Counted from the stretch's first letter, positions 1-64,000 are shown. The stretch is DNA of 64,000 nt from a virus (IMGVR_UViG_3300036820_000005:32001-96000), one strand, 5' to 3'. The notes: generated by a model from the letters alone, not told the origin. Program-made: numbers and translations.

Positions 1-25
1 CGTGCCCCTTACCCAACCCCAGTAG

Positions 26-42
26 TTCTACGTAGCGTAGAA
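26..42. promoter_or_regulatory. Operator-like inverted repeat TTCTACG-TAG-CGTAGAA
   Basis: Perfect 7-bp dyad upstream of the operon containing the XRE gene; same TTCTACR half-site as in the repeated promoters. Confidence 0.6.
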
Positions 43-64
43 AGACGATCGGAGGAACGCGGAA

Positions 65-370
65 ATGACCGACTTCATGATGGGCGCCCCCCGGCCCGCA
101 TTCACCCCGCCCGAGGACGCGGAACAGCCGGACACCATCACGCTGGAATGGGACACGTCCGGGGTGTGCACGGCGACCATCCCGCTCGACCAGGCCCGCG
201 AGGTGTTCGGCCTCGGCGGGACGCCCGACGTCGAGCTGGCGTGGAAGGTCGCCACCCTGGCCAAGGCCTCCCCGTCGATGCTGTCGAAGCTCAGCCCGTA
301 CATCGACGCGGCTCAGAACTACCCGGTCAGCCTCCGCAAGGTGGACGGCACCCCGCCGGGTGAGCTGTGA
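65..370 (+). CDS. Hypothetical protein (paralog of 14264..14677)
   Basis: SD GGAGG; shares LDQAREVFGLGGTPD with the 14264 ORF. Confidence 0.75.
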   Translation: MTDFMMGAPRPAFTPPEDAEQPDTITLEWDTSGVCTATIPLDQAREVFGLGGTPDVELAWKVATLAKASPSMLSKLSPYIDAAQNYPVSLRKVDGTPPGEL

Positions 371-627
371 TGGACGGCACGCCGCCACTGCCGCAGGTCA
401 CCGTCGCGGCCGGCGTCCGGCGGACGTTCGCCGCGGTCGTCCAGGAGACGAAGGACCGGCGCGGCTGGTCGGCCCGCGACCTGGCGCGGGCCGCGCACCT
501 GTCGTCCCACTGGACGGTCCACAACTGCCTGACCGGCAAGGACATCAGCCTCTCCAGCGCCCTGAAGATCGCCGTCGCGCTCGGCCTCGACACCGGTGAC
601 CTCGGCCAGGCCGGAGACCTCCGGTGA
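370..627 (+). CDS. XRE/Cro-type helix-turn-helix regulator
   Basis: RGWSARDLARAAHLSSHWTVHNCLTGK..SLSSALKIAVALG pattern. Confidence 0.8.
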   Translation: MDGTPPLPQVTVAAGVRRTFAAVVQETKDRRGWSARDLARAAHLSSHWTVHNCLTGKDISLSSALKIAVALGLDTGDLGQAGDLR

Positions 628-776
628 ACCCGGGCAGCCCGCCGCGGTCGTCGGCGTTCGAGGCTGGCCGCCGGTTCGGCGTTGCGCTCGGCGTCCTGAT
701 CTGCGCGGTACTCAACGGCCTGCTCGTCGCCGCCGCGGTGTTCGCCGACATCACCGCGTGGCGGTCGCTGGGGTGA
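624..776 (+). CDS. Small membrane protein (50 aa)
   Basis: GTGA overlap with the XRE stop; one hydrophobic helix (FGVALGVLICAVLNGLLVAAAVF). Confidence 0.55.
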   Translation: MNPGSPPRSSAFEAGRRFGVALGVLICAVLNGLLVAAAVFADITAWRSLG

Positions 777-971
777 GTGGTGAAACCGAAGCGGAGGAGG
801 ACGCGGGCGCAGGCCTGCGGCTCCAAGAAGAAGCACCCGGACAAGGCAGCAGCCCAGGAGCACCTGGCCCGCCTTGTCCGGGGCGGCGCGTCCCCGGCCG
901 CGCTCAACACCTACAAGTGCCCGCACTGCCCGGCCTGGCACGTCGGCCACGTAGCCCCGGCGAGCCGCTGA
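777..971 (+). CDS. Small zinc-finger protein
   Basis: C..KK.H and YKCPHCPAWHVGH motifs. Confidence 0.65.
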   Translation: MVKPKRRRTRAQACGSKKKHPDKAAAQEHLARLVRGGASPAALNTYKCPHCPAWHVGHVAPASR

Positions 972-1060
972 CCTGCGAAAATTCCCGGTCTTTGTGCCCA
1001 TTCCTATTGTTCGTTCTACGCTCCTCGGATATTATTTTTACATAAGCAAAAAACATCCAG
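968..1060 (+). promoter_or_regulatory. Repeated AT-rich SigA-type promoter module, copy P1
   Basis: CTGACCTGCGAAA box; TTGTTC(1007)-N17-TATTAT(1030); TT(C/T)TAC at 1014 and 1036. Confidence 0.8.
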
Positions 1061-1080
1061 ACCAGCCAGAGGAGCCCGAA

Positions 1081-1209
1081 ATGACCCCCAACTACATCCC
1101 CGGCCTCTCCGACGACGATGCCTGCCTGTATGTAGCCGGGATCGTCGACGTCCAGACCGGCTGCCCCTGCGAGATCTGCGTCAACGAGCTGGCCGAGAAG
1201 GACATCTAG
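1081..1209 (+). CDS. Small acidic protein with CxCxxC
   Basis: SD GAGGAG; MTPNYIPG...GCPCEIC. Confidence 0.65.
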   Translation: MTPNYIPGLSDDDACLYVAGIVDVQTGCPCEICVNELAEKDI

Positions 1210-1216
1210 ACCAGCA

Positions 1217-1259
1217 GCCCGGCCGGCAGGCGTCACGGTTCGAGCCCGTGACGGGCACG
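1217..1259 (+). ncRNA. tRNA-like mini-element, copy 1
   Basis: GCCCG..TCACGG-TTCGAGC-CCGTGA-CGGGC-ACG. Confidence 0.75.
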
Positions 1260-1294
1260 CAGAACCCAACCCCCAACCCAGAGGGAGGCCCACA

Positions 1295-2299
1295 GTGGCC
1301 GGCAAGACGAACTACAAGACGATGCCCCTGGCCGAACTGGAAGGGCTGGCAGCGAACATGGCCGCCCAGTCCCGGCGCCCGTCGACCGCGCTGAAGGCGG
1401 CCCTGAACGCAGCCCGCGCCGACGCGATGCACGAGGCCGCGGCCGAGCAGACCGAGGCCGACCGGCTGGCGGCGAAGTACGACGCGCTGGACGCCGGAGC
1501 GAAGGCCGAGGCGCAGCGGCTGAGCGACAAGTACAGCGAGTCGGGCGCCCGGCTGGACGCCGCGATCGCCGAGCAGCCCGAGGACCTCGCCCCTGCCCCG
1601 GAGCCAGAGATGACCGACCAGCAGATCGACGACGCGCTGGAGATCGTCACCCTGGCCGAGGAGATCGCCGCCCAGGACGCGGCAGGCGAGCCCGAACCGG
1701 CCGGCGACGACGCTGGCGTGATTGAGGTCGCCCCGAACGTGGTTGTCGTCAGCCCGGACGCCGTGGACGAGTTCATCGACCGGGTGGTCGAGGAGGCGCT
1801 GCAGGCTGGCCAGGCCACGCCGGACGACGCGGCCCGCTCGAAGGCCCGCCGGACCGAGTTCACGACGGCGTTCGCCCGGCTGCTCGACGGCGGGTTCACC
1901 GAGGCCCAGGCGGGCGAGGCGCTGGCCGGCGAGTTCCCCGCCGAGGTCGCCGAGTACGAGGCGATGCACGCGATGGACGCCCGGATGGTCTCCACCACGC
2001 CGCCGGAGCGCGACCCGCTGGACATCGACATGAGCACCGGCGAGGTGAGGGTGGACCGGCCAGCGACCCAGCCGGTACCGCCCGCAGGGTCCTTCGCGCG
2101 GGTCGAGGCGACGCCCTACCCGGTCACGTTCTACCGGCCGGTCCTGAAGATCATCGTCCCCGACCTGGACGACCCGGCCAAGGAGACGGTCGAGGAGCTG
2201 ACCTGCGAGCACGTAGAGAAGTACGGGCACGGGTCCGAGGACGCCGCGATCAAGTGCGCCCGGTCCATGGCCTACAAGCGGGGCCTGCGGATCGCCTGA
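1295..2299 (+). CDS. Acidic protein with C-terminal Cys/His domain
   Basis: SD GGGAGG; C-terminal domain shared with 3047..3520. Confidence 0.8.
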   Translation: MAGKTNYKTMPLAELEGLAANMAAQSRRPSTALKAALNAARADAMHEAAAEQTEADRLAAKYDALDAGAKAEAQRLSDKYSESGARLDAAIAEQPEDLAPAPEPEMTDQQIDDALEIVTLAEEIAAQDAAGEPEPAGDDAGVIEVAPNVVVVSPDAVDEFIDRVVEEALQAGQATPDDAARSKARRTEFTTAFARLLDGGFTEAQAGEALAGEFPAEVAEYEAMHAMDARMVSTTPPERDPLDIDMSTGEVRVDRPATQPVPPAGSFARVEATPYPVTFYRPVLKIIVPDLDDPAKETVEELTCEHVEKYGHGSEDAAIKCARSMAYKRGLRIA

Positions 2300-2310
2300 G
2301 CCGCCAGGCC

Positions 2311-2349
2311 GTCCGGCCGGGCTGTCCTTCCCCGCTAGCCCGGCCGGAC
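2311..2349. terminator. 13-bp GC-rich hairpin
   Basis: GTCCGGCCGGGCT / AGCCCGGCCGGAC just after a stop codon; no U-tract. Confidence 0.45.
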
Positions 2350-2385
2350 CCCCGGCGCCTCAGCCGAACCCAGAAAGGAGAGGAA

Positions 2386-2763
2386 ATGGACCACGCTAAC
2401 GCGGCCGTATTCCTGATAGGGAAAGGGCACCCTGCGGCCACCGCAATTCAGGCCCTCGCCAAGGCCCGCTTCACCGGCCGCGCGATGGTCGGCACGTGGG
2501 AGGTGGCCAGCGCAGATGGCCAGTTCACCATCACGCCGGTCGACGACCGGCCGGTTCCGTCCGCGGACCGGGATGGGACGGGCACTGGCCAGCTGGTCAC
2601 CGACCTGACCACGACCCGGACCGCGATCGCCACGTTCGCGTTCCAGGTCGGCAACGGCGAGACGCTGATCTCGCCTGGTGAGGCCAGGGACCTGACCGCG
2701 GCGGCAGTTCGGCTCGAAACCGGGCTGGCCGGGCTCCGCGCCATGCTGCGGGGCCTGTCATGA
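2386..2763 (+). CDS. Hypothetical protein
   Basis: SD AAGGAGAGG before the ATG. Confidence 0.7.
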   Translation: MDHANAAVFLIGKGHPAATAIQALAKARFTGRAMVGTWEVASADGQFTITPVDDRPVPSADRDGTGTGQLVTDLTTTRTAIATFAFQVGNGETLISPGEARDLTAAAVRLETGLAGLRAMLRGLS

Positions 2764-3050
2764 GCACGTGGACTGTGGTCGGCCTGCGAGACGGAGATTC
2801 CGGTGAGCTGCTAGTCGCCGGGGTCCTCGAAGGCGAGCACCCGGCCAGGGACAGCGGCCCGCTCAGCGGCCGGTTCGGGCGGTACTGCACGTTCGTCCAG
2901 GCCGACACCGCGGACCAGGCTGAACGGCTGGCCTGCGCTGCGGTTGACGGTGACGCCCTCGGTGACGTGGACGAGGCGGCCGTCAGCCCTGAACCGCTCT
3001 GGCCTGCCCTTGTCTGCGCGGGCCCCGACATGTTCCAGGCCGACCGGTGA
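2760..3050 (+). CDS. Hypothetical protein
   Basis: ATGA coupling; protein-like composition. Confidence 0.7.
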   Translation: MSTWTVVGLRDGDSGELLVAGVLEGEHPARDSGPLSGRFGRYCTFVQADTADQAERLACAAVDGDALGDVDEAAVSPEPLWPALVCAGPDMFQADR

Positions 3051-3520
3051 CCTCCCAGCTCCGAGCCGAATACGACCTGTACCGGCACGCCGCCTGGGTA
3101 CAGGCCGAACGGGACTGCAACGGCTACCTGCTGTCTGAGGAGGGGAGAGCCGCCGGGATCGAGCCGGAAAGGCTGTGGGAGATCCCCTGGGAGAAAGCCG
3201 TACGGTTCGCGTCCGAGGAACTACTGGACTGGTGGGGTGTCAACGGCGCCGGCCGGGCGGGCGGCCCGCGGAACGGCCGCTGGACCTGGACCGAATACCG
3301 GGAGCAGGCCGAACGCGGGGCCCCGGCCGCGCTGGTCGGCGCCGAACCATACCCGAAGACGTTTTACGCCCCGCGGATCGTGGTCCGGCACCCCGACGGC
3401 ACTGAGCACGCCGAAACGCTCCAATGCCCCCACATGGAGAAATGGGGCCACACGGTCGGGGACGCTGCGTGCCAGTGCGCCCGGCAGATCGCCGCCCAAC
3501 GCGGCCTAAAGGTCGCGTGA
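3047..3520 (+). CDS. Hypothetical protein with shared C-terminal Cys/His domain
   Basis: GTGA coupling; PYPKTFY..CPHMEKWGH..C. Confidence 0.75.
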   Translation: MTSQLRAEYDLYRHAAWVQAERDCNGYLLSEEGRAAGIEPERLWEIPWEKAVRFASEELLDWWGVNGAGRAGGPRNGRWTWTEYREQAERGAPAALVGAEPYPKTFYAPRIVVRHPDGTEHAETLQCPHMEKWGHTVGDAACQCARQIAAQRGLKVA

Positions 3521-4146
3521 TGGCCGAGGACGCGACGGGCGGGCTGTCCGAGGACAGCGACCCGAAGAAGGCGTGCTCCAAGTGCGGTGTCCCGAAGCCG
3601 TTGACGGACTACTACCGCATGGCCAGTTCGAGCGATGGTCGCCGTCCGGACTGCAAGAGCTGTATTTCGGCGGCCAGGTCAACTCCCGAGGGCCGGGGAA
3701 AGCGTGCTCGCTCTGTGCGAGAGGCGCGGCACCGCAAATGGGCAGAGACCGGCTACCAGCCCAGGAAACCATCGGGGCTGACGTCAGCTGAGCAGCAGCG
3801 GCTACGCCGCGCCAGGCCGGGAGCGGAGGTTGCCAACCGTCAGAATGAGGCGCGGAAGCGCGACAAGATGCGAAAGCGCGTATTCGATCATTACGGCTGG
3901 TCATGTGCATGCTGCGGGTCTACTAAGCGGCTGACAATCGACCACATCGACGGCACCGGCGGTGAGCACCGCAAGGAGCTGTTCGGTCGGCAGCTCGCTG
4001 GTTGGCACTTCTACCGCTGGCTGATCCGCCACGGCTTCCCTGACGGCTACCAGACCCTCTGCTTCCCCTGCAACCTGAGCAAGCGCGACGGCGACCGATG
4101 CCGGCTGAACCACCGGCCCAACCGAAAGGAGCCGGCATGTCCGTGA
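3520..4146 (+). CDS. HNH endonuclease with N-terminal zinc ribbon
   Basis: CSKC..CKSC; CACCG..LTIDHIDG..QTLCFPCN. Confidence 0.85.
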   Translation: MAEDATGGLSEDSDPKKACSKCGVPKPLTDYYRMASSSDGRRPDCKSCISAARSTPEGRGKRARSVREARHRKWAETGYQPRKPSGLTSAEQQRLRRARPGAEVANRQNEARKRDKMRKRVFDHYGWSCACCGSTKRLTIDHIDGTGGEHRKELFGRQLAGWHFYRWLIRHGFPDGYQTLCFPCNLSKRDGDRCRLNHRPNRKEPACP

Positions 4147-4655
4147 TCACCGGCCAGATGGTCAGCGTCTACGCGAACTACCTGCTCGGCCGCATCGAGC
4201 AGGACGACGAAGCCATGATCAGCCCCGCCCTGCCCGGCGTGGTAACGGCCGATACCCTGCCCGGCCTGGTGACGATGGACGGGCTGACCGGCTCATTTCA
4301 CGTCACCGACAGCGACGGCTCCGCCCTCGAAGTCACGATCCGGCCCGTGCACCGCGACCGCGACAACGACCGGGTCCTGTCGTTCACCCGCGCCCAAGTC
4401 CAGTCCTGGGCCGGACGCGAGCTGTCCGACGACGAGCTGTCCGACCTGGAGGACGCCGTGCCGAACAGCACGTTCCCCGAGACAGTAGGCCTGATCGCCG
4501 ACGCCCTGGACCGGGGCGAGCGGCCGCGCACAGAGACCGACTGCGCGTGCCCCGTCGGCGATTCGTGCCCATGCCAGGCGGACGGCGAAGACGGCCTGTG
4601 CGCCTGCTGCCGGGCCGGGGATCACAACGGCCGTGATGCGGAGCCCGGCAGATGA
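4137..4655 (+). CDS. Hypothetical protein with Cys-rich C-terminus
   Basis: SD AAGGAG. Confidence 0.7.
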   Translation: MSVITGQMVSVYANYLLGRIEQDDEAMISPALPGVVTADTLPGLVTMDGLTGSFHVTDSDGSALEVTIRPVHRDRDNDRVLSFTRAQVQSWAGRELSDDELSDLEDAVPNSTFPETVGLIADALDRGERPRTETDCACPVGDSCPCQADGEDGLCACCRAGDHNGRDAEPGR

Positions 4656-4807
4656 ACAACCCCGACTGGCTCGACATGAACCGCGCCGACTTCGACGCGG
4701 CCGAGCCGCTGACCCTGTTCCCGCTCCCTGACCAGTCCCACCTGCCGCGCCCGCCAGGCGACTGCGGCACCCCCGACCTTTTCGCCGACCAGGAAGGAGA
4801 CCAGTGA
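4652..4807 (+). CDS. Small acidic protein
   Basis: Coupled at both ends; MNNPDWLDM...PDLFADQEGDQ. Confidence 0.55.
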   Translation: MNNPDWLDMNRADFDAAEPLTLFPLPDQSHLPRPPGDCGTPDLFADQEGDQ

Positions 4808-4956
4808 TGGCCCGCAGTTTCGAGTCCCAGGTGTACCGCGCTCTGCGCATCACGAACGACGTCAACGCAGTCCGCAGAGGCCGTGTCGGCCGCCGGATCG
4901 CCCGCCGCGCGGCTGGCCGGATCACCGGCAGAGTGCTCGCCCGGATCTTCCGATGA
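4807..4956 (+). CDS. Small Arg-rich protein
   Basis: SD AAGGAG; MARSFESQVYRALRITND... Confidence 0.6.
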   Translation: MARSFESQVYRALRITNDVNAVRRGRVGRRIARRAAGRITGRVLARIFR

Positions 4957-5399
4957 CCGAAGACACGGTCAAGCGGCGCCCCGGACGCCCGGCCCGCGAC
5001 CTCACCGACGAAGAGTTCGGCCAGCTCAAAGTCCTGTACCGCGTCCCCGGCCTGAGGCCGCCCACGTGGGTGTGCCAGTGCAAATGTGACCCGGACCGGA
5101 CAGTCCAGGTGACGTCGACCCAGCTGCTCCGCGGGCACGTCAAGTCGTGCGGCTGCCTGCAAGGCACCTGGCTGCGGGTCCGCACCGACACGCTCCAGCG
5201 GGTCGCCGCGAACCTGGCCTCGCTTAACGAAATCATCGCCGAGCTGGTAACGGCAGGCTGCGATGATCCTGGGTTTGCCCAGATGACACGGGACCTCCTA
5301 CGCGACCACTCCTGGTCGCTGGGATTCCAGTTCCAGGGCCAGCAGGCGCCCGCCGACTGGACCCCGTGGTGGGAGAAGACCGGGGAGGACCAGGCGTAG
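4953..5399 (+). CDS. Protein with homing-endonuclease-associated DLTG..FG.L..W.C.C...SCGC domain
   Basis: RDLTDEEFGQL..WVCQCKC..LLRGHVKSCGC. Confidence 0.7.
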   Translation: MTEDTVKRRPGRPARDLTDEEFGQLKVLYRVPGLRPPTWVCQCKCDPDRTVQVTSTQLLRGHVKSCGCLQGTWLRVRTDTLQRVAANLASLNEIIAELVTAGCDDPGFAQMTRDLLRDHSWSLGFQFQGQQAPADWTPWWEKTGEDQA

Positions 5400-5833
5400 T
5401 GGCCGCGTACATCGACCTGTCCGGCCGGACGTTCGACCGGCTGCGGGTGGTCCGCCGCGCGGAGGCGGCCCCCTCGAAGACGACTGGTGTCCGATGGGTG
5501 GCCCAGTGCGCGGTCGACCTCGGCGGCTGCGGGTCGCCGGCGTTCACGGTGAACGGCAAGGACCTGCGCCGCGCCCGGACCCGGTCCTGCGGCTGCATCC
5601 GCATCGAGGTCGCCAAGGCAACGCTCGAGCGGATCAAAGCCCGCCCCTGCACCGAGAAGCCTGCCGAACCGGACTCGTACGCCTGCCAGTGGTGCAAGAC
5701 CGACCAGCCCGCCGACCAGATGGGGCCGGTCCTGTTCGCAGTCGAGGAAGGCGGGTCGGGGATGCAGTGCCGCGACGACCGGGCCTGCACCCGCCGCCAG
5801 AAGACCAGCCAGCGACAGAGGAGGGCGCGATGA
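5399..5833 (+). CDS. Second SCGC-domain protein
   Basis: IDLSGRTFDRLRV..WVAQC..CG..TRSCGC. Confidence 0.7.
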   Translation: MAAYIDLSGRTFDRLRVVRRAEAAPSKTTGVRWVAQCAVDLGGCGSPAFTVNGKDLRRARTRSCGCIRIEVAKATLERIKARPCTEKPAEPDSYACQWCKTDQPADQMGPVLFAVEEGGSGMQCRDDRACTRRQKTSQRQRRAR

Positions 5834-6216
5834 CCGACCCGACCCCAGCTCAGTCCTGCACCCGGGTAGCTGTCGTCGGCGGGCACGTGTACCCGTGCCG
5901 CAGCCACGCCGGCGACGTGCACCATTTCGCGATGCTCTGGCCGGCCTGCGAGGCGCCGTTCTGCCTGCTGCCGCCAGGCCACAGGGAGCTGCACGACATC
6001 CCGTCCGGCCGGGCCGAGTACATGGACGCTAGCGCGGCTCCCGCCCAGTGCCAGGCGGCCCGGCTCGGACAGCCGCCATGCAAGCACCCGCCGAGGCACC
6101 GGGCGGCCGGCCACGGCCAGGCCGAGTTCGACTTGTGCGGCCGCCACGCCCACTGGCTCCGCGGCCGGCCCGCCTGGCAGATCCGCCCGCTGCAGGAGGC
6201 GGACGCCGATGCCTGA
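5830..6216 (+). CDS. Cys/His-rich hypothetical protein
   Basis: ATGA coupling; repeated C..H..H clusters. Confidence 0.6.
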   Translation: MTDPTPAQSCTRVAVVGGHVYPCRSHAGDVHHFAMLWPACEAPFCLLPPGHRELHDIPSGRAEYMDASAAPAQCQAARLGQPPCKHPPRHRAAGHGQAEFDLCGRHAHWLRGRPAWQIRPLQEADADA

Positions 6217-6697
6217 CCGGTACCCGTGGCGGGCCGTGACCCGCGCCTACGGCCCCCGCTCCGGCCGGGGGAGCACGCTCGGCCGAGACACGTCCAGGCG
6301 TACCCGCTGGTGGGTCCTCCAGCTCGCCTGCGGCCACGTCGTAGAGCGGACGGTCCGGTACTGGCCGGTGGAAGGCCGGACGTCACAGCGCCGATCCTCG
6401 GACGATGTCATGCCTGCCCCGCGGCGGGTGCGGTGCGAGAAGTGCCAGAAGCTGGCGGCTCCAGAGCTCATCGGCGGGAACGGCGGGACGCTCACCGAGG
6501 AAGAGGCCCGCACGATCGGGGCCCTGCACCGGCTGGCGAAGCGGTGGCCGCCGACGCTGACCCTCGCGAGCATGAGCGGCGGCCTGTGCGTGTTCCACAC
6601 CGGCGACCCCAGGTGGGGGCTGGAGTCCGGCCCTGACCGCCAGGAGGCCGTTCTCGACGAGATCGACGGCATCCCGAACGACGGCGGCGCCTGGTGA
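6209..6697 (+). CDS. Hypothetical protein (LACGH...CEKC)
   Basis: SD GGAGG; 8-nt overlap. Confidence 0.65.
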   Translation: MPDRYPWRAVTRAYGPRSGRGSTLGRDTSRRTRWWVLQLACGHVVERTVRYWPVEGRTSQRRSSDDVMPAPRRVRCEKCQKLAAPELIGGNGGTLTEEEARTIGALHRLAKRWPPTLTLASMSGGLCVFHTGDPRWGLESGPDRQEAVLDEIDGIPNDGGAW

Positions 6698-6703
6698 CGG
6701 TCG

Positions 6704-6792
6704 CTGACCTGCGAAAATACCGCGTCTTTGTGCCGCTTCTACTTGTCGCGTTCTACGCTCCTCATATAGTATTTCTACGTACATTAAAATAT
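6704..6792 (+). promoter_or_regulatory. Repeated promoter module, copy P2
   Basis: CTGACCTGCGAAAA; TTGTCG(6743)-N18-TAGTAT(6767); TTCTAC at 6751 and 6773. Confidence 0.8.
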
Positions 6793-6814
6793 TCACTCAG
6801 ACAGGAAGCCACTC

Positions 6815-6976
6815 ATGGACGTCCGCAAGACCGAACTCGACACCGGCCAGATCCACAATGCGGACGGAACGGTGAGCGTGTACCTGTACAGCGACCGCGG
6901 CCCGCAGCGCTGGACCTTCGACCAGGCCATCGAGCATGACCCCGGCTGCGGCTGCTGGGAGTGCATCACCTTCTAG
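6815..6976 (+). CDS. Small protein with CxCxxC (53 aa)
   Basis: SD AGGA; MDVRKTELD...GCGCWECITF. Confidence 0.65.
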   Translation: MDVRKTELDTGQIHNADGTVSVYLYSDRGPQRWTFDQAIEHDPGCGCWECITF

Positions 6977-6985
6977 ACCACCCGA

Positions 6986-7028
6986 GCCCGATCGGCAAGC
7001 GTCACGGTTCGAGCCCGTGACGGGCACG
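6986..7028 (+). ncRNA. tRNA-like mini-element, copy 2
   Basis: GCCCG..TCACGG-TTCGAGC-CCGTGA-CGGGC-ACG. Confidence 0.75.
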
Positions 7029-7060
7029 AGAAACCAACCCCGACCACCGAGGAGAACCCG

Positions 7061-7450
7061 ATGACCGCCCACACCGCAGACACCTGCTGGGCCGACCCGC
7101 TCAGCCGCAGGGAACGCGCCGAGCTGGCCCGGAAGCTGGCCAGCTGGTGCCAGCGCTTCTACAACACCCCGGCTGGCACCCCGGACGCCGTGTACTCGCA
7201 GATCCTCGCCTCCGCTGAGATGTCCGACCTGCACCTGGACGTGACCGAGCGCGCGGCGGTTCCGCCCAAGATCTGCCAGATGACCGACGAGCAGCTGGAC
7301 TACGAGCTGGCGTCAGCGGAGGAAGCCGAGGACGGTGCCCGCGCCGGCCGGATCGAACGCGAGCAGGCCGCACGCGAGATAGACGAGCCCCACGACGACA
7401 CCCCGTCGCTGGAAGACCGCGGCCTGCACCTCGGCAGCTACAGCAGCTGA
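7061..7450 (+). CDS. Hypothetical protein
   Basis: SD GAGGAG. Confidence 0.7.
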   Translation: MTAHTADTCWADPLSRRERAELARKLASWCQRFYNTPAGTPDAVYSQILASAEMSDLHLDVTERAAVPPKICQMTDEQLDYELASAEEAEDGARAGRIEREQAAREIDEPHDDTPSLEDRGLHLGSYSS

Positions 7451-7453
7451 CCG

Positions 7454-7909
7454 ATGACCACTCCACGGCGGGTTGACCCGCCCCGATGCGGCTGCAACGA
7501 CTGCGTCACCGGCGGGACGGTGCCGCTCGACCAGGCCGACTGGCAGACCGTCAAGGCGATGCTCGCCGGTGAGATCCAGGACGCTACCGGCACCGAGCTG
7601 CACGCCCACGTGGTTGTCACGCTGCTTGCCGAGCGCGACTGGAACGACGGCCAGCGGTGGAAGTGGGAGTATGACCGCCGCGCCCCGGCTGCCCTGGCTG
7701 AGCTGCGCGAACTGGGCGCATGGCTCGCCGCGTCCGCCTACGACAGCTGCAACCCCGGCCAGTGCGCGTGCGGCGGTGGGATGCCCATCGCTCCCCACCT
7801 CGGCGGATGTGACGGCCGGACCCGCGCCCAGAAACTCGCCCGCATCGCCGAACTGATCGCCGGCCTGACCCCCATGGAGGAACGCGATGACCCTGACCCG
7901 ATTCGTTAA
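7454..7909 (+). CDS. Hypothetical protein (CGCxxC)
   Basis: ORF tiling; protein-like composition. Confidence 0.65.
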   Translation: MTTPRRVDPPRCGCNDCVTGGTVPLDQADWQTVKAMLAGEIQDATGTELHAHVVVTLLAERDWNDGQRWKWEYDRRAPAALAELRELGAWLAASAYDSCNPGQCACGGGMPIAPHLGGCDGRTRAQKLARIAELIAGLTPMEERDDPDPIR

Positions 7910-8315
7910 GTACCCCGGCCCGCCCTCCGAGGTGCTGGCCATCCAGTACCGGTTCGGATGGCCACTCGACGAACTGCGGCAGGCCGCCCAGCACGAGCAC
8001 GGCACCGCAGACGTCTGCGAGGTGCACAAGTGCCTGCTCGTCTACCGGGGGCAGGACCCGCTGGCGCGTAGGGAGTACCTGGTCGTGCCCGACCGCGGCT
8101 AGCTCCTATTCGCGCTGGCCACCCGAGAGCTGTTCGTCCGCGACGAAGACGAGTTCACCGGCGAATACACCCTGAAGCTGGGCCTGATCCAGGCGGTCGC
8201 GTCGACTATCGGCCACGGCATGGTCTGTCGGGAATCCGCGACGCAGATCGCTGAGGCCGTGCTCCGTACCGTCGCCGCACATCAGCAGTTCGAGCCCGCC
8301 GCACCGCCGTTCTGA
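7887..8315 (+). pseudogene. Paralog of 18784/26706 ORFs with in-frame TAG at 8100
   Basis: Homology continues past the TAG (VVPDRG*LLF...DEDEFTGEY vs VVADGTWLVY...DDDEFAEEY). Confidence 0.65.
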
Positions 8316-8325
8316 AAGGACCGCC

Positions 8326-8868
8326 ATGATCCTGAACCGCCCGCTCCGCGCGAACGACGTCGAGGTTGAGACGGTCCGCCGGGCACGCTGCAAGATCCCT
8401 GACTGCGGCTGGAAAGGCGGCGAGCACCAGCTGTACCCGGGTGCGAACGCCGACCGGCAAGGGCACCTCGACTGGCACCGCAACGGCGAACCGGCCCAGC
8501 CTGAGCCTGCCTGGCCGGTCCCGCACCCGTGCGTCAACTTCACCAACGCGATCAGCGGCCACGGCTTCAACCAGTGCTACCGCGACCCTGACCAGGCGTT
8601 CCGCGACGCATTCGTCGCCCCGCTGAGGCCGTTCAACAACACGCGGATCAGCGTCTGCTACTGCGACGTCGCCCACGAGCCGGACCCGGAGCCCGACCCA
8701 GCGGGCCTGATCATCGGCTACGACTACCGCACCCGCAACGACCTGATGGCCGTGCTGCGCGCCCGGACGGTTGTGGAACCGGTGTGGCGTTGCGACCACT
8801 CCCACCCGGACGAAGACACAGCGGTCGAATGCGCGACCGCCGAGCGTGACCGCCGGGCCGTCCTGTGA
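8326..8868 (+). CDS. Cys/His-rich hypothetical protein
   Basis: SD AAGGA. Confidence 0.7.
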   Translation: MILNRPLRANDVEVETVRRARCKIPDCGWKGGEHQLYPGANADRQGHLDWHRNGEPAQPEPAWPVPHPCVNFTNAISGHGFNQCYRDPDQAFRDAFVAPLRPFNNTRISVCYCDVAHEPDPEPDPAGLIIGYDYRTRNDLMAVLRARTVVEPVWRCDHSHPDEDTAVECATAERDRRAVL

Positions 8869-9344
8869 CCGCCGGCCAGCTGGACCTGTTCGCCGACCTG
8901 CTCGACGAGGAGACGGGCGACGTGGTGAGGACACCAGCCGCCGCGCACCAGCTGTTCATCGGCTGGTCGGACAACCCGGCCCCGGCCCCCGCGTTCCACC
9001 TGCTCTACCACGCCTCATGCAAGACGTGCCGGGGCTGGTCGAGCGGCGGCCACGACCGGGAGAACGGCGCCGTCGAAGCCGCCATGGACCACGCCTGGCC
9101 CGGCTGGCGGACCTTGCCCGTCGTCGCCCGCAAACCCCACGAGAACGGGCAGCAGTGGCTCGCCAAGGTGGCCGCCGTCTACCCGCCCGGCTGGGTGGCT
9201 GCTGGCGGGCCGGTCCGGACGACCCGCCCGGAGTGGGGCACCCGCCACTACTGGGACGGCTCCATCTGGGACATCGGCGTCCCGGTAACCGGCCCTCACC
9301 CTGCACCTAACCGCACCGACACACAAGGAGAAACTGATGCCTGA
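8865..9344 (+). CDS. Hypothetical protein (DUF6349-like), N-terminal QLDLF
   Basis: ENGAVEAAMDHAWPGWRTLPVV motif (recalled family). Confidence 0.6.
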   Translation: MTAGQLDLFADLLDEETGDVVRTPAAAHQLFIGWSDNPAPAPAFHLLYHASCKTCRGWSSGGHDRENGAVEAAMDHAWPGWRTLPVVARKPHENGQQWLAKVAAVYPPGWVAAGGPVRTTRPEWGTRHYWDGSIWDIGVPVTGPHPAPNRTDTQGETDA

Positions 9345-10839
9345 CACCCTGACCGTCGAATACGTAGACCCGGCCACCGTCCTGCTCGGCGGGAACATCC
9401 GCCGAGACCCGCGGCTCGACGCCGACTTCGTCGCGTCGGTCCGCCGTAGCGGGGTCCGGACGCCATGCCCGGCGGTGCGGACCGCCGATGGGCAGGTCAT
9501 GCTCGAGTTCGGCTCCCGCCGCCTCGCCGCCGCTGCCCTGATCGTCGACGGCATCCCCGCCGGTGACGACCGCCGCCTTGTGCTGCCGGTGTTCGTCACC
9601 GGCGACGAGAACACCACCCGCGACGGGCAGGTCACGCGGCTGTGCGACCAGTTCGACGAGAACGAGCACCGCGCCGGCCTGACCGCCCAGGACAAGGCCG
9701 CGTTCGTGCAGGCCCTCCTGGACTTCAAGGTCCCGCAGGCCGAGATCCGGAAGCGGACCGGGCTGGACAAGGCGGCTCTTGCCAGCGCCGTGATGGTGGC
9801 CGCGTCGCCCCGGCTGATGGCCGGCCCGCCGCTGCCCGACATGGTGATGGCCGCGCGGATCGCCGAGTTCGAGACCACAGGCGATGAGGAGGCCGTGACC
9901 GCGCTGCATGCCGAGGTGGCTTCCGGGCCGGGCGCGTTCCAGCACGCCGCCCAGCTGTTCACCGACACCCAGGCCGAACGGTTCGGGAAACGAGACCTGA
10001 TAGCGAAGCTGGCCGCCGCCGGGGTCTTCCTGCTCGCCGAGAACGACGACGGTGTGGTGGTGACACCGGCTGGGACGCAAATCACCTGGCGGCAGCACAT
10101 CAACCAGCTCACCGACGCCGCCGGGAAGAACCTGACCGAGAAGAACCACGCCAAGTGCCCCGGCCACGCCGCCTACCTGCGCCGCGGCTGGCAGGGCGGC
10201 GGCCGCGTCTGGGATGCGGTCTACGTCTGCGCCGACCCGGAAGTCCACGGCCACCTCGAACGCAACGCCAGCAGCAGCAGCAAGAAGGACCCGAGCCCGG
10301 ACGCGCAGGAGCAGGCCGCTAAGCAGCGCCGGATCGTGATCGACTGCAACAAGAAGTGGCGGTCCGCCCGTACCGTCCGCCAGAACTGGCTGAGGAACGA
10401 GCTGCTGCCCCGCAAGGCCGCCCCCGACGACGCGCTGCCAGTGATCTTCGGCGCGATCAGCGGCTCCTGGTTTGACTCCTGGGACCGGTCCCTGTCCGAG
10501 GCGATCAGCGGCGGCCACGGCCTGGCCTGCGAACTGCTCGGCGTCAAGGTGGAGGCTAGCGCGGGGGAGGCTGTCGCGGCCGCGCTTCGGGCCGCGTCCC
10601 CGGCCCGCCAGCAGGTCATCGCGCTCGGCCTCGTCCTGGCCGCCTGGGAGGCCCGCCTCACCGACGACACCTGGCGGTCGTACGTCGACGAGCTCGACGG
10701 GCACGGGTACTACCGGGACAAGACCTCGATTGCGGGGCACTACCTGCTGCTCTTGGAGGCGTGGGGATACGCCCTGTCTGACATTGAGAAGCTGCCCGCC
10801 GACGCGACCCGCGCCGCCCTGGCCGCCGCGAAGGGCTGA
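9337..10839 (+). CDS. ParB/RepB/Spo0J-family protein
   Basis: NIRRD..FVASVRRSGVRTP..GSRRLAAA..ENEHRAGLT plus HTH. Confidence 0.8.
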   Translation: MPDTLTVEYVDPATVLLGGNIRRDPRLDADFVASVRRSGVRTPCPAVRTADGQVMLEFGSRRLAAAALIVDGIPAGDDRRLVLPVFVTGDENTTRDGQVTRLCDQFDENEHRAGLTAQDKAAFVQALLDFKVPQAEIRKRTGLDKAALASAVMVAASPRLMAGPPLPDMVMAARIAEFETTGDEEAVTALHAEVASGPGAFQHAAQLFTDTQAERFGKRDLIAKLAAAGVFLLAENDDGVVVTPAGTQITWRQHINQLTDAAGKNLTEKNHAKCPGHAAYLRRGWQGGGRVWDAVYVCADPEVHGHLERNASSSSKKDPSPDAQEQAAKQRRIVIDCNKKWRSARTVRQNWLRNELLPRKAAPDDALPVIFGAISGSWFDSWDRSLSEAISGGHGLACELLGVKVEASAGEAVAAALRAASPARQQVIALGLVLAAWEARLTDDTWRSYVDELDGHGYYRDKTSIAGHYLLLLEAWGYALSDIEKLPADATRAALAAAKG

Positions 10840-10842
10840 CCG

Positions 10843-11355
10843 GTGACCGAACAGCAGACCGACCCCGCGGCCGCCACTGTCGCCAAGGTCAAGCAGGACC
10901 ACCAGCAGCACGTCTGCACGAACCACCCTCAGCCCGGTATCTGCGTCTCACGCTGCCCCGCCGACCGATGGCCCTGCGCGCCGTACCGGGCCGCGCTGGC
11001 CGTCGAGGCCGCCCTCGCCCAGCACCGCCGGTCGCTGACCCCGGCCTACGGTATGGGTTCGGGCGACGGCCACGGCAAGCACTACTGCGCTGGCCTGTGC
11101 CACGTCAGCATCAACCACGACACCGTCTGGGAGCCGTGGCCGTGCTTCCCGTACCTGGAGATCCTCGCCGCCCTGACCGGAACGACCGTAGTCGACCTGA
11201 CGGTCCGCCAGCTGGCCAACCATGACGTCGGCTGCGGGATCTGCCAGGACCTCAAGTCTCGGCCTGCCGGCCTGACCCGGTGCGGGTACAAGGCCGACCT
11301 GGCCGCCCGGTGGCGCCGCGCCCTGCGCGAGGCAGGAAGGACCCCCGATGCCTGA
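10843..11355 (+). CDS. Hypothetical protein with two C..WPC motifs
   Basis: RWPCAPY and PWPCFPY. Confidence 0.65.
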   Translation: MTEQQTDPAAATVAKVKQDHQQHVCTNHPQPGICVSRCPADRWPCAPYRAALAVEAALAQHRRSLTPAYGMGSGDGHGKHYCAGLCHVSINHDTVWEPWPCFPYLEILAALTGTTVVDLTVRQLANHDVGCGICQDLKSRPAGLTRCGYKADLAARWRRALREAGRTPDA

Positions 11356-11743
11356 CCCCCGGGCCAACCCCAACGGCCACCCGTGCCCGCCCTGGTGCGT
11401 CGTCGACCATGAGACCGACGCCGGCGGCGGTCACCGGTACATCTTCCACGGCAACCAGACCGCCCGGATCGAGGTGCCCGGGAAGCCGGGGCGCATGGAT
11501 GACAGTATCCACGTCCGCGCCATCCACGGCGGCTACGCGGACGACCAGCCGCAGGTCGACATGGGCGCCGACCGGTCCGGCGTGGACGGCCGGAGCCCGC
11601 ACGCCTGGATCGCCCCGCGCGACGCAGGGGACCTGGCCGTCATCATCGACATGCTGGCGAAGGCCTCGCCCGCGCAGCACCGCGAGCTCGCCGCCGCGAT
11701 CCGCAAGGCCGCCGCCGACATCACGGAGGCCCAGAATGCCTGA
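11348..11743 (+). CDS. Hypothetical protein (CPxWC..H, DUF6907-like)
   Basis: CPPWCVVDH motif; SD AAGGA. Confidence 0.6.
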   Translation: MPDPRANPNGHPCPPWCVVDHETDAGGGHRYIFHGNQTARIEVPGKPGRMDDSIHVRAIHGGYADDQPQVDMGADRSGVDGRSPHAWIAPRDAGDLAVIIDMLAKASPAQHRELAAAIRKAAADITEAQNA

Positions 11744-12035
11744 CCCCCGGCGCACCACGAAGCAGGAACTGGAGCAGGCCCAGGCCGACGCGATCCGGGC
11801 CGCCCTCACCGCACGACCCGGCCTGACCGCCTACCAGCTCGGCTGGTACGTGCCCACCGACCTGCCAGCACCAGACGAGCAGGTCCCCGCCGGCCCGGCC
11901 GACCGGCCCGCGCCGATGGTGCTCACCCTGCGCCTCCTCGGCCAGCTCGAGCAGGCCGGCAAGGCCCGCTCCGAACCCGACCCGGCAGGCGCCCGCTGGT
12001 ACTGGTCCTCACCAGCCCGCCGAGGGGACTCCTAA
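11736..12035 (+). CDS. Hypothetical protein, possible winged helix
   Basis: SD GGAGG; PGLTAYQL..LRLLGQLEQAGKARS..RWY. Confidence 0.55.
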   Translation: MPDPRRTTKQELEQAQADAIRAALTARPGLTAYQLGWYVPTDLPAPDEQVPAGPADRPAPMVLTLRLLGQLEQAGKARSEPDPAGARWYWSSPARRGDS

Positions 12036-12037
12036 CG

Positions 12038-12304
12038 GTGGCGACCGTAGCTGACCTGACCCCCGGCGGGCTGGTAACCGGCTCCGACATCAACGGACCT
12101 ATCCGTGCCGTGTTCGTTGCCCGCATCACCCACCCTGAGTACCCGGGGCTGATGCTGGTCATCTGGCGCCTCGACGACGTGCCCGGCGGAACCTGGTCGT
12201 TCGACGCCCTGCGCCCTGGCCAAGACATCGGCGAGCTAGCGCGATCCACCAGCCGGGACCGCGCAGACCGGCTCAGCGCCGTACTCCTGGACACGCCATG
12301 GTGA
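12038..12304 (+). CDS. Hypothetical protein
   Basis: SD GAGGGG; ORF tiling. Confidence 0.65.
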   Translation: MATVADLTPGGLVTGSDINGPIRAVFVARITHPEYPGLMLVIWRLDDVPGGTWSFDALRPGQDIGELARSTSRDRADRLSAVLLDTPW

Positions 12305-12528
12305 CCACACCGGCCGATGACACCCACGAATGCCCGAAGAACGGCTGCGTCCGCCGCGTCCCTGCCCACCAGCTGATGTGCCCTGCCGACTGGCGGTCCG
12401 TCCCTGCAGACCTCCAGTCGGCCGTGTGGAGGACCTGGCGCGGCGGCCGCGGCAAGGGCACCCGCGCGCACCTGGCCGCGATGGAAGCCGCGATCGACGC
12501 GGTCAACGGCCAGGAAACCCTGTTCTGA
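12298..12528 (+). CDS. Small zinc-binding protein
   Basis: HECPKNGC..LMC..DW..VP..LQ. Confidence 0.65.
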   Translation: MVTTPADDTHECPKNGCVRRVPAHQLMCPADWRSVPADLQSAVWRTWRGGRGKGTRAHLAAMEAAIDAVNGQETLF

Positions 12529-12586
12529 TCCCCCGCCTCAGACCCGAGAAGAGAGCTGACCCCATGACCAGATTGGACCCCGCCCG

Positions 12587-13408
12587 ATGAGCCCGATCCG
12601 CCCGGAGAACCGGGACCGCTACCCGCAGGACTGGCCGCAGATCAGCCTCGCGGTGAAGGAACGCGCCGGGTGGCGGTGCGAGTGCCGGGGCGAATGCGGC
12701 CGCGGCACGCACGCCGGCCGCTGCCCGAACCGTCACGGTGGCCTGGCCTACGGCACCGCTACGACCGTCGTCGTCCTGACGACGGCACACCTCGACCACA
12801 CACCGGAGAACTGCGACCAAGACAACCTGCGGGCGATGTGCCAGGGCTGTCACCTCCACTACGACCGCGACCACCACGCCCGCACGGCTGCCCGGACCCG
12901 CGCCCAGGCGGCCACAGCCGGCATGGACCCGCTACCCGACCTGACCCCCTGCAAGGAGCCCCTGACCGTGGCGACCTCGACTGACCTGCCCGACCCCGAA
13001 CCGCCGCTGTACGACGAGGAGCACGGCCTGGCCGAGATGGCCGCCGTCCGCTCCAACCCCGAAGACGAGACGACCCGGCACCTCCTCGCCCTAGCGGGCC
13101 AGCTGGCCCGCCATATGGCCCGCCACTTCGAGCCCGGACAGCTGGAGGCCGCAGGCCGCGCCCTCCTGATCGGCGCAGCGTCCTGCGCTGACCTGGCGAA
13201 CGACGGCGTATCACCCGTCCTGCTGGTCAACCTGCTCGGCTACACCGCCGAACGGATGGTGACCAGCGCCCGCACCTGGCAAGACGACCAACCCGACGTG
13301 CCCGACACACCCGAGTTTGACCCCGGCCCAGAGTGCGACGACCAAGGCGGCGCGACAGAACGCCCCTACCTCAACGCCGCCGACGAACCCGACTGGACCA
13401 CCCCCTAA
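12587..13408 (+). CDS. HNH endonuclease with C-terminal extension
   Basis: PIRPENRDRYP..RAGWRCEC..VLTTAHLDHTPENC..NLRAMCQGCH. Confidence 0.8.
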   Translation: MSPIRPENRDRYPQDWPQISLAVKERAGWRCECRGECGRGTHAGRCPNRHGGLAYGTATTVVVLTTAHLDHTPENCDQDNLRAMCQGCHLHYDRDHHARTAARTRAQAATAGMDPLPDLTPCKEPLTVATSTDLPDPEPPLYDEEHGLAEMAAVRSNPEDETTRHLLALAGQLARHMARHFEPGQLEAAGRALLIGAASCADLANDGVSPVLLVNLLGYTAERMVTSARTWQDDQPDVPDTPEFDPGPECDDQGGATERPYLNAADEPDWTTP

Positions 13409-13430
13409 CCCGCCCCCGCTTGCCCCCAAG

Positions 13431-13459
13431 TTCTACGTAGCCCAGAATGGGTCTCTACA
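13431..13459 (+). promoter_or_regulatory. YTCTACR direct-repeat pair (22-bp period) upstream of the TerS-like gene
   Basis: TTCTACG at 13431 and CTCTACA at 13453. Confidence 0.55.
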
Positions 13460-13509
13460 CACCACGAACGGAGACCCACCATGACACCCGCCACCAGGAC
13501 CACCCGGCC

Positions 13510-14154
13510 ATGACAGGCGAGACGAGCGGGGCGGCGCCGGACCCGAAGCACTGCGGCGGCAAGAAGAAGCAGAGCGAGGGCACCTGTACCCGGCCAGCGG
13601 GGTGGGGGACGCAGCATCAGGGTGTCGGGCGGTGCAAGCTGCATGGCGGGAACACCCCGTCGCACGTGGCGGCGGCCGAGCAGGTGATGGCCGAGCAGGC
13701 GGCGGCCCGGTTCGGGCTGGACATGACGGAGATCTCGGGCGGGCAGGCGCTGCTGAGGGAGGTGCGGCGGTCGGCGTCGATGGTGGACTGGCTGGCGTTG
13801 CAGGTGGCTGGGCTGGCCCCGGACGACATGATCTGGGGGCTGGCGGGGCGGCGGGTTACCCCGCCTGCGGCGGCTGGCGGGACTCCTCAGGTGGTGGTGG
13901 AGCAGCGGTCCCGGATCCACCCGTGGGTGCAGATGCTCGAGCGGGAACGGCTGGTGCTGGCCAAGGTGGCTGCTGAGGCGCACCGGTGCGGGATCGAGGA
14001 GCGGCTAATGCGGCAGGTGGAGCTCGACGGGGCGCTGATCGCGAAGGTGATCGCCGCGGTGCTGAACGACCCGGAGCTGGAGATGAGGCCGGAGCAGCGG
14101 GCCAGGTTCGGGACGGTCGTGCCGCGGCACCTGCGGGCGGTCGACGCGGCCTGA
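13510..14154 (+). CDS. HGGxSTG-domain protein, probable terminase small subunit
   Basis: CGGKKK..CTRPAGWGTQHQGVGRCKLHGG..; HPWV..LERER helical C-terminus. Confidence 0.65.
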   Translation: MTGETSGAAPDPKHCGGKKKQSEGTCTRPAGWGTQHQGVGRCKLHGGNTPSHVAAAEQVMAEQAAARFGLDMTEISGGQALLREVRRSASMVDWLALQVAGLAPDDMIWGLAGRRVTPPAAAGGTPQVVVEQRSRIHPWVQMLERERLVLAKVAAEAHRCGIEERLMRQVELDGALIAKVIAAVLNDPELEMRPEQRARFGTVVPRHLRAVDAA

Positions 14155-14238
14155 CCTGCGGAAATCAAGGCGTCTTTGTGTGCCATTCTCCTTGTTCGTT
14201 CTACACACGTCGGATAGTATTTCTACATAGTCAAAAAA
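14151..14238 (+). promoter_or_regulatory. Repeated promoter module, copy P3
   Basis: CTGACCTGCGGAAA; TTGTTC(14192)-N17-TAGTAT(14215); TTCTAC at 14199 and 14221. Confidence 0.8.
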
Positions 14239-14263
14239 GTGAGTGAGCGAAAAGGAGAGGCAC

Positions 14264-14677
14264 ATGGACGCGTCCTTCGGCCAGGTGGAGGGGCCGCAGA
14301 TCAACTGGGCCGCGCGCGGCTACGCAGAAAGCGACCCCGACCAGCAGAAGTGCCCGGCGATGGATGACGAACTGCACCCGGACGACAGGCACCCCGCGGA
14401 CTGCGCGGCTAGCAGCCCCGGCGACGACTACGCCACGAAAATCACGGTCGAGTGGACCGAGACGTTCAAGGTGACCGCCATGGTCAACCTCGACCAGGCC
14501 CGCGAGGTGTTCGGCCTCGGCGGCACCCCCGACCGCGAGGTCGAGGAGAAGGTCAGGGCGCTGCTGGCCTGGAACGCCTACGCGGCGATCCGCTGCCTTG
14601 CCCGGTTCGGCAACAGCGCCGCGGCGAACGGCCACCAGCTCCTCGCGATGAACGGTGTCCCGCGCGGCGACTGGTAA
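14264..14677 (+). CDS. Hypothetical protein (paralog of 65..370)
   Basis: SD AAGGAGAGG. Confidence 0.75.
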   Translation: MDASFGQVEGPQINWAARGYAESDPDQQKCPAMDDELHPDDRHPADCAASSPGDDYATKITVEWTETFKVTAMVNLDQAREVFGLGGTPDREVEEKVRALLAWNAYAAIRCLARFGNSAAANGHQLLAMNGVPRGDW

Positions 14678-14684
14678 CCCCACT

Positions 14685-14727
14685 GCCCGGCTGGCAGCCA
14701 CCCCTGTTCGAGGCGGGGGCGGGCACG
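14685..14727 (+). ncRNA. tRNA-like mini-element, copy 3
   Basis: GCCCG..CCCCTG-TTCGAGG-CGGGGG-CGGGC-ACG. Confidence 0.75.
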
Positions 14728-14740
14728 AAGGAGGTAGCTC

Positions 14741-14938
14741 ATGGAGAGCACGAATACCGGTACCCGGCCAGGCCCGACGCCGACTGGGGACCTGTCCCCG
14801 GCGGCGACGGATGTACGGGACGCCCTCGAGAAGTTCGCCCGAATGTACCCACAGCTGAGCGGCCCGCGCCTGGTGCTGATGCTGGCCCAGTGCTACTGCC
14901 CGGCCCGGCTGAAGCGGCGCCACAGGAACGCCCGGTGA
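14741..14938 (+). CDS. Small hypothetical protein
   Basis: SD AAGGAGGT. Confidence 0.65.
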   Translation: MESTNTGTRPGPTPTGDLSPAATDVRDALEKFARMYPQLSGPRLVLMLAQCYCPARLKRRHRNAR

Positions 14939-15625
14939 CCCGGCTGCCGGGCCTGTCGGCCTACGACCAGTCAGACGACGCGACCCCGCAGGCGCGGCGG
15001 GCCCGGGCGGCGGTGGCGGCCGACAACCGCGAACCGTCGACCAGGCGTGGGGCGATCGGCGGCGGCGGCTGCTGGTGCGGTGAGCCCAACGACCACGACT
15101 GGCCCGGAAAGGCCGACGGTGCCGCGCACCCGCAGCCGGACAGGAGAGCAGGTTGACACCCGTCGATGTGCTGCCCGCCCCGTCCGTGACCGAATGCTGC
15201 GGGGCCCCGCTGTGCGGGATCCGCTGCACCGGATGCGGGCACCGGATGCCCGTGGGCGGCGCCCCGGTCCCGCCGACGCGGGCACTGCCGCCGTGGCGGT
15301 GGCCGGGGGAACTGCTCGGCCGGTGGGTCGCCCGGAGGCTGGGCCGGTGAACTGGGCTGGAGGGTTCCTGGCCGGGTGGCTCGCGTCTTACCTGCCGACC
15401 TTGGCCGCCGTCGTGGCCCTGGCCCTGGCAGGGGTGCTGAAGGTTGAGCTGAAACGGCCTACCCAGTCCGGATCGCGTAACCGGGCCACGCGGCCGCCGG
15501 CGTCCGGCCCGCCGATGACGTCGCTGCCCCCAGCTGGCGGCCTGCCTGCCGGCTCTGGCAAGCCCGCCGTGACGGTAACTGCCGCGTCGAAGCCGTCACA
15601 GGCCGGGGATGCGGGTGCGCCGTGA
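14935..15625 (+). CDS. Three small coupled hypothetical ORFs (14935-15156, 15153-15350, 15347-15625 with a TM segment)
   Basis: 4-nt stop/start overlaps. Confidence 0.45.
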
Positions 15626-15794
15626 ACGCTGCCCCCACTGCGGCGCGGCCCTGCCGCCGCCCAAGACCTGCCCAGAGTGCGGGCGGACCTTCTACCGCTC
15701 CGAAGGCGGCCGGAAAGACGCCCTGTACTGCACGCGGCGCTGCGGGACCAGAGCCCGGATGCGCCGCTGGCGGAAACGCCGCACCCGCAAGTAA
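15609..15794 (+). CDS. Small basic zinc-finger protein (CGNR-like)
   Basis: CPHCG, CPECG..F, YCTRRC..R.RR. Confidence 0.6.
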   Translation: MRVRRERCPHCGAALPPPKTCPECGRTFYRSEGGRKDALYCTRRCGTRARMRRWRKRRTRK

Positions 15795-15839
15795 CGGCAA
15801 CCGGCGGCCCGAAGCCGTCACGGAAGGAAGGACCAGCGA

Positions 15840-16193
15840 GTGAGCGAAAGCGAGATGGAGCCCGACGACACCGGGCGAGCACCCGCCGTGGTGGTGTACC
15901 GGGCCACGATCCTGGACGGCCCGGTCCTGTCGTGGTTCGTGAACCTCGGCGCCGCCCAGAACGGCCGCGAGGTGATCTCCGCGTCCCGGAACGGCGTCAT
16001 GATCCACGGCGACGTGTACCTGCACACGATCCGCCGCGACTGGCTCACCACAGCGGAGGAAGCCCACGCGGCCCTCTGCCTCGGCCAGGACGTCGGCCAC
16101 CTGGCCACCCACGTGCACCGCAAGGTCATCATCGGCGGCCGCCCGTACCTGACCGTCGAACCGGTCGACGACGGCCGGACGGTGGCCCTGTGA
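15840..16193 (+). CDS. Hypothetical protein
   Basis: SD AAGGA; protein-like composition. Confidence 0.6.
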   Translation: MSESEMEPDDTGRAPAVVVYRATILDGPVLSWFVNLGAAQNGREVISASRNGVMIHGDVYLHTIRRDWLTTAEEAHAALCLGQDVGHLATHVHRKVIIGGRPYLTVEPVDDGRTVAL

Positions 16194-16614
16194 GCCGCTG
16201 GCTGGACTGGAAGCACTGGCTGCTCTGCGCCTCCTCCAGGACCTACCGGGAGTTCGCCACCTGGGACAAAGCCGAGGTGACGCTCCAGCAGACCGCCCAG
16301 CTGCACGACATCACCCGGGCGCAGGCGTTCGCGCTGATCTGGGCGAACGCCTGGCCGCCGATGCGGATCTGGCTCGCGAAGTACCGGGACCCGAGGAAGG
16401 CAGCCGTATGAGCGAGCAGCCCGCGGCCATGGTGGTGCACCGTAAAGGCCGCTGCCCCTGCGGCGACTGCGCGGAGGCCCGCACGGTCACGATCAGCCCG
16501 CTCGGCACCGTCAGCCTCGGCCAGGCCGTCACCGGCCACGACCGGCTGATCAAGAAGCTGCAGCGCCGCAACTCCCGCGGCAAGGCCAGGCGCAGGGGAG
16601 GCCGGCGTGGCTGA
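16190..16614 (+). CDS. Two small hypothetical ORFs (16190-16411, 16408-16614)
   Basis: Coupled stop/start overlaps. Confidence 0.55.
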
Positions 16615-17056
16615 CGTGACCTACAGGACCGACTGCTGCGGCGCCCCAGTCGGAGCCTTGCACCGTCTCAGGTGCAAGTGGAGGTCGGGGGAGTGGCGGG
16701 ACACCAAGCCGGGCGCGGCCGCCTGCGAGCACTGCGGCGCACGGTTCCGGTTCACGTCCCTGGGCCTGCTCCGGCACCCGCTGCCGTGGTGCCCCGCAGC
16801 ACAGGCAGACGCCCAGAAGCCCGCCGCCAAGGCCAGGCCCCGGCCTGGCTGGACCCGTCCCGGGAACCTGATCGCCGCAGCCGCCCTGCTGGTCAGCGCC
16901 GCCGGAATGCTCGCAACTGGATGGCAGCTGGCCACCGGGTCGACCACCGAACCGGCCTGGCTGGCCCGGACCGTCAGCGGCGCAGCGGTCCTCGCGGGCC
17001 TGATCCTCGCCGCAGCGATCGTCACGTTGCACCAGGAGCGCCGCAATGACTGCTGA
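16607..17056 (+). CDS. Membrane protein (N-terminal Cys cluster plus 2 TM helices)
   Basis: Two hydrophobic segments. Confidence 0.6.
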   Translation: MADVTYRTDCCGAPVGALHRLRCKWRSGEWRDTKPGAAACEHCGARFRFTSLGLLRHPLPWCPAAQADAQKPAAKARPRPGWTRPGNLIAAAALLVSAAGMLATGWQLATGSTTEPAWLARTVSGAAVLAGLILAAAIVTLHQERRNDC

Positions 17057-17390
17057 GCATGTCCCCGACCCCGTGATCGCCGACGCGGCCCGACTAGTCC
17101 AGCAGACCGCGGTCGGCCTTTCCCTGATCACGGCCGAACGGCTGCGACAGATCGCCGTCGAGGGCTACACGCCCGAGCACGACGCGGAGCACGGCGGCGG
17201 CGAACTGGCGCTTGCCGCCGCCGCGTACGCACTGGCAGCCTCGTGCAGGCAGAATCAGGGCGCGGTGTGGTGGCCGTGGGACAGCGGCTACAAGCCGGGC
17301 CCGCAACCGCTCGACAGCCTCGTCAAGGCTGGCGCCCTCATCGCTGCCGAGATAGACCGGATCGTCGCGGAGGAGGCCCGCCGTGGCTGA
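17046..17390 (+). CDS. Conserved phage protein (ERxRQ..EGYTPEHD..WPW..LVKAGALI.AEIDR family)
   Basis: Recognisable widespread phage motif set. Confidence 0.8.
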   Translation: MTAEHVPDPVIADAARLVQQTAVGLSLITAERLRQIAVEGYTPEHDAEHGGGELALAAAAYALAASCRQNQGAVWWPWDSGYKPGPQPLDSLVKAGALIAAEIDRIVAEEARRG

Positions 17391-17685
17391 CCCAGCCCCC
17401 GAGGCCTGCCTGACCCGCGACAAGCTGCTGGCCCGGTACGGCGAACTCGAACGGGCCGACGCGGCCACCGTCCTGCGCCTGGTCGGCCAGCCCGCCGAAG
17501 CGGCACCGCACGCCATGGCCTGGCGGTACCCGTCCGTCGAAGCGTTCGAGGCCTACGCGACCGCCAACCGGATCCACTACCGCATCCAGGACCACGGCAT
17601 CACGCAGCACGGCCCCGCCGTCACCGAAGACGGCGTGTTCGGCGTGCTCCTCATCCTGCCGCCCGCGGGGGCCAGCCGTGCCTGA
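17383..17685 (+). CDS. Hypothetical protein
   Basis: GGAGG..GTGGCTGA junction. Confidence 0.6.
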   Translation: MADPAPEACLTRDKLLARYGELERADAATVLRLVGQPAEAAPHAMAWRYPSVEAFEAYATANRIHYRIQDHGITQHGPAVTEDGVFGVLLILPPAGASRA

Positions 17686-18043
17686 GAATGCAAGCACCCG
17701 GGACGCGCCCGACTGGAACGTCCAGGGCTACTGCCCGATGGGCTGCGGCAAGACGCTGGTCCTGGCTGGCGGCGGCTGCGTCACCTGCATGTCGCTGCGC
17801 TGCCCCCGCCCGGACGCGGTAACCAGCCTGCTAGACGACCCGGAGACCGCCCATATCGTCGTCCTCGGCGACCGGGACTTCACGATCCGCCACCCGCTCC
17901 GCGAACGCCTCGACGACGCCCTCATGGACTGCGCGCTGCACGAGTACATCGCGGGGCTCGACGGTCCGCCGGCCGCGCCTGGCCGGTACCGGGTCACCGG
18001 CCAGCCTGGAAACCTGACATGGACGGAGGCCAGCGATGGCTGA
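17678..18043 (+). CDS. DUF6085-like protein
   Basis: GYCPMGCG..CPRP..FTIRHPLRERL (recalled family). Confidence 0.65.
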   Translation: MPENASTRDAPDWNVQGYCPMGCGKTLVLAGGGCVTCMSLRCPRPDAVTSLLDDPETAHIVVLGDRDFTIRHPLRERLDDALMDCALHEYIAGLDGPPAAPGRYRVTGQPGNLTWTEASDG

Positions 18044-18756
18044 CATGACGATAGACCCGCGCGAAGGCGTCACCCGGGAACAAGCCGGCCATCTCGCCGA
18101 GCAGACGCTCGCGACTTTCGCGCCTGGCGAACTCAGCCTCGGACAGGTGGCCTGGGAGGCGTGGCAGGACTGGCGCGACGCCTACTACAGCGACAACCCC
18201 CGAGGCCGCGAGGCTTGGCAGGACGTCCCGGAGAAGTTCCGCGCGGCATACGACCAGATCGGCGCCGCCGTAGAGGCAGCCGCCCGCGAGCGGGCACTTG
18301 CTGCGCTAGACGCATGCCTGCCCGAAGGCGCCGACCGGCCCCTGACGCCCGAGCTGGTCACCGCCCTGCTGGCCCTTCACGACGTAGCCCGCGAGCTGGG
18401 GACCGCCGAAAGCGGCGTCCTGGGCTACCAGCTGATAGCCCACGAGGACGTGGGCGGGCTCGACGAGGCATCCGGCACCGTCGAGGACCTGCTGCACCCG
18501 CCGACCACCGACGAGGAAGAGGCCCGCCGTGGCTGAGCGGACGATCACCGAGACCGAGCTCGCCGAGGCGCTTGACAGGCTCGGCGGTGAGCCTCCCGTC
18601 GTGCTCTTCGCCGCACCCGAGAAAGTAGCCGCGCTGATCGTCGCCGACGTGGAAGCCCACCGCACCGAGCCCGGCAGTCAGCCGACCGTCTACGACCAGG
18701 CCCGCGCGGAGGTCCGCCAGATGTGGAACACCGCGTTCGGCCACGACCCATACTGA
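18036..18756 (+). CDS. Two hypothetical ORFs (18036-18536, 18529-18756)
   Basis: 8-nt overlaps with SD. Confidence 0.6.
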
Positions 18757-18783
18757 ACCCCGACCCCGTTGAAGGAGACCCTG

Positions 18784-19101
18784 ATGACCGCCCAGTTCGT
18801 GAAGATCGAGACCGTGCCCGCCGTCGTGGAGGCGGCCCGCTACCGGTACGGCCAGCCGCTCGACGAGATACGCGCGATCGCCCTGCGCGGCAGCCACGCC
18901 GCCCAGATCGTCGAAGTGCCCGAATGGCGGCTGCTGCTCGTCCGCACCGGCCCCCCCGAGGACCACCCGTTCTACGAGGTGGTCGCTGACGGGACGTGGC
19001 TGGTGTACGACCCGGCCGACGGGAAGCTGGCCGCGTGGGACGACGACGAGTTCGCCGAGGAGTACCGGGCGCTCCGGCAGGCAGGCGCTGATGTGGGCTA
19101 G
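18784..19101 (+). CDS. Hypothetical protein (Y..G.PLDE family)
   Basis: SD AAGGAG; paralog of the 7887 and 26706 ORFs. Confidence 0.75.
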   Translation: MTAQFVKIETVPAVVEAARYRYGQPLDEIRAIALRGSHAAQIVEVPEWRLLLVRTGPPEDHPFYEVVADGTWLVYDPADGKLAAWDDDEFAEEYRALRQAGADVG

Positions 19102-19200
19102 GCCGAAGCGCCGCGCATGGTTCAGCGACCTGCGAGCTGACCTGTCCAGGCTGCACGCATGCCGCGGCACCGGACCGGACCCTCTGCTGGCGGCGGCGCG

Positions 19201-19994
19201 GTGAAGGAGACCATCTACCTGGCCGTATCGCGGACCAAGATCGAGCGGATGACGAAGCGGCTGCCGGACCTCCAGCGCGGCGAGATCCCCGTCAAGCTCC
19301 TGATCGAGGTCGACCCGGCCGCGTTCGGCGAACCCGTCCTCGAGCAGCATGTGCGGGTGACGGACTGGCGGGAAGGGATCGACATCCGGCCGGTCGATGT
19401 CCAGGACGGGATCATCACCGAGAGGGAAGCGGCGATGATCCGGGAAACCCGCCTAGCGGAGCTGACCGCGATCCTGGAGGCACGCGGCTACATGATCACC
19501 CCGCCGGTTGCCGCGGCAGCCGGGCAAGAGGAAGGCTTGACGGCATGACACCCGAACACGTCGAGGGCATGTGGCGCCGGATCAACGAACTCGCCGGGAC
19601 CAACCCGGCTGAGGCCGCCCGCACCAAGCAAGACCACTACCTGTCGGTCCTGGTCGCGATCGCTAACGGGAACGCGCAACCCGACCCGGCGAGTCTCGCG
19701 CGGGCGGTGCTGCGGCAGGTAGCCGAGAGCGGGCCGACGGCTGACCAGGCCGAACCTGCCGCCAAGGCGTCGAGTGGCCCCGGCTGGCCACGGGACACGC
19801 AGCCGGCAGGGCAGTCTTCCACCGACGGTGCTGGCCGCCAGTGGGTGACGGACTTGACCGGCCGGGCGTGGATCGAAGCTGACGGCCTGTGGTATCCGTC
19901 GCATCCCGAGACGATGAGCGCTGAAGAGGCCGAGCTGGCCGAGACCCGCCGGCAAGCCTCGCAGCGGCTCCAAAGGTACCGACAGGAAGGCTAG
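19201..19994 (+). CDS. Two hypothetical ORFs (19201-19548, 19545-19994)
   Basis: Protein-like composition; coupling. Confidence 0.6.
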
Positions 19995-22900
19995 ACGCCA
20001 TGGCTGACGAGCTGGAGCCGGTGGTGCTGCCGGACACGCTGAAGCACATTCAGGTGGCGGCCAGCCTGGCTGCCGAGGCGACACGCCCGCTGGTGCATGC
20101 CCTCCGCGACCTGGGCCGCGCCATCGTGACCCAGAAGGAGGCTAGACGGCATGGCTGAGGACCGGCCGACCTTCAACGAGGCGGCGGCCGAGTTCCAGTC
20201 CGCTCTCGTCGAGCTCATCATCCTTAGGACGTTCCCGTGGATGACCAGGCTGCTGCGGTGGGCGACCAGGCTGCTCGTGAAGTGCCGAGACGGCATGGAG
20301 CTTCGCCTAGAACGCGACCCGGCCCTGACGACCGGGCACTGCCTGATGCTGCGTATGGGCCGCCGCGAATGGTTCGCCTGGTGGGATCGGCGGCCCCGCT
20401 TCGCAACGTGGAAGGAAGGCTAGACGCCATGGCTGAAGACGTGGACGACCAGTTGCGGGCGACGCTCGCGAAGGCCGCAGCGGCGAAGGTGCTGCTGATC
20501 GACGGGCCGATGCGCGGCCAGATGTTCGACGGCCCAGGCAGCGCCGCGATCTACTACCAGCAGCCGCCGCAGAGCCTCGGCGAGGAACCCAGCGAGGGCG
20601 CGTACCGGATCGGGTCCTACCGGCTGTGTGGCCGGAAGGTGCTGCTCGGCACGATCGACCCGGACTCGCTGACCGAGCAGACGCTCAACGACGTGTTCTG
20701 GACGTGGCTGGCCAGCGAGGATGCCCTGCTCGTGTCCGAACTGCCCGTCCCGCAGCCCGCCGGGCAGAAGGAAGGCTAGACGGCATGGGTAAGTGGCTGT
20801 CCCGCTACCAGTACAGGCGGACGCAGGGGTTCGGCCCGGTGGCCGCGTTCCGTTTCGCCAGCCGTGGCCTGCGCGCGCTGGACGCGGCCACCCGGCTTAG
20901 GCATGGGCCGCCTGAGACGGGGGCGTGGAAGACAGGAGACACCTTCAAGGATGGCGTCCGCTCAGGGACCTACACGGAACTCCCGCCACCGGGGAGCTGG
21001 CTGCCCGCCGAGGGACCGGGGGAGGGCAGACGGCATGGCTGACGAGCAGGGCGTCACGCCCGACGAGGCACTAGCTCAGATCGCTTTCGAGGCGTGGCGC
21101 GACTACAGCGACGGCAACAGGTTGTGGAGCGACGTCACCGGGAGCGAACGCGAGGCGTGGGAAGCAGCAGCAGGAGAAGTCGCAGACGCAGTGCGGCAGC
21201 GGCACGGCCTGCCTGAGGACGTCCGCGAGCTGCTGACCCTGATCAGCGAAGGCCACGTCCGGAAACGGGAGCACGCCATGCACCGGGCCACTGGCCTGCT
21301 GGAGAAGTACCGAGGGGAGACGCCATGACTGAGGTCCGATACGAGCGAGGTCGCGCCGACCCCGTCGGCATATTCAACGTCCACACGCGCGGCCGGATCT
21401 ACCACGGCGACGACGACACCCAGTGCGAGCATGGCGTCGACCTGACCCGCGAACTGCCCCGGTACAACCCGCCCGGCCGGCTCGGCGACGTGATCCTGCC
21501 GCTCCCGCTGCTCTGCACCGCGGGCCGGGCCTTGACCCGCCTGGAGTTCGACGACCAGGCCGGATTCATCGCGGCACCGGCGGCCACGCTGTCGGCTGCC
21601 CTGGTGCTCTCCGACAAAGCGGCCCTGGCCGGAGCCGGCACGATCACCGCCATGCCGCCCGATCCCAGGTACGGGGCCGGTTACAGGGACGGCGGGAACA
21701 GCGTCATCGCCGACATCCGCATCCAGTTCGACGACGCCGCCGACACGATGGACGACCTGCTCGGGTTCTTCCGCCGCCTGACCGGCGACCCTGACCTTGC
21801 ATGGCCCGGACACGAGGAAGGCTAGACGATGGCTGACGAGACCGAGGTCACCTGGCCTGAGCCGAGGCCGGTCCTCCCGGTCACAGGCGAGGTTGACGAG
21901 TTCACGCTGACCGGCGACGGCCGCCTGGTGCCTAAGCCAGGACCAGGCGAGACAGCCGAGCTGGTCGCTGGCCAACTGAAGCGCGCGATCGACCAGGACC
22001 CCCGGGCCAAGCTGATCGGCGAGCTTGAGCACCAGCTCGCCGAGCACAGGTCGATCGTCTACCTGCTCGTGGAACGGCTCGGCGGGCACGTCCTGATGCC
22101 CGACATCGACCTGATCCAGCTCCCGCAGGAGGCCGGGCTGACGTGGTGGGAGTCCCGGGCCGACGGCGGCTGGCACCTGTCCACCAGAAGGGGGCCAGGC
22201 GCTGCTAAGCCCGCGCAGGACGACCGGACTCCATGGCAGGCCGATCGTGCCCGTGTAGAGGCTTCCGGCAAGTGGCCTCCGTCATGGGGTCCGTTCCACC
22301 GGCACTTTGCTAACGACGCGGTCCACCGAGACGGCGGCCAGGAATGCGATCAGCCCGGTACTCCCCGGCGGGTCTACGTGTTCGACGACGACTATCTGCA
22401 CGCGCACGAGCTGGCGGTAGCCCGGTGGGCCATCCAGCACCCGGACTTGTTTGAGGAGGCTTAGATGGCTGAACGTGAACCGATCCAGCCGATCGTTCCC
22501 GAACCGATCCGGATCGACGACGACAACTACGCCGAGGGTCACTGGGATTACCCCCGCCGCTGCGTCGACATAGAGATGGCCCTCGACGTCGCGCGTGAGC
22601 GTGTCGAGGAGTGGGATCAGAGGACCGACCCGAGCGGCTGGTGGCACGAACGCCCGTACTGGATAGCGCTGCACAACGAAGTGGTGCGGCTGCGCCGGGA
22701 ACTACCCGCCGACGTGCGCGAGTTCCTGGTCGGCATGGCGACCACGTGGACGCTCCAGGCCGCTCAAGACCTGCTGGTAGCTGTCAGCCGTGGGGGAGAG
22801 GGCGCTGCCGCGATCGACGCAGCTGAGGCCCGGGTCGGCGCGATCCTGCTGCTTGAGAAGTACGGATGGGAAGGGTAGACGGCATGCATATCCGCACCCC

Positions 22901-23720
22901 TGCCTGCAAGGGCGCCTGGTACGACACCGACGAGTCGGCGGCCGCGCATGGCCCGCACGAGTTCTTCCCCGACCCGCTGCTCGGCGCGAGCCGTTGCCCC
23001 GGCTGGAGCGATGGCGATGCCCGCGCCACCGACCTGGAGGCCCGACTCCGCAGCCACGTGGAGGGCCGGGCGATGGTAGCCGGCGTCCGACTCGAAGTGT
23101 CTCCGGCGGTCCTGGCCGAGTTGACCTGGCTGACAGAGCCGTCTCTCTCCGAGTGTCCTGTCATGCCAGCTGCCCCTGTGGACAGGCTGTATGGCGTGCC
23201 GATCGTCGCGACCCGCATGGAAGCCGGGACGTGGCGGCTGCTGGCCGCTGACGGCACGCTGATCGACACGTCGGCCGTACCGAGAGGCATCACACCGGAC
23301 CCCAGCGGCTTGCGTCACCCGCTGTCCGTCGAGTACCGCAAGACCGGCCTGCCCGCCTACGGGGACGCCACCGGTCGGCTCCTCACCGACGACGAGATCG
23401 CCGCACGCCTCGCCGCTGCGGCTGATGGCGCCCCGCCGAGCCTGGCGTCCACCCGGGACTGGCTCGACACGACCACCGCTAAGCTGGCCCGCCTCGCCGT
23501 CCTCCAGCAGGAACACGACCTGCAACAGCAGGTGATCTGGCTGCTGGTCCACCGGCTCGGCGGGACGGTACGGATCACCGACGACGAACTGGCCGGGCTC
23601 CCCGCCCACCTGCCGCTGGCCTTCCAACGCGACGACGACGGCATCGGCATCACCGCAGAGCCGTGGATCGCGCCGCCCGGTATCGGACCGCTACCGACAG
23701 ATGAGGGCTAGACGGCATGG
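19528..23720 (+). repeat. Dispersed junction repeat GGAAGGCTAGACG(G/C)CATGG(C/G)T
   Basis: About 11 variants at gene boundaries (about 19530, 19985, 20136, 20413, 20769, 21021, 21314, 21816, 22454, 22869, 23703). Confidence 0.75.
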
Positions 23721-25847
23721 CCACTGACCCGCCAGCTAGCGGACCGCCGATGAACGCGATGCCGCCAGCTGACTTCACCGCCGAACTCCGGGCCGCAGCC
23801 CAGGACGAACAGCTCAACAAGGCCCTGGCCGCCCTGCACTGTGCCGCTGGGGCAGCCGGGATACCAGACGCGCAGCCGGGCAGCATCGCCGAGGTCGGCG
23901 CCCTTATCGCCGCCAGCTACGCCAATCTCCGCAGGGAGCTGGATGAGCGCACCCGCCAGGGCAACCGTGCCGATCGGGCGATTGTGGCGCTCCGCGAGAA
24001 GGCGATCGCCGCCTTGTCGACCAGCCAGCACAGCATGACGATAAGCGGCGGGCTGCCGTTCTGCACCTGCGGCCTGTCCCTGGCTGGCGGCCGCGCGTCA
24101 GAGACGTTCGTCGACCACGTCCTGCCGTTGCACGCCTGGGTGGCGGGCGCGGCCGACCGGATCCGCGCGCTGTGCCGCGACGAAACCATCGTCTGGGGCG
24201 GCCCGAATGGCAACGAATCCGCGTACGTGGCGGACGTCCTAGCAGCCCTGGACGGCCAGCATGGCTGAGCAGCAACGGGCTGGCTACCTGGCCGGGGATG
24301 CTGAACCGCTCCCGGACCTGCCGCACGACCCCGGCGGCGTCTACTGCGGGGTCGGCACTGGCCCTCCGAAGCCCGGCCACCCCGAGTACCGCCGCTGCCA
24401 TTGCGGGCAGTGGTACGGCTGGTCCGGCAGCTGGCAGTCCATACAGCATCCGCCGCGACGCTGGCTCAAGCGGCACGGCCTGGACGCCGGGGAACTGCTG
24501 GATTACGGCGGCAAGGTAGACGGCGGCTTCCTCCGCTCGCGGCCGCCGCTGCGCCTTCGCATCCGCTGGCTGCTGGAGAGGATCAGGAATGGCTAGGCTT
24601 CCGCTGCCCGGCTGGCTGGCCCGGCAGCTGCTCGGCTCGATCCCGACCGGGCCCTGCCAGGTCAAGCTGATCACCAGCTCGCCGGTCACGCCCCTGGAAC
24701 AGGAACTCCCGTCGCCCTGGCCTGGCGACGGGCTCGATTCGGTGAGATACGCGGCGCACGCCGCCACCGAATGGAACTGGCTGGGCAGACCGGAGGTCAC
24801 CGATGGGTAAGCGGCAGGCCACCGTCTGGGCAGACGGCGACTCCTGGTACTTCGCCCTGGCCCGCCCTGGCCGTGTCGCTCGAGCATGGGACTGGCTGAT
24901 GCGCCGCCCGCTGATAGCCCGCTGGCAGCTGCGGAACTGGCAGCAGATCGGCTTCACAGAGGACTCGGACGAATCGGAGCCGGAGGGCACCAATGGGTAA
25001 GCCGCTGCCGCCACCACTAGCCCCGTGGCCTGTCCGTGCCTGGTCGCGGGTCTGGTGCTACCTGTCGTGGCCGTGGCAGGTCCGCCAGATGAAGGCCCTC
25101 GGGTTCCGCCGGGTCGGGTGGATGACCTGGGAAACCGGGCCGGAGCTGCGCGCGGAGATAACCGAGCAGATCCTCACGCTGCCTGGCGTCACCGGCGTCC
25201 CGGCCGACCTTGACCAGCCGTCCTCGTTCCAGTACCCGCACGGGGTCACCGCCGCGCAGGCTGCTGAGCAGTTCGACTGGCTCACTGCCCACGCGAGGGA
25301 AGGCGGCTGGACGGCTATCGGCAGCGGCTATGCTGTCGCGCCGCCAGGCACGCCGGAGCCGACGCTGTCGGAGTTCCTGAAGGCGACCCACCGCCCCTCC
25401 CGATGGGACGACCCGGACGAGGTAGAGCGCTTCTGCGATGCGATCCTGACGCCATCCGGCCAGGCCGGGCCGGTCGTTAACACGCCGTGGGCTGACCTGG
25501 GGTATGACGTCCTAGCCGACATCCACGAGGTTGGGCAGGAGCGACCGTTCGCCAACCTGGCCGGCTCGTCGGCAACCATTCAGTTCTCGTGGGGGCTGGA
25601 ACGCATGGCCGCTCTAGGCCGCGATCTGGTGATAGCCGCAGCCGAACGCCACGCACAGATCCACTGCGCGCCGGATGTGGTCGGCACGCTCCGCTGCTCG
25701 GCTGGCCAGGACGGTCGGGAAGCGCCGATGACGCTGGCGATCCTGCTCGGCGTCGACATCATCGCTGAGGGCGACATGGAGGCCGGCCGGTGGGAGCTGC
25801 GGAAAGGCGACACTGTGATCGACTCAGGCCGACTGGAGGAGCTGTAG
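20000..25847 (+). CDS. Array of small hypothetical genes (20000-20158, 20151-20423, 20429-20779, 20785-21042, 21035-21328, 21325-21825, 21829-22464, 22465-22878, 22884-23711, 23717-24268, 24261-24596, 24589-24810, 24803-25000, 24993-25847)
   Basis: Gapless tiling; most starts lie in an SD-stop-start junction. Confidence 0.65.
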
Positions 25848-25849
25848 CC

Positions 25850-26703
25850 GTGCAGTGGATGGAGGTGCCCACCCCGGCTGGCTTGCTGAGGGTCACGTTC
25901 CCGCAGATGGAAGTCGTGGACGGTCTGGACCTGGTGTCCAGTGTCACCGTTGCTGAGCCCTGGGCGACGCTGAACGGCAAGCCGGTCAGCATGGACGGGG
26001 CACGTGAAATCCTGGCCGCTATGCGATCCGCCGCCGGTCACCCGATGAACGCCCCGTCGAACTACCAGGGCAAGGCGACGATCACGGTCACGCTGGACAC
26101 CGGCTACGAGTACACGCTCGCACCGGTCCCGTACCACGGCGACACGCCAGAGGAAGCCGCCAAGCGGGCCATCGCGTTCGCTGGGCGGATCATGCTGAAA
26201 GACGAGGTGACGCATTGAGCCGGTGGAAGCGGATCTCGGTGGAGCTGTCCCATTCGTGGCCTGGCGAGCCGTACCTGCGGTTCGAACCGGCAGACGGGGG
26301 GCCGCCGGTGATGGTGGCCGTCGATGATGACGACCTCGCCCGGATCGGCCAGCTGCAGGGCGCGCTCGGCGTTCCTCCCGTCGGCTGGCTGGGCAGGTTG
26401 CGACCCCAGCCAGCCACGCTGACCGCAGAGCTGACCCTCGCGGACGGGAACGTCGTTCACGTGCCGCAGGACGTCCGCGCGCTGGCCGCCGCGCACAAGA
26501 GCAGGATCACGGTCAGGGTGCCGTGCGCCGCGGTGCCGTTCGGGGCGCGGATCGGCCGGGTGACGGTCCGCAACGAGCAGGATGTCGAAGCGGCGTACGT
26601 GTTCAATCCGCCTGTGCAGATCCCGACGACCGGTCATCTGGACGTGACGTTCAGCCCGCAGGATCTGCGGATCCCGGCGGGCTGGCTGCCCGAGGAGGTG
26701 TAG
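25850..26703 (+). CDS. Two hypothetical ORFs (25850-26218, 26215-26703)
   Basis: Junction motif; tiling. Confidence 0.6.
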
Positions 26704-26705
26704 CT

Positions 26706-27044
26706 GTGGCAATCCAGCGTTACCGACGCAGGCCCCAGACGGTCAAGCCCCGTGACACCGGACTGACCACAGCCCGGTACGACCCCGGCGAGCCGCTCGA
26801 CGACTTGCAGGCCGTCGCCCGGATGGCCAACCAGCTCGCTGAGCTGGCCGAAGCTGAGCTGCCGTCCGGCCGGGTCCTGGTCGTCAAGTACATCCACCTG
26901 TTCGGTAACGGTGACGGCGAGCCCGAGTTCGTCGTGGTGCTCCCGCGCGGGCTGCTGGGGTTCAGCCACGCGGCCGGTGACCTGACCGCTTACGACGGAC
27001 CCGGCGACCTGCGGCGCTGGTATGAGCCGGTGGAGGTGCTGTAG
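26706..27044 (+). CDS. Hypothetical protein (Y..G.PLD family paralog)
   Basis: ARYDPGEPLDDL. Confidence 0.65.
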   Translation: MAIQRYRRRPQTVKPRDTGLTTARYDPGEPLDDLQAVARMANQLAELAEAELPSGRVLVVKYIHLFGNGDGEPEFVVVLPRGLLGFSHAAGDLTAYDGPGDLRRWYEPVEVL

Positions 27045-27046
27045 CC

Positions 27047-27424
27047 GTGGACCCTGTAGCGTTCGCGGTGGCCCGGCTCGCCGAGGAAGAGGCGGGAGCC
27101 CAAGCTGCATCGCCTTGTGACTGGTATCCCACCGGGGAGGACGTCCTTGCCAGGTCGGCCGATCCGCATTGGGACGGTGTGGTGGTCGCCAACGCGGAAG
27201 GCGCTTACGCCGAGCACATCGCCCGCCACGACCCGGCCCGCACGCTCCGCGAGGCTGACGCCGACCGGAGGCTCTTGGCCCGGTACGAGCAGCTTCGGAA
27301 GCCGCGGACCCTCCGGGAGCGGGTGATCTTCCCGATGCTCGCCGAAGTGGTCCTTGCCTGCATCCGCGACCGTGTTGCTGTCTGGAGCGACCACCCGGAT
27401 TACGCGACGCTGGAGGACGTGTGA
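27047..27424 (+). CDS. DUF6221-like protein 1
   Basis: F..ARL.EEE, HIARHDPARTLRE, WSDHPDY. Confidence 0.75.
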   Translation: MDPVAFAVARLAEEEAGAQAASPCDWYPTGEDVLARSADPHWDGVVVANAEGAYAEHIARHDPARTLREADADRRLLARYEQLRKPRTLRERVIFPMLAEVVLACIRDRVAVWSDHPDYATLEDV

Positions 27425-27786
27425 TGGGGGACCCGGTAGTGTTCGGCCAGGCCCGCCTCGACGAAGACGAGCAGCAGACGCGCCATCTGCTGTGCCGCGC
27501 TCAGAACGTCTCCCTGGAGTTGAAGGAGCCGAAGCTGCTTGGCCGGCATATTCCCGGCTGGGACTCGTGGGGTGACGTCGAGAAGCTGTGCGAACGCGCG
27601 CTCCGTGAGGTCGAGTCGGGGCGGCGCATCCTGGCCCGCCACACCGAGTGCGCCCGGCGTGGCACCGGTCCTTGCTGGGAATTCCCGTACGGCGACCATG
27701 ACGTCTGCCGCGAGTTGGCCGACCTGCTGTACCGGTGGGCCGACCACGCCGAGTACGAGCCTGCTTGGCTGCCGGAGGAGGAGTAG
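27424..27786 (+). CDS. DUF6221-like protein 2
   Basis: F.QARLDEDE, ALREVES.RRIL, WADHAEY..W.PE. Confidence 0.7.
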   Translation: MGDPVVFGQARLDEDEQQTRHLLCRAQNVSLELKEPKLLGRHIPGWDSWGDVEKLCERALREVESGRRILARHTECARRGTGPCWEFPYGDHDVCRELADLLYRWADHAEYEPAWLPEEE

Positions 27787-27788
27787 CT

Positions 27789-28154
27789 GTGGACCCGATA
27801 ACGTTTGCCCACGCCCGGCTCAACGAGGAAGCCGCCCGCATCGAAGCCTCGATCGAAGGCGAGATCGAACGCTTGGCCGCTGACGGCGTCGAGGTTAACC
27901 GTAACGAGCTGCTGACGGATGATCCTCCGCACTACGAGTCGCCGTTCCTCCGCCCGCTCCGCGAGGTCGACGTACACCGGAAGCTCGCCCACCTGCACAG
28001 GCCCGTAGGGGACGGCGACGTATGCGCATCCCTGTGTCATGCGCGGGCTCCCGGAGTCATAGCGCAGTACCCGTGTCCATCGGCGCGCGTTCTTGCCACC
28101 CTGTGGCCTGATCATGCCGACTACGACCAGACCTGGAAGCCGGAGGAAGCGTAG
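27789..28154 (+). CDS. DUF6221-like protein 3
   Basis: FAHARLNEE, LREVD..R, YPC, WPDHADYDQTWKPE. Confidence 0.7.
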   Translation: MDPITFAHARLNEEAARIEASIEGEIERLAADGVEVNRNELLTDDPPHYESPFLRPLREVDVHRKLAHLHRPVGDGDVCASLCHARAPGVIAQYPCPSARVLATLWPDHADYDQTWKPEEA

Positions 28155-28156
28155 CC

Positions 28157-28555
28157 GTGGGTGATCCTCGCGTGACCGAAGACATGGTGACCCGCGCCTC
28201 GGAAGTGCTCTGGAGCGAGGTAAGTCCAGCCCACCTGGCGAATGTCCACGACTTCACCGACGCCGATATCGCGGCCGGGAAGCTCCACGAGGCCGACAGC
28301 GAAGCAACCGCCGAGAACCGGGCTATCGTCCGCCGTGTACTCGAGGCAGCCGTGCTGGGTCTCGGCAGCAGCGTGGTCGTGACCGAGTACGCCAACGACC
28401 TGAGCGGCGGCTGGCACCTCTGGGACACCGCGCCGTACATGGAGCGGGTCGCGCCGCTCGTACAGCGGATCGAGGCCGCCCGGACCAGCGGTTTCCGGAT
28501 CCGCCGTCGCACTGTGATCGTGGTCGACGACTGGACGGAGGTCACCGAGCCATGA
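28157..28555 (+). CDS. Hypothetical protein
   Basis: Junction motif. Confidence 0.6.
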   Translation: MGDPRVTEDMVTRASEVLWSEVSPAHLANVHDFTDADIAAGKLHEADSEATAENRAIVRRVLEAAVLGLGSSVVVTEYANDLSGGWHLWDTAPYMERVAPLVQRIEAARTSGFRIRRRTVIVVDDWTEVTEP

Positions 28556-28836
28556 CGTCCGCGGACCAGCTGGCATTCGCAGAGGCCCGGCTCGCCGAGG
28601 AAGAGGTCTTCTGGCGAACCCGCCTCGTGGTGATCGGCGCGGATCGCGCTCTCCGGGACATTGAGTTCAAGCAGGCGATCCTGCGCGGCTGCCGGGAGGC
28701 GTTCGCCTACAAGGATGGCAGCCAGGAGGAAGCAGAGATCTGGCGCGAGTACGCGACGGTGATCATGCCGCCGCTGCTTGCCGTCTGGGACGACCATCCG
28801 GACTACGACCAGACCTGGAAGCCGGAGGAGCCGTAA
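28552..28836 (+). CDS. DUF6221-like protein 4
   Basis: FAEARLAEEE, RALRDIE.K, WDDHPDYDQTWKPE. Confidence 0.7.
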   Translation: MTSADQLAFAEARLAEEEVFWRTRLVVIGADRALRDIEFKQAILRGCREAFAYKDGSQEEAEIWREYATVIMPPLLAVWDDHPDYDQTWKPEEP

Positions 28837-28957
28837 TCGTGCATAACTACAGGTCCGAGTACCGCCTGTGCGGTGTGAAGGTGCCGAGCCGCTGGTACCG
28901 GCGCCTCGGCCGGTTCATCCCTGAACGGCTCCGCGACGTCCGGTCGGTGGCCACGCC

Positions 28958-30294
28958 GTGACCGCCGTCATCCACATCGCCGGAGTGCAGGTCCAGGTCG
29001 GCACCCATCTCCGGCAGCGGTGTTCCTGGTGCGGCGCGGTCCTGTGCGACTACGAGCTGACCCTGATCGCCGTCCCTATCGGCCAGGACCCGACGCCGGG
29101 TATGTGGGAGACCGGCCGGCTGGTAGCGGTCGACGGGAACGTCTCCTACGTCGTAGACCACGAGGACGGCGTCGAGTTGCCCGAGGAGGCGTGCGCGCAG
29201 CTCGACCACGAGATCACCGCATGACCCGGCTGAGGATCACGCCCGGCGTGCCGGGCCGTCTCCGATGGGCAATCCGCGCTCCCCGCCGCCCGGTCAACCT
29301 GGCTGCGCGCCTGCGGATGTGGTGGTACGACTTCGCTGTGCACGTCCCGTTCGGCGACCGGGAACGCTGCCAGGACTGCGGCCGCGGCTACGTCCACTGG
29401 CACGCCCCCGACGACCTGTACGCCGAAGTCCACGGGTCACCGTATGGGCTGTTGTGCCCGGCATGCTTTACCCGGCAGGCCCGGGCGAAGGGCATCGTCG
29501 TCTGTTTCGAGGCGGCTGTCTTCCGCCGTGACGACGAGGTCCCCGCGTGACCGGCGGCCAGCCTGAAGAACTCGCCGTCGTCATCTACGACCGGCTAGGA
29601 AAGCGCGGCGGACTGGCCCCGGTCCTCGTCCACGCCGACGGCACCAACTGCTCCCACGCGGGCAGGCCGCAGCCGATCGCCAGCATGAGCGACGTCCCGG
29701 CCTGCCCGGCCGGGCAGCCAGTGACCGGCGTCCGCTTCGACGGGCGGACGCTCACCCTGGAGCAGGTGTACCGGTCGCTGAAGTCGATCGCCGAAGCGTG
29801 GACCAAGCTGCTCACGCCGAGCATGTCAGCGCTCCTCGCCGCAGCTGGGCCGCTGCTGGACGCTGACCCGCAGATCCGCGCGCTGGCCGCCGCAACCGCG
29901 GTGATCGACGAGGCACGCCAGCGGAACAGTAGCGCCGGAGCTGCCGAGGCATGACCGCTGAACCCCGCTGGGCCTGTGCCGAGCACGATAGGGAACTGGT
30001 GTACAACGAGGCCCTGTGCTGGCTGGAATGCCCCACTACGGGTTGCCAGGCCCGGATCACCGACGAGATGCGCGCCGAACTCGGCTGGGCCTCCTGATGG
30101 CCGCTGAGCGCCGCCCGTGGTGCTGTGCCCGGTGCGAGTCCCGGACGGTCGTCGCGCACTGCACCGGGGCTGGCTGCCCGTGGACCCGCTGCCTGAAATG
30201 CACGGCGATCTCGTACCTCTGGCGGGGTCGGCGCTGGTACCGCGGCGGGTACGACCGTCCTGGCCGACGCTCGACTGACTGGCAAGCCGGGTAG
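28958..30294 (+). CDS. Small Cys-rich ORFs (28958-29224, 29221-29550, 29547-29954, 29951-30097, 30097-30294)
   Basis: Coupled overlaps; CxxC motifs. Confidence 0.55.
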
Positions 30295-30478
30295 CCTGAC
30301 TGCTGGCGGTGACAAGCGGCGGGCGGTAGCCCGTCCTTCCGCTGCGGGATAGCCTTTGCGCACCCGTGGCGGATAGCCGCCCCTGCTTTTATGGTGGTCT
30401 CGCATCGTTGCAGCGCACGCCATTCCAGCGGTGTATGAGGGCGGCAGCCATCCGGACGGTTGGTGGGCCGCCCTTCGG

Positions 30479-30500
30479 CTGCCACTGGCCGCTTGACGCT
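30479..30500 (+). promoter_or_regulatory. Late-promoter-like motif CTGCCAC-N9-GACGCT
   Basis: ATG 7 nt downstream (leaderless geometry). Confidence 0.6.
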
Positions 30501-30507
30501 GCGTGGC

Positions 30508-30831
30508 ATGTCATTCTCCTTCAGCGCAGGCGGGACCAAGGAGCAGACGCTCCACTCGCTCGGCGAGCTGCACCACGACCACGACTCCCACTCCAAGACC
30601 ACCGCTGACCTGGTGACCAGCATGGTCACGGCAGGCCCGTCCGAGAGCGACGGCGCCGACGGCCAGGTCTACGACGCCATCTACCAGGTGTCCGCCTACG
30701 GCCACTCGAGCGCGGGCCACGACACCCCCAGCCTCAGCGTCTCCGTCTCGTCCAGCCTCAGGCTCCGCGAGACCCCCGCAGAGGTCGAGGTCGACGTCGT
30801 GGTTGAGGAAGACGACCCGGCCGGTGAGTGA
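30508..30831 (+). CDS. Hypothetical protein
   Basis: MSFSFSAGGTK..; leaderless start. Confidence 0.65.
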   Translation: MSFSFSAGGTKEQTLHSLGELHHDHDSHSKTTADLVTSMVTAGPSESDGADGQVYDAIYQVSAYGHSSAGHDTPSLSVSVSSSLRLRETPAEVEVDVVVEEDDPAGE

Positions 30832-30898
30832 CCCCCGCGGCGGGATCGAGAGCCCCGCGGACCCGGCCGACGTCGGCCTCCAGGCAGGCAGCCGGAGC

Positions 30899-31123
30899 AT
30901 GCCCGCCCCCGCCGACATCGGCCCGCCCGCCCCCGCAGTGCTGAAGCACTTCGAGTTCGCCCACCTCCCCGGCGACCTCGCCGAGGTCAGCCGCATGTTC
31001 CACGCCCTCGCCCACGAGCTCGCAGGCCGGTTCCGCGGCGACGAGCTCGACGTCGCGCTGAACAAGCTCGTCGAGGCGAAGGACTGGGCGGTCCGCGCTG
31101 CCCTGGCGGCCCGGCACCGCTGA
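30899..31123 (+). CDS. Conserved helical-hairpin phage protein (possible Acb2/Tad1-like fold)
   Basis: LKHFEFAHLP..L..VS..F..LA..ELDVALNKLVEAKDWAVRA. Confidence 0.65.
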   Translation: MPAPADIGPPAPAVLKHFEFAHLPGDLAEVSRMFHALAHELAGRFRGDELDVALNKLVEAKDWAVRAALAARHR

Positions 31124-31127
31124 CACC

Positions 31128-31596
31128 GTGAGTCTCCCCAAGGTCCAGCTCCGGGTCGACGTCGACGGGCGGGAGTACAAGATCGCCGAGGCGACGTTCG
31201 TCCCGGTAGTCCGGCTGGCCCCAGACATGGCCAGAGGCGTAGCAGCGGCCCGCGTGGACGTGGTTACGCCTCTGGCCCAGCTGCTCCGCGACATGGCCGA
31301 CCAGCTGACCCGTGGCTGCTGACGAGCCCGGCCAGCCGCTGGTCCAGCTGGAATGGCATGTCATGTGGTGCGCGCGGCACCTGGAGCCGTACCGGCATCA
31401 ATGGCCCGCCGGTGCTGGCGTGGCAATGGTGGCACTGTTCAAGGCCGCCGCCGCGATGCCCGCTGTAGCCGACGCAGCCCACGGCGACGCCGGCCAGCTG
31501 CCCGCCGCCCTCGCCCGGTTCGCCCCTGTCTGCTGCTTCGTCGGCAAGCAGGTCCTCGACCAGATCTACGCCGCCACGCGGCCGCCCTCGCCCTGA
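31128..31596 (+). CDS. Two small hypothetical ORFs (31128-31322, 31312-31596)
   Basis: Tiling. Confidence 0.55.
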
Positions 31597-31626
31597 CCGC
31601 GAGCCTTCTGCCGGAGCCCGCCGGCG

Positions 31627-31648
31627 CTGCCACCGCCCGCCCGACGAT
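31627..31648 (+). promoter_or_regulatory. Late-promoter-like motif CTGCCAC-N9-GACGAT
   Basis: ATG 6 nt downstream. Confidence 0.6.
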
Positions 31649-31654
31649 CAGCTC

Positions 31655-32068
31655 ATGTTCACCCTGACCTGCGACGGCGTCTGCGGTACGACCGCGTACG
31701 CGGACTGCCAGTGCCCCGACGGGTACGACCCGCGGACGGCCGGGCACCTGCCCGGCTGCCAGATGGTAAACCTGGGCGCCCTGGTGGTCTGCCCGGCAGA
31801 CTCCGACTGCTGCCAGGAGGACCACGACCACGACGCGGCCGGCAACGCCTGCACCGCCGACCACCCGGCCGGGTCCTGCCCGGCCCCGGCGGCGTGCAAG
31901 CTCTGGGCGAACGTCCGGTCCCACCACGAGGACCCCGACGCCGCAGGGCTCCCGGTGTCCTGCCCCGGCGGGCACTGCGGCAAGGGCGTACCGGACTGCA
32001 CGGTCTGCAGGCCGATCACGGTAACCGTCCCGCCGGGTCACACCACGATCAAGAGGGCGGGGGCCTGA
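31655..32068 (+). CDS. Cys-rich protein (15 Cys)
   Basis: ORF track; leaderless start. Confidence 0.65.
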   Translation: MFTLTCDGVCGTTAYADCQCPDGYDPRTAGHLPGCQMVNLGALVVCPADSDCCQEDHDHDAAGNACTADHPAGSCPAPAACKLWANVRSHHEDPDAAGLPVSCPGGHCGKGVPDCTVCRPITVTVPPGHTTIKRAGA

Positions 32069-32069
32069 C

Positions 32070-32495
32070 ATGGGAGCCAAGGACAACGCGCTCATCAGCA
32101 ACATCCTGAACGCGACCCTGCCGACCGCCACAGGCGGCAAGCCGACCGCGTGGTCCGCGTACTCCACCACCAGCGCGATGCTGATGCGGCTCGACTCCAC
32201 CGTCGCGACCGCCTCCGCGGCGGGCACCCAGCTGACCGGCACCGGGTACACCACTGGCGGGACCGCGCTCGGCGCGTCGTCCGCGTCCAGCTCCGGCTCC
32301 AACGTGACCCTGCCCGCCTCGACCACCTCCTGGACGAACGGGTCCGGTTCCGCGTGGACGATCGACAGCCTCGACATCACCGACGCGACCCCGACCCGCA
32401 CCTGGTACGGCGCGTGGAACGGCGAGCCGATTTCGGTGGCGAATGGGAACACGTTCCAGGTCGCCGCGAACGCGGTGACAGCGTCCGACAGCTGA
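32070..32495 (+). CDS. Virion fibre-associated small protein
   Basis: S/T/G-rich; GTQLTGTGY..ISVANGNTFQVAA pattern typical of small tail-fibre-like proteins. Confidence 0.7.
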   Translation: MGAKDNALISNILNATLPTATGGKPTAWSAYSTTSAMLMRLDSTVATASAAGTQLTGTGYTTGGTALGASSASSSGSNVTLPASTTSWTNGSGSAWTIDSLDITDATPTRTWYGAWNGEPISVANGNTFQVAANAVTASDS

Positions 32496-32499
32496 CCTC

Positions 32500-35115
32500 A
32501 TGCTGCGGGCAGCCGTCCCGCGGCACACCGGCCAGGTAGCACGGCGCCGCCACTCCCCGCCTCCCCGGGCCCGGCAGATCATCGGGTACCGCCGCAACGG
32601 CATCCCGGTCCGCCGGATAGCCGGCGGATCCGGCCCCACAGTCGTCCAGCACGCTTCCGGCACCGCCCAGTACACCAGCGGCACCACGGGCACGGTCTCC
32701 GCGTCGTTCGGCAGCAGCATGACCGACGGCAACACCATCGTCGCCCTCGCCACGATGAACGGGCCGTGCCTCCCCGCCATCAGCTCGGTCACGACCGCCG
32801 GGGCGCCGGAGAACTGGGCGCAGGCCGCCATAGACGACTCCGGCCTGTGGTGCGCCTGGGTGAACAACCCCACCGCAGGCGGCGCCACGACCGTCGACGT
32901 GAACCTGACGTTCGACAGTGCGGCGACGACCACCGACGGCGGCTGCGTCCTCCTCGACATCTACGAAGTCAGCGGCCTGGCCTCCGGCGAGATCGTCGAC
33001 CAGACCGCCGACAACGAGTTCGGCACCGAAAACGAAGCCTGGACGAGCGGCGCCACCGACACGACCACCTCCCCGTCCGAGATCGCGTTCGGGGTCGTGT
33101 TCGCCCAGCCGACCAGCGACAACGAGACCGCCAGCCTGACCGGGCCATCGTCGCCGTGGACCAACGAGACGCTGCTGTCGTCCAGCTTCCAGGAGGGCGG
33201 CACTGGCGCCACCCACCAGGTCAACGTCTACCAGCTGACCGGTTACCAGGTCCTGGCGTCCGAGCAGGCAGTCACCTACTCCGGTACGGCATCGGTCAAT
33301 GTCGCCTGGGTGGTCGGCGTCATCACCCTGGTCGGGGCGAGCGGATCCGCCGACTCCGCGGCCCTGGCCGGCGCCGGAACCCTCGCCACAGGGGCTCGCC
33401 TGGAAGCCGACGCAACCCTGGCCGGCGCCGGGACAGTCGGCCCGGCTGACGTGCACGAGCAGGCGACAGCGGCCCTGACGGGGGCCGGGACGCTGACCCC
33501 GCCTGCCGCGACCCGGGCGACCGCCACGCTGACCGGCGCCGGGACGCTCACGGGCAGCGGGGTGTCGGGCCTCCCCGGAACCGCCGCCCTGACCGGCGCA
33601 GGGACGATCACCGGCAACGCCCAGCAGCGCGCCCCCGCCACCCTGACCGGCGCCGGAGCGCTGGCCGCGCCGCAGGAATACCAGGACGCTGCCGCCACGC
33701 TCGCCGGCGCCGGCACGGTCACCCCCGCCTCCGGTTCCCAGGCCGCCGCGACCCTGCCCGGCGCCGGCGCGCTGACCCCGCTGTCGCAGGCGCAGTCCGC
33801 CGCCACCCTGACCGGCGGTAGCACGCTCACCACAGCGGCCCGCCAGTCGGCCCCCGCGGCACTCACCGGCTCAGGCGCAGTCGCCACGGCCACCGCCCAG
33901 GAGCCCCCCGCCACACTCGCCGGCGCCGGGACGCTGGCCGGTGCAGCCGAGCTCAGCGCTCCCGCGCCCCTGGCCGGCGGCGGGACGCTCACCCCGGCCG
34001 CCAGCGGGCAAACCTCGAGTGTCCTGGCCGGGGCCGGAACGCTGGCCTCGCCCGCCGCCGGCCAGGCCGCCGCCGCGACCCTGACCGGCCAGGGCCACCT
34101 TGCAGTGCCCGCCGGTGCCGGCGCCGGAGCCACCCTGACCGGGGCCAGCCAGCTCACCGCGCTGCCATCCGCCGACGCCGCCGGGACGCTGGCCGGGGCC
34201 GGGACACTTACCGCCCCGGCCGCCGGCCAGGGTGCAGCCGCGACACTGGCCGGCGGCGGGACGCTGACCGCACCAGGCACCGCCGGGCAGGCAGCCGCGA
34301 CAGTGGCCGGCGGCGGGACGCTGACCGCCCCGCAAGCGGCCCAGCTGGCCGGGACGCAGCTCACCGGCCAGTCGGCGCTCACCGCCGAGGCCGCCGGGCA
34401 AGCAGGCGCCGCGCTGACCGGCTCGGGCGCTCTGGCCGCGCCCGGCACCGCAGACCAGGCCGGGGCCGCCCTCACCGGATCCGCCACGATCGGCACGCCC
34501 CTAGCCGGGGAAGACGCCGGGACGACCCTCGCCGGGGCGTCCGGACTGGCCGGGGCATCATCCGGAACCTCAGCCGGCCAGCTGGCCGGCGCGGGCACGC
34601 TGACCAGCCCCGCGCAGCAGCAAGCCGGAACCGGACTGCAGGGCCGCGGCGCCCTGACCGGCGCGGAGATCCTGGCCGGCGCCCCGGCGGCCCTCACCGG
34701 CGCAGGGATGCTCGGGGCTGACGCGGGCGCCCGGGCTGGCGCGCAGCTGGCCGGCCAGGGGCAGCTCACCCAGTACGGCACGATCGCCGCCGGCATGAGC
34801 CTGGCCGGCGCCGCCCAGCTCACCGCTGCGGTCACGGAGGCCGCCGCCGCCCAGCTCGCCGGGCTCGCCCAGATCCAGGGCGGCGGGATCGTCGCCTGGC
34901 TGGGAGCCGCCCAGCTCGCCGGCAGCAGCGCCCTGACCGGCGCCGGGACGCAGGGCGCCGGGGCGGTCCTCGCTGGTGCCGGGGCGCTGGCTGCCTCACC
35001 GTCGCCTACCGTGCCGCTGCCACCACTCGGCACGCTCCGGGCCGGGCCGCCCCGCGGCCAGTGGTCAGCTGACCAGCCCCGCGGCCAGTGGTCGGCCGGG
35101 CCGCCGCACGGATAG
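32500..35115 (+). CDS. Virion fibre protein with ~21-aa A/G/T repeats
   Basis: N-terminal beta domain, then many (A)xLxGxGxL repeats. Confidence 0.75.
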   Translation: MLRAAVPRHTGQVARRRHSPPPRARQIIGYRRNGIPVRRIAGGSGPTVVQHASGTAQYTSGTTGTVSASFGSSMTDGNTIVALATMNGPCLPAISSVTTAGAPENWAQAAIDDSGLWCAWVNNPTAGGATTVDVNLTFDSAATTTDGGCVLLDIYEVSGLASGEIVDQTADNEFGTENEAWTSGATDTTTSPSEIAFGVVFAQPTSDNETASLTGPSSPWTNETLLSSSFQEGGTGATHQVNVYQLTGYQVLASEQAVTYSGTASVNVAWVVGVITLVGASGSADSAALAGAGTLATGARLEADATLAGAGTVGPADVHEQATAALTGAGTLTPPAATRATATLTGAGTLTGSGVSGLPGTAALTGAGTITGNAQQRAPATLTGAGALAAPQEYQDAAATLAGAGTVTPASGSQAAATLPGAGALTPLSQAQSAATLTGGSTLTTAARQSAPAALTGSGAVATATAQEPPATLAGAGTLAGAAELSAPAPLAGGGTLTPAASGQTSSVLAGAGTLASPAAGQAAAATLTGQGHLAVPAGAGAGATLTGASQLTALPSADAAGTLAGAGTLTAPAAGQGAAATLAGGGTLTAPGTAGQAAATVAGGGTLTAPQAAQLAGTQLTGQSALTAEAAGQAGAALTGSGALAAPGTADQAGAALTGSATIGTPLAGEDAGTTLAGASGLAGASSGTSAGQLAGAGTLTSPAQQQAGTGLQGRGALTGAEILAGAPAALTGAGMLGADAGARAGAQLAGQGQLTQYGTIAAGMSLAGAAQLTAAVTEAAAAQLAGLAQIQGGGIVAWLGAAQLAGSSALTGAGTQGAGAVLAGAGALAASPSPTVPLPPLGTLRAGPPRGQWSADQPRGQWSAGPPHG

Positions 35116-35127
35116 GAGGGACCGCCG

Positions 35128-35835
35128 GTGCAGATACCAGCCACCAGCAGCGCGTGGGTGTTCATCCCGCTGTACGGGCCGCCGAACACTGACCTGACCC
35201 AGTACCCCGTCGTGATCGCGATCGTCGACGAGGACGCGGGCGAACCCGCCACGGGTGCCTACACGGCGGGCGTGTGGACGTGGAAAGACATCCGGGCGGG
35301 CCGGGCAACCGCCGCCCTCCTGGTGTCCTCGGGGACCTACCCGAACGGCGACTACATGGCCTACGCGAAGCTGACCGCGTCGGACGGCGAGGCGCCCGTC
35401 GTCCAGTCCGGCCGGATCCGCATCGGCGACGGGGTAAGCCCCGCAGGCACGCCCGGAGCGCCCTCGGCCACCTGGGTCACCTCCGTGAACGGGCAGGCCG
35501 GGACCGTCGTCCTGCCAGCCGGGGCAGCGCTCGCGTTCGGCGCCAGCATCCTGGTCGACGCAGCCGACGTCACAGACCTGGAGGTCACCCTGACCGGCGC
35601 GGCGACCCTGCAGAACCCGTCCGGCCTGACCGACTGGCAGATCATCCGGTTCCACGTCACCCAGGGCACGGGTGCGCCGTGGACGCTGGCGTACGGCTCC
35701 ATGTACGACTTCGGCGCCGACGGCCCGCCGCAGCTCAGCGTCACGCCCGGCGCCGTCGACATCGTGGCGTTCCAGTTCGACCCGACCCTGAACGCGCTGT
35801 GCTGCTCCGGGTGGAAACTCAGGTTCGGAGGCTGA
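35128..35835 (+). CDS. Virion structural protein (fibre/adaptor-like)
   Basis: SD AGGAGG; VTSVNGQAGTV motif; C-terminal domain shared with the 50504 ORF. Confidence 0.7.
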   Translation: MQIPATSSAWVFIPLYGPPNTDLTQYPVVIAIVDEDAGEPATGAYTAGVWTWKDIRAGRATAALLVSSGTYPNGDYMAYAKLTASDGEAPVVQSGRIRIGDGVSPAGTPGAPSATWVTSVNGQAGTVVLPAGAALAFGASILVDAADVTDLEVTLTGAATLQNPSGLTDWQIIRFHVTQGTGAPWTLAYGSMYDFGADGPPQLSVTPGAVDIVAFQFDPTLNALCCSGWKLRFGG

Positions 35836-35862
35836 ATGGACAGCCTCCAGCTGACTGCCCGG

Positions 35863-36231
35863 TCACCCGTCCTGCGGGTGCCTGCCCTCGGTGTCCAGGA
35901 ACGCCGACAGCGGCCCGTTGACGATCCCGCGGCCAGGTGCAGGCCATCCGCTGAAGGGCGGAAACAGGGACGTGACGGCAACCGCGGACCCGGCTGTGAA
36001 CGGCTGGGCGGGCGCGGAGCTCCAGCCGAACGCCGCATACGGCACGTCGACCTCGACCTGCTCGCCTGCCTCGATGCTGACCGGCTCGGCCAGCACGACC
36101 CGGCCGTAGCCGCCCCACGGCGGCGGCTCCCCAGGCGCGATGACGCGGATGCACACCGTCCCGTCGCAGCGGGTCACCTCAGCCTCAGCGGTGGTCTCGG
36201 GCTGCACGCCCATGACCTGGTAGCTCGTCAT
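35863..36231 (-). CDS. Reverse-strand hypothetical protein (moron-like)
   Basis: TACACT -10 hexamer 6 nt before the ATG; protein-like composition. Confidence 0.55.
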   Translation of the reverse strand: MTSYQVMGVQPETTAEAEVTRCDGTVCIRVIAPGEPPPWGGYGRVVLAEPVSIEAGEQVEVDVPYAAFGWSSAPAQPFTAGSAVAVTSLFPPFSGWPAPGRGIVNGPLSAFLDTEGRHPQDG

Positions 36232-36269
36232 GGCGACAGTGTAGGCCCGCAGCCGCGAAATGGCGGTGG

Positions 36270-39203
36270 GTGCCCGTGACCACCTACCGGCTGATGGACG
36301 GCGCCTCTGGCCGTCCCGGCGTGGGCTCGTCGGGCACCCAGCCGCCCTCAGCGGCCACGTCGTACAGCGGGGACTACCTCGCAGGGCTCGTCTTCAACGT
36401 CTCCCAGGGCGGCCTATGGTTCGAGGGGTACTGGTGGTGGGTGCCCGCGACCGGCGGCCAGACCGGGGCGCAGGAGTTCGCCCTGTGGCAGGTGGTGTCC
36501 GGCGGGGGCGGCGGGTCGGGGACGCTCGTGCCGGGCAGCGTGGTCACGTCCGGGACCCTGACCGCGGGGGTATGGAACTTTGTGGCGCTGGCCACTCCGC
36601 TGCTGCTGAGCGCGAATATCCCATACGTCGCGGCTACCGGGTTCGTGTGCACGACAGGTTTCCCGCTCACCCAGAACCAGTTCGGCGCCAGCGACCCCTA
36701 CGCATCGGGTATCACCAACGGGCCGCTGGTGGCCTACCCGTCGGGCAGCACGCTGACAGGCGTGGCCCAGATGCCGTTCTCCGTCGGCGCCTCCGACCCG
36801 ACGGTTGGCATGCCGAACGAAAATGACCAGGACGACAACCTGTGGATCGACGTCCAGGTCACCGACATCGCGCCGTCTGGGGCGACATACCGGGCGTGGC
36901 CGAACATGCCCGGCGTATGGCCCGAGGTAGTCACCTCCAGCGACACGACCGGCTACACGCTCGGCCTGGCGTTCTCCCTGACGGAACTCTGCCTGCTGAG
37001 CAAGATCTGGCACTACTCGCCGCCAGGCGTCGGCATCGCGGCACTGCCGACCCGCTGCCTGATCTGGGACGTCGCCAGCCAGGCTGCCGTGGCCAGCACT
37101 GACAACACGTCTCCGTCGTGGCTGGACCCGGACGGCTCTCCCGCGACGGCCGGCGATGGCTGGGTGTACTGCGACTACGCCAGCTCGAACGTAATCCTGA
37201 ACAACAGCCAGAATTACAAGGTCAGCACGTACCATGCGCCTGGATCCACATGGTTCGGCGCCACGCCCGGTGTGTACGGCACAGGCGACCTGCAGGCGGC
37301 CGGGTTCACCCAGGGTCCGATTAACGTGCCCGGCAACGCCGCGGCGCCGTCACCAGGCCAGCAGTCCTGGAACGCCGCGTCGTTCGGCTACCCGGCCACG
37401 TCGACAGACCCGGAAGCCGACTGGATCGATGTCGAGGTTATCCCGCTCGGTCTCTCGGTGCTCCAGGCAGCGACCGCCAGCGGGTTCAGCAATGAGGCCA
37501 CGTTCGGGAACCCGGTCACCGAGGGCAGCTACCTGCTCATCGCATCCAGCGCCTACGCATTCGGCAGCACGCCGCCGGATAACACCGACAGCCCGACCCT
37601 GGGCGGCACTCCCCCGGCTGGCGCTGCGCAGCTGCAGTACATCCAGAGCCCGACTGCCGGCGGCGACACCGTAGCCGAAGCCCTCTGGCTGCTGCCGGTC
37701 ACGGCCGCTATCGCCGGCGCCACTGCCATCGAGTGCCCTTGGAGCGGCGAAGACGGCTACGCCGGCGTTGTCGCCATCGAGACGTCAGGGTGGGCAGCCG
37801 CGCCCGCAGTCGACCAGTCCAGCACCGGCCAGGGGGCCAGCGACACCGTGACCTCCGGTGACACCGGCGCCACCCTGCAGCAGCCTGAGTTGATCTTTGG
37901 CATGTCAATCGGATTCGCGCAAGTGCAGGCGTTCCCGTCCGGCTACGTCAATTACAACGGCCAGGGCAGTGGTGCCGACCAGTATTTCGTCGCCGGCTGG
38001 ACGGCAGCGCTGACTTCCGGCGGCACGTACGCTTACGGCGGTACGGCGGAGTCGTCAGCGAACTGGGCAGCCGGGATCGTCACCCTTGCCGTCCAGGCCG
38101 GATCGTCCGGCGCCGCAACGCTGGCCGGCGCCGGTACGCTCGCGACGGCCGCCGGGCAGGGCGCGGGAGCATCCCCTCAGGGCGCGGGAACCGTCGCCAC
38201 GGCCGCAGCCGACCGCGCCGGGGCCGCCCTGGCCGGGGCGGGCACCCTCACGACGCCTGACTCGGCGCTCCAGGGCGTCGCGTCTCTGACAGGCGCCGGA
38301 TCGGTCGGTACCGCCGCCACGCTAGAAGCCGGGGCGGCACTCACCGGGAACGGGTCGGTCGCTGCCCCGGCTGGACAAGACACGGACGGGGCACTCGCCG
38401 GATCGGGGCAGCTCGCCGCGCCAGACTCGATCCTGGAACCGGGCGCCTCCCTGACCGGCGCAGGCTCGCTGGCGGATACCACGGAGCAGGGCGTCGGCGG
38501 CCCGCTGACCGGCTCAGGAACGCTCGGCCAGCCGGCCGCTGCCGGGCAGGCTGGGAGCACCCTCACTGGTTCGGCGACGCTTGCGGCGCCAGCCTCCGCG
38601 CAGGCTGCAGCCGCCACCCTGACCGGCGTCGGCACGCTCACCGGTCTGCCTGCCGGGCAAGGCGGCGCCGACCTGACCGGCGCCGGTCAGGTCGGCGCGC
38701 CCGGCTCGGCGCAAGACGCCCCAGCATCCCTGGCAGGATCCGCCACGCTCGCCACGGCCTCAGCAGAAGCGGCTGGGACCGCACTGGCCGGAGCCGGGAA
38801 CATGACCGCCCCGCCGGCCGTCCAGGAAGCCGGCGGCACGCTGACCGGTCAGGGCACGCTCACAGGCAGCGGCAGCCAGCCATCAGGCGCCTCGGCCGCC
38901 TTCGACGGTGCCGGGACGCTGACCGCTGGCCTCGCTGAACAAGCCCCCGCCGCGCTCACCGGCGCCGGTACCCTCACGGCACCGGTCGCACCGCCTGGTG
39001 CTGCCGGCCTGCAAGGCGCCGGGGCTCTCACCGCCCCGTCCGCCGGGCTGCCCGCCCTCAGCCTGGCCGGCGCCGGGACACTCGCCCAGGCAGCTACGCA
39101 ATCCGCGGCCGCCGTTCTGGCCGGCGCTGGCCAGCTTGCCGGGACACCAGCCGGACAGGGTCAGACCGGGACGTCCGGCCTGCTGATGGCCGGGTTCCCG
39201 TGA
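36270..39203 (+). CDS. Virion fibre protein with two DUF4082-like domains plus A/G/T repeats
   Basis: Twice Y.LGL.F...W....WIDV.V; C-terminal LAGAGTL repeats. Confidence 0.75.
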   Translation: MPVTTYRLMDGASGRPGVGSSGTQPPSAATSYSGDYLAGLVFNVSQGGLWFEGYWWWVPATGGQTGAQEFALWQVVSGGGGGSGTLVPGSVVTSGTLTAGVWNFVALATPLLLSANIPYVAATGFVCTTGFPLTQNQFGASDPYASGITNGPLVAYPSGSTLTGVAQMPFSVGASDPTVGMPNENDQDDNLWIDVQVTDIAPSGATYRAWPNMPGVWPEVVTSSDTTGYTLGLAFSLTELCLLSKIWHYSPPGVGIAALPTRCLIWDVASQAAVASTDNTSPSWLDPDGSPATAGDGWVYCDYASSNVILNNSQNYKVSTYHAPGSTWFGATPGVYGTGDLQAAGFTQGPINVPGNAAAPSPGQQSWNAASFGYPATSTDPEADWIDVEVIPLGLSVLQAATASGFSNEATFGNPVTEGSYLLIASSAYAFGSTPPDNTDSPTLGGTPPAGAAQLQYIQSPTAGGDTVAEALWLLPVTAAIAGATAIECPWSGEDGYAGVVAIETSGWAAAPAVDQSSTGQGASDTVTSGDTGATLQQPELIFGMSIGFAQVQAFPSGYVNYNGQGSGADQYFVAGWTAALTSGGTYAYGGTAESSANWAAGIVTLAVQAGSSGAATLAGAGTLATAAGQGAGASPQGAGTVATAAADRAGAALAGAGTLTTPDSALQGVASLTGAGSVGTAATLEAGAALTGNGSVAAPAGQDTDGALAGSGQLAAPDSILEPGASLTGAGSLADTTEQGVGGPLTGSGTLGQPAAAGQAGSTLTGSATLAAPASAQAAAATLTGVGTLTGLPAGQGGADLTGAGQVGAPGSAQDAPASLAGSATLATASAEAAGTALAGAGNMTAPPAVQEAGGTLTGQGTLTGSGSQPSGASAAFDGAGTLTAGLAEQAPAALTGAGTLTAPVAPPGAAGLQGAGALTAPSAGLPALSLAGAGTLAQAATQSAAAVLAGAGQLAGTPAGQGQTGTSGLLMAGFP

Positions 39204-39303
39204 CCACGCCGGACGTTTCTACGTTTCCGGTCCGCTGGTAGCCGGGCCGCGTTATCCTGCTCGCCCATACGCGCGCAAAAGCGGAAAAGGGGAGGGGCAG
39301 GAC

Positions 39304-39828
39304 ATGAGAATGACGATCATCGAGGGCAGCCCGGAAGAACTCGCCGAATACCAGGCCCGATCCGGCGGCGACATCGAGAAGCTCACCGCCGAAGCGTACG
39401 AGGAGGCGATGACGATCAGGTCGCACATCTTCCGCAAGGCCAGGACTCCCGTCACCGGCGGCCTGGTCGACAGCTACGTCACCCGGATGCGGATCCTCGG
39501 CGGGATCGTCCCAGTGCGCGGCACATCCCACCAGCACGAAGACGGCTACGGCCCGAACGTGCTCCTCTACGCCGAGGGGCCGCGCAGCCTGGGTGCTGCC
39601 GCGGACGCACACCCGGAGAAAGGCACGGTCGACTTCCGGCTATCACCGGATGACGTCGGGGACATCGACGACCCTGCGATGAAGGTCTACCCGAACCGGA
39701 AGCTGAGCCTGCTGCCTGTGTCCTGCCGCCTGGCTAGCCCGGAGGATGTAGAACTCGCGGTCAGCTTGACCCAGCGCGCCCTGGATAAGGTCCGCCGGGA
39801 ACGCGGCGAGCGGGCCGCCGCCCATTAG
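39304..39828 (+). CDS. Hypothetical protein (moron-like)
   Basis: SD GGGAGG; upstream TATCCT -10-like hexamer. Confidence 0.65.
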   Translation: MRMTIIEGSPEELAEYQARSGGDIEKLTAEAYEEAMTIRSHIFRKARTPVTGGLVDSYVTRMRILGGIVPVRGTSHQHEDGYGPNVLLYAEGPRSLGAAADAHPEKGTVDFRLSPDDVGDIDDPAMKVYPNRKLSLLPVSCRLASPEDVELAVSLTQRALDKVRRERGERAAAH

Positions 39829-39853
39829 CCTGCCCGCCTTGGCCTAGCTCCCG

Positions 39854-39875
39854 CTGCCACTGCCCGTCTCAGCAT
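39854..39875 (+). promoter_or_regulatory. Late-promoter-like motif CTGCCAC-N9-CAGCAT
   Basis: Immediately upstream of terL. Confidence 0.6.
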
Positions 39876-39890
39876 CGCGCCCATGACGGG

Positions 39891-41423
39891 GTGGCAGTGG
39901 TAGCGGTCAGCGCGTGGGAGTATGCGGCCCGCCAGTTCGAGCCGAAACCCCGCACGTACGTTTCCCCGCTCGCGCTCGCAAAGCACCTCGACCCGCGGAC
40001 CGGGACCAGCGCGGCGCTGAGGCTCATCGACCAGGCCCTCGTCGCCCTAGCCGACGGCGACACCCCCGAGAACGCCCTCCTGGTCACGATCCCGCCGCAG
40101 GAGGCCAAGAGCACGACCATCGTGCGCCGGTTCCCCGAATGGCTGCTCGACAACGACCCAGCCTGCCGGATCGCCATCGCCAGCTACGAGCTCGACACTG
40201 CCGTCCGGTGGGGCCGCGACATCCGCCAGGACATCCAGCAGTCCGACGGGAAGCTCGACATCCCGTTCCGCCCCGACGCCACCGCGATGGCCAGGTGGGA
40301 GACACCCCAGGGCGGCGGCGTCTACTGTGTCGGCGTCGGCGGCCCGCTGACCGGCCGCGCCGTCGACGTGCTCCTGGTCGACGACCCCGTCAAGGACCGC
40401 GCCGAGGCCGAATCGGCGAAGATCCGGCAGAACATCTGGGACTGGTGGGAGTCCGTCGCCCTGACCCGCCTCGCACCCGGCGCCCGCACGGTGCTCGTCA
40501 TGACCCGCTGGCACGAGGACGACCTGGCCGGCCGGATCCTGTCCCGGCCAAGCCCGCTGAAATGGCGGGTCCTGAAGATCCCCGCCATCGCCGAAGCCGC
40601 CGACCCGCTCGGCCGCCGGCCAGGCGAGGAACTGGTCTCGGTCCGCGGCCGGGAAGCCGGCTACTTCCTGAACCTCCGCGCGACGATGAGCCCGTACACG
40701 TTCTCCTCGATCTACCAGCAGTCCCCCACCGCGGCGGAAGGGAACTTCTTCCGCAGGGCCACGTTCAGGTACTGGCGGCCGGCCGTGTCGTGGTCGGACG
40801 GCCGGGTCCGCCTCGACCTCGAAGGCCGCATCGTCACCCTGCCGGACTGCTGGCGGTTCGGCACCGTCGACGTCGCCGCCAGCGTCAAGACCAGCGCCGA
40901 CTACACGGTCATCAGCATGTGGGCGGTGTCGCCGGACGGAGACCTGATCCTCCTCGACCGGGCCCGCCAGCAGGTCGCGGAACACGACCACTTCGCCCTC
41001 GCCCAGGGCCTGTTCGACTCGTGGGGGGAATGCCAGCTGTACGTCGAGCGGCATTTCTTCGCCACCACCCTGGTAACTGACGCGCAGGCCGCCAACATCC
41101 CCGTTGCCGAGGTCGTCGCCGACACCGACAAGGTCACGCGCGCCATCCCCGCCGCCGGCCGGGTCCACGCGGGCCGGGTGTGGTTCCCCGCAGAGGCGTC
41201 CTGGCTGGACGAGTGGACCGACGAGCTGGCCTCCTTCCCGAACGGCACGCACGACGACCAGGTCGACACGCTCTCCTACGCGGCCAGGGTCCAGTCGGCC
41301 GAATGGACGCCGCCGCGGCCGCCGCCCCGGCCAGGCGTCGACCCGCACGAACGGGCCATCAACATCGCCGCACGCTCGGCGACAGGCGAAGACGGGTTCG
41401 ACCCGATGACCGCCCAATGGTAA
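39891..41423 (+). CDS. terL: Terminase large subunit
   Basis: PPQEAKS Walker A variant, LLVDDP Walker B, MTRWHEDDLAG, FPNGTHDDQVD. Confidence 0.92.
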   Translation: MAVVAVSAWEYAARQFEPKPRTYVSPLALAKHLDPRTGTSAALRLIDQALVALADGDTPENALLVTIPPQEAKSTTIVRRFPEWLLDNDPACRIAIASYELDTAVRWGRDIRQDIQQSDGKLDIPFRPDATAMARWETPQGGGVYCVGVGGPLTGRAVDVLLVDDPVKDRAEAESAKIRQNIWDWWESVALTRLAPGARTVLVMTRWHEDDLAGRILSRPSPLKWRVLKIPAIAEAADPLGRRPGEELVSVRGREAGYFLNLRATMSPYTFSSIYQQSPTAAEGNFFRRATFRYWRPAVSWSDGRVRLDLEGRIVTLPDCWRFGTVDVAASVKTSADYTVISMWAVSPDGDLILLDRARQQVAEHDHFALAQGLFDSWGECQLYVERHFFATTLVTDAQAANIPVAEVVADTDKVTRAIPAAGRVHAGRVWFPAEASWLDEWTDELASFPNGTHDDQVDTLSYAARVQSAEWTPPRPPPRPGVDPHERAINIAARSATGEDGFDPMTAQW

Positions 41424-41430
41424 ACCGCGC

Positions 41431-41524
41431 CTGACCTGCGAAAATGCCGCGTCTTTGTGCTGCCCGATCTTGTCACGCTCTACACTCCATCGATATTATT
41501 TATACATAAGCAAAAAACATCCAG
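41431..41524 (+). promoter_or_regulatory. Repeated promoter module, copy P4
   Basis: CTGACCTGCGAAAA; TTGTCA(41470)-N18-TATTAT(41494). Confidence 0.8.
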
Positions 41525-41539
41525 GCGAGGGAGCGCGAA

Positions 41540-41953
41540 ATGGCCAGCAAGCCCGTATGGGAGATGACCCCCCGGCAGGCGATCAAGTACTGGGCAGGCC
41601 AGTGGACGAAGCTGACCGGGCGGGCAGCCAGCGACAACCCGGCGATCGCCGAAGACGCCAAGCTGGCCCTCATCGAGGTCGAGGCGTCCCTGACCGACCT
41701 GAACGCTGTCCGCGACGGTGACAGCTGGAAGCTCGGCCCCATCGACCGGGCTACGTTCCTCCCCGCCATCCGCAGCCACGCGCTCGCCCACTACGAGGAG
41801 GGCTGGGACATGGTGATCGAGACCATGACCGACGTCGAGATCCTCGTGGAGATCAAGTGGTGCGAGAGCCCGGCCGGTGCCATCCGCAAGCTCGGCGAGG
41901 GCGTCCGGATCCGCCACTCCGTCTACCTCGACATCTGCGCGACCGCGTTCTGA
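41540..41953 (+). CDS. Hypothetical protein (domain shared with the 56090 ORF)
   Basis: SD GAGGGAG; HA..HY..GWD...D.EI. Confidence 0.75.
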   Translation: MASKPVWEMTPRQAIKYWAGQWTKLTGRAASDNPAIAEDAKLALIEVEASLTDLNAVRDGDSWKLGPIDRATFLPAIRSHALAHYEEGWDMVIETMTDVEILVEIKWCESPAGAIRKLGEGVRIRHSVYLDICATAF

Positions 41954-41962
41954 CCGACCACA

Positions 41963-42006
41963 GCCCGGCAGGCAGGCAGCCCCCGTTCAAGCCGGGGCCG
42001 GGCACG
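41963..42006 (+). ncRNA. tRNA-like mini-element, copy 4
   Basis: GCCCGG..CCCCG-TTCAAGC-CGGGG-CCGGGC-ACG. Confidence 0.75.
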
Positions 42007-42037
42007 CAGGAACCAACCCCGAACCGAGGAGGACAGC

Positions 42038-42358
42038 ATGACCGCCGCCATCGACTTCCACCAGTGGCATTCGGCAGGTACCGACGAGCCCCGCGACCAA
42101 GAGCGCGACCTGCACGGTCCGTACTTCGCGGGGATCGGCCCGGACCACCCGGAGGGCTGGAGCTGGACGATCTCCGAGTCCGCCACGTCGGAGGACATGG
42201 CACAGGGCAACGCGCCCGACGAGACCGCCGCCAAGCAGGCCGTCGACGAGTGGGAGCGCGGCCTGGTGACCTTCGGCAACGGACAGGTGGTCCATGTGCC
42301 CGACCCGATCTGCCGCGCCCAGGGCTACTGCCCGACCGTCCGCCGTTGCAGCTGCTAG
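42038..42358 (+). CDS. Hypothetical protein
   Basis: SD GAGGAGG. Confidence 0.7.
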   Translation: MTAAIDFHQWHSAGTDEPRDQERDLHGPYFAGIGPDHPEGWSWTISESATSEDMAQGNAPDETAAKQAVDEWERGLVTFGNGQVVHVPDPICRAQGYCPTVRRCSC

Positions 42359-42372
42359 CCCCGCTCCACTGA

Positions 42373-42415
42373 GCCCGGCTGGAAGCCAGAGCGGTTCGAG
42401 GCCGCTCCGGGCACG
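42373..42415 (+). ncRNA. tRNA-like mini-element, copy 5
   Basis: GCCCG..GAGCGG-TTCGAGG-CCGCTC-CGGGC-ACG. Confidence 0.75.
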
Positions 42416-42444
42416 CAGAACCCGATCCCGAACAGGAGGAAGCC

Positions 42445-42917
42445 GTGATGAACGCGAACCGGGGGCCACGTCACCCGAACCGCCGCCGCCGTAGCCCCGG
42501 AGTCATGCTCGCGGGCCGTCCCGCCGCTGGCCGGTGCGACATTGTGGTGACCGGCGACGGCGGGAAAGCGAAGTTGCACCGTACCGCCCGCCGTGTCGAG
42601 GACCGGCGGTGGCGGGCAGAGGCCGCCGCTGAACTGGCCGATCCGACATGAGCGGCACCGCGCATCTGATGGAGGGAACTGAGCAGCGCGGCTACCGCAC
42701 CGTCCGCGTCAACCACGCCGCCCTCGACCAAGCCGTCACGCTCACCGGCCGCGGCCCGCAACGCGGGATCACCCGGCACGCAGGCGAGTCCATCTGCGGC
42801 GAACCGGCCGGGAGGCTGTCGGACACCCCGGTCGGCCTGTTCGACGCCGAGCTGACCTGCGGCCTGTGCTACCTGCTGTGCCGCACCGAAGCCGTCCAGA
42901 TCCAGGAGGCGCTGTGA
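42445..42917 (+). CDS. Two small hypothetical ORFs (42445-42651, 42648-42917)
   Basis: SD AGGAGG; ATGA overlap. Confidence 0.55.
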
Positions 42918-43273
42918 TCGCCGTCGACCGCATCTGGCAGCCGGAAGAGAGCCAGTGGCGGTTTGACCTCCTGGTCGGTGGGGCCCACGCGGGGCTGGCC
43001 GAGGTGATCGTCCTGGACCACGATGTGCGGCTCGCCGACCTGTGGATCCGGCCGGCCTACCGCGGCCGCGGCTTTGCCCGGCACCTCCTGGCCGACGTGC
43101 TCGCTGCGATGGGCGACCGGGACATGACCCTGTCCGCCGAGCCGTTCGAGTACCCAGACCAGCCGCCAGGCCCGGCGCTGACCGGAGGCCAGCTCGCCGC
43201 CTGGTACGCCCGGCACGGCTTCCAGCCGACCGGCACCGGCCACATGATGCACCGACCCAAGGAGACCGCGTGA
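42914..43273 (+). CDS. GNAT N-acetyltransferase
   Basis: LWIRPAYRGRGFARHLL; L.AWYARHGF. Confidence 0.85.
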   Translation: MIAVDRIWQPEESQWRFDLLVGGAHAGLAEVIVLDHDVRLADLWIRPAYRGRGFARHLLADVLAAMGDRDMTLSAEPFEYPDQPPGPALTGGQLAAWYARHGFQPTGTGHMMHRPKETA

Positions 43274-43671
43274 TCGCCATCATCGGCTGCGGTGCCCGTA
43301 AGCTCGACCGGCCCGCCCCTGCCCGGGAGCTGTACGTCGGCTCGTACTTCCAGGCCTGCAGCCGGGCGGCCGAGGCGATCGCGCCGGGCCGGTGGTTCAT
43401 CCTGTCCGCCAAGCACGGCCTGCTGCGCCCCGGCGACGAGATCGAGCCGTACGACCTGACGCTCGGCCAGCCCGGATCGGTCACGGCCCAGCAAGCCACC
43501 TGGCAGGCCCTTACCTGCGGGATCTGGTTTGAGCCCGTGACCGCCCTGTGCGGTTCCCGCTACGCCGACCTGGCCCGCCAGGTCTGGCCGCAGGTCGAGG
43601 TCCCGCTCGCCGGACTCGGGATCGGCCGGCAGCTGCAAGCCCTGGCCCGCATAGCCGCTGGCCGCGCCTAG
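43270..43671 (+). CDS. DUF6884 (YaaA-like) protein
   Basis: IIGCGARK..PARELYVGSYF..FILSAKHGL..IEPYD. Confidence 0.75.
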   Translation: MIAIIGCGARKLDRPAPARELYVGSYFQACSRAAEAIAPGRWFILSAKHGLLRPGDEIEPYDLTLGQPGSVTAQQATWQALTCGIWFEPVTALCGSRYADLARQVWPQVEVPLAGLGIGRQLQALARIAAGRA

Positions 43672-43892
43672 CTGTCGGGGCCAGCCGTCCCGTTCCCCAC
43701 CGCGGGGGCGGGCTGCCGGGGCTTCCACGCCCGTGCGAGGCACGCCAGTCCCCAGAGCGTGGGGAGCGTCATCCAGTAGCCGTGATGGGCGGCATACAGC
43801 CACCCGGCCACGCCGAGCAGGATCACCCCGAAGACGGCCAGGCCGCCTCTGCTGGTCTTGCCTGCCACTGCCTGCTGCCCGCTGCCTGCCAC
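43668..43892 (-). CDS. Small reverse-strand membrane protein
   Basis: Two hydrophobic segments; AAGGGG SD and TACACT -10 upstream on the minus strand. Confidence 0.5.
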   Translation of the reverse strand: MAGSGQQAVAGKTSRGGLAVFGVILLGVAGWLYAAHHGYWMTLPTLWGLACLARAWKPRQPAPAVGNGTAGPDS

Positions 43893-43933
43893 GGCCGCCC
43901 CTTTCTACACGCGGGAGTGTAGCGCGGGCCTTG

Positions 43934-43955
43934 CTGCCACGGCAGGCGGAACCCT
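43934..43955 (+). promoter_or_regulatory. Late-promoter-like motif CTGCCAC-N9-AACCCT
   Basis: Upstream of the portal SD. Confidence 0.55.
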
Positions 43956-43993
43956 GACCGTGGCAGCGACAGGTCGGCGGCGGTGGAGGTGGG

Positions 43994-46204
43994 ATGGCGC
44001 AGCAGCAGTTCAGCGGCGCCCCCACCTCCGACATGGGCACCCCGGACCTGTACTGGGGCACCTGGGGCCAGGGACTCCTGTCCGAATGGTGGGAGACCGC
44101 CCCGCAGCTGATCTGGCCCGAAGCCGTCATCACCTACGGGCGGATGCGTCACGACCCCCAGTGCAAAGGGGTCCTGTCCGCGTACAAGCTGCCGCTGATG
44201 CGCGCCACCTGGGCGATCGACCCGGCAGGCTGCCGCGACGAGGTAGTCCAGCTCTGCTCAGAAGACCTGGACCTGCCGATCCTCGGCAACGCCGACGACG
44301 ACTCGTGGAACGCCGACAACGACGGCCAGCCTGCCCGGACCAGCGGCGTGACGTGGAAACGGCACCTGTCCCAGGTGCTGCAGTACCTCGAGTTCGGCCA
44401 CATGATCTTCGAGCGCAAATACCAGATCGTCGGCGACCAGCTGCGGCTGCTCGCGCTCGGCGAGCGGATGCCGTGGACCGTGGCCAGGATCATGCTCAAC
44501 CAGGACGCCACGATCAACCACCTCGTGCAGTACATGCAGGAAAAGCCGATCCCGGCGAACCGGCTGGTCTGGTACGCGCACGAGCACGAGGGCGCGAACT
44601 GGGCCGGGTTCTCCCTGCTGCGGTCGGCGTTCGCCCCGTGGCTGCTGAAGCACGAATGCTGGCGGGTGCTGGCCACGTCGATCCGCCGGTTCGGGATGGG
44701 CGTCCCTACCGTCGAAGCGCCGCCCGGCGCGACGCAGAACCAGGTGCAGCAGGCCAGCAGCCTCGCCTCCAGCATGCGGGTCGGCGACATGTCCGGTGTC
44801 GGCCTGCCCAGCGGGTTCAAGTTCAGCCTGGCCGGGCTGACAGGGAACGTGCCGGACTCGCTGGCGTTCATCCAGTACCTCGACGGGCAGATCGCCAAGC
44901 AGGCCCTGGCCGGGCTGATGGAGCTCGGCGACACCCAGAACGGCAGCAGGGCGCTCGGCGAGACGTTCCTTGACCTGTTCCTCCTGTCCCTGCAGGGCGT
45001 CGCCGACGAGATCGCGACCGCGGCGACGGTCGGCTGGCCGCAGATGCCCGGCATCCTCGCCGACCTCGTGGCCTGGAACTGGGGCGCCGACGAGCCAGTC
45101 CCGAAAATCGTCTGCACCGACGTAGGCGAAAACTACGAGGTCTCCGCCCAGGCGATCGACCAGCTGGTGCAGCACGGCGCACTCGACCCCGACCCGACCC
45201 TGGACGCCTGGATCCGCAAGGCATGGCGGCTGCCCGCCCGCGACCCCGACGCGCCGTCCAGCCTCCCGCCGAAGCCGGGCCCGCCCCTCGGGCCGGAGCC
45301 GGGGCCCGGCGGCGGGCCCGCCGGAGACCAGGCCCCCGCCAGCCAGGGACAGGCAGGAACGGCAGCGAGCCGCCGCTCAGGCAGGCACCGGGCCGCCGCG
45401 CCGGGCGGGTTCCGCCGCCAGCCGACACAGATCGAGGCGGCCTCCGGGTTCGACCCCGCCATGGTCCGGCAGGAATGGCTCGACGCCCGGACCGCCCTGA
45501 TCGCCTCATACAAGCTGCAGGTCCTCGGCGGCCTGCAAGACGACCTCGCCGGGCAGGTTGAGGCCAGCGTCCAGGCCGGGCAGCTCGGCAAGCTCGCCTC
45601 GCTGACCGTCGACACGGACGCGGCCGCGACGCTGATCGGCGGGGCGATGCTCGGCCTGGCCCGCACCGCGGCGAACCGGGCGCGGGCCGAAGCCGCGTCG
45701 CAAGGCGTCAAGATCCCCGCCGCCGGGGTGGCACTGCCCGAGGCGAAGATCGGCCAGGTCGCCGCGGCCAGGGCCGGGCTGCTCGGCTCCTGGTGGGCGC
45801 AGCAGGCCAGCGGCAAGGCCCTCCAGGTGTCCGCGGCGGCCGCCCACCCGCCCCTTCCGGTTCGGCTGCCCGCCGACATCGCCGACCTGATCCGCGAGTT
45901 CCTCGAGGGGCTGTCCGACGCCAGCCTTACCGACCAGCTCGGCGCCGCGCTCACCGCAGGCCAGAACGTCGGCCGGATCTCCGTCATGGAAGCCGCGGCC
46001 GCGTCGGGCGGGACCGCCCAGTACGTGGCCACGGAGATCGAGGACGACAACACCTGCAAGCCCTGCCAGGACGAGGACCAGCGCGTGTTCGCCAGCCTCG
46101 CCGGCGCGCAGGCCGCCTACCCGTCCGGCGGCTATATCGGCTGCCTCGGCGGGATGCGGTGCCGCGGCACGGTCATCGCCTACTGGGGAGGGCTGACGCC
46201 ATGA
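43994..46204 (+). CDS. Portal protein (DUF935-like) fused to a MuF-like minor head domain
   Basis: G.SLLR.A..PWLLK..RRFGMGVP, GSRALGET; C-terminal DDNTCKPC..CLGGMRCRG. Confidence 0.85.
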   Translation: MAQQQFSGAPTSDMGTPDLYWGTWGQGLLSEWWETAPQLIWPEAVITYGRMRHDPQCKGVLSAYKLPLMRATWAIDPAGCRDEVVQLCSEDLDLPILGNADDDSWNADNDGQPARTSGVTWKRHLSQVLQYLEFGHMIFERKYQIVGDQLRLLALGERMPWTVARIMLNQDATINHLVQYMQEKPIPANRLVWYAHEHEGANWAGFSLLRSAFAPWLLKHECWRVLATSIRRFGMGVPTVEAPPGATQNQVQQASSLASSMRVGDMSGVGLPSGFKFSLAGLTGNVPDSLAFIQYLDGQIAKQALAGLMELGDTQNGSRALGETFLDLFLLSLQGVADEIATAATVGWPQMPGILADLVAWNWGADEPVPKIVCTDVGENYEVSAQAIDQLVQHGALDPDPTLDAWIRKAWRLPARDPDAPSSLPPKPGPPLGPEPGPGGGPAGDQAPASQGQAGTAASRRSGRHRAAAPGGFRRQPTQIEAASGFDPAMVRQEWLDARTALIASYKLQVLGGLQDDLAGQVEASVQAGQLGKLASLTVDTDAAATLIGGAMLGLARTAANRARAEAASQGVKIPAAGVALPEAKIGQVAAARAGLLGSWWAQQASGKALQVSAAAAHPPLPVRLPADIADLIREFLEGLSDASLTDQLGAALTAGQNVGRISVMEAAAASGGTAQYVATEIEDDNTCKPCQDEDQRVFASLAGAQAAYPSGGYIGCLGGMRCRGTVIAYWGGLTP

Positions 46205-48231
46205 CGGAACCGCAGGTTGTCGCGCTGCCGCAGCTGGTCACCGTCCCGGACGTCGAGATCGTCGCCGCGGGGACGTGGAAGCTGGCCTCGGGTGAGGCGA
46301 CGTTCACCGCCGAAGACCTGGCCGCCGCGGTGCAGGCCAGCGCCTGCCCGGCGATCGGCTCGCCGGTCCTCAAGCTGGGCCACGTCGATCCGAGGTTCGA
46401 CGGGGAACCGGCGGTCGGCCGGGTCACCAACCTGCGGCTGACCAGCAGCGGGGCGAAGATCAGCGGCGACCTGGCCGGGGTGCCTGCCTGGCTGGCCGCC
46501 GCGCTGCCGTCCGCGTACCCGCAGCGGTCGATCGAAGGCATGTACGGCTACACGTGCCAGATCGGCCACACGCACCCGTTCGTGATCACCCACCTTGCTC
46601 TGCTCGGCGTCACCGCGCCGGGCGTTGGAGTGCTGTCCAGCCTGAAGGACGTCGCCGCCCTGTACGGCGTCGCGGCCGCCGCAGGCGACCAGGGCAGCGC
46701 ATGGACGTTCCGTTTTGGAGGAGTCATGGCAGACGCCGCCCCCAGCCCGGCTACGACGGTCGAGGACATCCGCCGCGCGTACTACGACGACCCGGCGACG
46801 CCGCCGACGATGTGGATCACTGAGATCCAGCTGTCCCCGCTGCAGCTGATCGTCGCTGACGAGTCGCAGGGCACCCTGAGCCGCTTGCCCGTGAAGATCG
46901 GGTCCGACGGGACGGTGACGTTCGGTGCCCCGGTCCAGGTGCAGGTCTCCTACGTCGACGCGGCCGACCAAACGACTGCCGCATCAGCGGGCACGCCGTC
47001 CGGCCGGGCACTCGCGGTCGCTGCGAAGCTCCGCGGCCAGGCCGACGATCACATGGCGCAGCTCGCCGCCATGCGGGTCACCGCGTCCTGGGACGCGGAC
47101 GCGCAGATCGGCAACCTCGGCGACGACCCGACACAGACCCAGCTCGACGAGCTGTTCGCGCTGCCGGGCGACACCAGGTCCGACAGCAAGCTCCCGCACC
47201 ACCAGGTGTCCAGCGGCGGCGACGTCGGCGAGGCGAACCTGGACGGCTGCGACGCGGGGATCGCCGCGCTGAACGGCGCCCGCGGCGGCGTATCAGGCGT
47301 GTCAGACACTGCCCGCAAGGCCGCGTACGACCACCTGGCCGCCCACATGACGGCAGGCGGGAAGACCCCGCCCGACTTGAAGACCTCCGCGTCAGGTGGC
47401 CTGCCGGATCCCGCCACTCCAGCGGCTGACCAGCAGAACCCCGCCGGGGAAGGCCCCGCGAACTCCGGGCCGGTGCACGGCCAGTTCGTCGGCACCCACA
47501 CGCACCCGCACTCCGCGTACGGCGCCGCCAGCCAGGCGGACGACCACGCGGACGAAGGCCACCCGCACACGCACGCGGATGACAACAACCACGACCACCA
47601 CAACGCTGCCACCGCCGGTGCGACTGTGAGCGCGTCAGCCGGTGACGGCAGTACGGAGGATGCAGACATGCAGTTCAGCGACGCTCAGCTGGCCACGATG
47701 CGGACGAAGCTCGGCCTTGCCGGCGACGCGGAGCTGACCCCGGACCTGATCCTGGCCGCGCTCCAGCCGGCAGCCGGTGTCCAGGCCAGCGGCCAGCCCG
47801 CGCCCGCCGCTGCGGCACCAGCCGCTGACCCGGCGCCCGCCGCCCAGCCTGCGACCGCAAGCCCGGTCCCCGTGCAGGCCGCGGCGCTGCCGCCCGGCAT
47901 GGCCCTGGTCGACCAGGCCGCGCTCGACGAGCTGAAGCGGAACGCCAACCTCGGCGCCGAGGCCCGCGCTGAGCAGCGCCGCGCATACCGCGACCAGGTG
48001 ATCACGGCGGCGATCGGTGACGGCAAGACGCCGCCGGTCCGCCGGGAGCACTGGGAGAAGGCGTGGGAGGTCGACGCGGAAGGGACCGAGCAGGTCCTCG
48101 CCAGCCTCGCGCCCGGCCTGATCCCGCTGGCCGATATCGGCACCCCGGGCGGCGAGCAGGTGACCGGCGGCGGGACGACGGAGATGCGGGAGTACAGCGC
48201 GCTGTTCGGCCCGCCGAAGAAGGACCAGTAA
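46201..48231 (+). CDS. Capsid maturation protease / scaffold polyprotein
   Basis: VEI..AGTW, LKLGH, PAVGRV, YPQRSIE, ALLGVTAPGV (Mu gpI-like); helical C-terminus. Confidence 0.8.
   Translation: MTEPQVVALPQLVTVPDVEIVAAGTWKLASGEATFTAEDLAAAVQASACPAIGSPVLKLGHVDPRFDGEPAVGRVTNLRLTSSGAKISGDLAGVPAWLAAALPSAYPQRSIEGMYGYTCQIGHTHPFVITHLALLGVTAPGVGVLSSLKDVAALYGVAAAAGDQGSAWTFRFGGVMADAAPSPATTVEDIRRAYYDDPATPPTMWITEIQLSPLQLIVADESQGTLSRLPVKIGSDGTVTFGAPVQVQVSYVDAADQTTAASAGTPSGRALAVAAKLRGQADDHMAQLAAMRVTASWDADAQIGNLGDDPTQTQLDELFALPGDTRSDSKLPHHQVSSGGDVGEANLDGCDAGIAALNGARGGVSGVSDTARKAAYDHLAAHMTAGGKTPPDLKTSASGGLPDPATPAADQQNPAGEGPANSGPVHGQFVGTHTHPHSAYGAASQADDHADEGHPHTHADDNNHDHHNAATAGATVSASAGDGSTEDADMQFSDAQLATMRTKLGLAGDAELTPDLILAALQPAAGVQASGQPAPAAAAPAADPAPAAQPATASPVPVQAAALPPGMALVDQAALDELKRNANLGAEARAEQRRAYRDQVITAAIGDGKTPPVRREHWEKAWEVDAEGTEQVLASLAPGLIPLADIGTPGGEQVTGGGTTEMREYSALFGPPKKDQ
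47606..47627 (+). promoter_or_regulatory. Internal late-promoter-like motif CTGCCAC-N9-GACTGT
   Basis: Upstream of SD GGAGG and in-frame ATG 47668. Confidence 0.55.
47668..48231 (+). CDS. Nested scaffold protein (in-frame internal start)
   Basis: Own SD and promoter-like motif; LGL..D.E linker and AI.DGK..P.RREHW helices. Confidence 0.6.
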   Translation: MQFSDAQLATMRTKLGLAGDAELTPDLILAALQPAAGVQASGQPAPAAAAPAADPAPAAQPATASPVPVQAAALPPGMALVDQAALDELKRNANLGAEARAEQRRAYRDQVITAAIGDGKTPPVRREHWEKAWEVDAEGTEQVLASLAPGLIPLADIGTPGGEQVTGGGTTEMREYSALFGPPKKDQ

Positions 48232-48268
48232 CAGCCGCCCAGCAGGAGACGGCAGACAGGAGACGGCA

Positions 48269-48643
48269 GTGCCGGACTACAACCCGCTATCCGACGAGTG
48301 CGCGGCCTCGTGGACCGCTTCGGCGTCCATCACGGGCGGCAACCTCGTCGAGGTGACCGGAAACGGCACCGTCGGGCCGGCCGGGGAGACCTCGCAGAAG
48401 GTCCTCGGCGTCGCAGGGTTCGACTCGATCGACGGCACCAACGTGACCGTCCTGGACCTGGACGACTACCACGTCACGGCCATCAGCGCGGTCGGCTCGA
48501 TAGCCGCCGGGAACCCGATCAAGGCCGGGGCGTCCGGGACGGTCGAAGAGTACGTCGTCGGCACGGACCCGATCACCGCCTACCTCGGGACCTGCATCAT
48601 CGGCGGTGCCGCGAGCGGCACTTGCACCTGGAAGGGCCGCTAG
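48269..48643 (+). CDS. Capsid decoration/cement protein (DUF2190-like)
   Basis: Size, position before the capsid gene; GVA..D, IAAG. Confidence 0.7.
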   Translation: MPDYNPLSDECAASWTASASITGGNLVEVTGNGTVGPAGETSQKVLGVAGFDSIDGTNVTVLDLDDYHVTAISAVGSIAAGNPIKAGASGTVEEYVVGTDPITAYLGTCIIGGAASGTCTWKGR

Positions 48644-48699
48644 GCCGCAACCGCATAAGGGCCATGCCGCCCCCGCGGGCGGCCTGACGGAGGAACGAG

Positions 48700-49665
48700 A
48701 TGTCTGGTTACACCTACCCGCCGCTCCCGCCGACGTTGTCGGGTGATCTGGAGACCATCTCCCGGTTCCTCCAGTCGCCGACCCAGATCCGCAGGCGCCT
48801 CCGCGACTACGTGGACCTGAGGTTCATCAGCGACCAGATCCTGACGAACCGGTGGAACTCGACCGGCGGCGCGGCCCTGTACGAGCAGACCGAACCTTTC
48901 GTCACGGATAGGCCCGTTCAGTCGGTTGCCCCCGGGTCCGAGTACCCGCAGGCAGACGCCCCGACCGGCACCGGCGGCATCGCGGCCGTCCAGAAGTGGG
49001 GCCAGATGGTCCCGCTCACCGACGAGCAGATCGACAGGAACGTTTACGCAGGTCAGATAGTTGACCGGACCTTGCAGAAGGTGGTCAACTCGGTGATCGC
49101 CCAGGTCGACAACATCACGATGTCGGCCGTCATGAGCACCGTCTCCCTCGAGGTCTCCCCGACCGCGGCATGGGACGGGTCCGGCGATGCGGCGCCGACG
49201 ATCCTGCGGGACGTCCTGCTCGGCGTCCGGCAGATCACCGGCCAGCTGCAGGGCTACAACCCGGACACGCTGCTGGTCACCGACGTCATGTACGCCTACA
49301 TGATGTCCGACCTCACCGTGTCGAACCTGCTCAAGCGCGAGGACAGCACCAACCCGATCTACACCGGTGAGATCGAGATCCTGTCCGGGCTGACGCTGGT
49401 CCACTCGCCGCACGCCCCGAACGACCCGCTGATCCTGGACTCGGCCGAGTTCGGCGGAATGGCCGACGAGATCTCCGGCTCCCCGGGCTGGGCGATCTCC
49501 GACCTGGCCGTGCAGATCAAGTCGATCCGCAACGACCGCCGCGACCGCTGGGAACTCCAGGGCAGAAGGATCACGGTCCCGATCATCCAGAACCCGAACT
49601 CGGCCTGCGCGATCCTTGGCGCGTCCGGGTCCGAGGGCGGCGGCGAAGGGAGCTTCTCCGTATGA
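48700..49665 (+). CDS. Major capsid protein
   Basis: YTYPP..P, VAPGSEYP, KWG...TDE, GY.PDTL; position. Confidence 0.85.
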   Translation: MSGYTYPPLPPTLSGDLETISRFLQSPTQIRRRLRDYVDLRFISDQILTNRWNSTGGAALYEQTEPFVTDRPVQSVAPGSEYPQADAPTGTGGIAAVQKWGQMVPLTDEQIDRNVYAGQIVDRTLQKVVNSVIAQVDNITMSAVMSTVSLEVSPTAAWDGSGDAAPTILRDVLLGVRQITGQLQGYNPDTLLVTDVMYAYMMSDLTVSNLLKREDSTNPIYTGEIEILSGLTLVHSPHAPNDPLILDSAEFGGMADEISGSPGWAISDLAVQIKSIRNDRRDRWELQGRRITVPIIQNPNSACAILGASGSEGGGEGSFSV

Positions 49666-49943
49666 GCGACGTGAAGCCCCGCCGCTACCAGGTGACCGCG
49701 CCGATGGTGGTCGCGCACGCCCAAACCGCGGACGGCATCAGGCTGCTGAACTTCTACCGGAACGCGTTCCTCCCGCCGGAAGTGCCGCAGAAGAAGATCG
49801 ACCTGCTCCTGCGCCGCCGGATGATCGTCGAGGTCGACGAGCACAACCGTCCCGTCCAGGCCGAGGCGCCAGCGCCGGCCACCCCGCCCGCTGCTGCGGG
49901 TGCGGCGGCCAAGCCTGTCCGGACGGGCGCGAAGACCGGATAA
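49662..49943 (+). CDS. Small post-capsid protein
   Basis: ATGA coupling to the capsid gene. Confidence 0.65.
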   Translation: MSDVKPRRYQVTAPMVVAHAQTADGIRLLNFYRNAFLPPEVPQKKIDLLLRRRMIVEVDEHNRPVQAEAPAPATPPAAAGAAAKPVRTGAKTG

Positions 49944-49946
49944 CTG

Positions 49947-50489
49947 GTGGCGGCGCTGACGTGGGCGCCGACGCTCGCCGACGTCGCCCGCCACATCCCG
50001 ACCCGCACGAGGGACACCCGCACGCCCGGGTCGGACCAGCTGCTCAACACGTTCACCGAGTCCACCACGCCGTCATCTGACGCGGCGCAAGGGTTTATTG
50101 ACGACGCTGTCCAGTGGGTCCTGGCCAGCGCGGGTGCGCTGCCGACGAACCTGCCGCCGACCGACGAGATCATGGTCGCCGCCCGCACCGCCGCCGAATG
50201 GCGGGCCAGCGCGGACATTGAGGTGGCGTATCCGAACCGCGACATGGATGTCCAGCTGTTCCGGACGCTGGACCAGCGGGCCAAGGACGCCCTCTCCACC
50301 CTGATCTCGGGGCTGCAGAAGGAAAACGAAGGCGTCATCGAGCTCGTCCCTGTGTGGAGCATGCCGCCGCCCTGGGCCGGGTCGATGGGCTCTGCGTATG
50401 GTCGCGCCGCCGAGATCGTGGCGCACGGCTTCTCCGACATGACCTGGCCGTTCCCCGGCCAGGGCTCATACCCCGACATCGGTTTCTAG
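49947..50489 (+). CDS. Head-tail adaptor/connector
   Basis: W.PT..DVA..IP.RT, F...TTP, AA.IE..YP. Confidence 0.7.
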   Translation: MAALTWAPTLADVARHIPTRTRDTRTPGSDQLLNTFTESTTPSSDAAQGFIDDAVQWVLASAGALPTNLPPTDEIMVAARTAAEWRASADIEVAYPNRDMDVQLFRTLDQRAKDALSTLISGLQKENEGVIELVPVWSMPPPWAGSMGSAYGRAAEIVAHGFSDMTWPFPGQGSYPDIGF

Positions 50490-50503
50490 CCAGGAGGCAG
50501 ACG

Positions 50504-51127
50504 ATGACAGCCACCTACACCCAGCCGTCCCCGGTCGCTACCGCGGAGGACGGCGAGGAGACCGGCGACCTCGCCTTCCCGTTCCACCAGCACGGCATGC
50601 CGCCCATGCTCGCGCCGACCGGCCTCACCGGCGCTGTCGCGGCCAGCCGGTACGTCGGCGCGACCGCCAGCGGCCACCCGACCGCCGGGACGTTCGCTGT
50701 CGGGGATGTCGTAGTGGACCAGACCGGCGCGTGGTGGTTCTGCACCGTCGCCGGGACGCCCGGCACATGGGTGTCGCCGGCCGGGCCCGCGCTGTTCTCC
50801 GCGATGACCGCAGTCGCGCTGACCGACGCGGCAACCGTCGCCGTGAACGCCGCGCTCGGCAACCTGTTCCGCGTCACCCTGGCCGGTAACCGGACCCTCG
50901 GCGCCCCGACGAACCCGACCGACGGGCAGACGATCGACTTCGAGATCACGCAGGACGGCACGGGTTCGCGGACGCTCGCCTACGCCTCCGCGTACGAGTT
51001 CTCGACCACGCTGGCGTCGCCGACGCTATCCACCGCGGCGGGGAAGGTGGACCTGCTGTCGTTCCGGTACAGCTCCGTCGCGTCGAAGTGGCGTTGCAAG
51101 CTGATCGACCTCGGGTTCGCGAGCTGA
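50504..51127 (+). CDS. Virion structural/fibre protein
   Basis: SD AGGAGG; PT.GT..VGD..VD..G..W.C...GTPGTW motif. Confidence 0.7.
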   Translation: MTATYTQPSPVATAEDGEETGDLAFPFHQHGMPPMLAPTGLTGAVAASRYVGATASGHPTAGTFAVGDVVVDQTGAWWFCTVAGTPGTWVSPAGPALFSAMTAVALTDAATVAVNAALGNLFRVTLAGNRTLGAPTNPTDGQTIDFEITQDGTGSRTLAYASAYEFSTTLASPTLSTAAGKVDLLSFRYSSVASKWRCKLIDLGFAS

Positions 51128-51147
51128 CCGGCGTTACCGGCAACGCG

Positions 51148-51501
51148 ATGAACCCCACCCAGTCGAACCACAACGTCACGACCGGCCCGGCAGCAGGCGC
51201 CACGCTGGCGTCGCTGACCGGGCTGGCCGCGGGCCGGTACGACATCACCGTGTACGCCTACCTCGCGGGCACGGTCACCGCGGCCGACGCCGACAACGTG
51301 GAGCTGCTGGTCGACGGGTCGGTGACCGATGTCCTCGCCGTCCCGCCTGTCGCCGCAGCCAGCGGGGTGCCCGGCCAGAAGTTCGAGCACATCACGACGA
51401 CCGGGGCGATCAAGCTCCAGGCCGTCGGCGCCGGCGGCGGGTCCGCCGTCTACCACACGCTCCTCGTCGCCGCCACGCCCGGAGACTACGTGCCGGAGTG
51501 A
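51148..51501 (+). CDS. Small virion-like beta protein
   Basis: A/G/T/V-rich composition. Confidence 0.6.
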   Translation: MNPTQSNHNVTTGPAAGATLASLTGLAAGRYDITVYAYLAGTVTAADADNVELLVDGSVTDVLAVPPVAAASGVPGQKFEHITTTGAIKLQAVGAGGGSAVYHTLLVAATPGDYVPE

Positions 51502-51503
51502 GA

Positions 51504-51525
51504 CTGCCACGCCCGCGTAGAAACT
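51504..51525 (+). promoter_or_regulatory. Late-promoter-like motif CTGCCAC-N9-GAAACT
   Basis: Upstream of the 51568 operon. Confidence 0.55.
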
Positions 51526-51567
51526 CAGGGCTCGTCTAGACACGATCCCCTACACGGGAGGGCAGAA

Positions 51568-52731
51568 ATGCTCAGAAGGCTCACCGGCACGATGGCGCTC
51601 ACGCTGCTCGCAGGGCTTGGCCTGGCGGTCAGCGGGAACGTCGCCGCCGCAACGGCGGCGTCAGCCGGCACTCCGCTGGTCAGCGCGACGACCAGCATCG
51701 CGAACGACCCCGATACCGGCGGCAACGGCACCTGGGCCGACGACGACTTCACCAGGACGCTGACGGTCAGCACCGACCCGACGAGCAGCGACTGCGCGGC
51801 ACTCGCCGGCTGGACCGCCTCGGCCGACGTCTGCTACTCGGCGGCCATCACGGACGCCGGGACCGCGAACACGGTCGTCAACGCCTTCCAGCCCAACCAG
51901 GGCAGCAGCACCCTGGCGGACCAGACCGGCGACAAGATCACCGGCCCGTCCGAAGGGGTGCCGTTCACCGGCACCGCCAGCTACCAGTTCTACGCGCCAG
52001 CCGGCGGCATCCCCTCCGCCGCGGACGTCCCCGCCACGCTGAACGACAACTTCGCGAAGCCTTCCGGAGCTGCGAGCACGTCGGAGTGGTACCTGGAGGC
52101 GTTCGCCGCCACCGGCCGCACAGGTGTCTACACGGGCGGCATCGGGAACTGGTCGTGGACCTACGCCGATTCCTGCGAGTCGTGGACCGACGCGAACACG
52201 AACAGCCAGGGGCAGTCGACGCCGCTGTCGGACGACGGGAACATCACCGGCAAGGCCTGCGCGACCCCCGCCGGGTTCAGCGGCGGCCAGGGCGACGTGA
52301 TCAACCGGTTCGGCAACGGCCTCGACGTCCGCGACCAGCGGCCCGCGGTGAACAACCTGATCATCGCCTACCCGGTGACGGGCACCGATCCGGCCGTCCA
52401 GTTCGACGTGATCCCGGTCGGGGACGGCTGGGCGTTCGAGTACGCGCCGCTCAAGGTCGACTCGGGGCTGTGCGTGTCCGAGGCAGTCGGCAGTGAGCCT
52501 GCCGGATCCAACCCGACCGGCCTGGTACTGCGGGACTGCCTGTGGAACAAGTTCCAGCGGTTCACCCTCAGTGTCGGCGCGAACGGCAGCTTCCAGCTCG
52601 TCAACGCGGCCACCGGCCAGACGATCCAGCCGAACGGCACCCGCGCCCAGATCACCGGGGAAAACACGCTGAGCAACGTGGCCGGGTCGTGGTGGGCGTG
52701 GAACACGCCCGGGTCGGCACCCGCCGCGTAA
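51568..52731 (+). CDS. Secreted protein with C-terminal ricin-B/beta-trefoil-like lectin domain
   Basis: Signal peptide MLRRLTG..LLAGLGLAV..ASA; GLDV, GLCV..L..C..N.FQRF..QLVN.ATG. Confidence 0.65.
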   Translation: MLRRLTGTMALTLLAGLGLAVSGNVAAATAASAGTPLVSATTSIANDPDTGGNGTWADDDFTRTLTVSTDPTSSDCAALAGWTASADVCYSAAITDAGTANTVVNAFQPNQGSSTLADQTGDKITGPSEGVPFTGTASYQFYAPAGGIPSAADVPATLNDNFAKPSGAASTSEWYLEAFAATGRTGVYTGGIGNWSWTYADSCESWTDANTNSQGQSTPLSDDGNITGKACATPAGFSGGQGDVINRFGNGLDVRDQRPAVNNLIIAYPVTGTDPAVQFDVIPVGDGWAFEYAPLKVDSGLCVSEAVGSEPAGSNPTGLVLRDCLWNKFQRFTLSVGANGSFQLVNAATGQTIQPNGTRAQITGENTLSNVAGSWWAWNTPGSAPAA

Positions 52732-52745
52732 GACAAGAAGACCTG

Positions 52746-53291
52746 ATGCCTGCCCGCTGGGTTGAGACGCGGATGATCCCGCTCGACGAGCTGACCCCGT
52801 TCCCGGGTAACGCCCGCCGAGGCCTCATCCCGAAGATCCAGGATTCGCTCCGGCGGAACGGGCAGTACAGGTCGCTGGTGGTCCGCCAGGACGGCGTAGC
52901 ACTCGTCGTCCTGGCGGGCAACCACACCATGCAAGCCCTCGCAGCCGAGGGGCACGCTGAGGCCCGCTGCGACGTGATCGAATGCACGGACCAGGAAGCC
53001 CGCCGGATCAACCTGGCCGACAACCGGCTATCCGACCTCGCCACCGACGACAAGCAGGCCCTCGCCGACCTGCTCGCCGAGATCGACGACCTCGAAGGCG
53101 CCGGGTACACCGCCAAAGACGTCGAGAAGCTCACCGGCACCCCGCCGGGTCCTGAACCCGGCGAAGCGCCCGTAGACGACCTGGAGACGGTGTGGGGCGT
53201 GATCATCGAATGCGACACCGAAGCGCAGCAGGACGCCCTGATCGCCCGGTTCACCGGCCAGGGCCTCGACGTCCAGCCGCTGACGGGATGA
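52746..53291 (+). CDS. ParB-like N-terminal domain protein 1
   Basis: LTPFPGNARRG, SL.RNGQYRSLVV, VLAGNHT, LADNRLSDLA. Confidence 0.85.
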   Translation: MPARWVETRMIPLDELTPFPGNARRGLIPKIQDSLRRNGQYRSLVVRQDGVALVVLAGNHTMQALAAEGHAEARCDVIECTDQEARRINLADNRLSDLATDDKQALADLLAEIDDLEGAGYTAKDVEKLTGTPPGPEPGEAPVDDLETVWGVIIECDTEAQQDALIARFTGQGLDVQPLTG

Positions 53292-53295
53292 CCTG

Positions 53296-53820
53296 ATGCC
53301 CGCCCGGTGGATCGACACCCGGGAACTGCCGATCGACGAGCTGACCCCGTTCCCCGGCAACGCCCGCCGCGGGAACGTCGACCTGATCCGCCAGTCGGTC
53401 CGCCGCAACGGCCAGTACCGGTCCCTCGTCGTCCGCGCCGACCGGGGCGCCTTCGTAGTCCTGGCCGGGAACCACACGATGCGTGCGCTCGCCGCCGAGG
53501 GCCACACGACTGCCCGGTGCGAGCTGATCGAATGCACCGACCAGGAAGCGAGGCGGATCAACCTGGTCGACAACCGCCTGTCCGACCTCGCCACGGACGA
53601 CAAGACAGCGCTCGCCGCCCTGCTCGCCCTGCTCGACGGGGACCTGGAAGGCACCGGTTACACCGCGAAGGACGCCGAGCTGATGAAACCGCAGAAAGGC
53701 GACACAGAGCTGTTCAGGCTCTACGGCGTGATCATCCGCGTCCCCGCCGAGGAGCAGCAGCTCCAGCTGCTCGAGCAGCTGTCCGGCGAGGGCCTGAACG
53801 TCCGCGCGCTGATCGCATGA
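53296..53820 (+). CDS. ParB-like N-terminal domain protein 2 (tandem paralog)
   Basis: Highly similar to the 52746 ORF. Confidence 0.85.
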   Translation: MPARWIDTRELPIDELTPFPGNARRGNVDLIRQSVRRNGQYRSLVVRADRGAFVVLAGNHTMRALAAEGHTTARCELIECTDQEARRINLVDNRLSDLATDDKTALAALLALLDGDLEGTGYTAKDAELMKPQKGDTELFRLYGVIIRVPAEEQQLQLLEQLSGEGLNVRALIA

Positions 53821-53835
53821 CCCGAGGAGAGCCCT

Positions 53836-54918
53836 GTGAAAGCTGACTTCACCCTGACCTGCCCGATCGAGAAGTCAGGGCGGGTGATGCAGCTCGCCTC
53901 ACTGTTCGACCTGCCCGTCGAGGCGAAGGCCAGCGTCCACGTGCAGGCGTCCCTGCCGGTCGAGGAACGCGACTGGAACGTCGGCCTGATCGTCGGCCCG
54001 TCCGGCGCCGGCAAGTCGTCGCTGGCCCGGCACCTGTGGCCCGGCCAGGTCGTGACCGGGTTCGACTGGCCCGACGGCCGGTCCCTGGTCGACGCGTTCC
54101 CCGCCAGCATCGGGATCCGCGACGTGACCGGCCTGCTGACCGCTGTCGGCCTCGGCTCCACGCCGACGTGGCTGCGGCCGTACTCGACCCTGTCGACCGG
54201 CGAAGCGTTCCGCGCGACCATCGCCCGCGCGCTGGCCGAAACCGGCGACCTGATCGTCGTCGACGAGTACACCAGCGTGGTAGACCGGCAGGTCGCCAAG
54301 GTCGCCTCCCACACGGTCCAGAAAGCGGTCAGGCGGGCCGGGCGGCAGCTCGTCGCGGTCACGTGCCACTACGACGTGGAGGAGTGGCTGCAGCCCGACT
54401 GGGTGTACGACGTGGCCGCCGCCGAGTTCCGCTGGAGGTCCGTTCAACCCCACCCAGAGCTCCACCTTGAGATCTACGAGAGCGGGAAAGCCCTCTGGCC
54501 CGTGTTTGCGCGCCATCACTATCTGAGCGGCGCCCTGTCCGGCGACGCGGAATGCTACGCCGGGTGGATCGACGGACGGCCGGTCGCGTTCACCTCGGCG
54601 ATCCCCTGGTCAGGCAAGACCAGCCCCGTGATGAAAGGGCACCGGCTGGTCGTCCTGCCCGACTACCAGGGCCTCGGGATCGGCGGCAGGCTCGACGACT
54701 GGCTCGGCCAGCTGCTCTACCGGCGGGGCCTGCGGTACCGGAACACGGTCGCCCACCCGCTGATGGTCCGGTTCTACTCCCGGTCCCCCAGGTGGCGGGC
54801 CACGGCGAAGCCGATGAGGCAGCTCGGCGCCAGCCACGACGGGCAACGCCACCAGTGGCAGAACCCGCGGCTGCTCGGCACCTGGACATTCGAGTACGTG
54901 CCCACGAGGGAGGGGTAA
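53836..54918 (+). CDS. ABC-type ATPase fused to a GNAT (Mom-like) acyltransferase
   Basis: GPSGAGKS, LSTGE, VVDEY, VTCH; FARHHYL, RLVVLPDYQGLGIG. Confidence 0.85.
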   Translation: MKADFTLTCPIEKSGRVMQLASLFDLPVEAKASVHVQASLPVEERDWNVGLIVGPSGAGKSSLARHLWPGQVVTGFDWPDGRSLVDAFPASIGIRDVTGLLTAVGLGSTPTWLRPYSTLSTGEAFRATIARALAETGDLIVVDEYTSVVDRQVAKVASHTVQKAVRRAGRQLVAVTCHYDVEEWLQPDWVYDVAAAEFRWRSVQPHPELHLEIYESGKALWPVFARHHYLSGALSGDAECYAGWIDGRPVAFTSAIPWSGKTSPVMKGHRLVVLPDYQGLGIGGRLDDWLGQLLYRRGLRYRNTVAHPLMVRFYSRSPRWRATAKPMRQLGASHDGQRHQWQNPRLLGTWTFEYVPTREG

Positions 54919-55280
54919 TGCTGAGGACCTGGGTGACCGCGAAGCTGCACGGGATCACCGTCACCGCCGCCAGCGTCGACTACCACGGGTCGGTGACCAT
55001 CGGCGCCGACCTGATGGACGCCGCCGGCATCGAGCACGGCGAGCAGGTCCACGTGGTGAACCTGTCGACCGGCGGCCGGTGGGTGACCTACGCCCTGCCC
55101 GGCCCCGAAGGCGTGTTCACGCTGAACGGCGGCGGCGCCCGCCTCGGCGTGCCCGGAGACAAATGCGTGGTCATGACGTTCGGCCTTGCCGAGCACGCGC
55201 CCGGCGCGGCTGTCGTGTTCTGCGGCGTCGGCAACGAGGCGATCGACCAGGCGTTCTACCCGGCCGGGCTGCCGCGGTGA
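54918..55280 (+). CDS. panD: Aspartate 1-decarboxylase (pyruvoyl)
   Basis: K9, H11, G24-S25 cleavage site, R54, T57-Y58, LNG..AR. Confidence 0.9.
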   Translation: MLRTWVTAKLHGITVTAASVDYHGSVTIGADLMDAAGIEHGEQVHVVNLSTGGRWVTYALPGPEGVFTLNGGGARLGVPGDKCVVMTFGLAEHAPGAAVVFCGVGNEAIDQAFYPAGLPR

Positions 55281-55981
55281 GAATCCTCGAACTCGGGTCA
55301 TACGTGGTCGTCGGGTACGCCGGCCTCCTGCTGGCCGAGCAAGGCCACCAGGTCACGAAATGGACCGCCAGCCACCCCGACCCGATCGAGGGCCTGCACC
55401 GCGGCCCGGAACTGTGGGCGTGGATCAACCACGGCAAGACGCTGACCGAACGGCACGCCGCCACCGTCGGAGACGCGCTCCTCGCAGACGAGTTTGACGC
55501 GGTGATCGATAACATCCGCGCCGACACGTGGGCGAAGTGGGGAGTCCGGCCGGGATGCCTGGCCGCCGCGCTCGACCTGACCTGGGTGTCGATGCGCGAC
55601 GACTTCGACGGCCGGTCCTTCGACGCGATCGCCCAGGCCCGCGCCTGGGGTGACCACCTCGGCTACCTCCCCGCATACCTCGGCGACACCACAGGCGGCC
55701 TGTGGCTCGCCTACAAGCTCCTGGCGGCCCCTCCAGGCCACCACATCCTCCGGCAGGCCGCATGCCTCGCCAAGCTCGTCGAGGGCGAGCTGGTCGTCCC
55801 GCCGCCGACCCCGCGGCAGGGGCCCGGCGGCGAACCGCCATGGGACCAGGCCGGCACCTACGGGCAGGACGGCGACGGCACACGGGTCTGGTACCGCGGC
55901 GCAGAGGTCCGGGAGCCGTTCCGTGACACGGAATGGCGGCGGACCAATTTGCGCCATTCCGGCGGCCGTTACGTCATCTGA
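55277..55981 (+). CDS. Family III CoA-transferase-like protein (CaiB/BaiF), short
   Basis: RILELGSYVV..YAGLLLAEQG..V.K, INHGK, DAVIDN.R, FDAIAQA. Confidence 0.75.
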   Translation: MRILELGSYVVVGYAGLLLAEQGHQVTKWTASHPDPIEGLHRGPELWAWINHGKTLTERHAATVGDALLADEFDAVIDNIRADTWAKWGVRPGCLAAALDLTWVSMRDDFDGRSFDAIAQARAWGDHLGYLPAYLGDTTGGLWLAYKLLAAPPGHHILRQAACLAKLVEGELVVPPPTPRQGPGGEPPWDQAGTYGQDGDGTRVWYRGAEVREPFRDTEWRRTNLRHSGGRYVI

Positions 55982-55989
55982 CGCCCGGG

Positions 55990-56075
55990 TAATACCCGCG
56001 TCAATTATTGCGCTCTCTCTATTCGCCGAATAGCCGGTCAATTAGAATTTGATTGTAAGCAAAAATAAACCGGCG
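55990..56075 (+). promoter_or_regulatory. Divergent AT-rich promoter region related to the P modules
   Basis: AT-rich; TAGAAT -10-like hexamer; shared TAAGCAAAAA tail; lacks the CTGACCTGCG box. Confidence 0.5.
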
Positions 56076-56089
56076 AAATGGAGTGCGAC

Positions 56090-56425
56090 ATGAATACCGC
56101 GCAGAAGCTACAGCGCCAGCCAGTCCTGCTAGCAGCAGTGAAGGCCCACGCGCAGGCGAATAGCGCGAAGGGCTGGGACATCCTCGGCGTCTGCGACGAC
56201 GCGGAAATCGTCGAGCTGATCGGCTGGTCGGAAACGCCGGAGAGCGCGATCGCGAAAGTGGCGAAGGCCCTCGGCCTCCACGTCCAGGCGGCGACGGCCC
56301 CGGCCAGGGGCCGTTGCACCGAGCGCGTCGTGTTCATCGACGACCGGGCGGTGTCCATGCACTACGACTGCCCCCTGCACGTCCAGTACACGGAGCGTGA
56401 GCGGTACGACCTCCTCCCCGTCTGA
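56090..56425 (+). CDS. Hypothetical protein (domain shared with the 41540 ORF)
   Basis: SD GGAG; AVKAHA..N..KGWD..D.EI. Confidence 0.7.
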   Translation: MNTAQKLQRQPVLLAAVKAHAQANSAKGWDILGVCDDAEIVELIGWSETPESAIAKVAKALGLHVQAATAPARGRCTERVVFIDDRAVSMHYDCPLHVQYTERERYDLLPV

Positions 56426-56434
56426 CCGTGACCA

Positions 56435-56479
56435 GCCCGGCAGGCAGGCAGCCCCGGTTCGAGCCCGGGGCCGGGCACG
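56435..56479 (+). ncRNA. tRNA-like mini-element, copy 6
   Basis: GCCCGG..CCCCGG-TTCGAGC-CCGGGG-CCGGGC-ACG. Confidence 0.75.
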
Positions 56480-56503
56480 CAGTACCAACCAAGAGGAGAG
56501 CCT

Positions 56504-56968
56504 GTGAAGGTCCTGTCCGTACGCCAGCCGTGGGCTGGCGCCATCATGCTCGGCCTGAAGCCGGTCGAGAACCGCAGCTGGGAGCCATGGGAGAAGGTCG
56601 ACGGCGGAAGGGTGAAGTTCCGCGGCCGGCTGCTGATCCACGCGAGCGCCCGGCCCGACAGCGACGGCCCGCGGTTCATCGCCAGCCTCGGCATCCGAAT
56701 GCCGCATGACCTGCCGATGGGCGTCATCCTCGGCAGCGTCGAGCTGTACGACGTCGTGACCGATAGCCGGTCGCCGTGGGCCGAGCCCGGCCAGAAGCAC
56801 TGGCTGATGCGCGACCCGAAGCCGTGGCTGCGGCCGATCAAGGCGAACGGCGAGCTGGGCCTGTGGGAGTGGGACGCGGTCCCAGGCGGCGGGCCGGTCC
56901 AGGCCCGCCGTGACCCGCCTGCACCGCCGCCGGATCAGGGCGGCGTAGTGCCGGTCTGGACCGTCTGA
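56504..56968 (+). CDS. ASCH domain protein
   Basis: LSVRQPWA.AI..G.K.VENRSW..RG.LLIHA; G.LGLW. Confidence 0.88.
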   Translation: MKVLSVRQPWAGAIMLGLKPVENRSWEPWEKVDGGRVKFRGRLLIHASARPDSDGPRFIASLGIRMPHDLPMGVILGSVELYDVVTDSRSPWAEPGQKHWLMRDPKPWLRPIKANGELGLWEWDAVPGGGPVQARRDPPAPPPDQGGVVPVWTV

Positions 56969-57021
56969 CCGAACAGGATGTGAGCGCCCGGCGGGCTGCC
57001 TGCCGGGCGCTCACGCATGCT

Positions 57022-57115
57022 CTGACCTGCGAAAATACGGCGTCTTTGTGCTGCCCGATCTTGTCGCGTTCTACACTCTTCATATATTATTTTTACATAA
57101 GCAAAAAACATCCAG
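57022..57115 (+). promoter_or_regulatory. Repeated promoter module, copy P5
   Basis: CTGACCTGCGAAAA; TTGTCG(57061)-N18-TATTAT(57085). Confidence 0.8.
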
Positions 57116-57133
57116 AACGCGAAGGAGCAAGCC

Positions 57134-57325
57134 ATGGGCGAGCGCGAAGTCCGCGAAATCCTCACCGAGATGCTGCTGAACGACGAGGAAGGCTACTTCC
57201 CCGGCGGCGGTGTCCGCGACGTCCGCTCCTTCAGCGAGGGCGGCCTGATGACTAGCAACGAGGGCCTGGTCCTCAAGCTGGCCGACGGCAGCGAGTTCCA
57301 GATCCAGATCCTCCAGAGCCGCTAG
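57134..57325 (+). CDS. Small conserved phage protein
   Basis: SD AAGGAG; VRSF.EGG.MT.NEGLV...DGSEFQI. Confidence 0.75.
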   Translation: MGEREVREILTEMLLNDEEGYFPGGGVRDVRSFSEGGLMTSNEGLVLKLADGSEFQIQILQSR

Positions 57326-57332
57326 ACGGCCA

Positions 57333-57375
57333 GCCCGGCTGGAAGCCAGCACCGTTCGAGGCGGTGCCGGGCACG
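57333..57375 (+). ncRNA. tRNA-like mini-element, copy 7
   Basis: GCCCG..GCACCG-TTCGAGG-CGGTGC-CGGGC-ACG. Confidence 0.75.
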
Positions 57376-57403
57376 CAGAACCCCCGACCGGCAGGAGATA
57401 GCC

Positions 57404-57697
57404 ATGATCGTGTCCACGCGTACGACCTACACCTTCAGCTTCACGCCCAACGAGCTGGGCGCCGTCACCGGAGCGCTCGAAACGACCGCAGAGCACTCCG
57501 TGCTCACCGAGACCGCGACCGAGGTGGCCACCGTCCTTGGCCTGCTGAACACGGGCGAGCCGCTGACCTGGCAGCAGGCCGACGACCTGCGCGTGTGGGT
57601 CGTCCGGTACTGCAAGGCGACCAGCGGCACCGACGAGATGCCGGCGTGGCCAGGCCTGATCGGCGAGATCGCCCGGCGTCTCCAGCAGGGCATCTGA
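57404..57697 (+). CDS. Hypothetical protein
   Basis: SD AGGAG. Confidence 0.7.
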   Translation: MIVSTRTTYTFSFTPNELGAVTGALETTAEHSVLTETATEVATVLGLLNTGEPLTWQQADDLRVWVVRYCKATSGTDEMPAWPGLIGEIARRLQQGI

Positions 57698-57703
57698 CCT
57701 GCA

Positions 57704-57747
57704 GCCCGACTTGGCAGCCAGCCCTGTTCGAGGCAGGGCCGGGCACG
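57704..57747 (+). ncRNA. tRNA-like mini-element, copy 8
   Basis: GCCCG..GCCCTG-TTCGAGG-CAGGGC-CGGGC-ACG. Confidence 0.75.
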
Positions 57748-57787
57748 AACGGCGGCAACCCGGCCGCCCCACCGAGAGGAGAAGACG

Positions 57788-58703
57788 ATGACCGTCCGGA
57801 TCGACCAGTTCGGCAACATGCGCCGCCCGGACCCCAGCGGCCACCGCGGCGTCAAGCGCGTCGAGAGCCACCTGTCGCGGATCAGAAGGGCCGAGGACGT
57901 CCGCCGAGACCGCCGCGCCCGCGTCCTGCTCACCCGCACCCGCACCGAGCTGTGACCTGAGAGGAGACGGCAATGGCTGCCAGCACCACCGGCCAGATCC
58001 CAATCGGAACCATCATCACCGCCCGCCCTTGGGCACAGGGAGTCGAGCAGGACCCGCGGAGCGCCATCGTGATCGGCGGCGCGTGGGACGGCGAGTTCAT
58101 TACGGTGTGGTTCCACACGCTCGGTGAGCTGTCCCGGGAGGACGACGGCCGCGCTGTCCAGGCCATCATGACCAGCAAGATCCAGGTGACCGGCAGCCTG
58201 ACTGACTGGGCGCCGTCGACGCTGAAGACGCTTGCCAGGCGGGTGAAGCGGGGTGGGCACTCCCGCGACGTGTACGTGCTCAGCGCGATCGGGACGGCCT
58301 ACCGGGTAGCGACGGAGCGCGCGGCATGACCGGTGTCCAGCCTGGCCATCGGGTCCGGCGGCCGACGCTCCGCACCATGACCCCGTTCGACCTGGCACGG
58401 GCGCTCGATGCAGCCGACCACCAGACAGATGACCGCCTACGGCAGGCGGTCCTCAACGCGATGCGTGCCCGTTTCCCTCGGGCTGCAGATCAGTTCACGG
58501 CATGGCTGGCCGGGCGGGAACGAGCCGTTCAGGCCGCCACCGCGTACCGGGCTCAGGCGGCCAAGAAGTGGACGCAGATGCGGCAGGACGTCTACTGGCC
58601 GGAGGTGGAGGAGCTCGGCCGGTTCCGGTCGGCATGGGCCGATGCGAGCCGCGAGTACGGACTGCTCCGCATGGAGTGGGTGATCGCCGCGACGGTTCGC
58701 TGA
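57788..58703 (+). CDS. Three hypothetical ORFs (57788-57955, 57973-58329, 58326-58703)
   Basis: SD GAGGAG; ATGA overlap. Confidence 0.6.
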
Positions 58704-58786
58704 CCTGCGAAAACCAGGTCTTTTCGGACTGCCCCTTATTGTCGTGTTCTACACTTATGCGATATAATTTCTACATAGTTGAAAAT
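58700..58786 (+). promoter_or_regulatory. Repeated promoter module, copy P6
   Basis: CTGACCTGCGAAAA; TTGTCG(58739)-N18-TATAAT(58763); TTCTAC at 58747 and 58769. Confidence 0.8.
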
Positions 58787-58883
58787 TTCCCGAGCCTGCG
58801 AGGAGACCAGAGATGCCCAGCAGCCAGGCCGGCACAATCCAACCCCCATCCGAGGGCGCCACGACCGAAAGGAGCACGCAGCA

Positions 58884-59498
58884 GTGACTGCTGGAACCGC
58901 TACCCGCCGTAAGCCGAGGCGCAAGGTCTCGGACGAGCGCGTCCAGGAGATCGAAGCCCGCCGGGCCGAGATCGAGGCCGCAGCCGAAGCCATAGATGAC
59001 ACCGAGCCGGATTTCGTGGCGTTCCTGGCCCGGTGGGGTGACCGGTACAACGAGAACAACCTGCGCCGCCTTTGGGTGCAGGCACCCCGCGCGACGTGCT
59101 TGCACAAGTTCCCGACGTGGCGGGGGATGGGCCGCCAGGTCCGCCGTGGCGAGACCGCGATCATGCTGATGCACCCGCGGACAGGAACCGACCCGGACAA
59201 GGTAAGCCCCGCGAACCCGACCGGCGAGGTGTTCTACGGCGCGTCATGGATGGCGCTGTTCGACTACGCCCAGACCGACCCGATCGGCGACTTCACCGAC
59301 CAGGCCGACCCGGACGCCGACCCGGCCTTGGTGGCTGAGGTAGCACGCCTGCGGAAAGCGGCACTCGCCGAGCATCCCGACGTCTCCGCCCCGAACACCG
59401 GTCCCACCGATAAGGCGTTCCTGGCCGCGTGTGAGAAGTTCACGGCTGCATGGAAGCGCTACGAGGACGCCAAGGCGCAGTTGAAGGGCGACCGCTAG
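58884..59498 (+). CDS. ArdC-like N-terminal ssDNA-binding domain plus J-domain-like C-terminus
   Basis: YNENN..L..Q.P.AT....F.TW..MGRQVRRGE.AI; LFDYAQT; RKAALAEHPD. Confidence 0.7.
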   Translation: MTAGTATRRKPRRKVSDERVQEIEARRAEIEAAAEAIDDTEPDFVAFLARWGDRYNENNLRRLWVQAPRATCLHKFPTWRGMGRQVRRGETAIMLMHPRTGTDPDKVSPANPTGEVFYGASWMALFDYAQTDPIGDFTDQADPDADPALVAEVARLRKAALAEHPDVSAPNTGPTDKAFLAACEKFTAAWKRYEDAKAQLKGDR

Positions 59499-59500
59499 CC

Positions 59501-60127
59501 GTGACCGGCGACGACGGGATGGCGCAATGGCAGCTCGCCGAACTGGCGGGCAAGGTCGGCGCGCTGCTCGGGATGCCTCTGGACCTTACTTGGAAAGGAT
59601 GCGGGGTGCGGATCGGGATAGAGGGCAACGGGCTCTACGTGCAGGAGCCGTACAACCGCCGCGGGCGCATCTCGATCACCGGCTGGTTTCCCGTCACGTC
59701 GCACGGCTTCGACAAGGGTGAGAGGGCGGCCATCACCGTCCGCGCCGACCGCGGGCCCCGTGCCATCGCGGCCGAGATCAACTCGCGGCTGATGCCCGGC
59801 TACCGGGCAGCGATGGTCAAGGTCCGCGAGTGCGACGCGGCCGAGCGGGCTGCGCGGCAGGCGCGGGCGACGCTGACCGCGTACATCACCGGCTTGTTCC
59901 CGGCCGGCCGCGCCGTGATGCCTGCCCACTGCCAGAGCGACAACCGCAACGAGATCATCCTGTACCTGCCCGGCCACGCAGGCGGGTCGGTCAGGTTCCA
60001 CGGAGACGGCCGGGAGGTCGAGTTCGACCGGTTCCGTGTCCCCGCAGCGGTGGCGCTGCGGATGCTCGAAATCTCAGCGCTCCTAGTGAGCGCCGACCAG
60101 CAAGAGGAGGCATCGTGCCGAAGCTAG
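59501..60127 (+). CDS. Hypothetical protein
   Basis: TAGCCGTG junction; protein-like composition. Confidence 0.65.
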   Translation: MTGDDGMAQWQLAELAGKVGALLGMPLDLTWKGCGVRIGIEGNGLYVQEPYNRRGRISITGWFPVTSHGFDKGERAAITVRADRGPRAIAAEINSRLMPGYRAAMVKVRECDAAERAARQARATLTAYITGLFPAGRAVMPAHCQSDNRNEIILYLPGHAGGSVRFHGDGREVEFDRFRVPAAVALRMLEISALLVSADQQEEASCRS

Positions 60128-60459
60128 GGATCGCAGCAGCAACGTACGCCTGGGTGATCGACAAGGACCACCTGGCCGAAGAGGGCGCGGAGCCCGGCAG
60201 CCTGGCCGGTAATGCGGCCACTGTCATCGGGCCGGGTGCTGCTCCCGACGAGCTGCTGGCCAAGCTGGCGGCCGGTGAGGGTCGTGGGTTCTGCCTGTTC
60301 GACGACGACGGCGAGTTGTACTACGAGGGCCGGATCGTCAGCAGCGAAGGCGAGGGGTCGGAGGACGATTTCGGGCCGCTCGACGACTTCGGCATGCCGA
60401 ACGCCGGGTGCACGTCCATCGAGTATCAGAACGCCGAGGGGAAGTGGAAGACGCTCTGA
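60115..60459 (+). CDS. Conserved hypothetical phage protein
   Basis: SD GAGGAGG; F.L.DDDGELYYEG..F.PLDDFG.PNAGCT.IEY. Confidence 0.75.
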   Translation: MPKLGIAAATYAWVIDKDHLAEEGAEPGSLAGNAATVIGPGAAPDELLAKLAAGEGRGFCLFDDDGELYYEGRIVSSEGEGSEDDFGPLDDFGMPNAGCTSIEYQNAEGKWKTL

Positions 60460-60475
60460 CCTGATCGAAGGCTGA

Positions 60476-60511
60476 GGGGCCCCGCGCGGCTATGAGCCTG
60501 CGCGGGGCCTT
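60476..60511. terminator. GC-rich hairpin between convergent genes
   Basis: GGCCCCGCGC-GGCT..AGCC-T-GCGCGGGGCC. Confidence 0.55.
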
Positions 60512-60852
60512 CCCGTGCGGAGACCTCCGCTGAAAGGCAGCTGCCGGGCCCGTGCGGCCCGCTCACGGCCGGTCTGCGCCCAGCCGGGGATAGCGGCCTC
60601 GGCCGCTCCTGCGAGACGGCAGAATACGGCCATGTTCGCGGCCTGGGGCGCGTCCGGCCGGCCTTCGGCGGCGCCGAGCGCGACACCCGCGACCTCGGCT
60701 AGCAGGTCGGCACGGCCACCCGCGATCTCCCGCAGTTCGGCCACCGCGGCGTCGATAACGGCGTCGCCGGGCGGTTCCCATCCGGCGTGGCGGCACGCTG
60801 CCCCGGACAGCTCGGCGACGATGAGCCGGTCCGTCTTCGCGCGCTCGCCCAT
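60490..60852 (-). CDS. Reverse-strand hypothetical protein
   Basis: CAGACT hexamer 7 nt before the ATG; AVAELREIAGGRADLLAEVAG. Confidence 0.6.
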   Translation of the reverse strand: MGERAKTDRLIVAELSGAACRHAGWEPPGDAVIDAAVAELREIAGGRADLLAEVAGVALGAAEGRPDAPQAANMAVFCRLAGAAEAAIPGWAQTGRERAARARQLPFSGGLRTGRPRAGS

Positions 60853-61013
60853 GCGTTCCAGTCTGCACCGGGACCTGCGAACGGGGGAAGAGGCAGAGGC
60901 CGCGCGGCTGTGAGCCCGTAGCTCTGGCCGCGCGGCCTCGCTAGCCGGCCGCCCGCCTGGCCTTACACGCGCATCGGCTGGCAGGCAGCAGCTTCGCGCC
61001 ACCCAGGCTAGCA

Positions 61014-61035
61014 CTGCCACTGCCAGGGGGATTCT
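61014..61035 (+). promoter_or_regulatory. Late-promoter-like motif CTGCCAC-N9-GATTCT
   Basis: In-frame GTG 6 nt downstream (61042). Confidence 0.6.
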
Positions 61036-61041
61036 GTGCGC

Positions 61042-61512
61042 GTGGCAGAGGTGACGATCACGTTCGACGAGGCCGTGATAGCGGGCCTCGCCAAGAACAC
61101 TGACGTCGCCGCCGTGATGGACATGCTGGCCGGCCGGGTCCTGTCCGCGCAGAAAGCCCGCTGCCCGGTGTCGCCGGTCCAGCCGGTCTACGCCTCCGGC
61201 GGGGCGACCGTGGCAGGCGGCACCCGGTACGCAGGCGACTTCCCGCTCAGGCCGTCAGGGTACCTGCGGTCATCGTGCCGGGCGCTGCGGGAACCGGACG
61301 GGTCAGTCATCATCGGCCCGACCGCCCCCTACGGCATCTGGGTCAACAACGGCACGCCGCCCCACGTCATCGAGTCACACGGCCCCTGGCCGCTGCGGAA
61401 CCGGGCCACAGGCCAGGTGTTCGGCCCGATCGTCCACCACCCCGGCACCCGCCCGCAGCCGTTCATCACCGACAGCCTGTCGGCCATCGCCGGCGCGATC
61501 GTGGAGGCGTGA
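61042..61512 (+). CDS. HK97 gp10-like tail morphogenesis protein
   Basis: CPV..SG.LRSS..YGIWVNNGT.PH..VHHPGT.PQPF. Confidence 0.8.
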   Translation: MAEVTITFDEAVIAGLAKNTDVAAVMDMLAGRVLSAQKARCPVSPVQPVYASGGATVAGGTRYAGDFPLRPSGYLRSSCRALREPDGSVIIGPTAPYGIWVNNGTPPHVIESHGPWPLRNRATGQVFGPIVHHPGTRPQPFITDSLSAIAGAIVEA

Positions 61513-61513
61513 C

Positions 61514-61960
61514 GTGGCCGTCTCCGCTGAGCTTGCCATCGCCGCCTGGGTGAACAGCCGCGCCGACCTGATCGGGACACCGCCCGACGAACCGGGCCCG
61601 CTCGGCATGGGCGCGTACCTGCGTCAGCAGCGCTCCCCGGCCTCCGGCGCGTACGCGGTGATCGACCGGCAAGGCGGACCCGTCGGCGCGCTGATCGCCG
61701 AAGACAACCCGTTCGACGTCGCCCACATCATCGCGGAGATCCGCGCGGGAACCATCGAAGCCGCCGAAGCCGCCGCCGCCGCCTACGCGACCGCTGTCCG
61801 CGGGATGAACGGCAACCCGCAGCCGTGCGGCGACACGAAGGTGATCGTCCGCTCCGCGGACAACGTGACCGGCCCGCAATACGTCCAGCAGGCCCAGGAC
61901 TCCGGCGAGCAGTGGGAGTTCACCGTGGCTGCGGATTTCCTGCTCCAAGGAGGCATCTGA
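61514..61960 (+). CDS. Tail terminator-like protein
   Basis: Size and position. Confidence 0.6.
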   Translation: MAVSAELAIAAWVNSRADLIGTPPDEPGPLGMGAYLRQQRSPASGAYAVIDRQGGPVGALIAEDNPFDVAHIIAEIRAGTIEAAEAAAAAYATAVRGMNGNPQPCGDTKVIVRSADNVTGPQYVQQAQDSGEQWEFTVAADFLLQGGI

Positions 61961-62292
61961 TGGCCCAGCTCGACACCCAGTTCGTCAACCGGGAGACCCC
62001 CCTGTCGGGCAAGACGTTCGCCGAGTGCACGTCGACCGGCGACCAGTTCTCAGCCGGCGACGACGTGTACCTCGAAGTGAAGAACACAAGCGGGTCCGCG
62101 GCGACCTGCACCGTCGCGACGCCGGGCAGCGTCGACGGGATCGACCTGGACGACTACGAGTTCACCGTCCCCGCGACCACCGGCGACGTCGAGGTCGGCC
62201 CGTTCGAGTCGGACCTGTTCGGCGCCCAGGCCGTGATCACCTACTCCGCGGTCAGCGACCTGACGATCGCGGTCAAGCAGTACGGGAGCTGA
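61960..62292 (+). CDS. Small virion structural protein
   Basis: GD.F...YLEVKN.SG...T..V..PG; VGPF. Confidence 0.65.
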   Translation: MAQLDTQFVNRETPLSGKTFAECTSTGDQFSAGDDVYLEVKNTSGSAATCTVATPGSVDGIDLDDYEFTVPATTGDVEVGPFESDLFGAQAVITYSAVSDLTIAVKQYGS

Positions 62293-62296
62293 CCAA

Positions 62297-62857
62297 GTGA
62301 CCGACCGTGGCAACCCTGAGGCGATATCGCTCGGGCCGGGCTACCTGTGGTGGAGCCTGCTCGGCACGACCGAGCCGGTCGACCTGGTGACCCCGTGGTT
62401 CGAGGTCGACAACAGCTGGGTGAAGATCGGCTACACCAAGCAGGGCAGCGAGTTTGACTACCAGCTGTCAACCGGGGCGGTCGAGGTCGCCGAAGAACTG
62501 GACGCGATCAAGATGGCCCCCACCGGCCGGACGTCTAGCGTCACGTTCGAGATGGCCCAGCTCACCGCGACGAACCTGTCGATCGCGATGAACGGCGGGA
62601 CGATCGCCGACGAGAACGGCCTGGTCGTCTTCGAGCCGCCCGACCTCGGCGAGGAGCAGCGGGCGATGCTCGGCTTCGAAGCCGAGGACCACACCGAGCG
62701 GTGGGTATGGCGGCAGGCGATCATGGACGGCGCGCTGAAGATCGCCCGCCAGAAGGGCAACACCAACGCCACGATGGCCTGCCAGTTCAGCCTGGAGCGG
62801 CCCCAGAGCGGCGCGAAGCTGTTCAAGGCGCTGTTCGCCTCGCCGCTGCGCGCTTGA
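62297..62857 (+). CDS. Major tail (tube) protein
   Basis: LGPG.L..GTTEP..W..IGYT..GS.F.Y. Confidence 0.8.
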   Translation: MTDRGNPEAISLGPGYLWWSLLGTTEPVDLVTPWFEVDNSWVKIGYTKQGSEFDYQLSTGAVEVAEELDAIKMAPTGRTSSVTFEMAQLTATNLSIAMNGGTIADENGLVVFEPPDLGEEQRAMLGFEAEDHTERWVWRQAIMDGALKIARQKGNTNATMACQFSLERPQSGAKLFKALFASPLRA

Positions 62858-62866
62858 CCGGCTAGT

Positions 62867-62905
62867 CTCTACGTACAGCAGAACAATGCTCTACGTAGCA
62901 GAGAG
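62867..62905 (+). promoter_or_regulatory. CTCTACGTA direct-repeat pair (22-bp period)
   Basis: Copies at 62867 and 62889, just before the TAC SD. Confidence 0.55.
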
Positions 62906-62913
62906 GTGCGGGC

Positions 62914-63432
62914 ATGCCCACAGTGGAGTTCAGCTCGGACGTGCCAGGGTCGGAGAACCCGCTCAAGGATGTCGTGGTTCCGCTCGACGGGGTGGAGTTC
63001 CGGTGCGAGGGCCAGCTGTCGATCCTGGACCTGTCCGAGCTCGCGGCGAAGGCGATCGACGACGCGACCGCCGACGCCGCGGAGGCCGCGTCGTACTACC
63101 AGACACTCCTGCAGTCGTTCGGCCCGGCCGAGTACGCCAGGTTCAAGCGGCATGTCCACGACCACAAGACGCCCGACGAGGTCGTCGTCAAGATCATCCA
63201 GTACCTCAACGAGCAGGTGCAGGCCAACATCGAGCGGATGACGGCCCGCCCTACCGAGCCGTCCTCAAGCTCCTCTGGTGGGCGGGAGGGCCCGGCCGAG
63301 CAGCCTGTGCGCTCTATTTCAGCCGACCGGCGCAGTGTCAAGGTGGTGGAAGAGGGCGGGGATGTTGCGGCGGCCAGGGCTGCCCGCCAGCCGAAGACGC
63401 GGGCGCGTGGCACCGGCCGCCGTACGGGCTGA
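62914..63432 (+). CDS. Tail assembly chaperone (G)
   Basis: Between tail tube and TMP; RPT..SSSS tail. Confidence 0.7.
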   Translation: MPTVEFSSDVPGSENPLKDVVVPLDGVEFRCEGQLSILDLSELAAKAIDDATADAAEAASYYQTLLQSFGPAEYARFKRHVHDHKTPDEVVVKIIQYLNEQVQANIERMTARPTEPSSSSSGGREGPAEQPVRSISADRRSVKVVEEGGDVAAARAARQPKTRARGTGRRTG

Positions 63433-63668
63433 CATGGCCCCAGTTCTTCGACGTCGCCGAAAGCCTGTACGTCGCCCAGTGTGAGAGGGACCAGCACCTG
63501 CACCTGCTCGCGCTGATCGCCACGGGGCTCGGCGCGAAAGGGCTCTCCGGCCTGGACACGCCCGCCCAGCAGGTCGCTGAATGGCTCGCCCCTCCCGCCA
63601 ACCCGGTGGAGGACCGGCGGGCCCGGATCGCCCGGATCGCCCTGCTCGGAGGCGGGGAGGTGGGCTGA
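63250..63668 (+). CDS. Tail assembly chaperone -1 frame extension (GT-like)
   Basis: Open -1 frame ending 3 nt before the TMP start. Confidence 0.5.
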
Positions 63669-63671
63669 CCG

Positions 63672-64000
63672 ATGGCGACATTCGGCGCCGCCATGGCGCA
63701 GGCCTTCGTCAGGCTCCGCGTTGACAGCTCTGCCGTCGCAGCGGACACCTCGAAGGGCATAGAGGAAGGCGCCGGCTCGGCCGATGTCGAGCAGGCCGGG
63801 ACGTCAGCCGGGACGAAAGCCGCGTCCGCGTTCAGCAAGGCGTTCAAAGTCGGGGTCCTCGGCGCGATCGCGATAGTCGCCGCGTCGGTCGCTACGGCGG
63901 TCGACTTCCAGACCCAGATGACGAAGATCCAGACGCAGGCCGGCGCGTCCGCGTCCCAGGTGAAGCAGCTATCCCAGCAGGTGCTCCAGCTGGCCCCCTC
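63672..64000 (+). CDS. Tape measure protein (5' part, truncated by the window)
   Basis: SD GGAGG; AFVRLRVD..., AVDFQTQMTKIQTQAGAS. Confidence 0.85.
   Translation, partial: MATFGAAMAQAFVRLRVDSSAVAADTSKGIEEGAGSADVEQAGTSAGTKAASAFSKAFKVGVLGAIAIVAASVATAVDFQTQMTKIQTQAGASASQVKQLSQQVLQLAP

Follow-up and report, generated by a model that had tools for sequence, protein, structure and literature searches.

The window analysed here is a 64,000-nt stretch of the genome of a 111-kb actinobacterial phage. At positions 52746-55981 we read from the sequence five genes that are all encoded on the plus strand and that abut or overlap one another. These genes, their motifs as found in translation, and a further gene downstream are as follows.

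52746..53291, +, ParB1: ParB-like protein of 181 aa, pI 4.4, with a predicted ParB/Srx N-terminal domain and a small C-terminal domain
53296..53820, +, ParB2: ParB-like protein of 174 aa, tandem paralogue of ParB1
53836..54918, +, ABC-ATPase::GNAT fusion (ABC-GNAT) of 360 aa: phrog_11143, Pfam ABC_tran and Acetyltransf_1
53995..54021, +, Walker A of the ABC domain, GPSGAGKSS
54190-54213, +, ABC signature, LSTGEAFR
54250-54267, +, Walker B of the ABC domain, LIVVDE
54640..54684, +, GNAT beta4 and CoA-pyrophosphate loop, HRLVVLPDYQGLGIG (motif A, Q-x-x-G-x-G)
54694-54696, +, GNAT D287, helix alpha3, which tracks the presence of the mini CoA-transferase
54742-54744, +, GNAT N303, strand beta5, which tracks it likewise
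54775-54777, +, GNAT Y314, helix alpha4, which tracks it likewise
54918..55280, +, PanD, pyruvoyl-dependent aspartate 1-decarboxylase of 120 aa (PF02261)
55277..55981, +, mini family III CoA-transferase of 234 aa, with a candidate catalytic Asp137 in YLGDTTGG (55682-55690)
56504..56968, +, putative ASCH-domain protein of 154 aa (phrog_3193, E 4e-42)

Gaps of 4 nt and 15 nt separate ParB1 from ParB2 and ParB2 from the ABC-GNAT gene, the ATG of PanD shares 1 nt with the TAA of ABC-GNAT (TAATG), and the GTG start of the CoA-transferase overlaps the TGA stop of PanD as GTGA. No promoter-like sites were found within the operon, and this structure of abutting or overlapping genes argues for a joint function of PanD, the transferase and ABC-GNAT. 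Upstream of the cassette lie the genes for TerL (39891-41423), the portal (43994-46204) and the major capsid protein (48700-49665), and downstream a gene for neck/tail completion (61036) and the tape measure, which begins at 63672. The gene boundaries and these flanking genes confirm the preliminary description of five packed, co-oriented genes inside the head-tail module. Several unrelated cassettes also occupy the head-tail gap of this phage.

An optional addition to a widespread phage module

The phrog_11143-type ABC-GNAT family comprises more than 6000 proteins and is found in at least 567 viral stretches. The window protein clearly belongs to it; a ParB-like gene lies directly upstream, as in most related loci and here in two copies, and an ASCH gene is nearby. 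Most ABC-GNAT loci, close relatives included, possess neither PanD nor the transferase, making this pair of genes an optional add-on. The window thus differs from the known ParB plus ABC-GNAT pair in carrying PanD and the mini-transferase, in its duplicated ParB, and in its position between head and tail genes, the module elsewhere usually lying just before the terminase genes. We rate the ParB plus ABC-GNAT pair as widespread, already known and of a predicted kind, and the PanD/transferase add-on as new; our literature search found no paper on the add-on and no experimental test of the pair. The only cultured carrier of the add-on is Rhodococcus phage Jace. The preliminary description had recognised neither the shortened form of the transferase, nor that the pair is optional within a much larger family, nor the ASCH gene as part of the neighbourhood.

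ABC-GNAT directly precedes the mini-transferase in all 35 viral loci with upstream DNA, an arrangement that holds across 42-70% sequence identity, and the same gene arrangement is seen in three prophage-like genomic loci. PanD lies between the two in 29 of the 35; the six loci lacking it count against our main reading, in which PanD and the transferase would supply the GNAT domain with its acyl donor. The preliminary description had staked its pathway on panD and CaiB-type genes accompanying ABC-GNAT in other phages, and since they do co-occur (35/35 and 29/35) the pathway survives that comparison. Viewed from the side of PanD, 32 of 43 viral PanD loci belong to the ABC-GNAT/mini-transferase module; in marine phages PanD is found in a quite different operon, with an ATP-grasp ligase.

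Both the marine operon and the unrelated cassettes of the head-tail gap would suit a different explanation, namely that some small metabolite with no bearing on ABC-GNAT is the product of PanD and the transferase, and that the genes are adjacent only by virtue of a shared moron insertion site. This explanation is disfavoured, and in our judgement highly improbable, given that ABC-GNAT is directly upstream in every one of the 35 viral transferase loci over that range of identity, that start and stop codons overlap, and that GNAT residues co-vary with the transferase (see below).

PanD and a shortened family III CoA-transferase

PanD matches PF02261 at 98.5 bits (cut-off 25) and the NCBIfam equivalog TIGR00223 at 73 bits, under the cut-off of 106, which places it in the family without certifying it as an equivalog. 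Its alignment to the M. tuberculosis enzyme (2c45) has an E of 4e-22, and it bears the motifs K9-L-H11, the G24-S25 self-processing site, and R54-W-V-T57-Y58; the residues earlier said to be kept (K9, H11, G24|S25, R54 and Y58) are all present in the translation. K9, H11, Y22, G24-S25, R54, T57, Y58 and the NGG-loop Asn are invariant in 17 phage PanD homologues, and the protein, with its catalytic residues intact, is a predicted aspartate decarboxylase.

No PanC (PF02569) match was found in the entire 111-kb record, which extends an earlier claim of an absent panC beyond the window. This result bears on the idea that the donor of ABC-GNAT is always an ordinary host acyl-CoA such as acetyl-CoA, with PanD and the transferase acting only as auxiliary metabolic genes that sustain the CoA/acyl-CoA pool during infection, PanD providing beta-alanine for pantothenate/CoA synthesis and the transferase regenerating acetyl-CoA. 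Pool supply would fit the many ABC-GNAT modules, close relatives included, that lack both genes, the six loci with a transferase and no PanD, and the annotation of YfdE-type family III enzymes as interconverting acetyl-CoA. We consider it quite unlikely, however: besides the missing PanC, acyl transfer recycles CoA and does not consume it, PanD is wedged between GNAT and transferase in a run of genes whose starts overlap the preceding stops, the transferase is flanked in cellular genomes by two enzymes with omega-amino acid products, and residues on beta5, alpha4 and alpha3 of the GNAT change with the transferase, which pure supply does not predict.

The 234-aa transferase matches PF02515 only marginally (24.5 bits against a cut-off of 23.3) and over residues 2-94 only; many of its homologues bear a precomputed PF02515 label. 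Foldseek against the PDB returned family III enzymes exclusively among the best 50 matches listed (Rv3272, YfdE, Frc, CaiB), with E from 2e-8 at best to 1e-4 and TM about 0.6 on the query, and these include D169A CaiB and D175A Rv3272 entries, which mark the catalytic Asp. The Asp in YLGDTTGG aligns with D169 of E. coli Frc (ALGDSNTG), and this candidate catalytic residue and an FDxxAQA motif are invariant in 25 homologues, as are many more residues in the C-terminal part. The model, with pLDDT above 90 for residues 1-110 and 40-60 beyond residue 115, confirms a family III CoA-transferase fold, the activity being a candidate one. Like CaiB, Frc/YfdW, YfdE and Rv3272, the protein has the N-terminal Rossmann-like large-domain fold, the catalytic Asp and a preceding xxxxAQA motif, whereas those enzymes are ~360-430 aa in length and retain a C-terminal return to the large domain that is lost here. 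Canonical family III enzymes have a two-domain architecture of ~400 aa, with a glycine loop and a small domain, and form an interlocked dimer; the window protein is missing most of that small domain and of their C-terminal half, and they align with it over the first ~150 positions only. Only 31 cluster representatives were recovered in a profile search at E<=1e-30, canonical enzymes scoring below 60 bits, and the mini-transferases are a small, sharply separated family. The substrates of CaiB, carboxylates with an omega-trimethylammonium group, resemble beta-alanine and GABA chemically.

The missing regions and the poor model past residue 115 make transferase activity uncertain, and the protein might instead be inactive, whether as a truncated CoA/acyl-CoA-binding subunit or as a racemase-like or regulatory partner of ABC-GNAT, with PanD serving some other role. 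Its 234 aa against ~400, the restriction of Pfam and PDB sequence matches to the N-terminal 95-107 residues, and the presence of racemases in family III (2g04 is among the matches) are compatible with this. We nevertheless regard inactivity as very unlikely, because the Asp aligned with Frc D169 and the FDxxAQA motif do not vary, because the many invariant C-terminal residues are expected of a working active site, and because a decarboxylase neighbours the protein in phage and cellular contexts alike.

That cellular context comes from five actinobacterial chromosomes (Salininema, Promicromonospora, two Streptomyces and Actinopolyspora), whose mini-transferases cluster in a single clade (support 99), placed among the phage sequences closest to the transferase of the window. 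On one flank is a GAD-like PLP decarboxylase (TIGR01788, 286-352 bits) that is non-homologous to PanD, and on the other an aminobutyraldehyde-dehydrogenase-like ALDH (NF010000, 544-570 bits), the product of both being an omega-amino acid. By analogy this supports a route from beta-alanine through beta-alanyl-CoA to the GNAT; it points to GABA as much as to beta-alanine, which counts against the main reading.

The ABC-GNAT fusion and its co-varying residues

The fusion protein scores 33 bits against ABC_tran and 28.6 bits against Acetyltransf_1, and its residues 11-327 align to positions 9-320 of the 357-position phrog_11143 profile (E 1.4e-98). An ABC nucleotide-binding domain spans residues 1 to ~203 and a GNAT domain residues ~209-357, the AF2 model of the two-domain protein having a pLDDT of 88.6. 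Walker A, ABC signature, Walker B, H-loop and GNAT motif A are all intact in the translation and the homologue alignment: G54, S56, G57, G59 and K60 of Walker A and L119, S120, G122, D143 and E144 of the signature and Walker B are invariant in 37 homologues, and R270, V272, P275, D276, Q278, G279 and G281 are invariant in the GNAT domain. The preliminary description of an ATPase fused to a GNAT with HHYL and HRLVVLPDYQGLGIG motifs holds, both motifs being present where it had placed them.

In VIA-align comparisons residues 1-203 gave Z ~15 to EcfA/MetN-type NBDs; a likeness of the ABC domain to SMC/Rad50 was considered and rejected, the resemblance being to transporter NBDs, and this counts against the main reading. 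Residues 209-357 gave Z ~13-15.3 to small GNATs, including IAA acetyltransferase, RimI (14.4) and Ard1/Naa10 (13-14). These neighbours tie and no nucleic-acid enzyme stands out among them, which counts against a DNA reading, and a GNAT profile search of the PDB returned generic GNATs only, with E of at least 0.009 (NAT10 at an insignificant 0.73). The GNAT domain is basic (pI 10.0).

Comparison of 27 ABC-GNATs with the transferase and 60 without it revealed three positions that differ between the two sets: Y314 (26/27 versus 1/60), N303 (26/27 versus 5/60) and D/E287 (24/27 versus 2/60). N303 changes in the same way in all 5 well-supported independent contrasts, a number with which a sign test cannot reach 0.05, and the D/E-N-Y combination recurs in 7 of 7 further ABC-GNATs with transferase, some only 43-44% identical. 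In the AF2 model D/E287 lies on alpha3, N303 on beta5 and Y314 on alpha4, elements that in GNATs flank the thioester. Since ABC-GNATs up to ~60-70% identical occur, and work, without PanD or the transferase, a switch of donor would depend on few residues. The chain envisaged in the preliminary description, from aspartate to beta-alanine to beta-alanyl-CoA to the GNAT, draws support from synteny, the catalytic Asp, the cellular decarboxylase and this co-variation; on balance, the sequence evidence favours a role for PanD and the transferase in supplying an omega-aminoacyl-CoA to the GNAT.

The candidate acceptor and a proposed pathway

ParB1 and ParB2 share 66% identity and match phrog_723 (E 7e-37 and 4e-39, respectively), and ParB1 also matches phrog_498, the N-terminal part of phage DNA methyltransferases (E 4e-22). 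Pfam ParB_N scores 17.3 bits for ParB2 (cut-off 26.3), and ParB1 has no Pfam match. No HTH DNA-binding domain match was returned for these ParB-like proteins and they are acidic, both of which count against a DNA reading. The ASCH protein has a phmmer match to the ASC-1 ASCH domain (E 7e-7) and 14 bits to Pfam ASCH (cut-off 21.2). Its gene is co-oriented and 520 nt downstream of the cassette in the window, and adjoins the module in many related loci, there convergent and adjacent; it is likely an accessory of the module. ASCH domains are known from RNA contexts too.

DNA is favoured as the acceptor because of the methyltransferase-type ParB, the usual terminase-side position of the module, the frequent ASCH gene, the basic GNAT domain and published precedents: DNA T-dioxygenases of phages are activated by ParB partners (O'Toole et al. 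2026, PMC13229309), and the GNAT gp48 of phage PaMx11 forms 5-acetylaminomethyl-dU by acetylating a base of polymeric DNA (Lee et al., PMC8989533). If an omega-aminoacyl-CoA does reach the GNAT, we would put DNA as acceptor at somewhat better than even odds. The same beta-alanyl-CoA donor might instead serve to acylate RNA (tRNA or rRNA) or protein (the ParB partner, a virion or a host protein). This is consistent with the nearness of the GNAT domain to the protein N-alpha-acetyltransferases RimI and Ard1/Naa10, with an ABC domain resembling transporter and ABCF/ABCE-type NBDs, some of which act on ribosomes, with acidic ParB-like proteins lacking an HTH match, and with the RNA contexts of ASCH domains; for RNA in particular, TmcA/NAT10 also pair an ATPase with a GNAT. 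A non-DNA acceptor seems to us rather unlikely, as the ParB domain is of the type fused to DNA methyltransferases, the module usually adjoins packaging genes, and both ParB-dependent modification of DNA bases (PMC13229309) and GNAT action on DNA (PMC8989533) have been described.

Known systems resemble the window proteins in part. PaMx11 gp48 (PMC8989533) is likewise a phage GNAT that takes an acyl-CoA donor and acts on an amine of a base within polymeric DNA, but it is stand-alone and its target is a 5-aminomethyl group installed beforehand by way of 5-hmdU, whereas the window GNAT is part of an ABC-ATPase fusion protein, with a donor that is probably not acetyl-CoA; no thymidylate-synthase-like hydroxymethylase was found in the genome of the window phage. 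The T-dioxygenases (PMC13229309) are phage DNA-base modifiers that require a co-encoded ParB-like partner, and by analogy we infer that the window ParB may act in a similar manner, although their TET/JBP dioxygenase fold and chemistry are different. TmcA/NAT10, which are ATP-dependent N4-acetylcytidine synthases, couple an NTPase domain to a GNAT whose acylation target is an exocyclic base amine in a nucleic acid, but employ a helicase-type P-loop ATPase and an RNA substrate. Mu Mom is a phage GNAT-fold enzyme that modifies a DNA base, adenine, for anti-restriction; unlike the window protein it is stand-alone, lacking an ABC domain, a ParB partner and a CoA-transferase, and no specific similarity to it appeared among the matches that our searches returned.

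The pathway that we propose would begin with PanD, decarboxylating L-aspartate to beta-alanine, onto which the 234-aa transferase would move CoA from host acetyl- or succinyl-CoA to yield beta-alanyl-CoA. The GNAT domain, with an active-site region apparently retuned (D/E287, N303, Y314) whenever the transferase is present, would then beta-alanylate an amino group on a substrate engaged through ATP binding/hydrolysis by the ABC domain and through the ParB-like partner(s). This substrate would most likely be a phage DNA base, modified after replication at an exocyclic amine such as cytosine N4, with the ASCH protein as a possible reader or eraser of the mark. The analysis establishes the gene content, the intact motifs, the folds, the synteny counts and the co-varying residues; from these we infer the chemistry of each step, the nature of the acceptor and the function of the module. 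The DNA-base acceptor, the action 'at packaging' and the anti-restriction purpose put forward in the preliminary description rest on gene context and are candidates. Taken as a whole, a module that acylates nucleic acid, most likely DNA, and that provides the acyl donor itself is a tentative reading, to which we assign a probability of about 0.4. As the two extra enzymes most likely make beta-alanyl-CoA, the mark is probably amino-acyl rather than acetyl, and the outcome would be the addition of a positively charged amino-acyl group to the substrate.

Gene content and setting of the cassette

With a G+C content of about 70% across the whole window, and with relatives of its cassette present in phages of Rhodococcus, Gordonia, Arthrobacter and Streptomyces, the sequence is read as that of an actinobacterial phage; its source record in IMG/VR is 111,056 bp long and estimated to be 91% complete. 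ORF boundaries read from the sequence bear out the preliminary description, which had placed five co-oriented genes at 52746-55981, as all five are real and lie where it put them:

Genes of the cassette and its downstream neighbor
52746-53291, ParB-like protein ParB1
53296-53820, ParB-like protein ParB2
53836-54918, ABC-GNAT, a fusion of an ABC ATPase and a GNAT acyltransferase domain
54918-55280, PanD, whose ATG shares 1 base with the TAA of the ABC-GNAT
55277-55981, mini-transferase, a family III CoA-transferase-like protein whose GTG overlaps the PanD stop as GTGA
56504-56968, probable ASCH-domain protein, downstream of the cassette

A consensus scan returned no promoter-like or terminator-like sites inside the five-gene block. 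The genes for TerL, the portal and the major capsid protein lie upstream, and downstream, from 61036 on, come genes for a neck protein and an Ig-domain protein and then the beginning of the tape measure gene, so the cassette was rightly described as sitting inside the head-tail module. The gap between head and tail genes also holds about 9 kb of other non-structural genes, and a 239-aa protein weakly matching the anti-restriction (ArdC-like) family phrog_7245 (58779-59498, E 1e-4) shares it with the cassette. A 387-aa protein with a signal-peptide-like N-terminal stretch (51568-52731), separated from ParB1 by a 14-nt gap, matched no Pfam or PHROG family and is not present in related loci. A second, stand-alone GNAT (42941-43126; Acetyltransf_1, 28 bits) is encoded between the TerL and portal genes.

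ParB1 and ParB2 are 66% identical, are both acidic, and match phage ParB families strongly and Pfam weakly; phage DNA methyltransferases (phrog_498) are matched as well, over their N-terminal domain, and the Pfam search returned no helix-turn-helix DNA-binding domain for either. The ABC-GNAT is a full-length member of phrog_11143 (E 1e-98), in which the Walker A, ABC signature, Walker B, H-loop and GNAT CoA loop are intact and invariant in 37 homologues. Its structure model (pLDDT 88.6) has two domains, residues 1-203 resembling transporter-type nucleotide-binding domains (Z about 15) and residues 209-357 resembling small GNATs such as IAA acetyltransferase, RimI and Ard1 (Z about 15); the Foldseek list for the protein was filled by ABC transporter nucleotide-binding domains. 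As for the GNAT subfamily, profile comparison with the PDB matched generic GNATs alone, and structure search gave ties among small-molecule and N-terminal acetyltransferases. PanD, whose nearest solved relative is the M. tuberculosis enzyme, keeps K9, H11, Y22, the G24-S25 processing site, R54, T57 and Y58, all invariant in 17 phage homologues.

Distribution of PanD and the mini-transferase among phages

We collected 37 viral loci encoding the mini-transferase, 35 of which include upstream DNA. The preliminary description had made its case depend on panD and CaiB-type genes accompanying the ABC-GNAT in other phages, and this pairing was found: the ABC-GNAT directly precedes the mini-transferase in 35/35 of these loci, with PanD between the two in 29/35, while in the remaining six the mini-transferase abuts the ABC-GNAT. 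A ParB gene precedes the ABC-GNAT in most mini-transferase loci that reach far enough upstream. Viral PanD was missed by a single-sequence scan (0 matches) and recovered by a profile scan at 43 loci, of which 32 belong to the ABC-GNAT module and 11 to unrelated low-G+C phages. Relatives of the ABC-GNAT itself are encoded in at least 567 viral stretches, yet among the best 80 such loci only 10 have the PanD/transferase pair, the others being followed by ASCH or terminase-like genes (the latter judged from N-terminal sequences). The dependency is thus one-way: the viral transferase always occurs with the ABC-GNAT, as does PanD of the module type, whereas the ABC-GNAT usually occurs without both. 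Gordonia phage Yago84 is one actinophage that has ParB and the ABC-GNAT and neither of the two added genes. We also looked in related loci for other acid-activating enzymes that might replace PanD and the transferase, and found none, the downstream genes encoding ASCH proteins and, by their N-terminal sequences, terminase-like subunits.

Many viral loci are near-duplicates, so that these raw counts overstate independence. The non-redundant set comprises 26 ABC-GNATs immediately followed by the transferase, of which 20 also have PanD, one second-copy ABC-GNAT located after the transferase, and 60 ABC-GNATs without a transferase. In a tree of 89 ABC-GNATs the carriers, that is those with a mini-transferase at the locus, all fall inside one well-supported clade of 49, where they are interspersed with non-carriers such that at least 5 to 8 gains or losses are needed. 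The one-way pattern also bears on a different role for the GNAT, as an activator of PanD maturation of the PanZ/PanM type (PMC3398536), which we set aside because most ABC-GNATs have no PanD nearby and module PanD never occurs without the transferase.

Across 50,697 deposited phage genomes the sole carrier of the module is Rhodococcus phage Jace (filed as Gordonia phage Jace), where it comprises gp85 (ParB), gp86, gp87 (PanD), gp88 (annotated 'hypothetical protein') and the convergent gp89. Our comparison identifies gp88 as a mini-transferase 59% identical to that of the window, and gp89, annotated 'helix-turn-helix DNA binding protein', as a homologue of the window's ASCH protein (40% identity over 131 aa; both genes lie within L001:7539-8535).

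Several loci depart from this layout. Seven (L015-L020 and L025; e.g. L015:878-4126) have two ABC-GNAT genes flanking PanD and the transferase, and the second copy has A287 and H314 in place of the D/E287 and Y314 of the first (window-protein numbering); given this difference, the two copies may use different donors. A metagenome-assembled genome (MAG) labelled Hyphomicrobium sp. (L162, alphaproteobacterial) encodes a mini-transferase and an ABC-GNAT with a D-N-Y signature at positions 287, 303 and 314, separated by about 2 kb of small reverse-strand ORFs and with no PanD, so the add-on is not strictly confined to Actinobacteria. In the low-G+C (about 36%) viral contigs, PanD lies near position 4000 at all 11 loci (L122, L126, L127, L128, L134, L138, L139, L147, L148, L150 and L154), after a tail-fibre gene (Mtd_N), and is itself followed by a 195-aa protein without a family and an ATP-grasp ligase, with TauD or PhyH dioxygenases and a radical SAM enzyme added in some; phages here use beta-alanine in another way, unrelated to that of the module.

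The transferase family, its likely substrate and the GNAT residues that track it

At 234 aa the mini-transferase lacks the greater part of the small domain of canonical family III enzymes along with their C-terminal half, and its sequence match to that family is marginal and restricted to the N-terminus. All Foldseek matches listed for its predicted structure (to rank 50) are nevertheless family III enzymes (Rv3272, YfdE, Frc, CaiB), and in an alignment with Frc and YfdE the catalytic Asp169 of E. coli Frc pairs with the Asp of a YLGDTTGG motif, which is invariant in 25 homologues. A profile of the mini-transferase run against 1.84 billion cluster representatives returned 31 at E<=1e-30, with canonical enzymes below 60 bits; judged by these scores, mini-transferases are a small, sharply separate 'mini' family, with some 250 homologues in total. 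A 404-aa metagenomic protein (P0243) joins the ABC domain of an ABC-GNAT, ending at the H-loop (1-180), to a complete mini-transferase (181-404) with no GNAT and no PanD, and is either a natural ABC::transferase fusion or an artefact of deletion or assembly.

Scanning prokaryotes at one genome per species revealed nine mini-transferase loci, three of them prophage-like with an ABC-GNAT upstream. Five others, in Salininema, Promicromonospora, two Streptomyces and Actinopolyspora, share another conserved neighborhood (L156:3760-7262, L157:3558-7188, L158:3707-7192, L159:3798-7142 and L161:3574-7256), in which the transferase is directly preceded by a PLP-dependent decarboxylase, nearest to glutamate decarboxylase (286-352 bits to TIGR01788, slightly short of its cut-off of 380), and directly followed by an aldehyde dehydrogenase, nearest to aminobutyraldehyde dehydrogenase (NF010000, 544-570 bits; cut-off 615). 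By homology both neighbors are predicted to make an omega-amino acid, either GABA or beta-alanine (from aspartate or 3-aminopropanal), and a decarboxylase of a different fold hence stands in the place of phage PanD. These triads look like an undescribed cellular pathway that would lead from such an omega-amino acid to its CoA thioester. A WYL-domain regulator lies near one of the five.

The mini-transferases of these five chromosomes form one clade (support 99) amid the phage copies nearest to the window's, and the family is rare in cells, being absent from a sample of 400 more genomes drawn from the class to which one Streptomyces carrier belongs. The decarboxylase and dehydrogenase neighbors in five chromosomes are the best available evidence that the mini-transferase family activates an omega-amino acid made by an adjacent enzyme, an argument by analogy in which the phage substrate would be beta-alanine and the product beta-alanyl-CoA. 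CoA-transferase routes to beta-alanyl-CoA are known biochemistry, and CaiB handles omega-trimethylammonium acids.

On the alignments, the GNAT differs between loci with and without the transferase. When 27 carriers were compared with 21 non-carriers inside the 49-member clade, the three most discriminating columns all fell in the GNAT domain. Set against all 60 non-carriers, these columns show Y314 in 26/27 carriers versus 1/60 non-carriers, N303 in 26/27 versus 5/60 and D/E287 in 24/27 versus 2/60; a relative without the transferase has S/A at position 287, S/T at 303 and L/R at 314. N303 shifts in the same direction in 5/5 independent contrasts on well-supported branches, and Y314 and D/E287 in four to five of the five, a number at which the sign test has a floor of 0.06. 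All seven further carriers outside the discovery set show D/E-N-Y, among them the one from the alphaproteobacterial MAG and two whose identity is no higher than 43-44%. In the structure model N303 is on strand beta5, Y314 on helix alpha4 and D287 on helix alpha3; GNATs in general have beta5 and alpha4 on either side of the thioester, and the catalytic base and acid are usually located on these two elements. One acidic and two polar side chains at these modelled positions would fit a donor with a free amino group, although the three residues may instead form a protein-protein contact.

The acceptor and the meaning of the module

The acceptor is the weakest link of our reading, and we propose that it is DNA. 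In favor of DNA are a ParB domain of a type that phages also fuse to DNA methyltransferases, the position of the module mostly beside packaging genes, the basic GNAT domain (pI 10) and the frequent presence of an ASCH neighbor, ASCH being a PUA-like fold associated with modified bases in nucleic acids. There is also precedent in phages, where ParB partners switch on DNA T-dioxygenases (PMC13229309) and the GNAT gp48 of PaMx11 acetylates a base amine in polymeric DNA (PMC8989533). Against DNA, or neutral, are the structural neighbors of the GNAT domain, which are small-molecule and protein N-terminal acetyltransferases, the likeness of the ABC domain to transporter or ABCF-type ATPases rather than SMC/Rad50, and the acidity of the ParB-like proteins. 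We found no thymidylate-synthase-like hydroxymethylase, N6/N4 methyltransferase or PanC in this phage genome, and thus no sign of a 5-hmdU-type or pantothenate pathway; among the points against DNA, or neutral, is also this absence of enzymes (hydroxymethylase, methyltransferase) that could have indicated a different way of modifying DNA.

We tentatively suggest, at a probability of roughly 0.3, that the phage DNA bears an N-(beta-alanyl) base. The donor would be produced by the phage, with PanD working alongside a CoA-transferase of a new, minimal class that is specific for omega-amino acids, and an ATP-driven, ParB-partnered GNAT would add the mark from beta-alanyl-CoA after replication. We know of no earlier amino-acyl (amide-linked, cationic) DNA base modification, nor of a DNA hypermodification whose side chain comes from a phage-made acyl-CoA, and this would be the first of each. 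Literature searches on PanD or CoA-transferases in this phage context, and on N4-acyl DNA with ParB and on COG2401, returned nothing relevant, and none returned experimental work on the ParB and ABC-GNAT family. The core of the cassette belongs to a very large family, and the PanD and mini-transferase add-on was not found in any paper; new here are the catalytic Asp alignment, the one-way synteny statistics, the cellular triad and the GNAT signature that tracks the transferase.

The ParB and ABC-GNAT pair, which occurs in phages of Actinobacteria, Bacteroidetes, Firmicutes and Proteobacteria, is among the commonest phage gene pairs without a tested function, with thousands of copies. Its PanD/transferase variant points to a likely donor, an omega-aminoacyl-CoA, and so to an exact predicted mass shift of +71.04 Da (C3H5NO), and it supplies three candidate specificity residues and a cultured carrier in Rhodococcus phage Jace (gp85-gp89), which grows on R. 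erythropolis RIA 643. If our reading is correct, phage DNA hypermodifications would gain a new chemical class, which would matter for how phages evade restriction, for artefacts in sequencing and for labelling DNA with enzymes; it would also define a new minimal CoA-transferase family for omega-amino acids, one that some actinobacterial chromosomes use too. Were the target to be something other than DNA, identifying it would still give the whole ABC-GNAT family a function.
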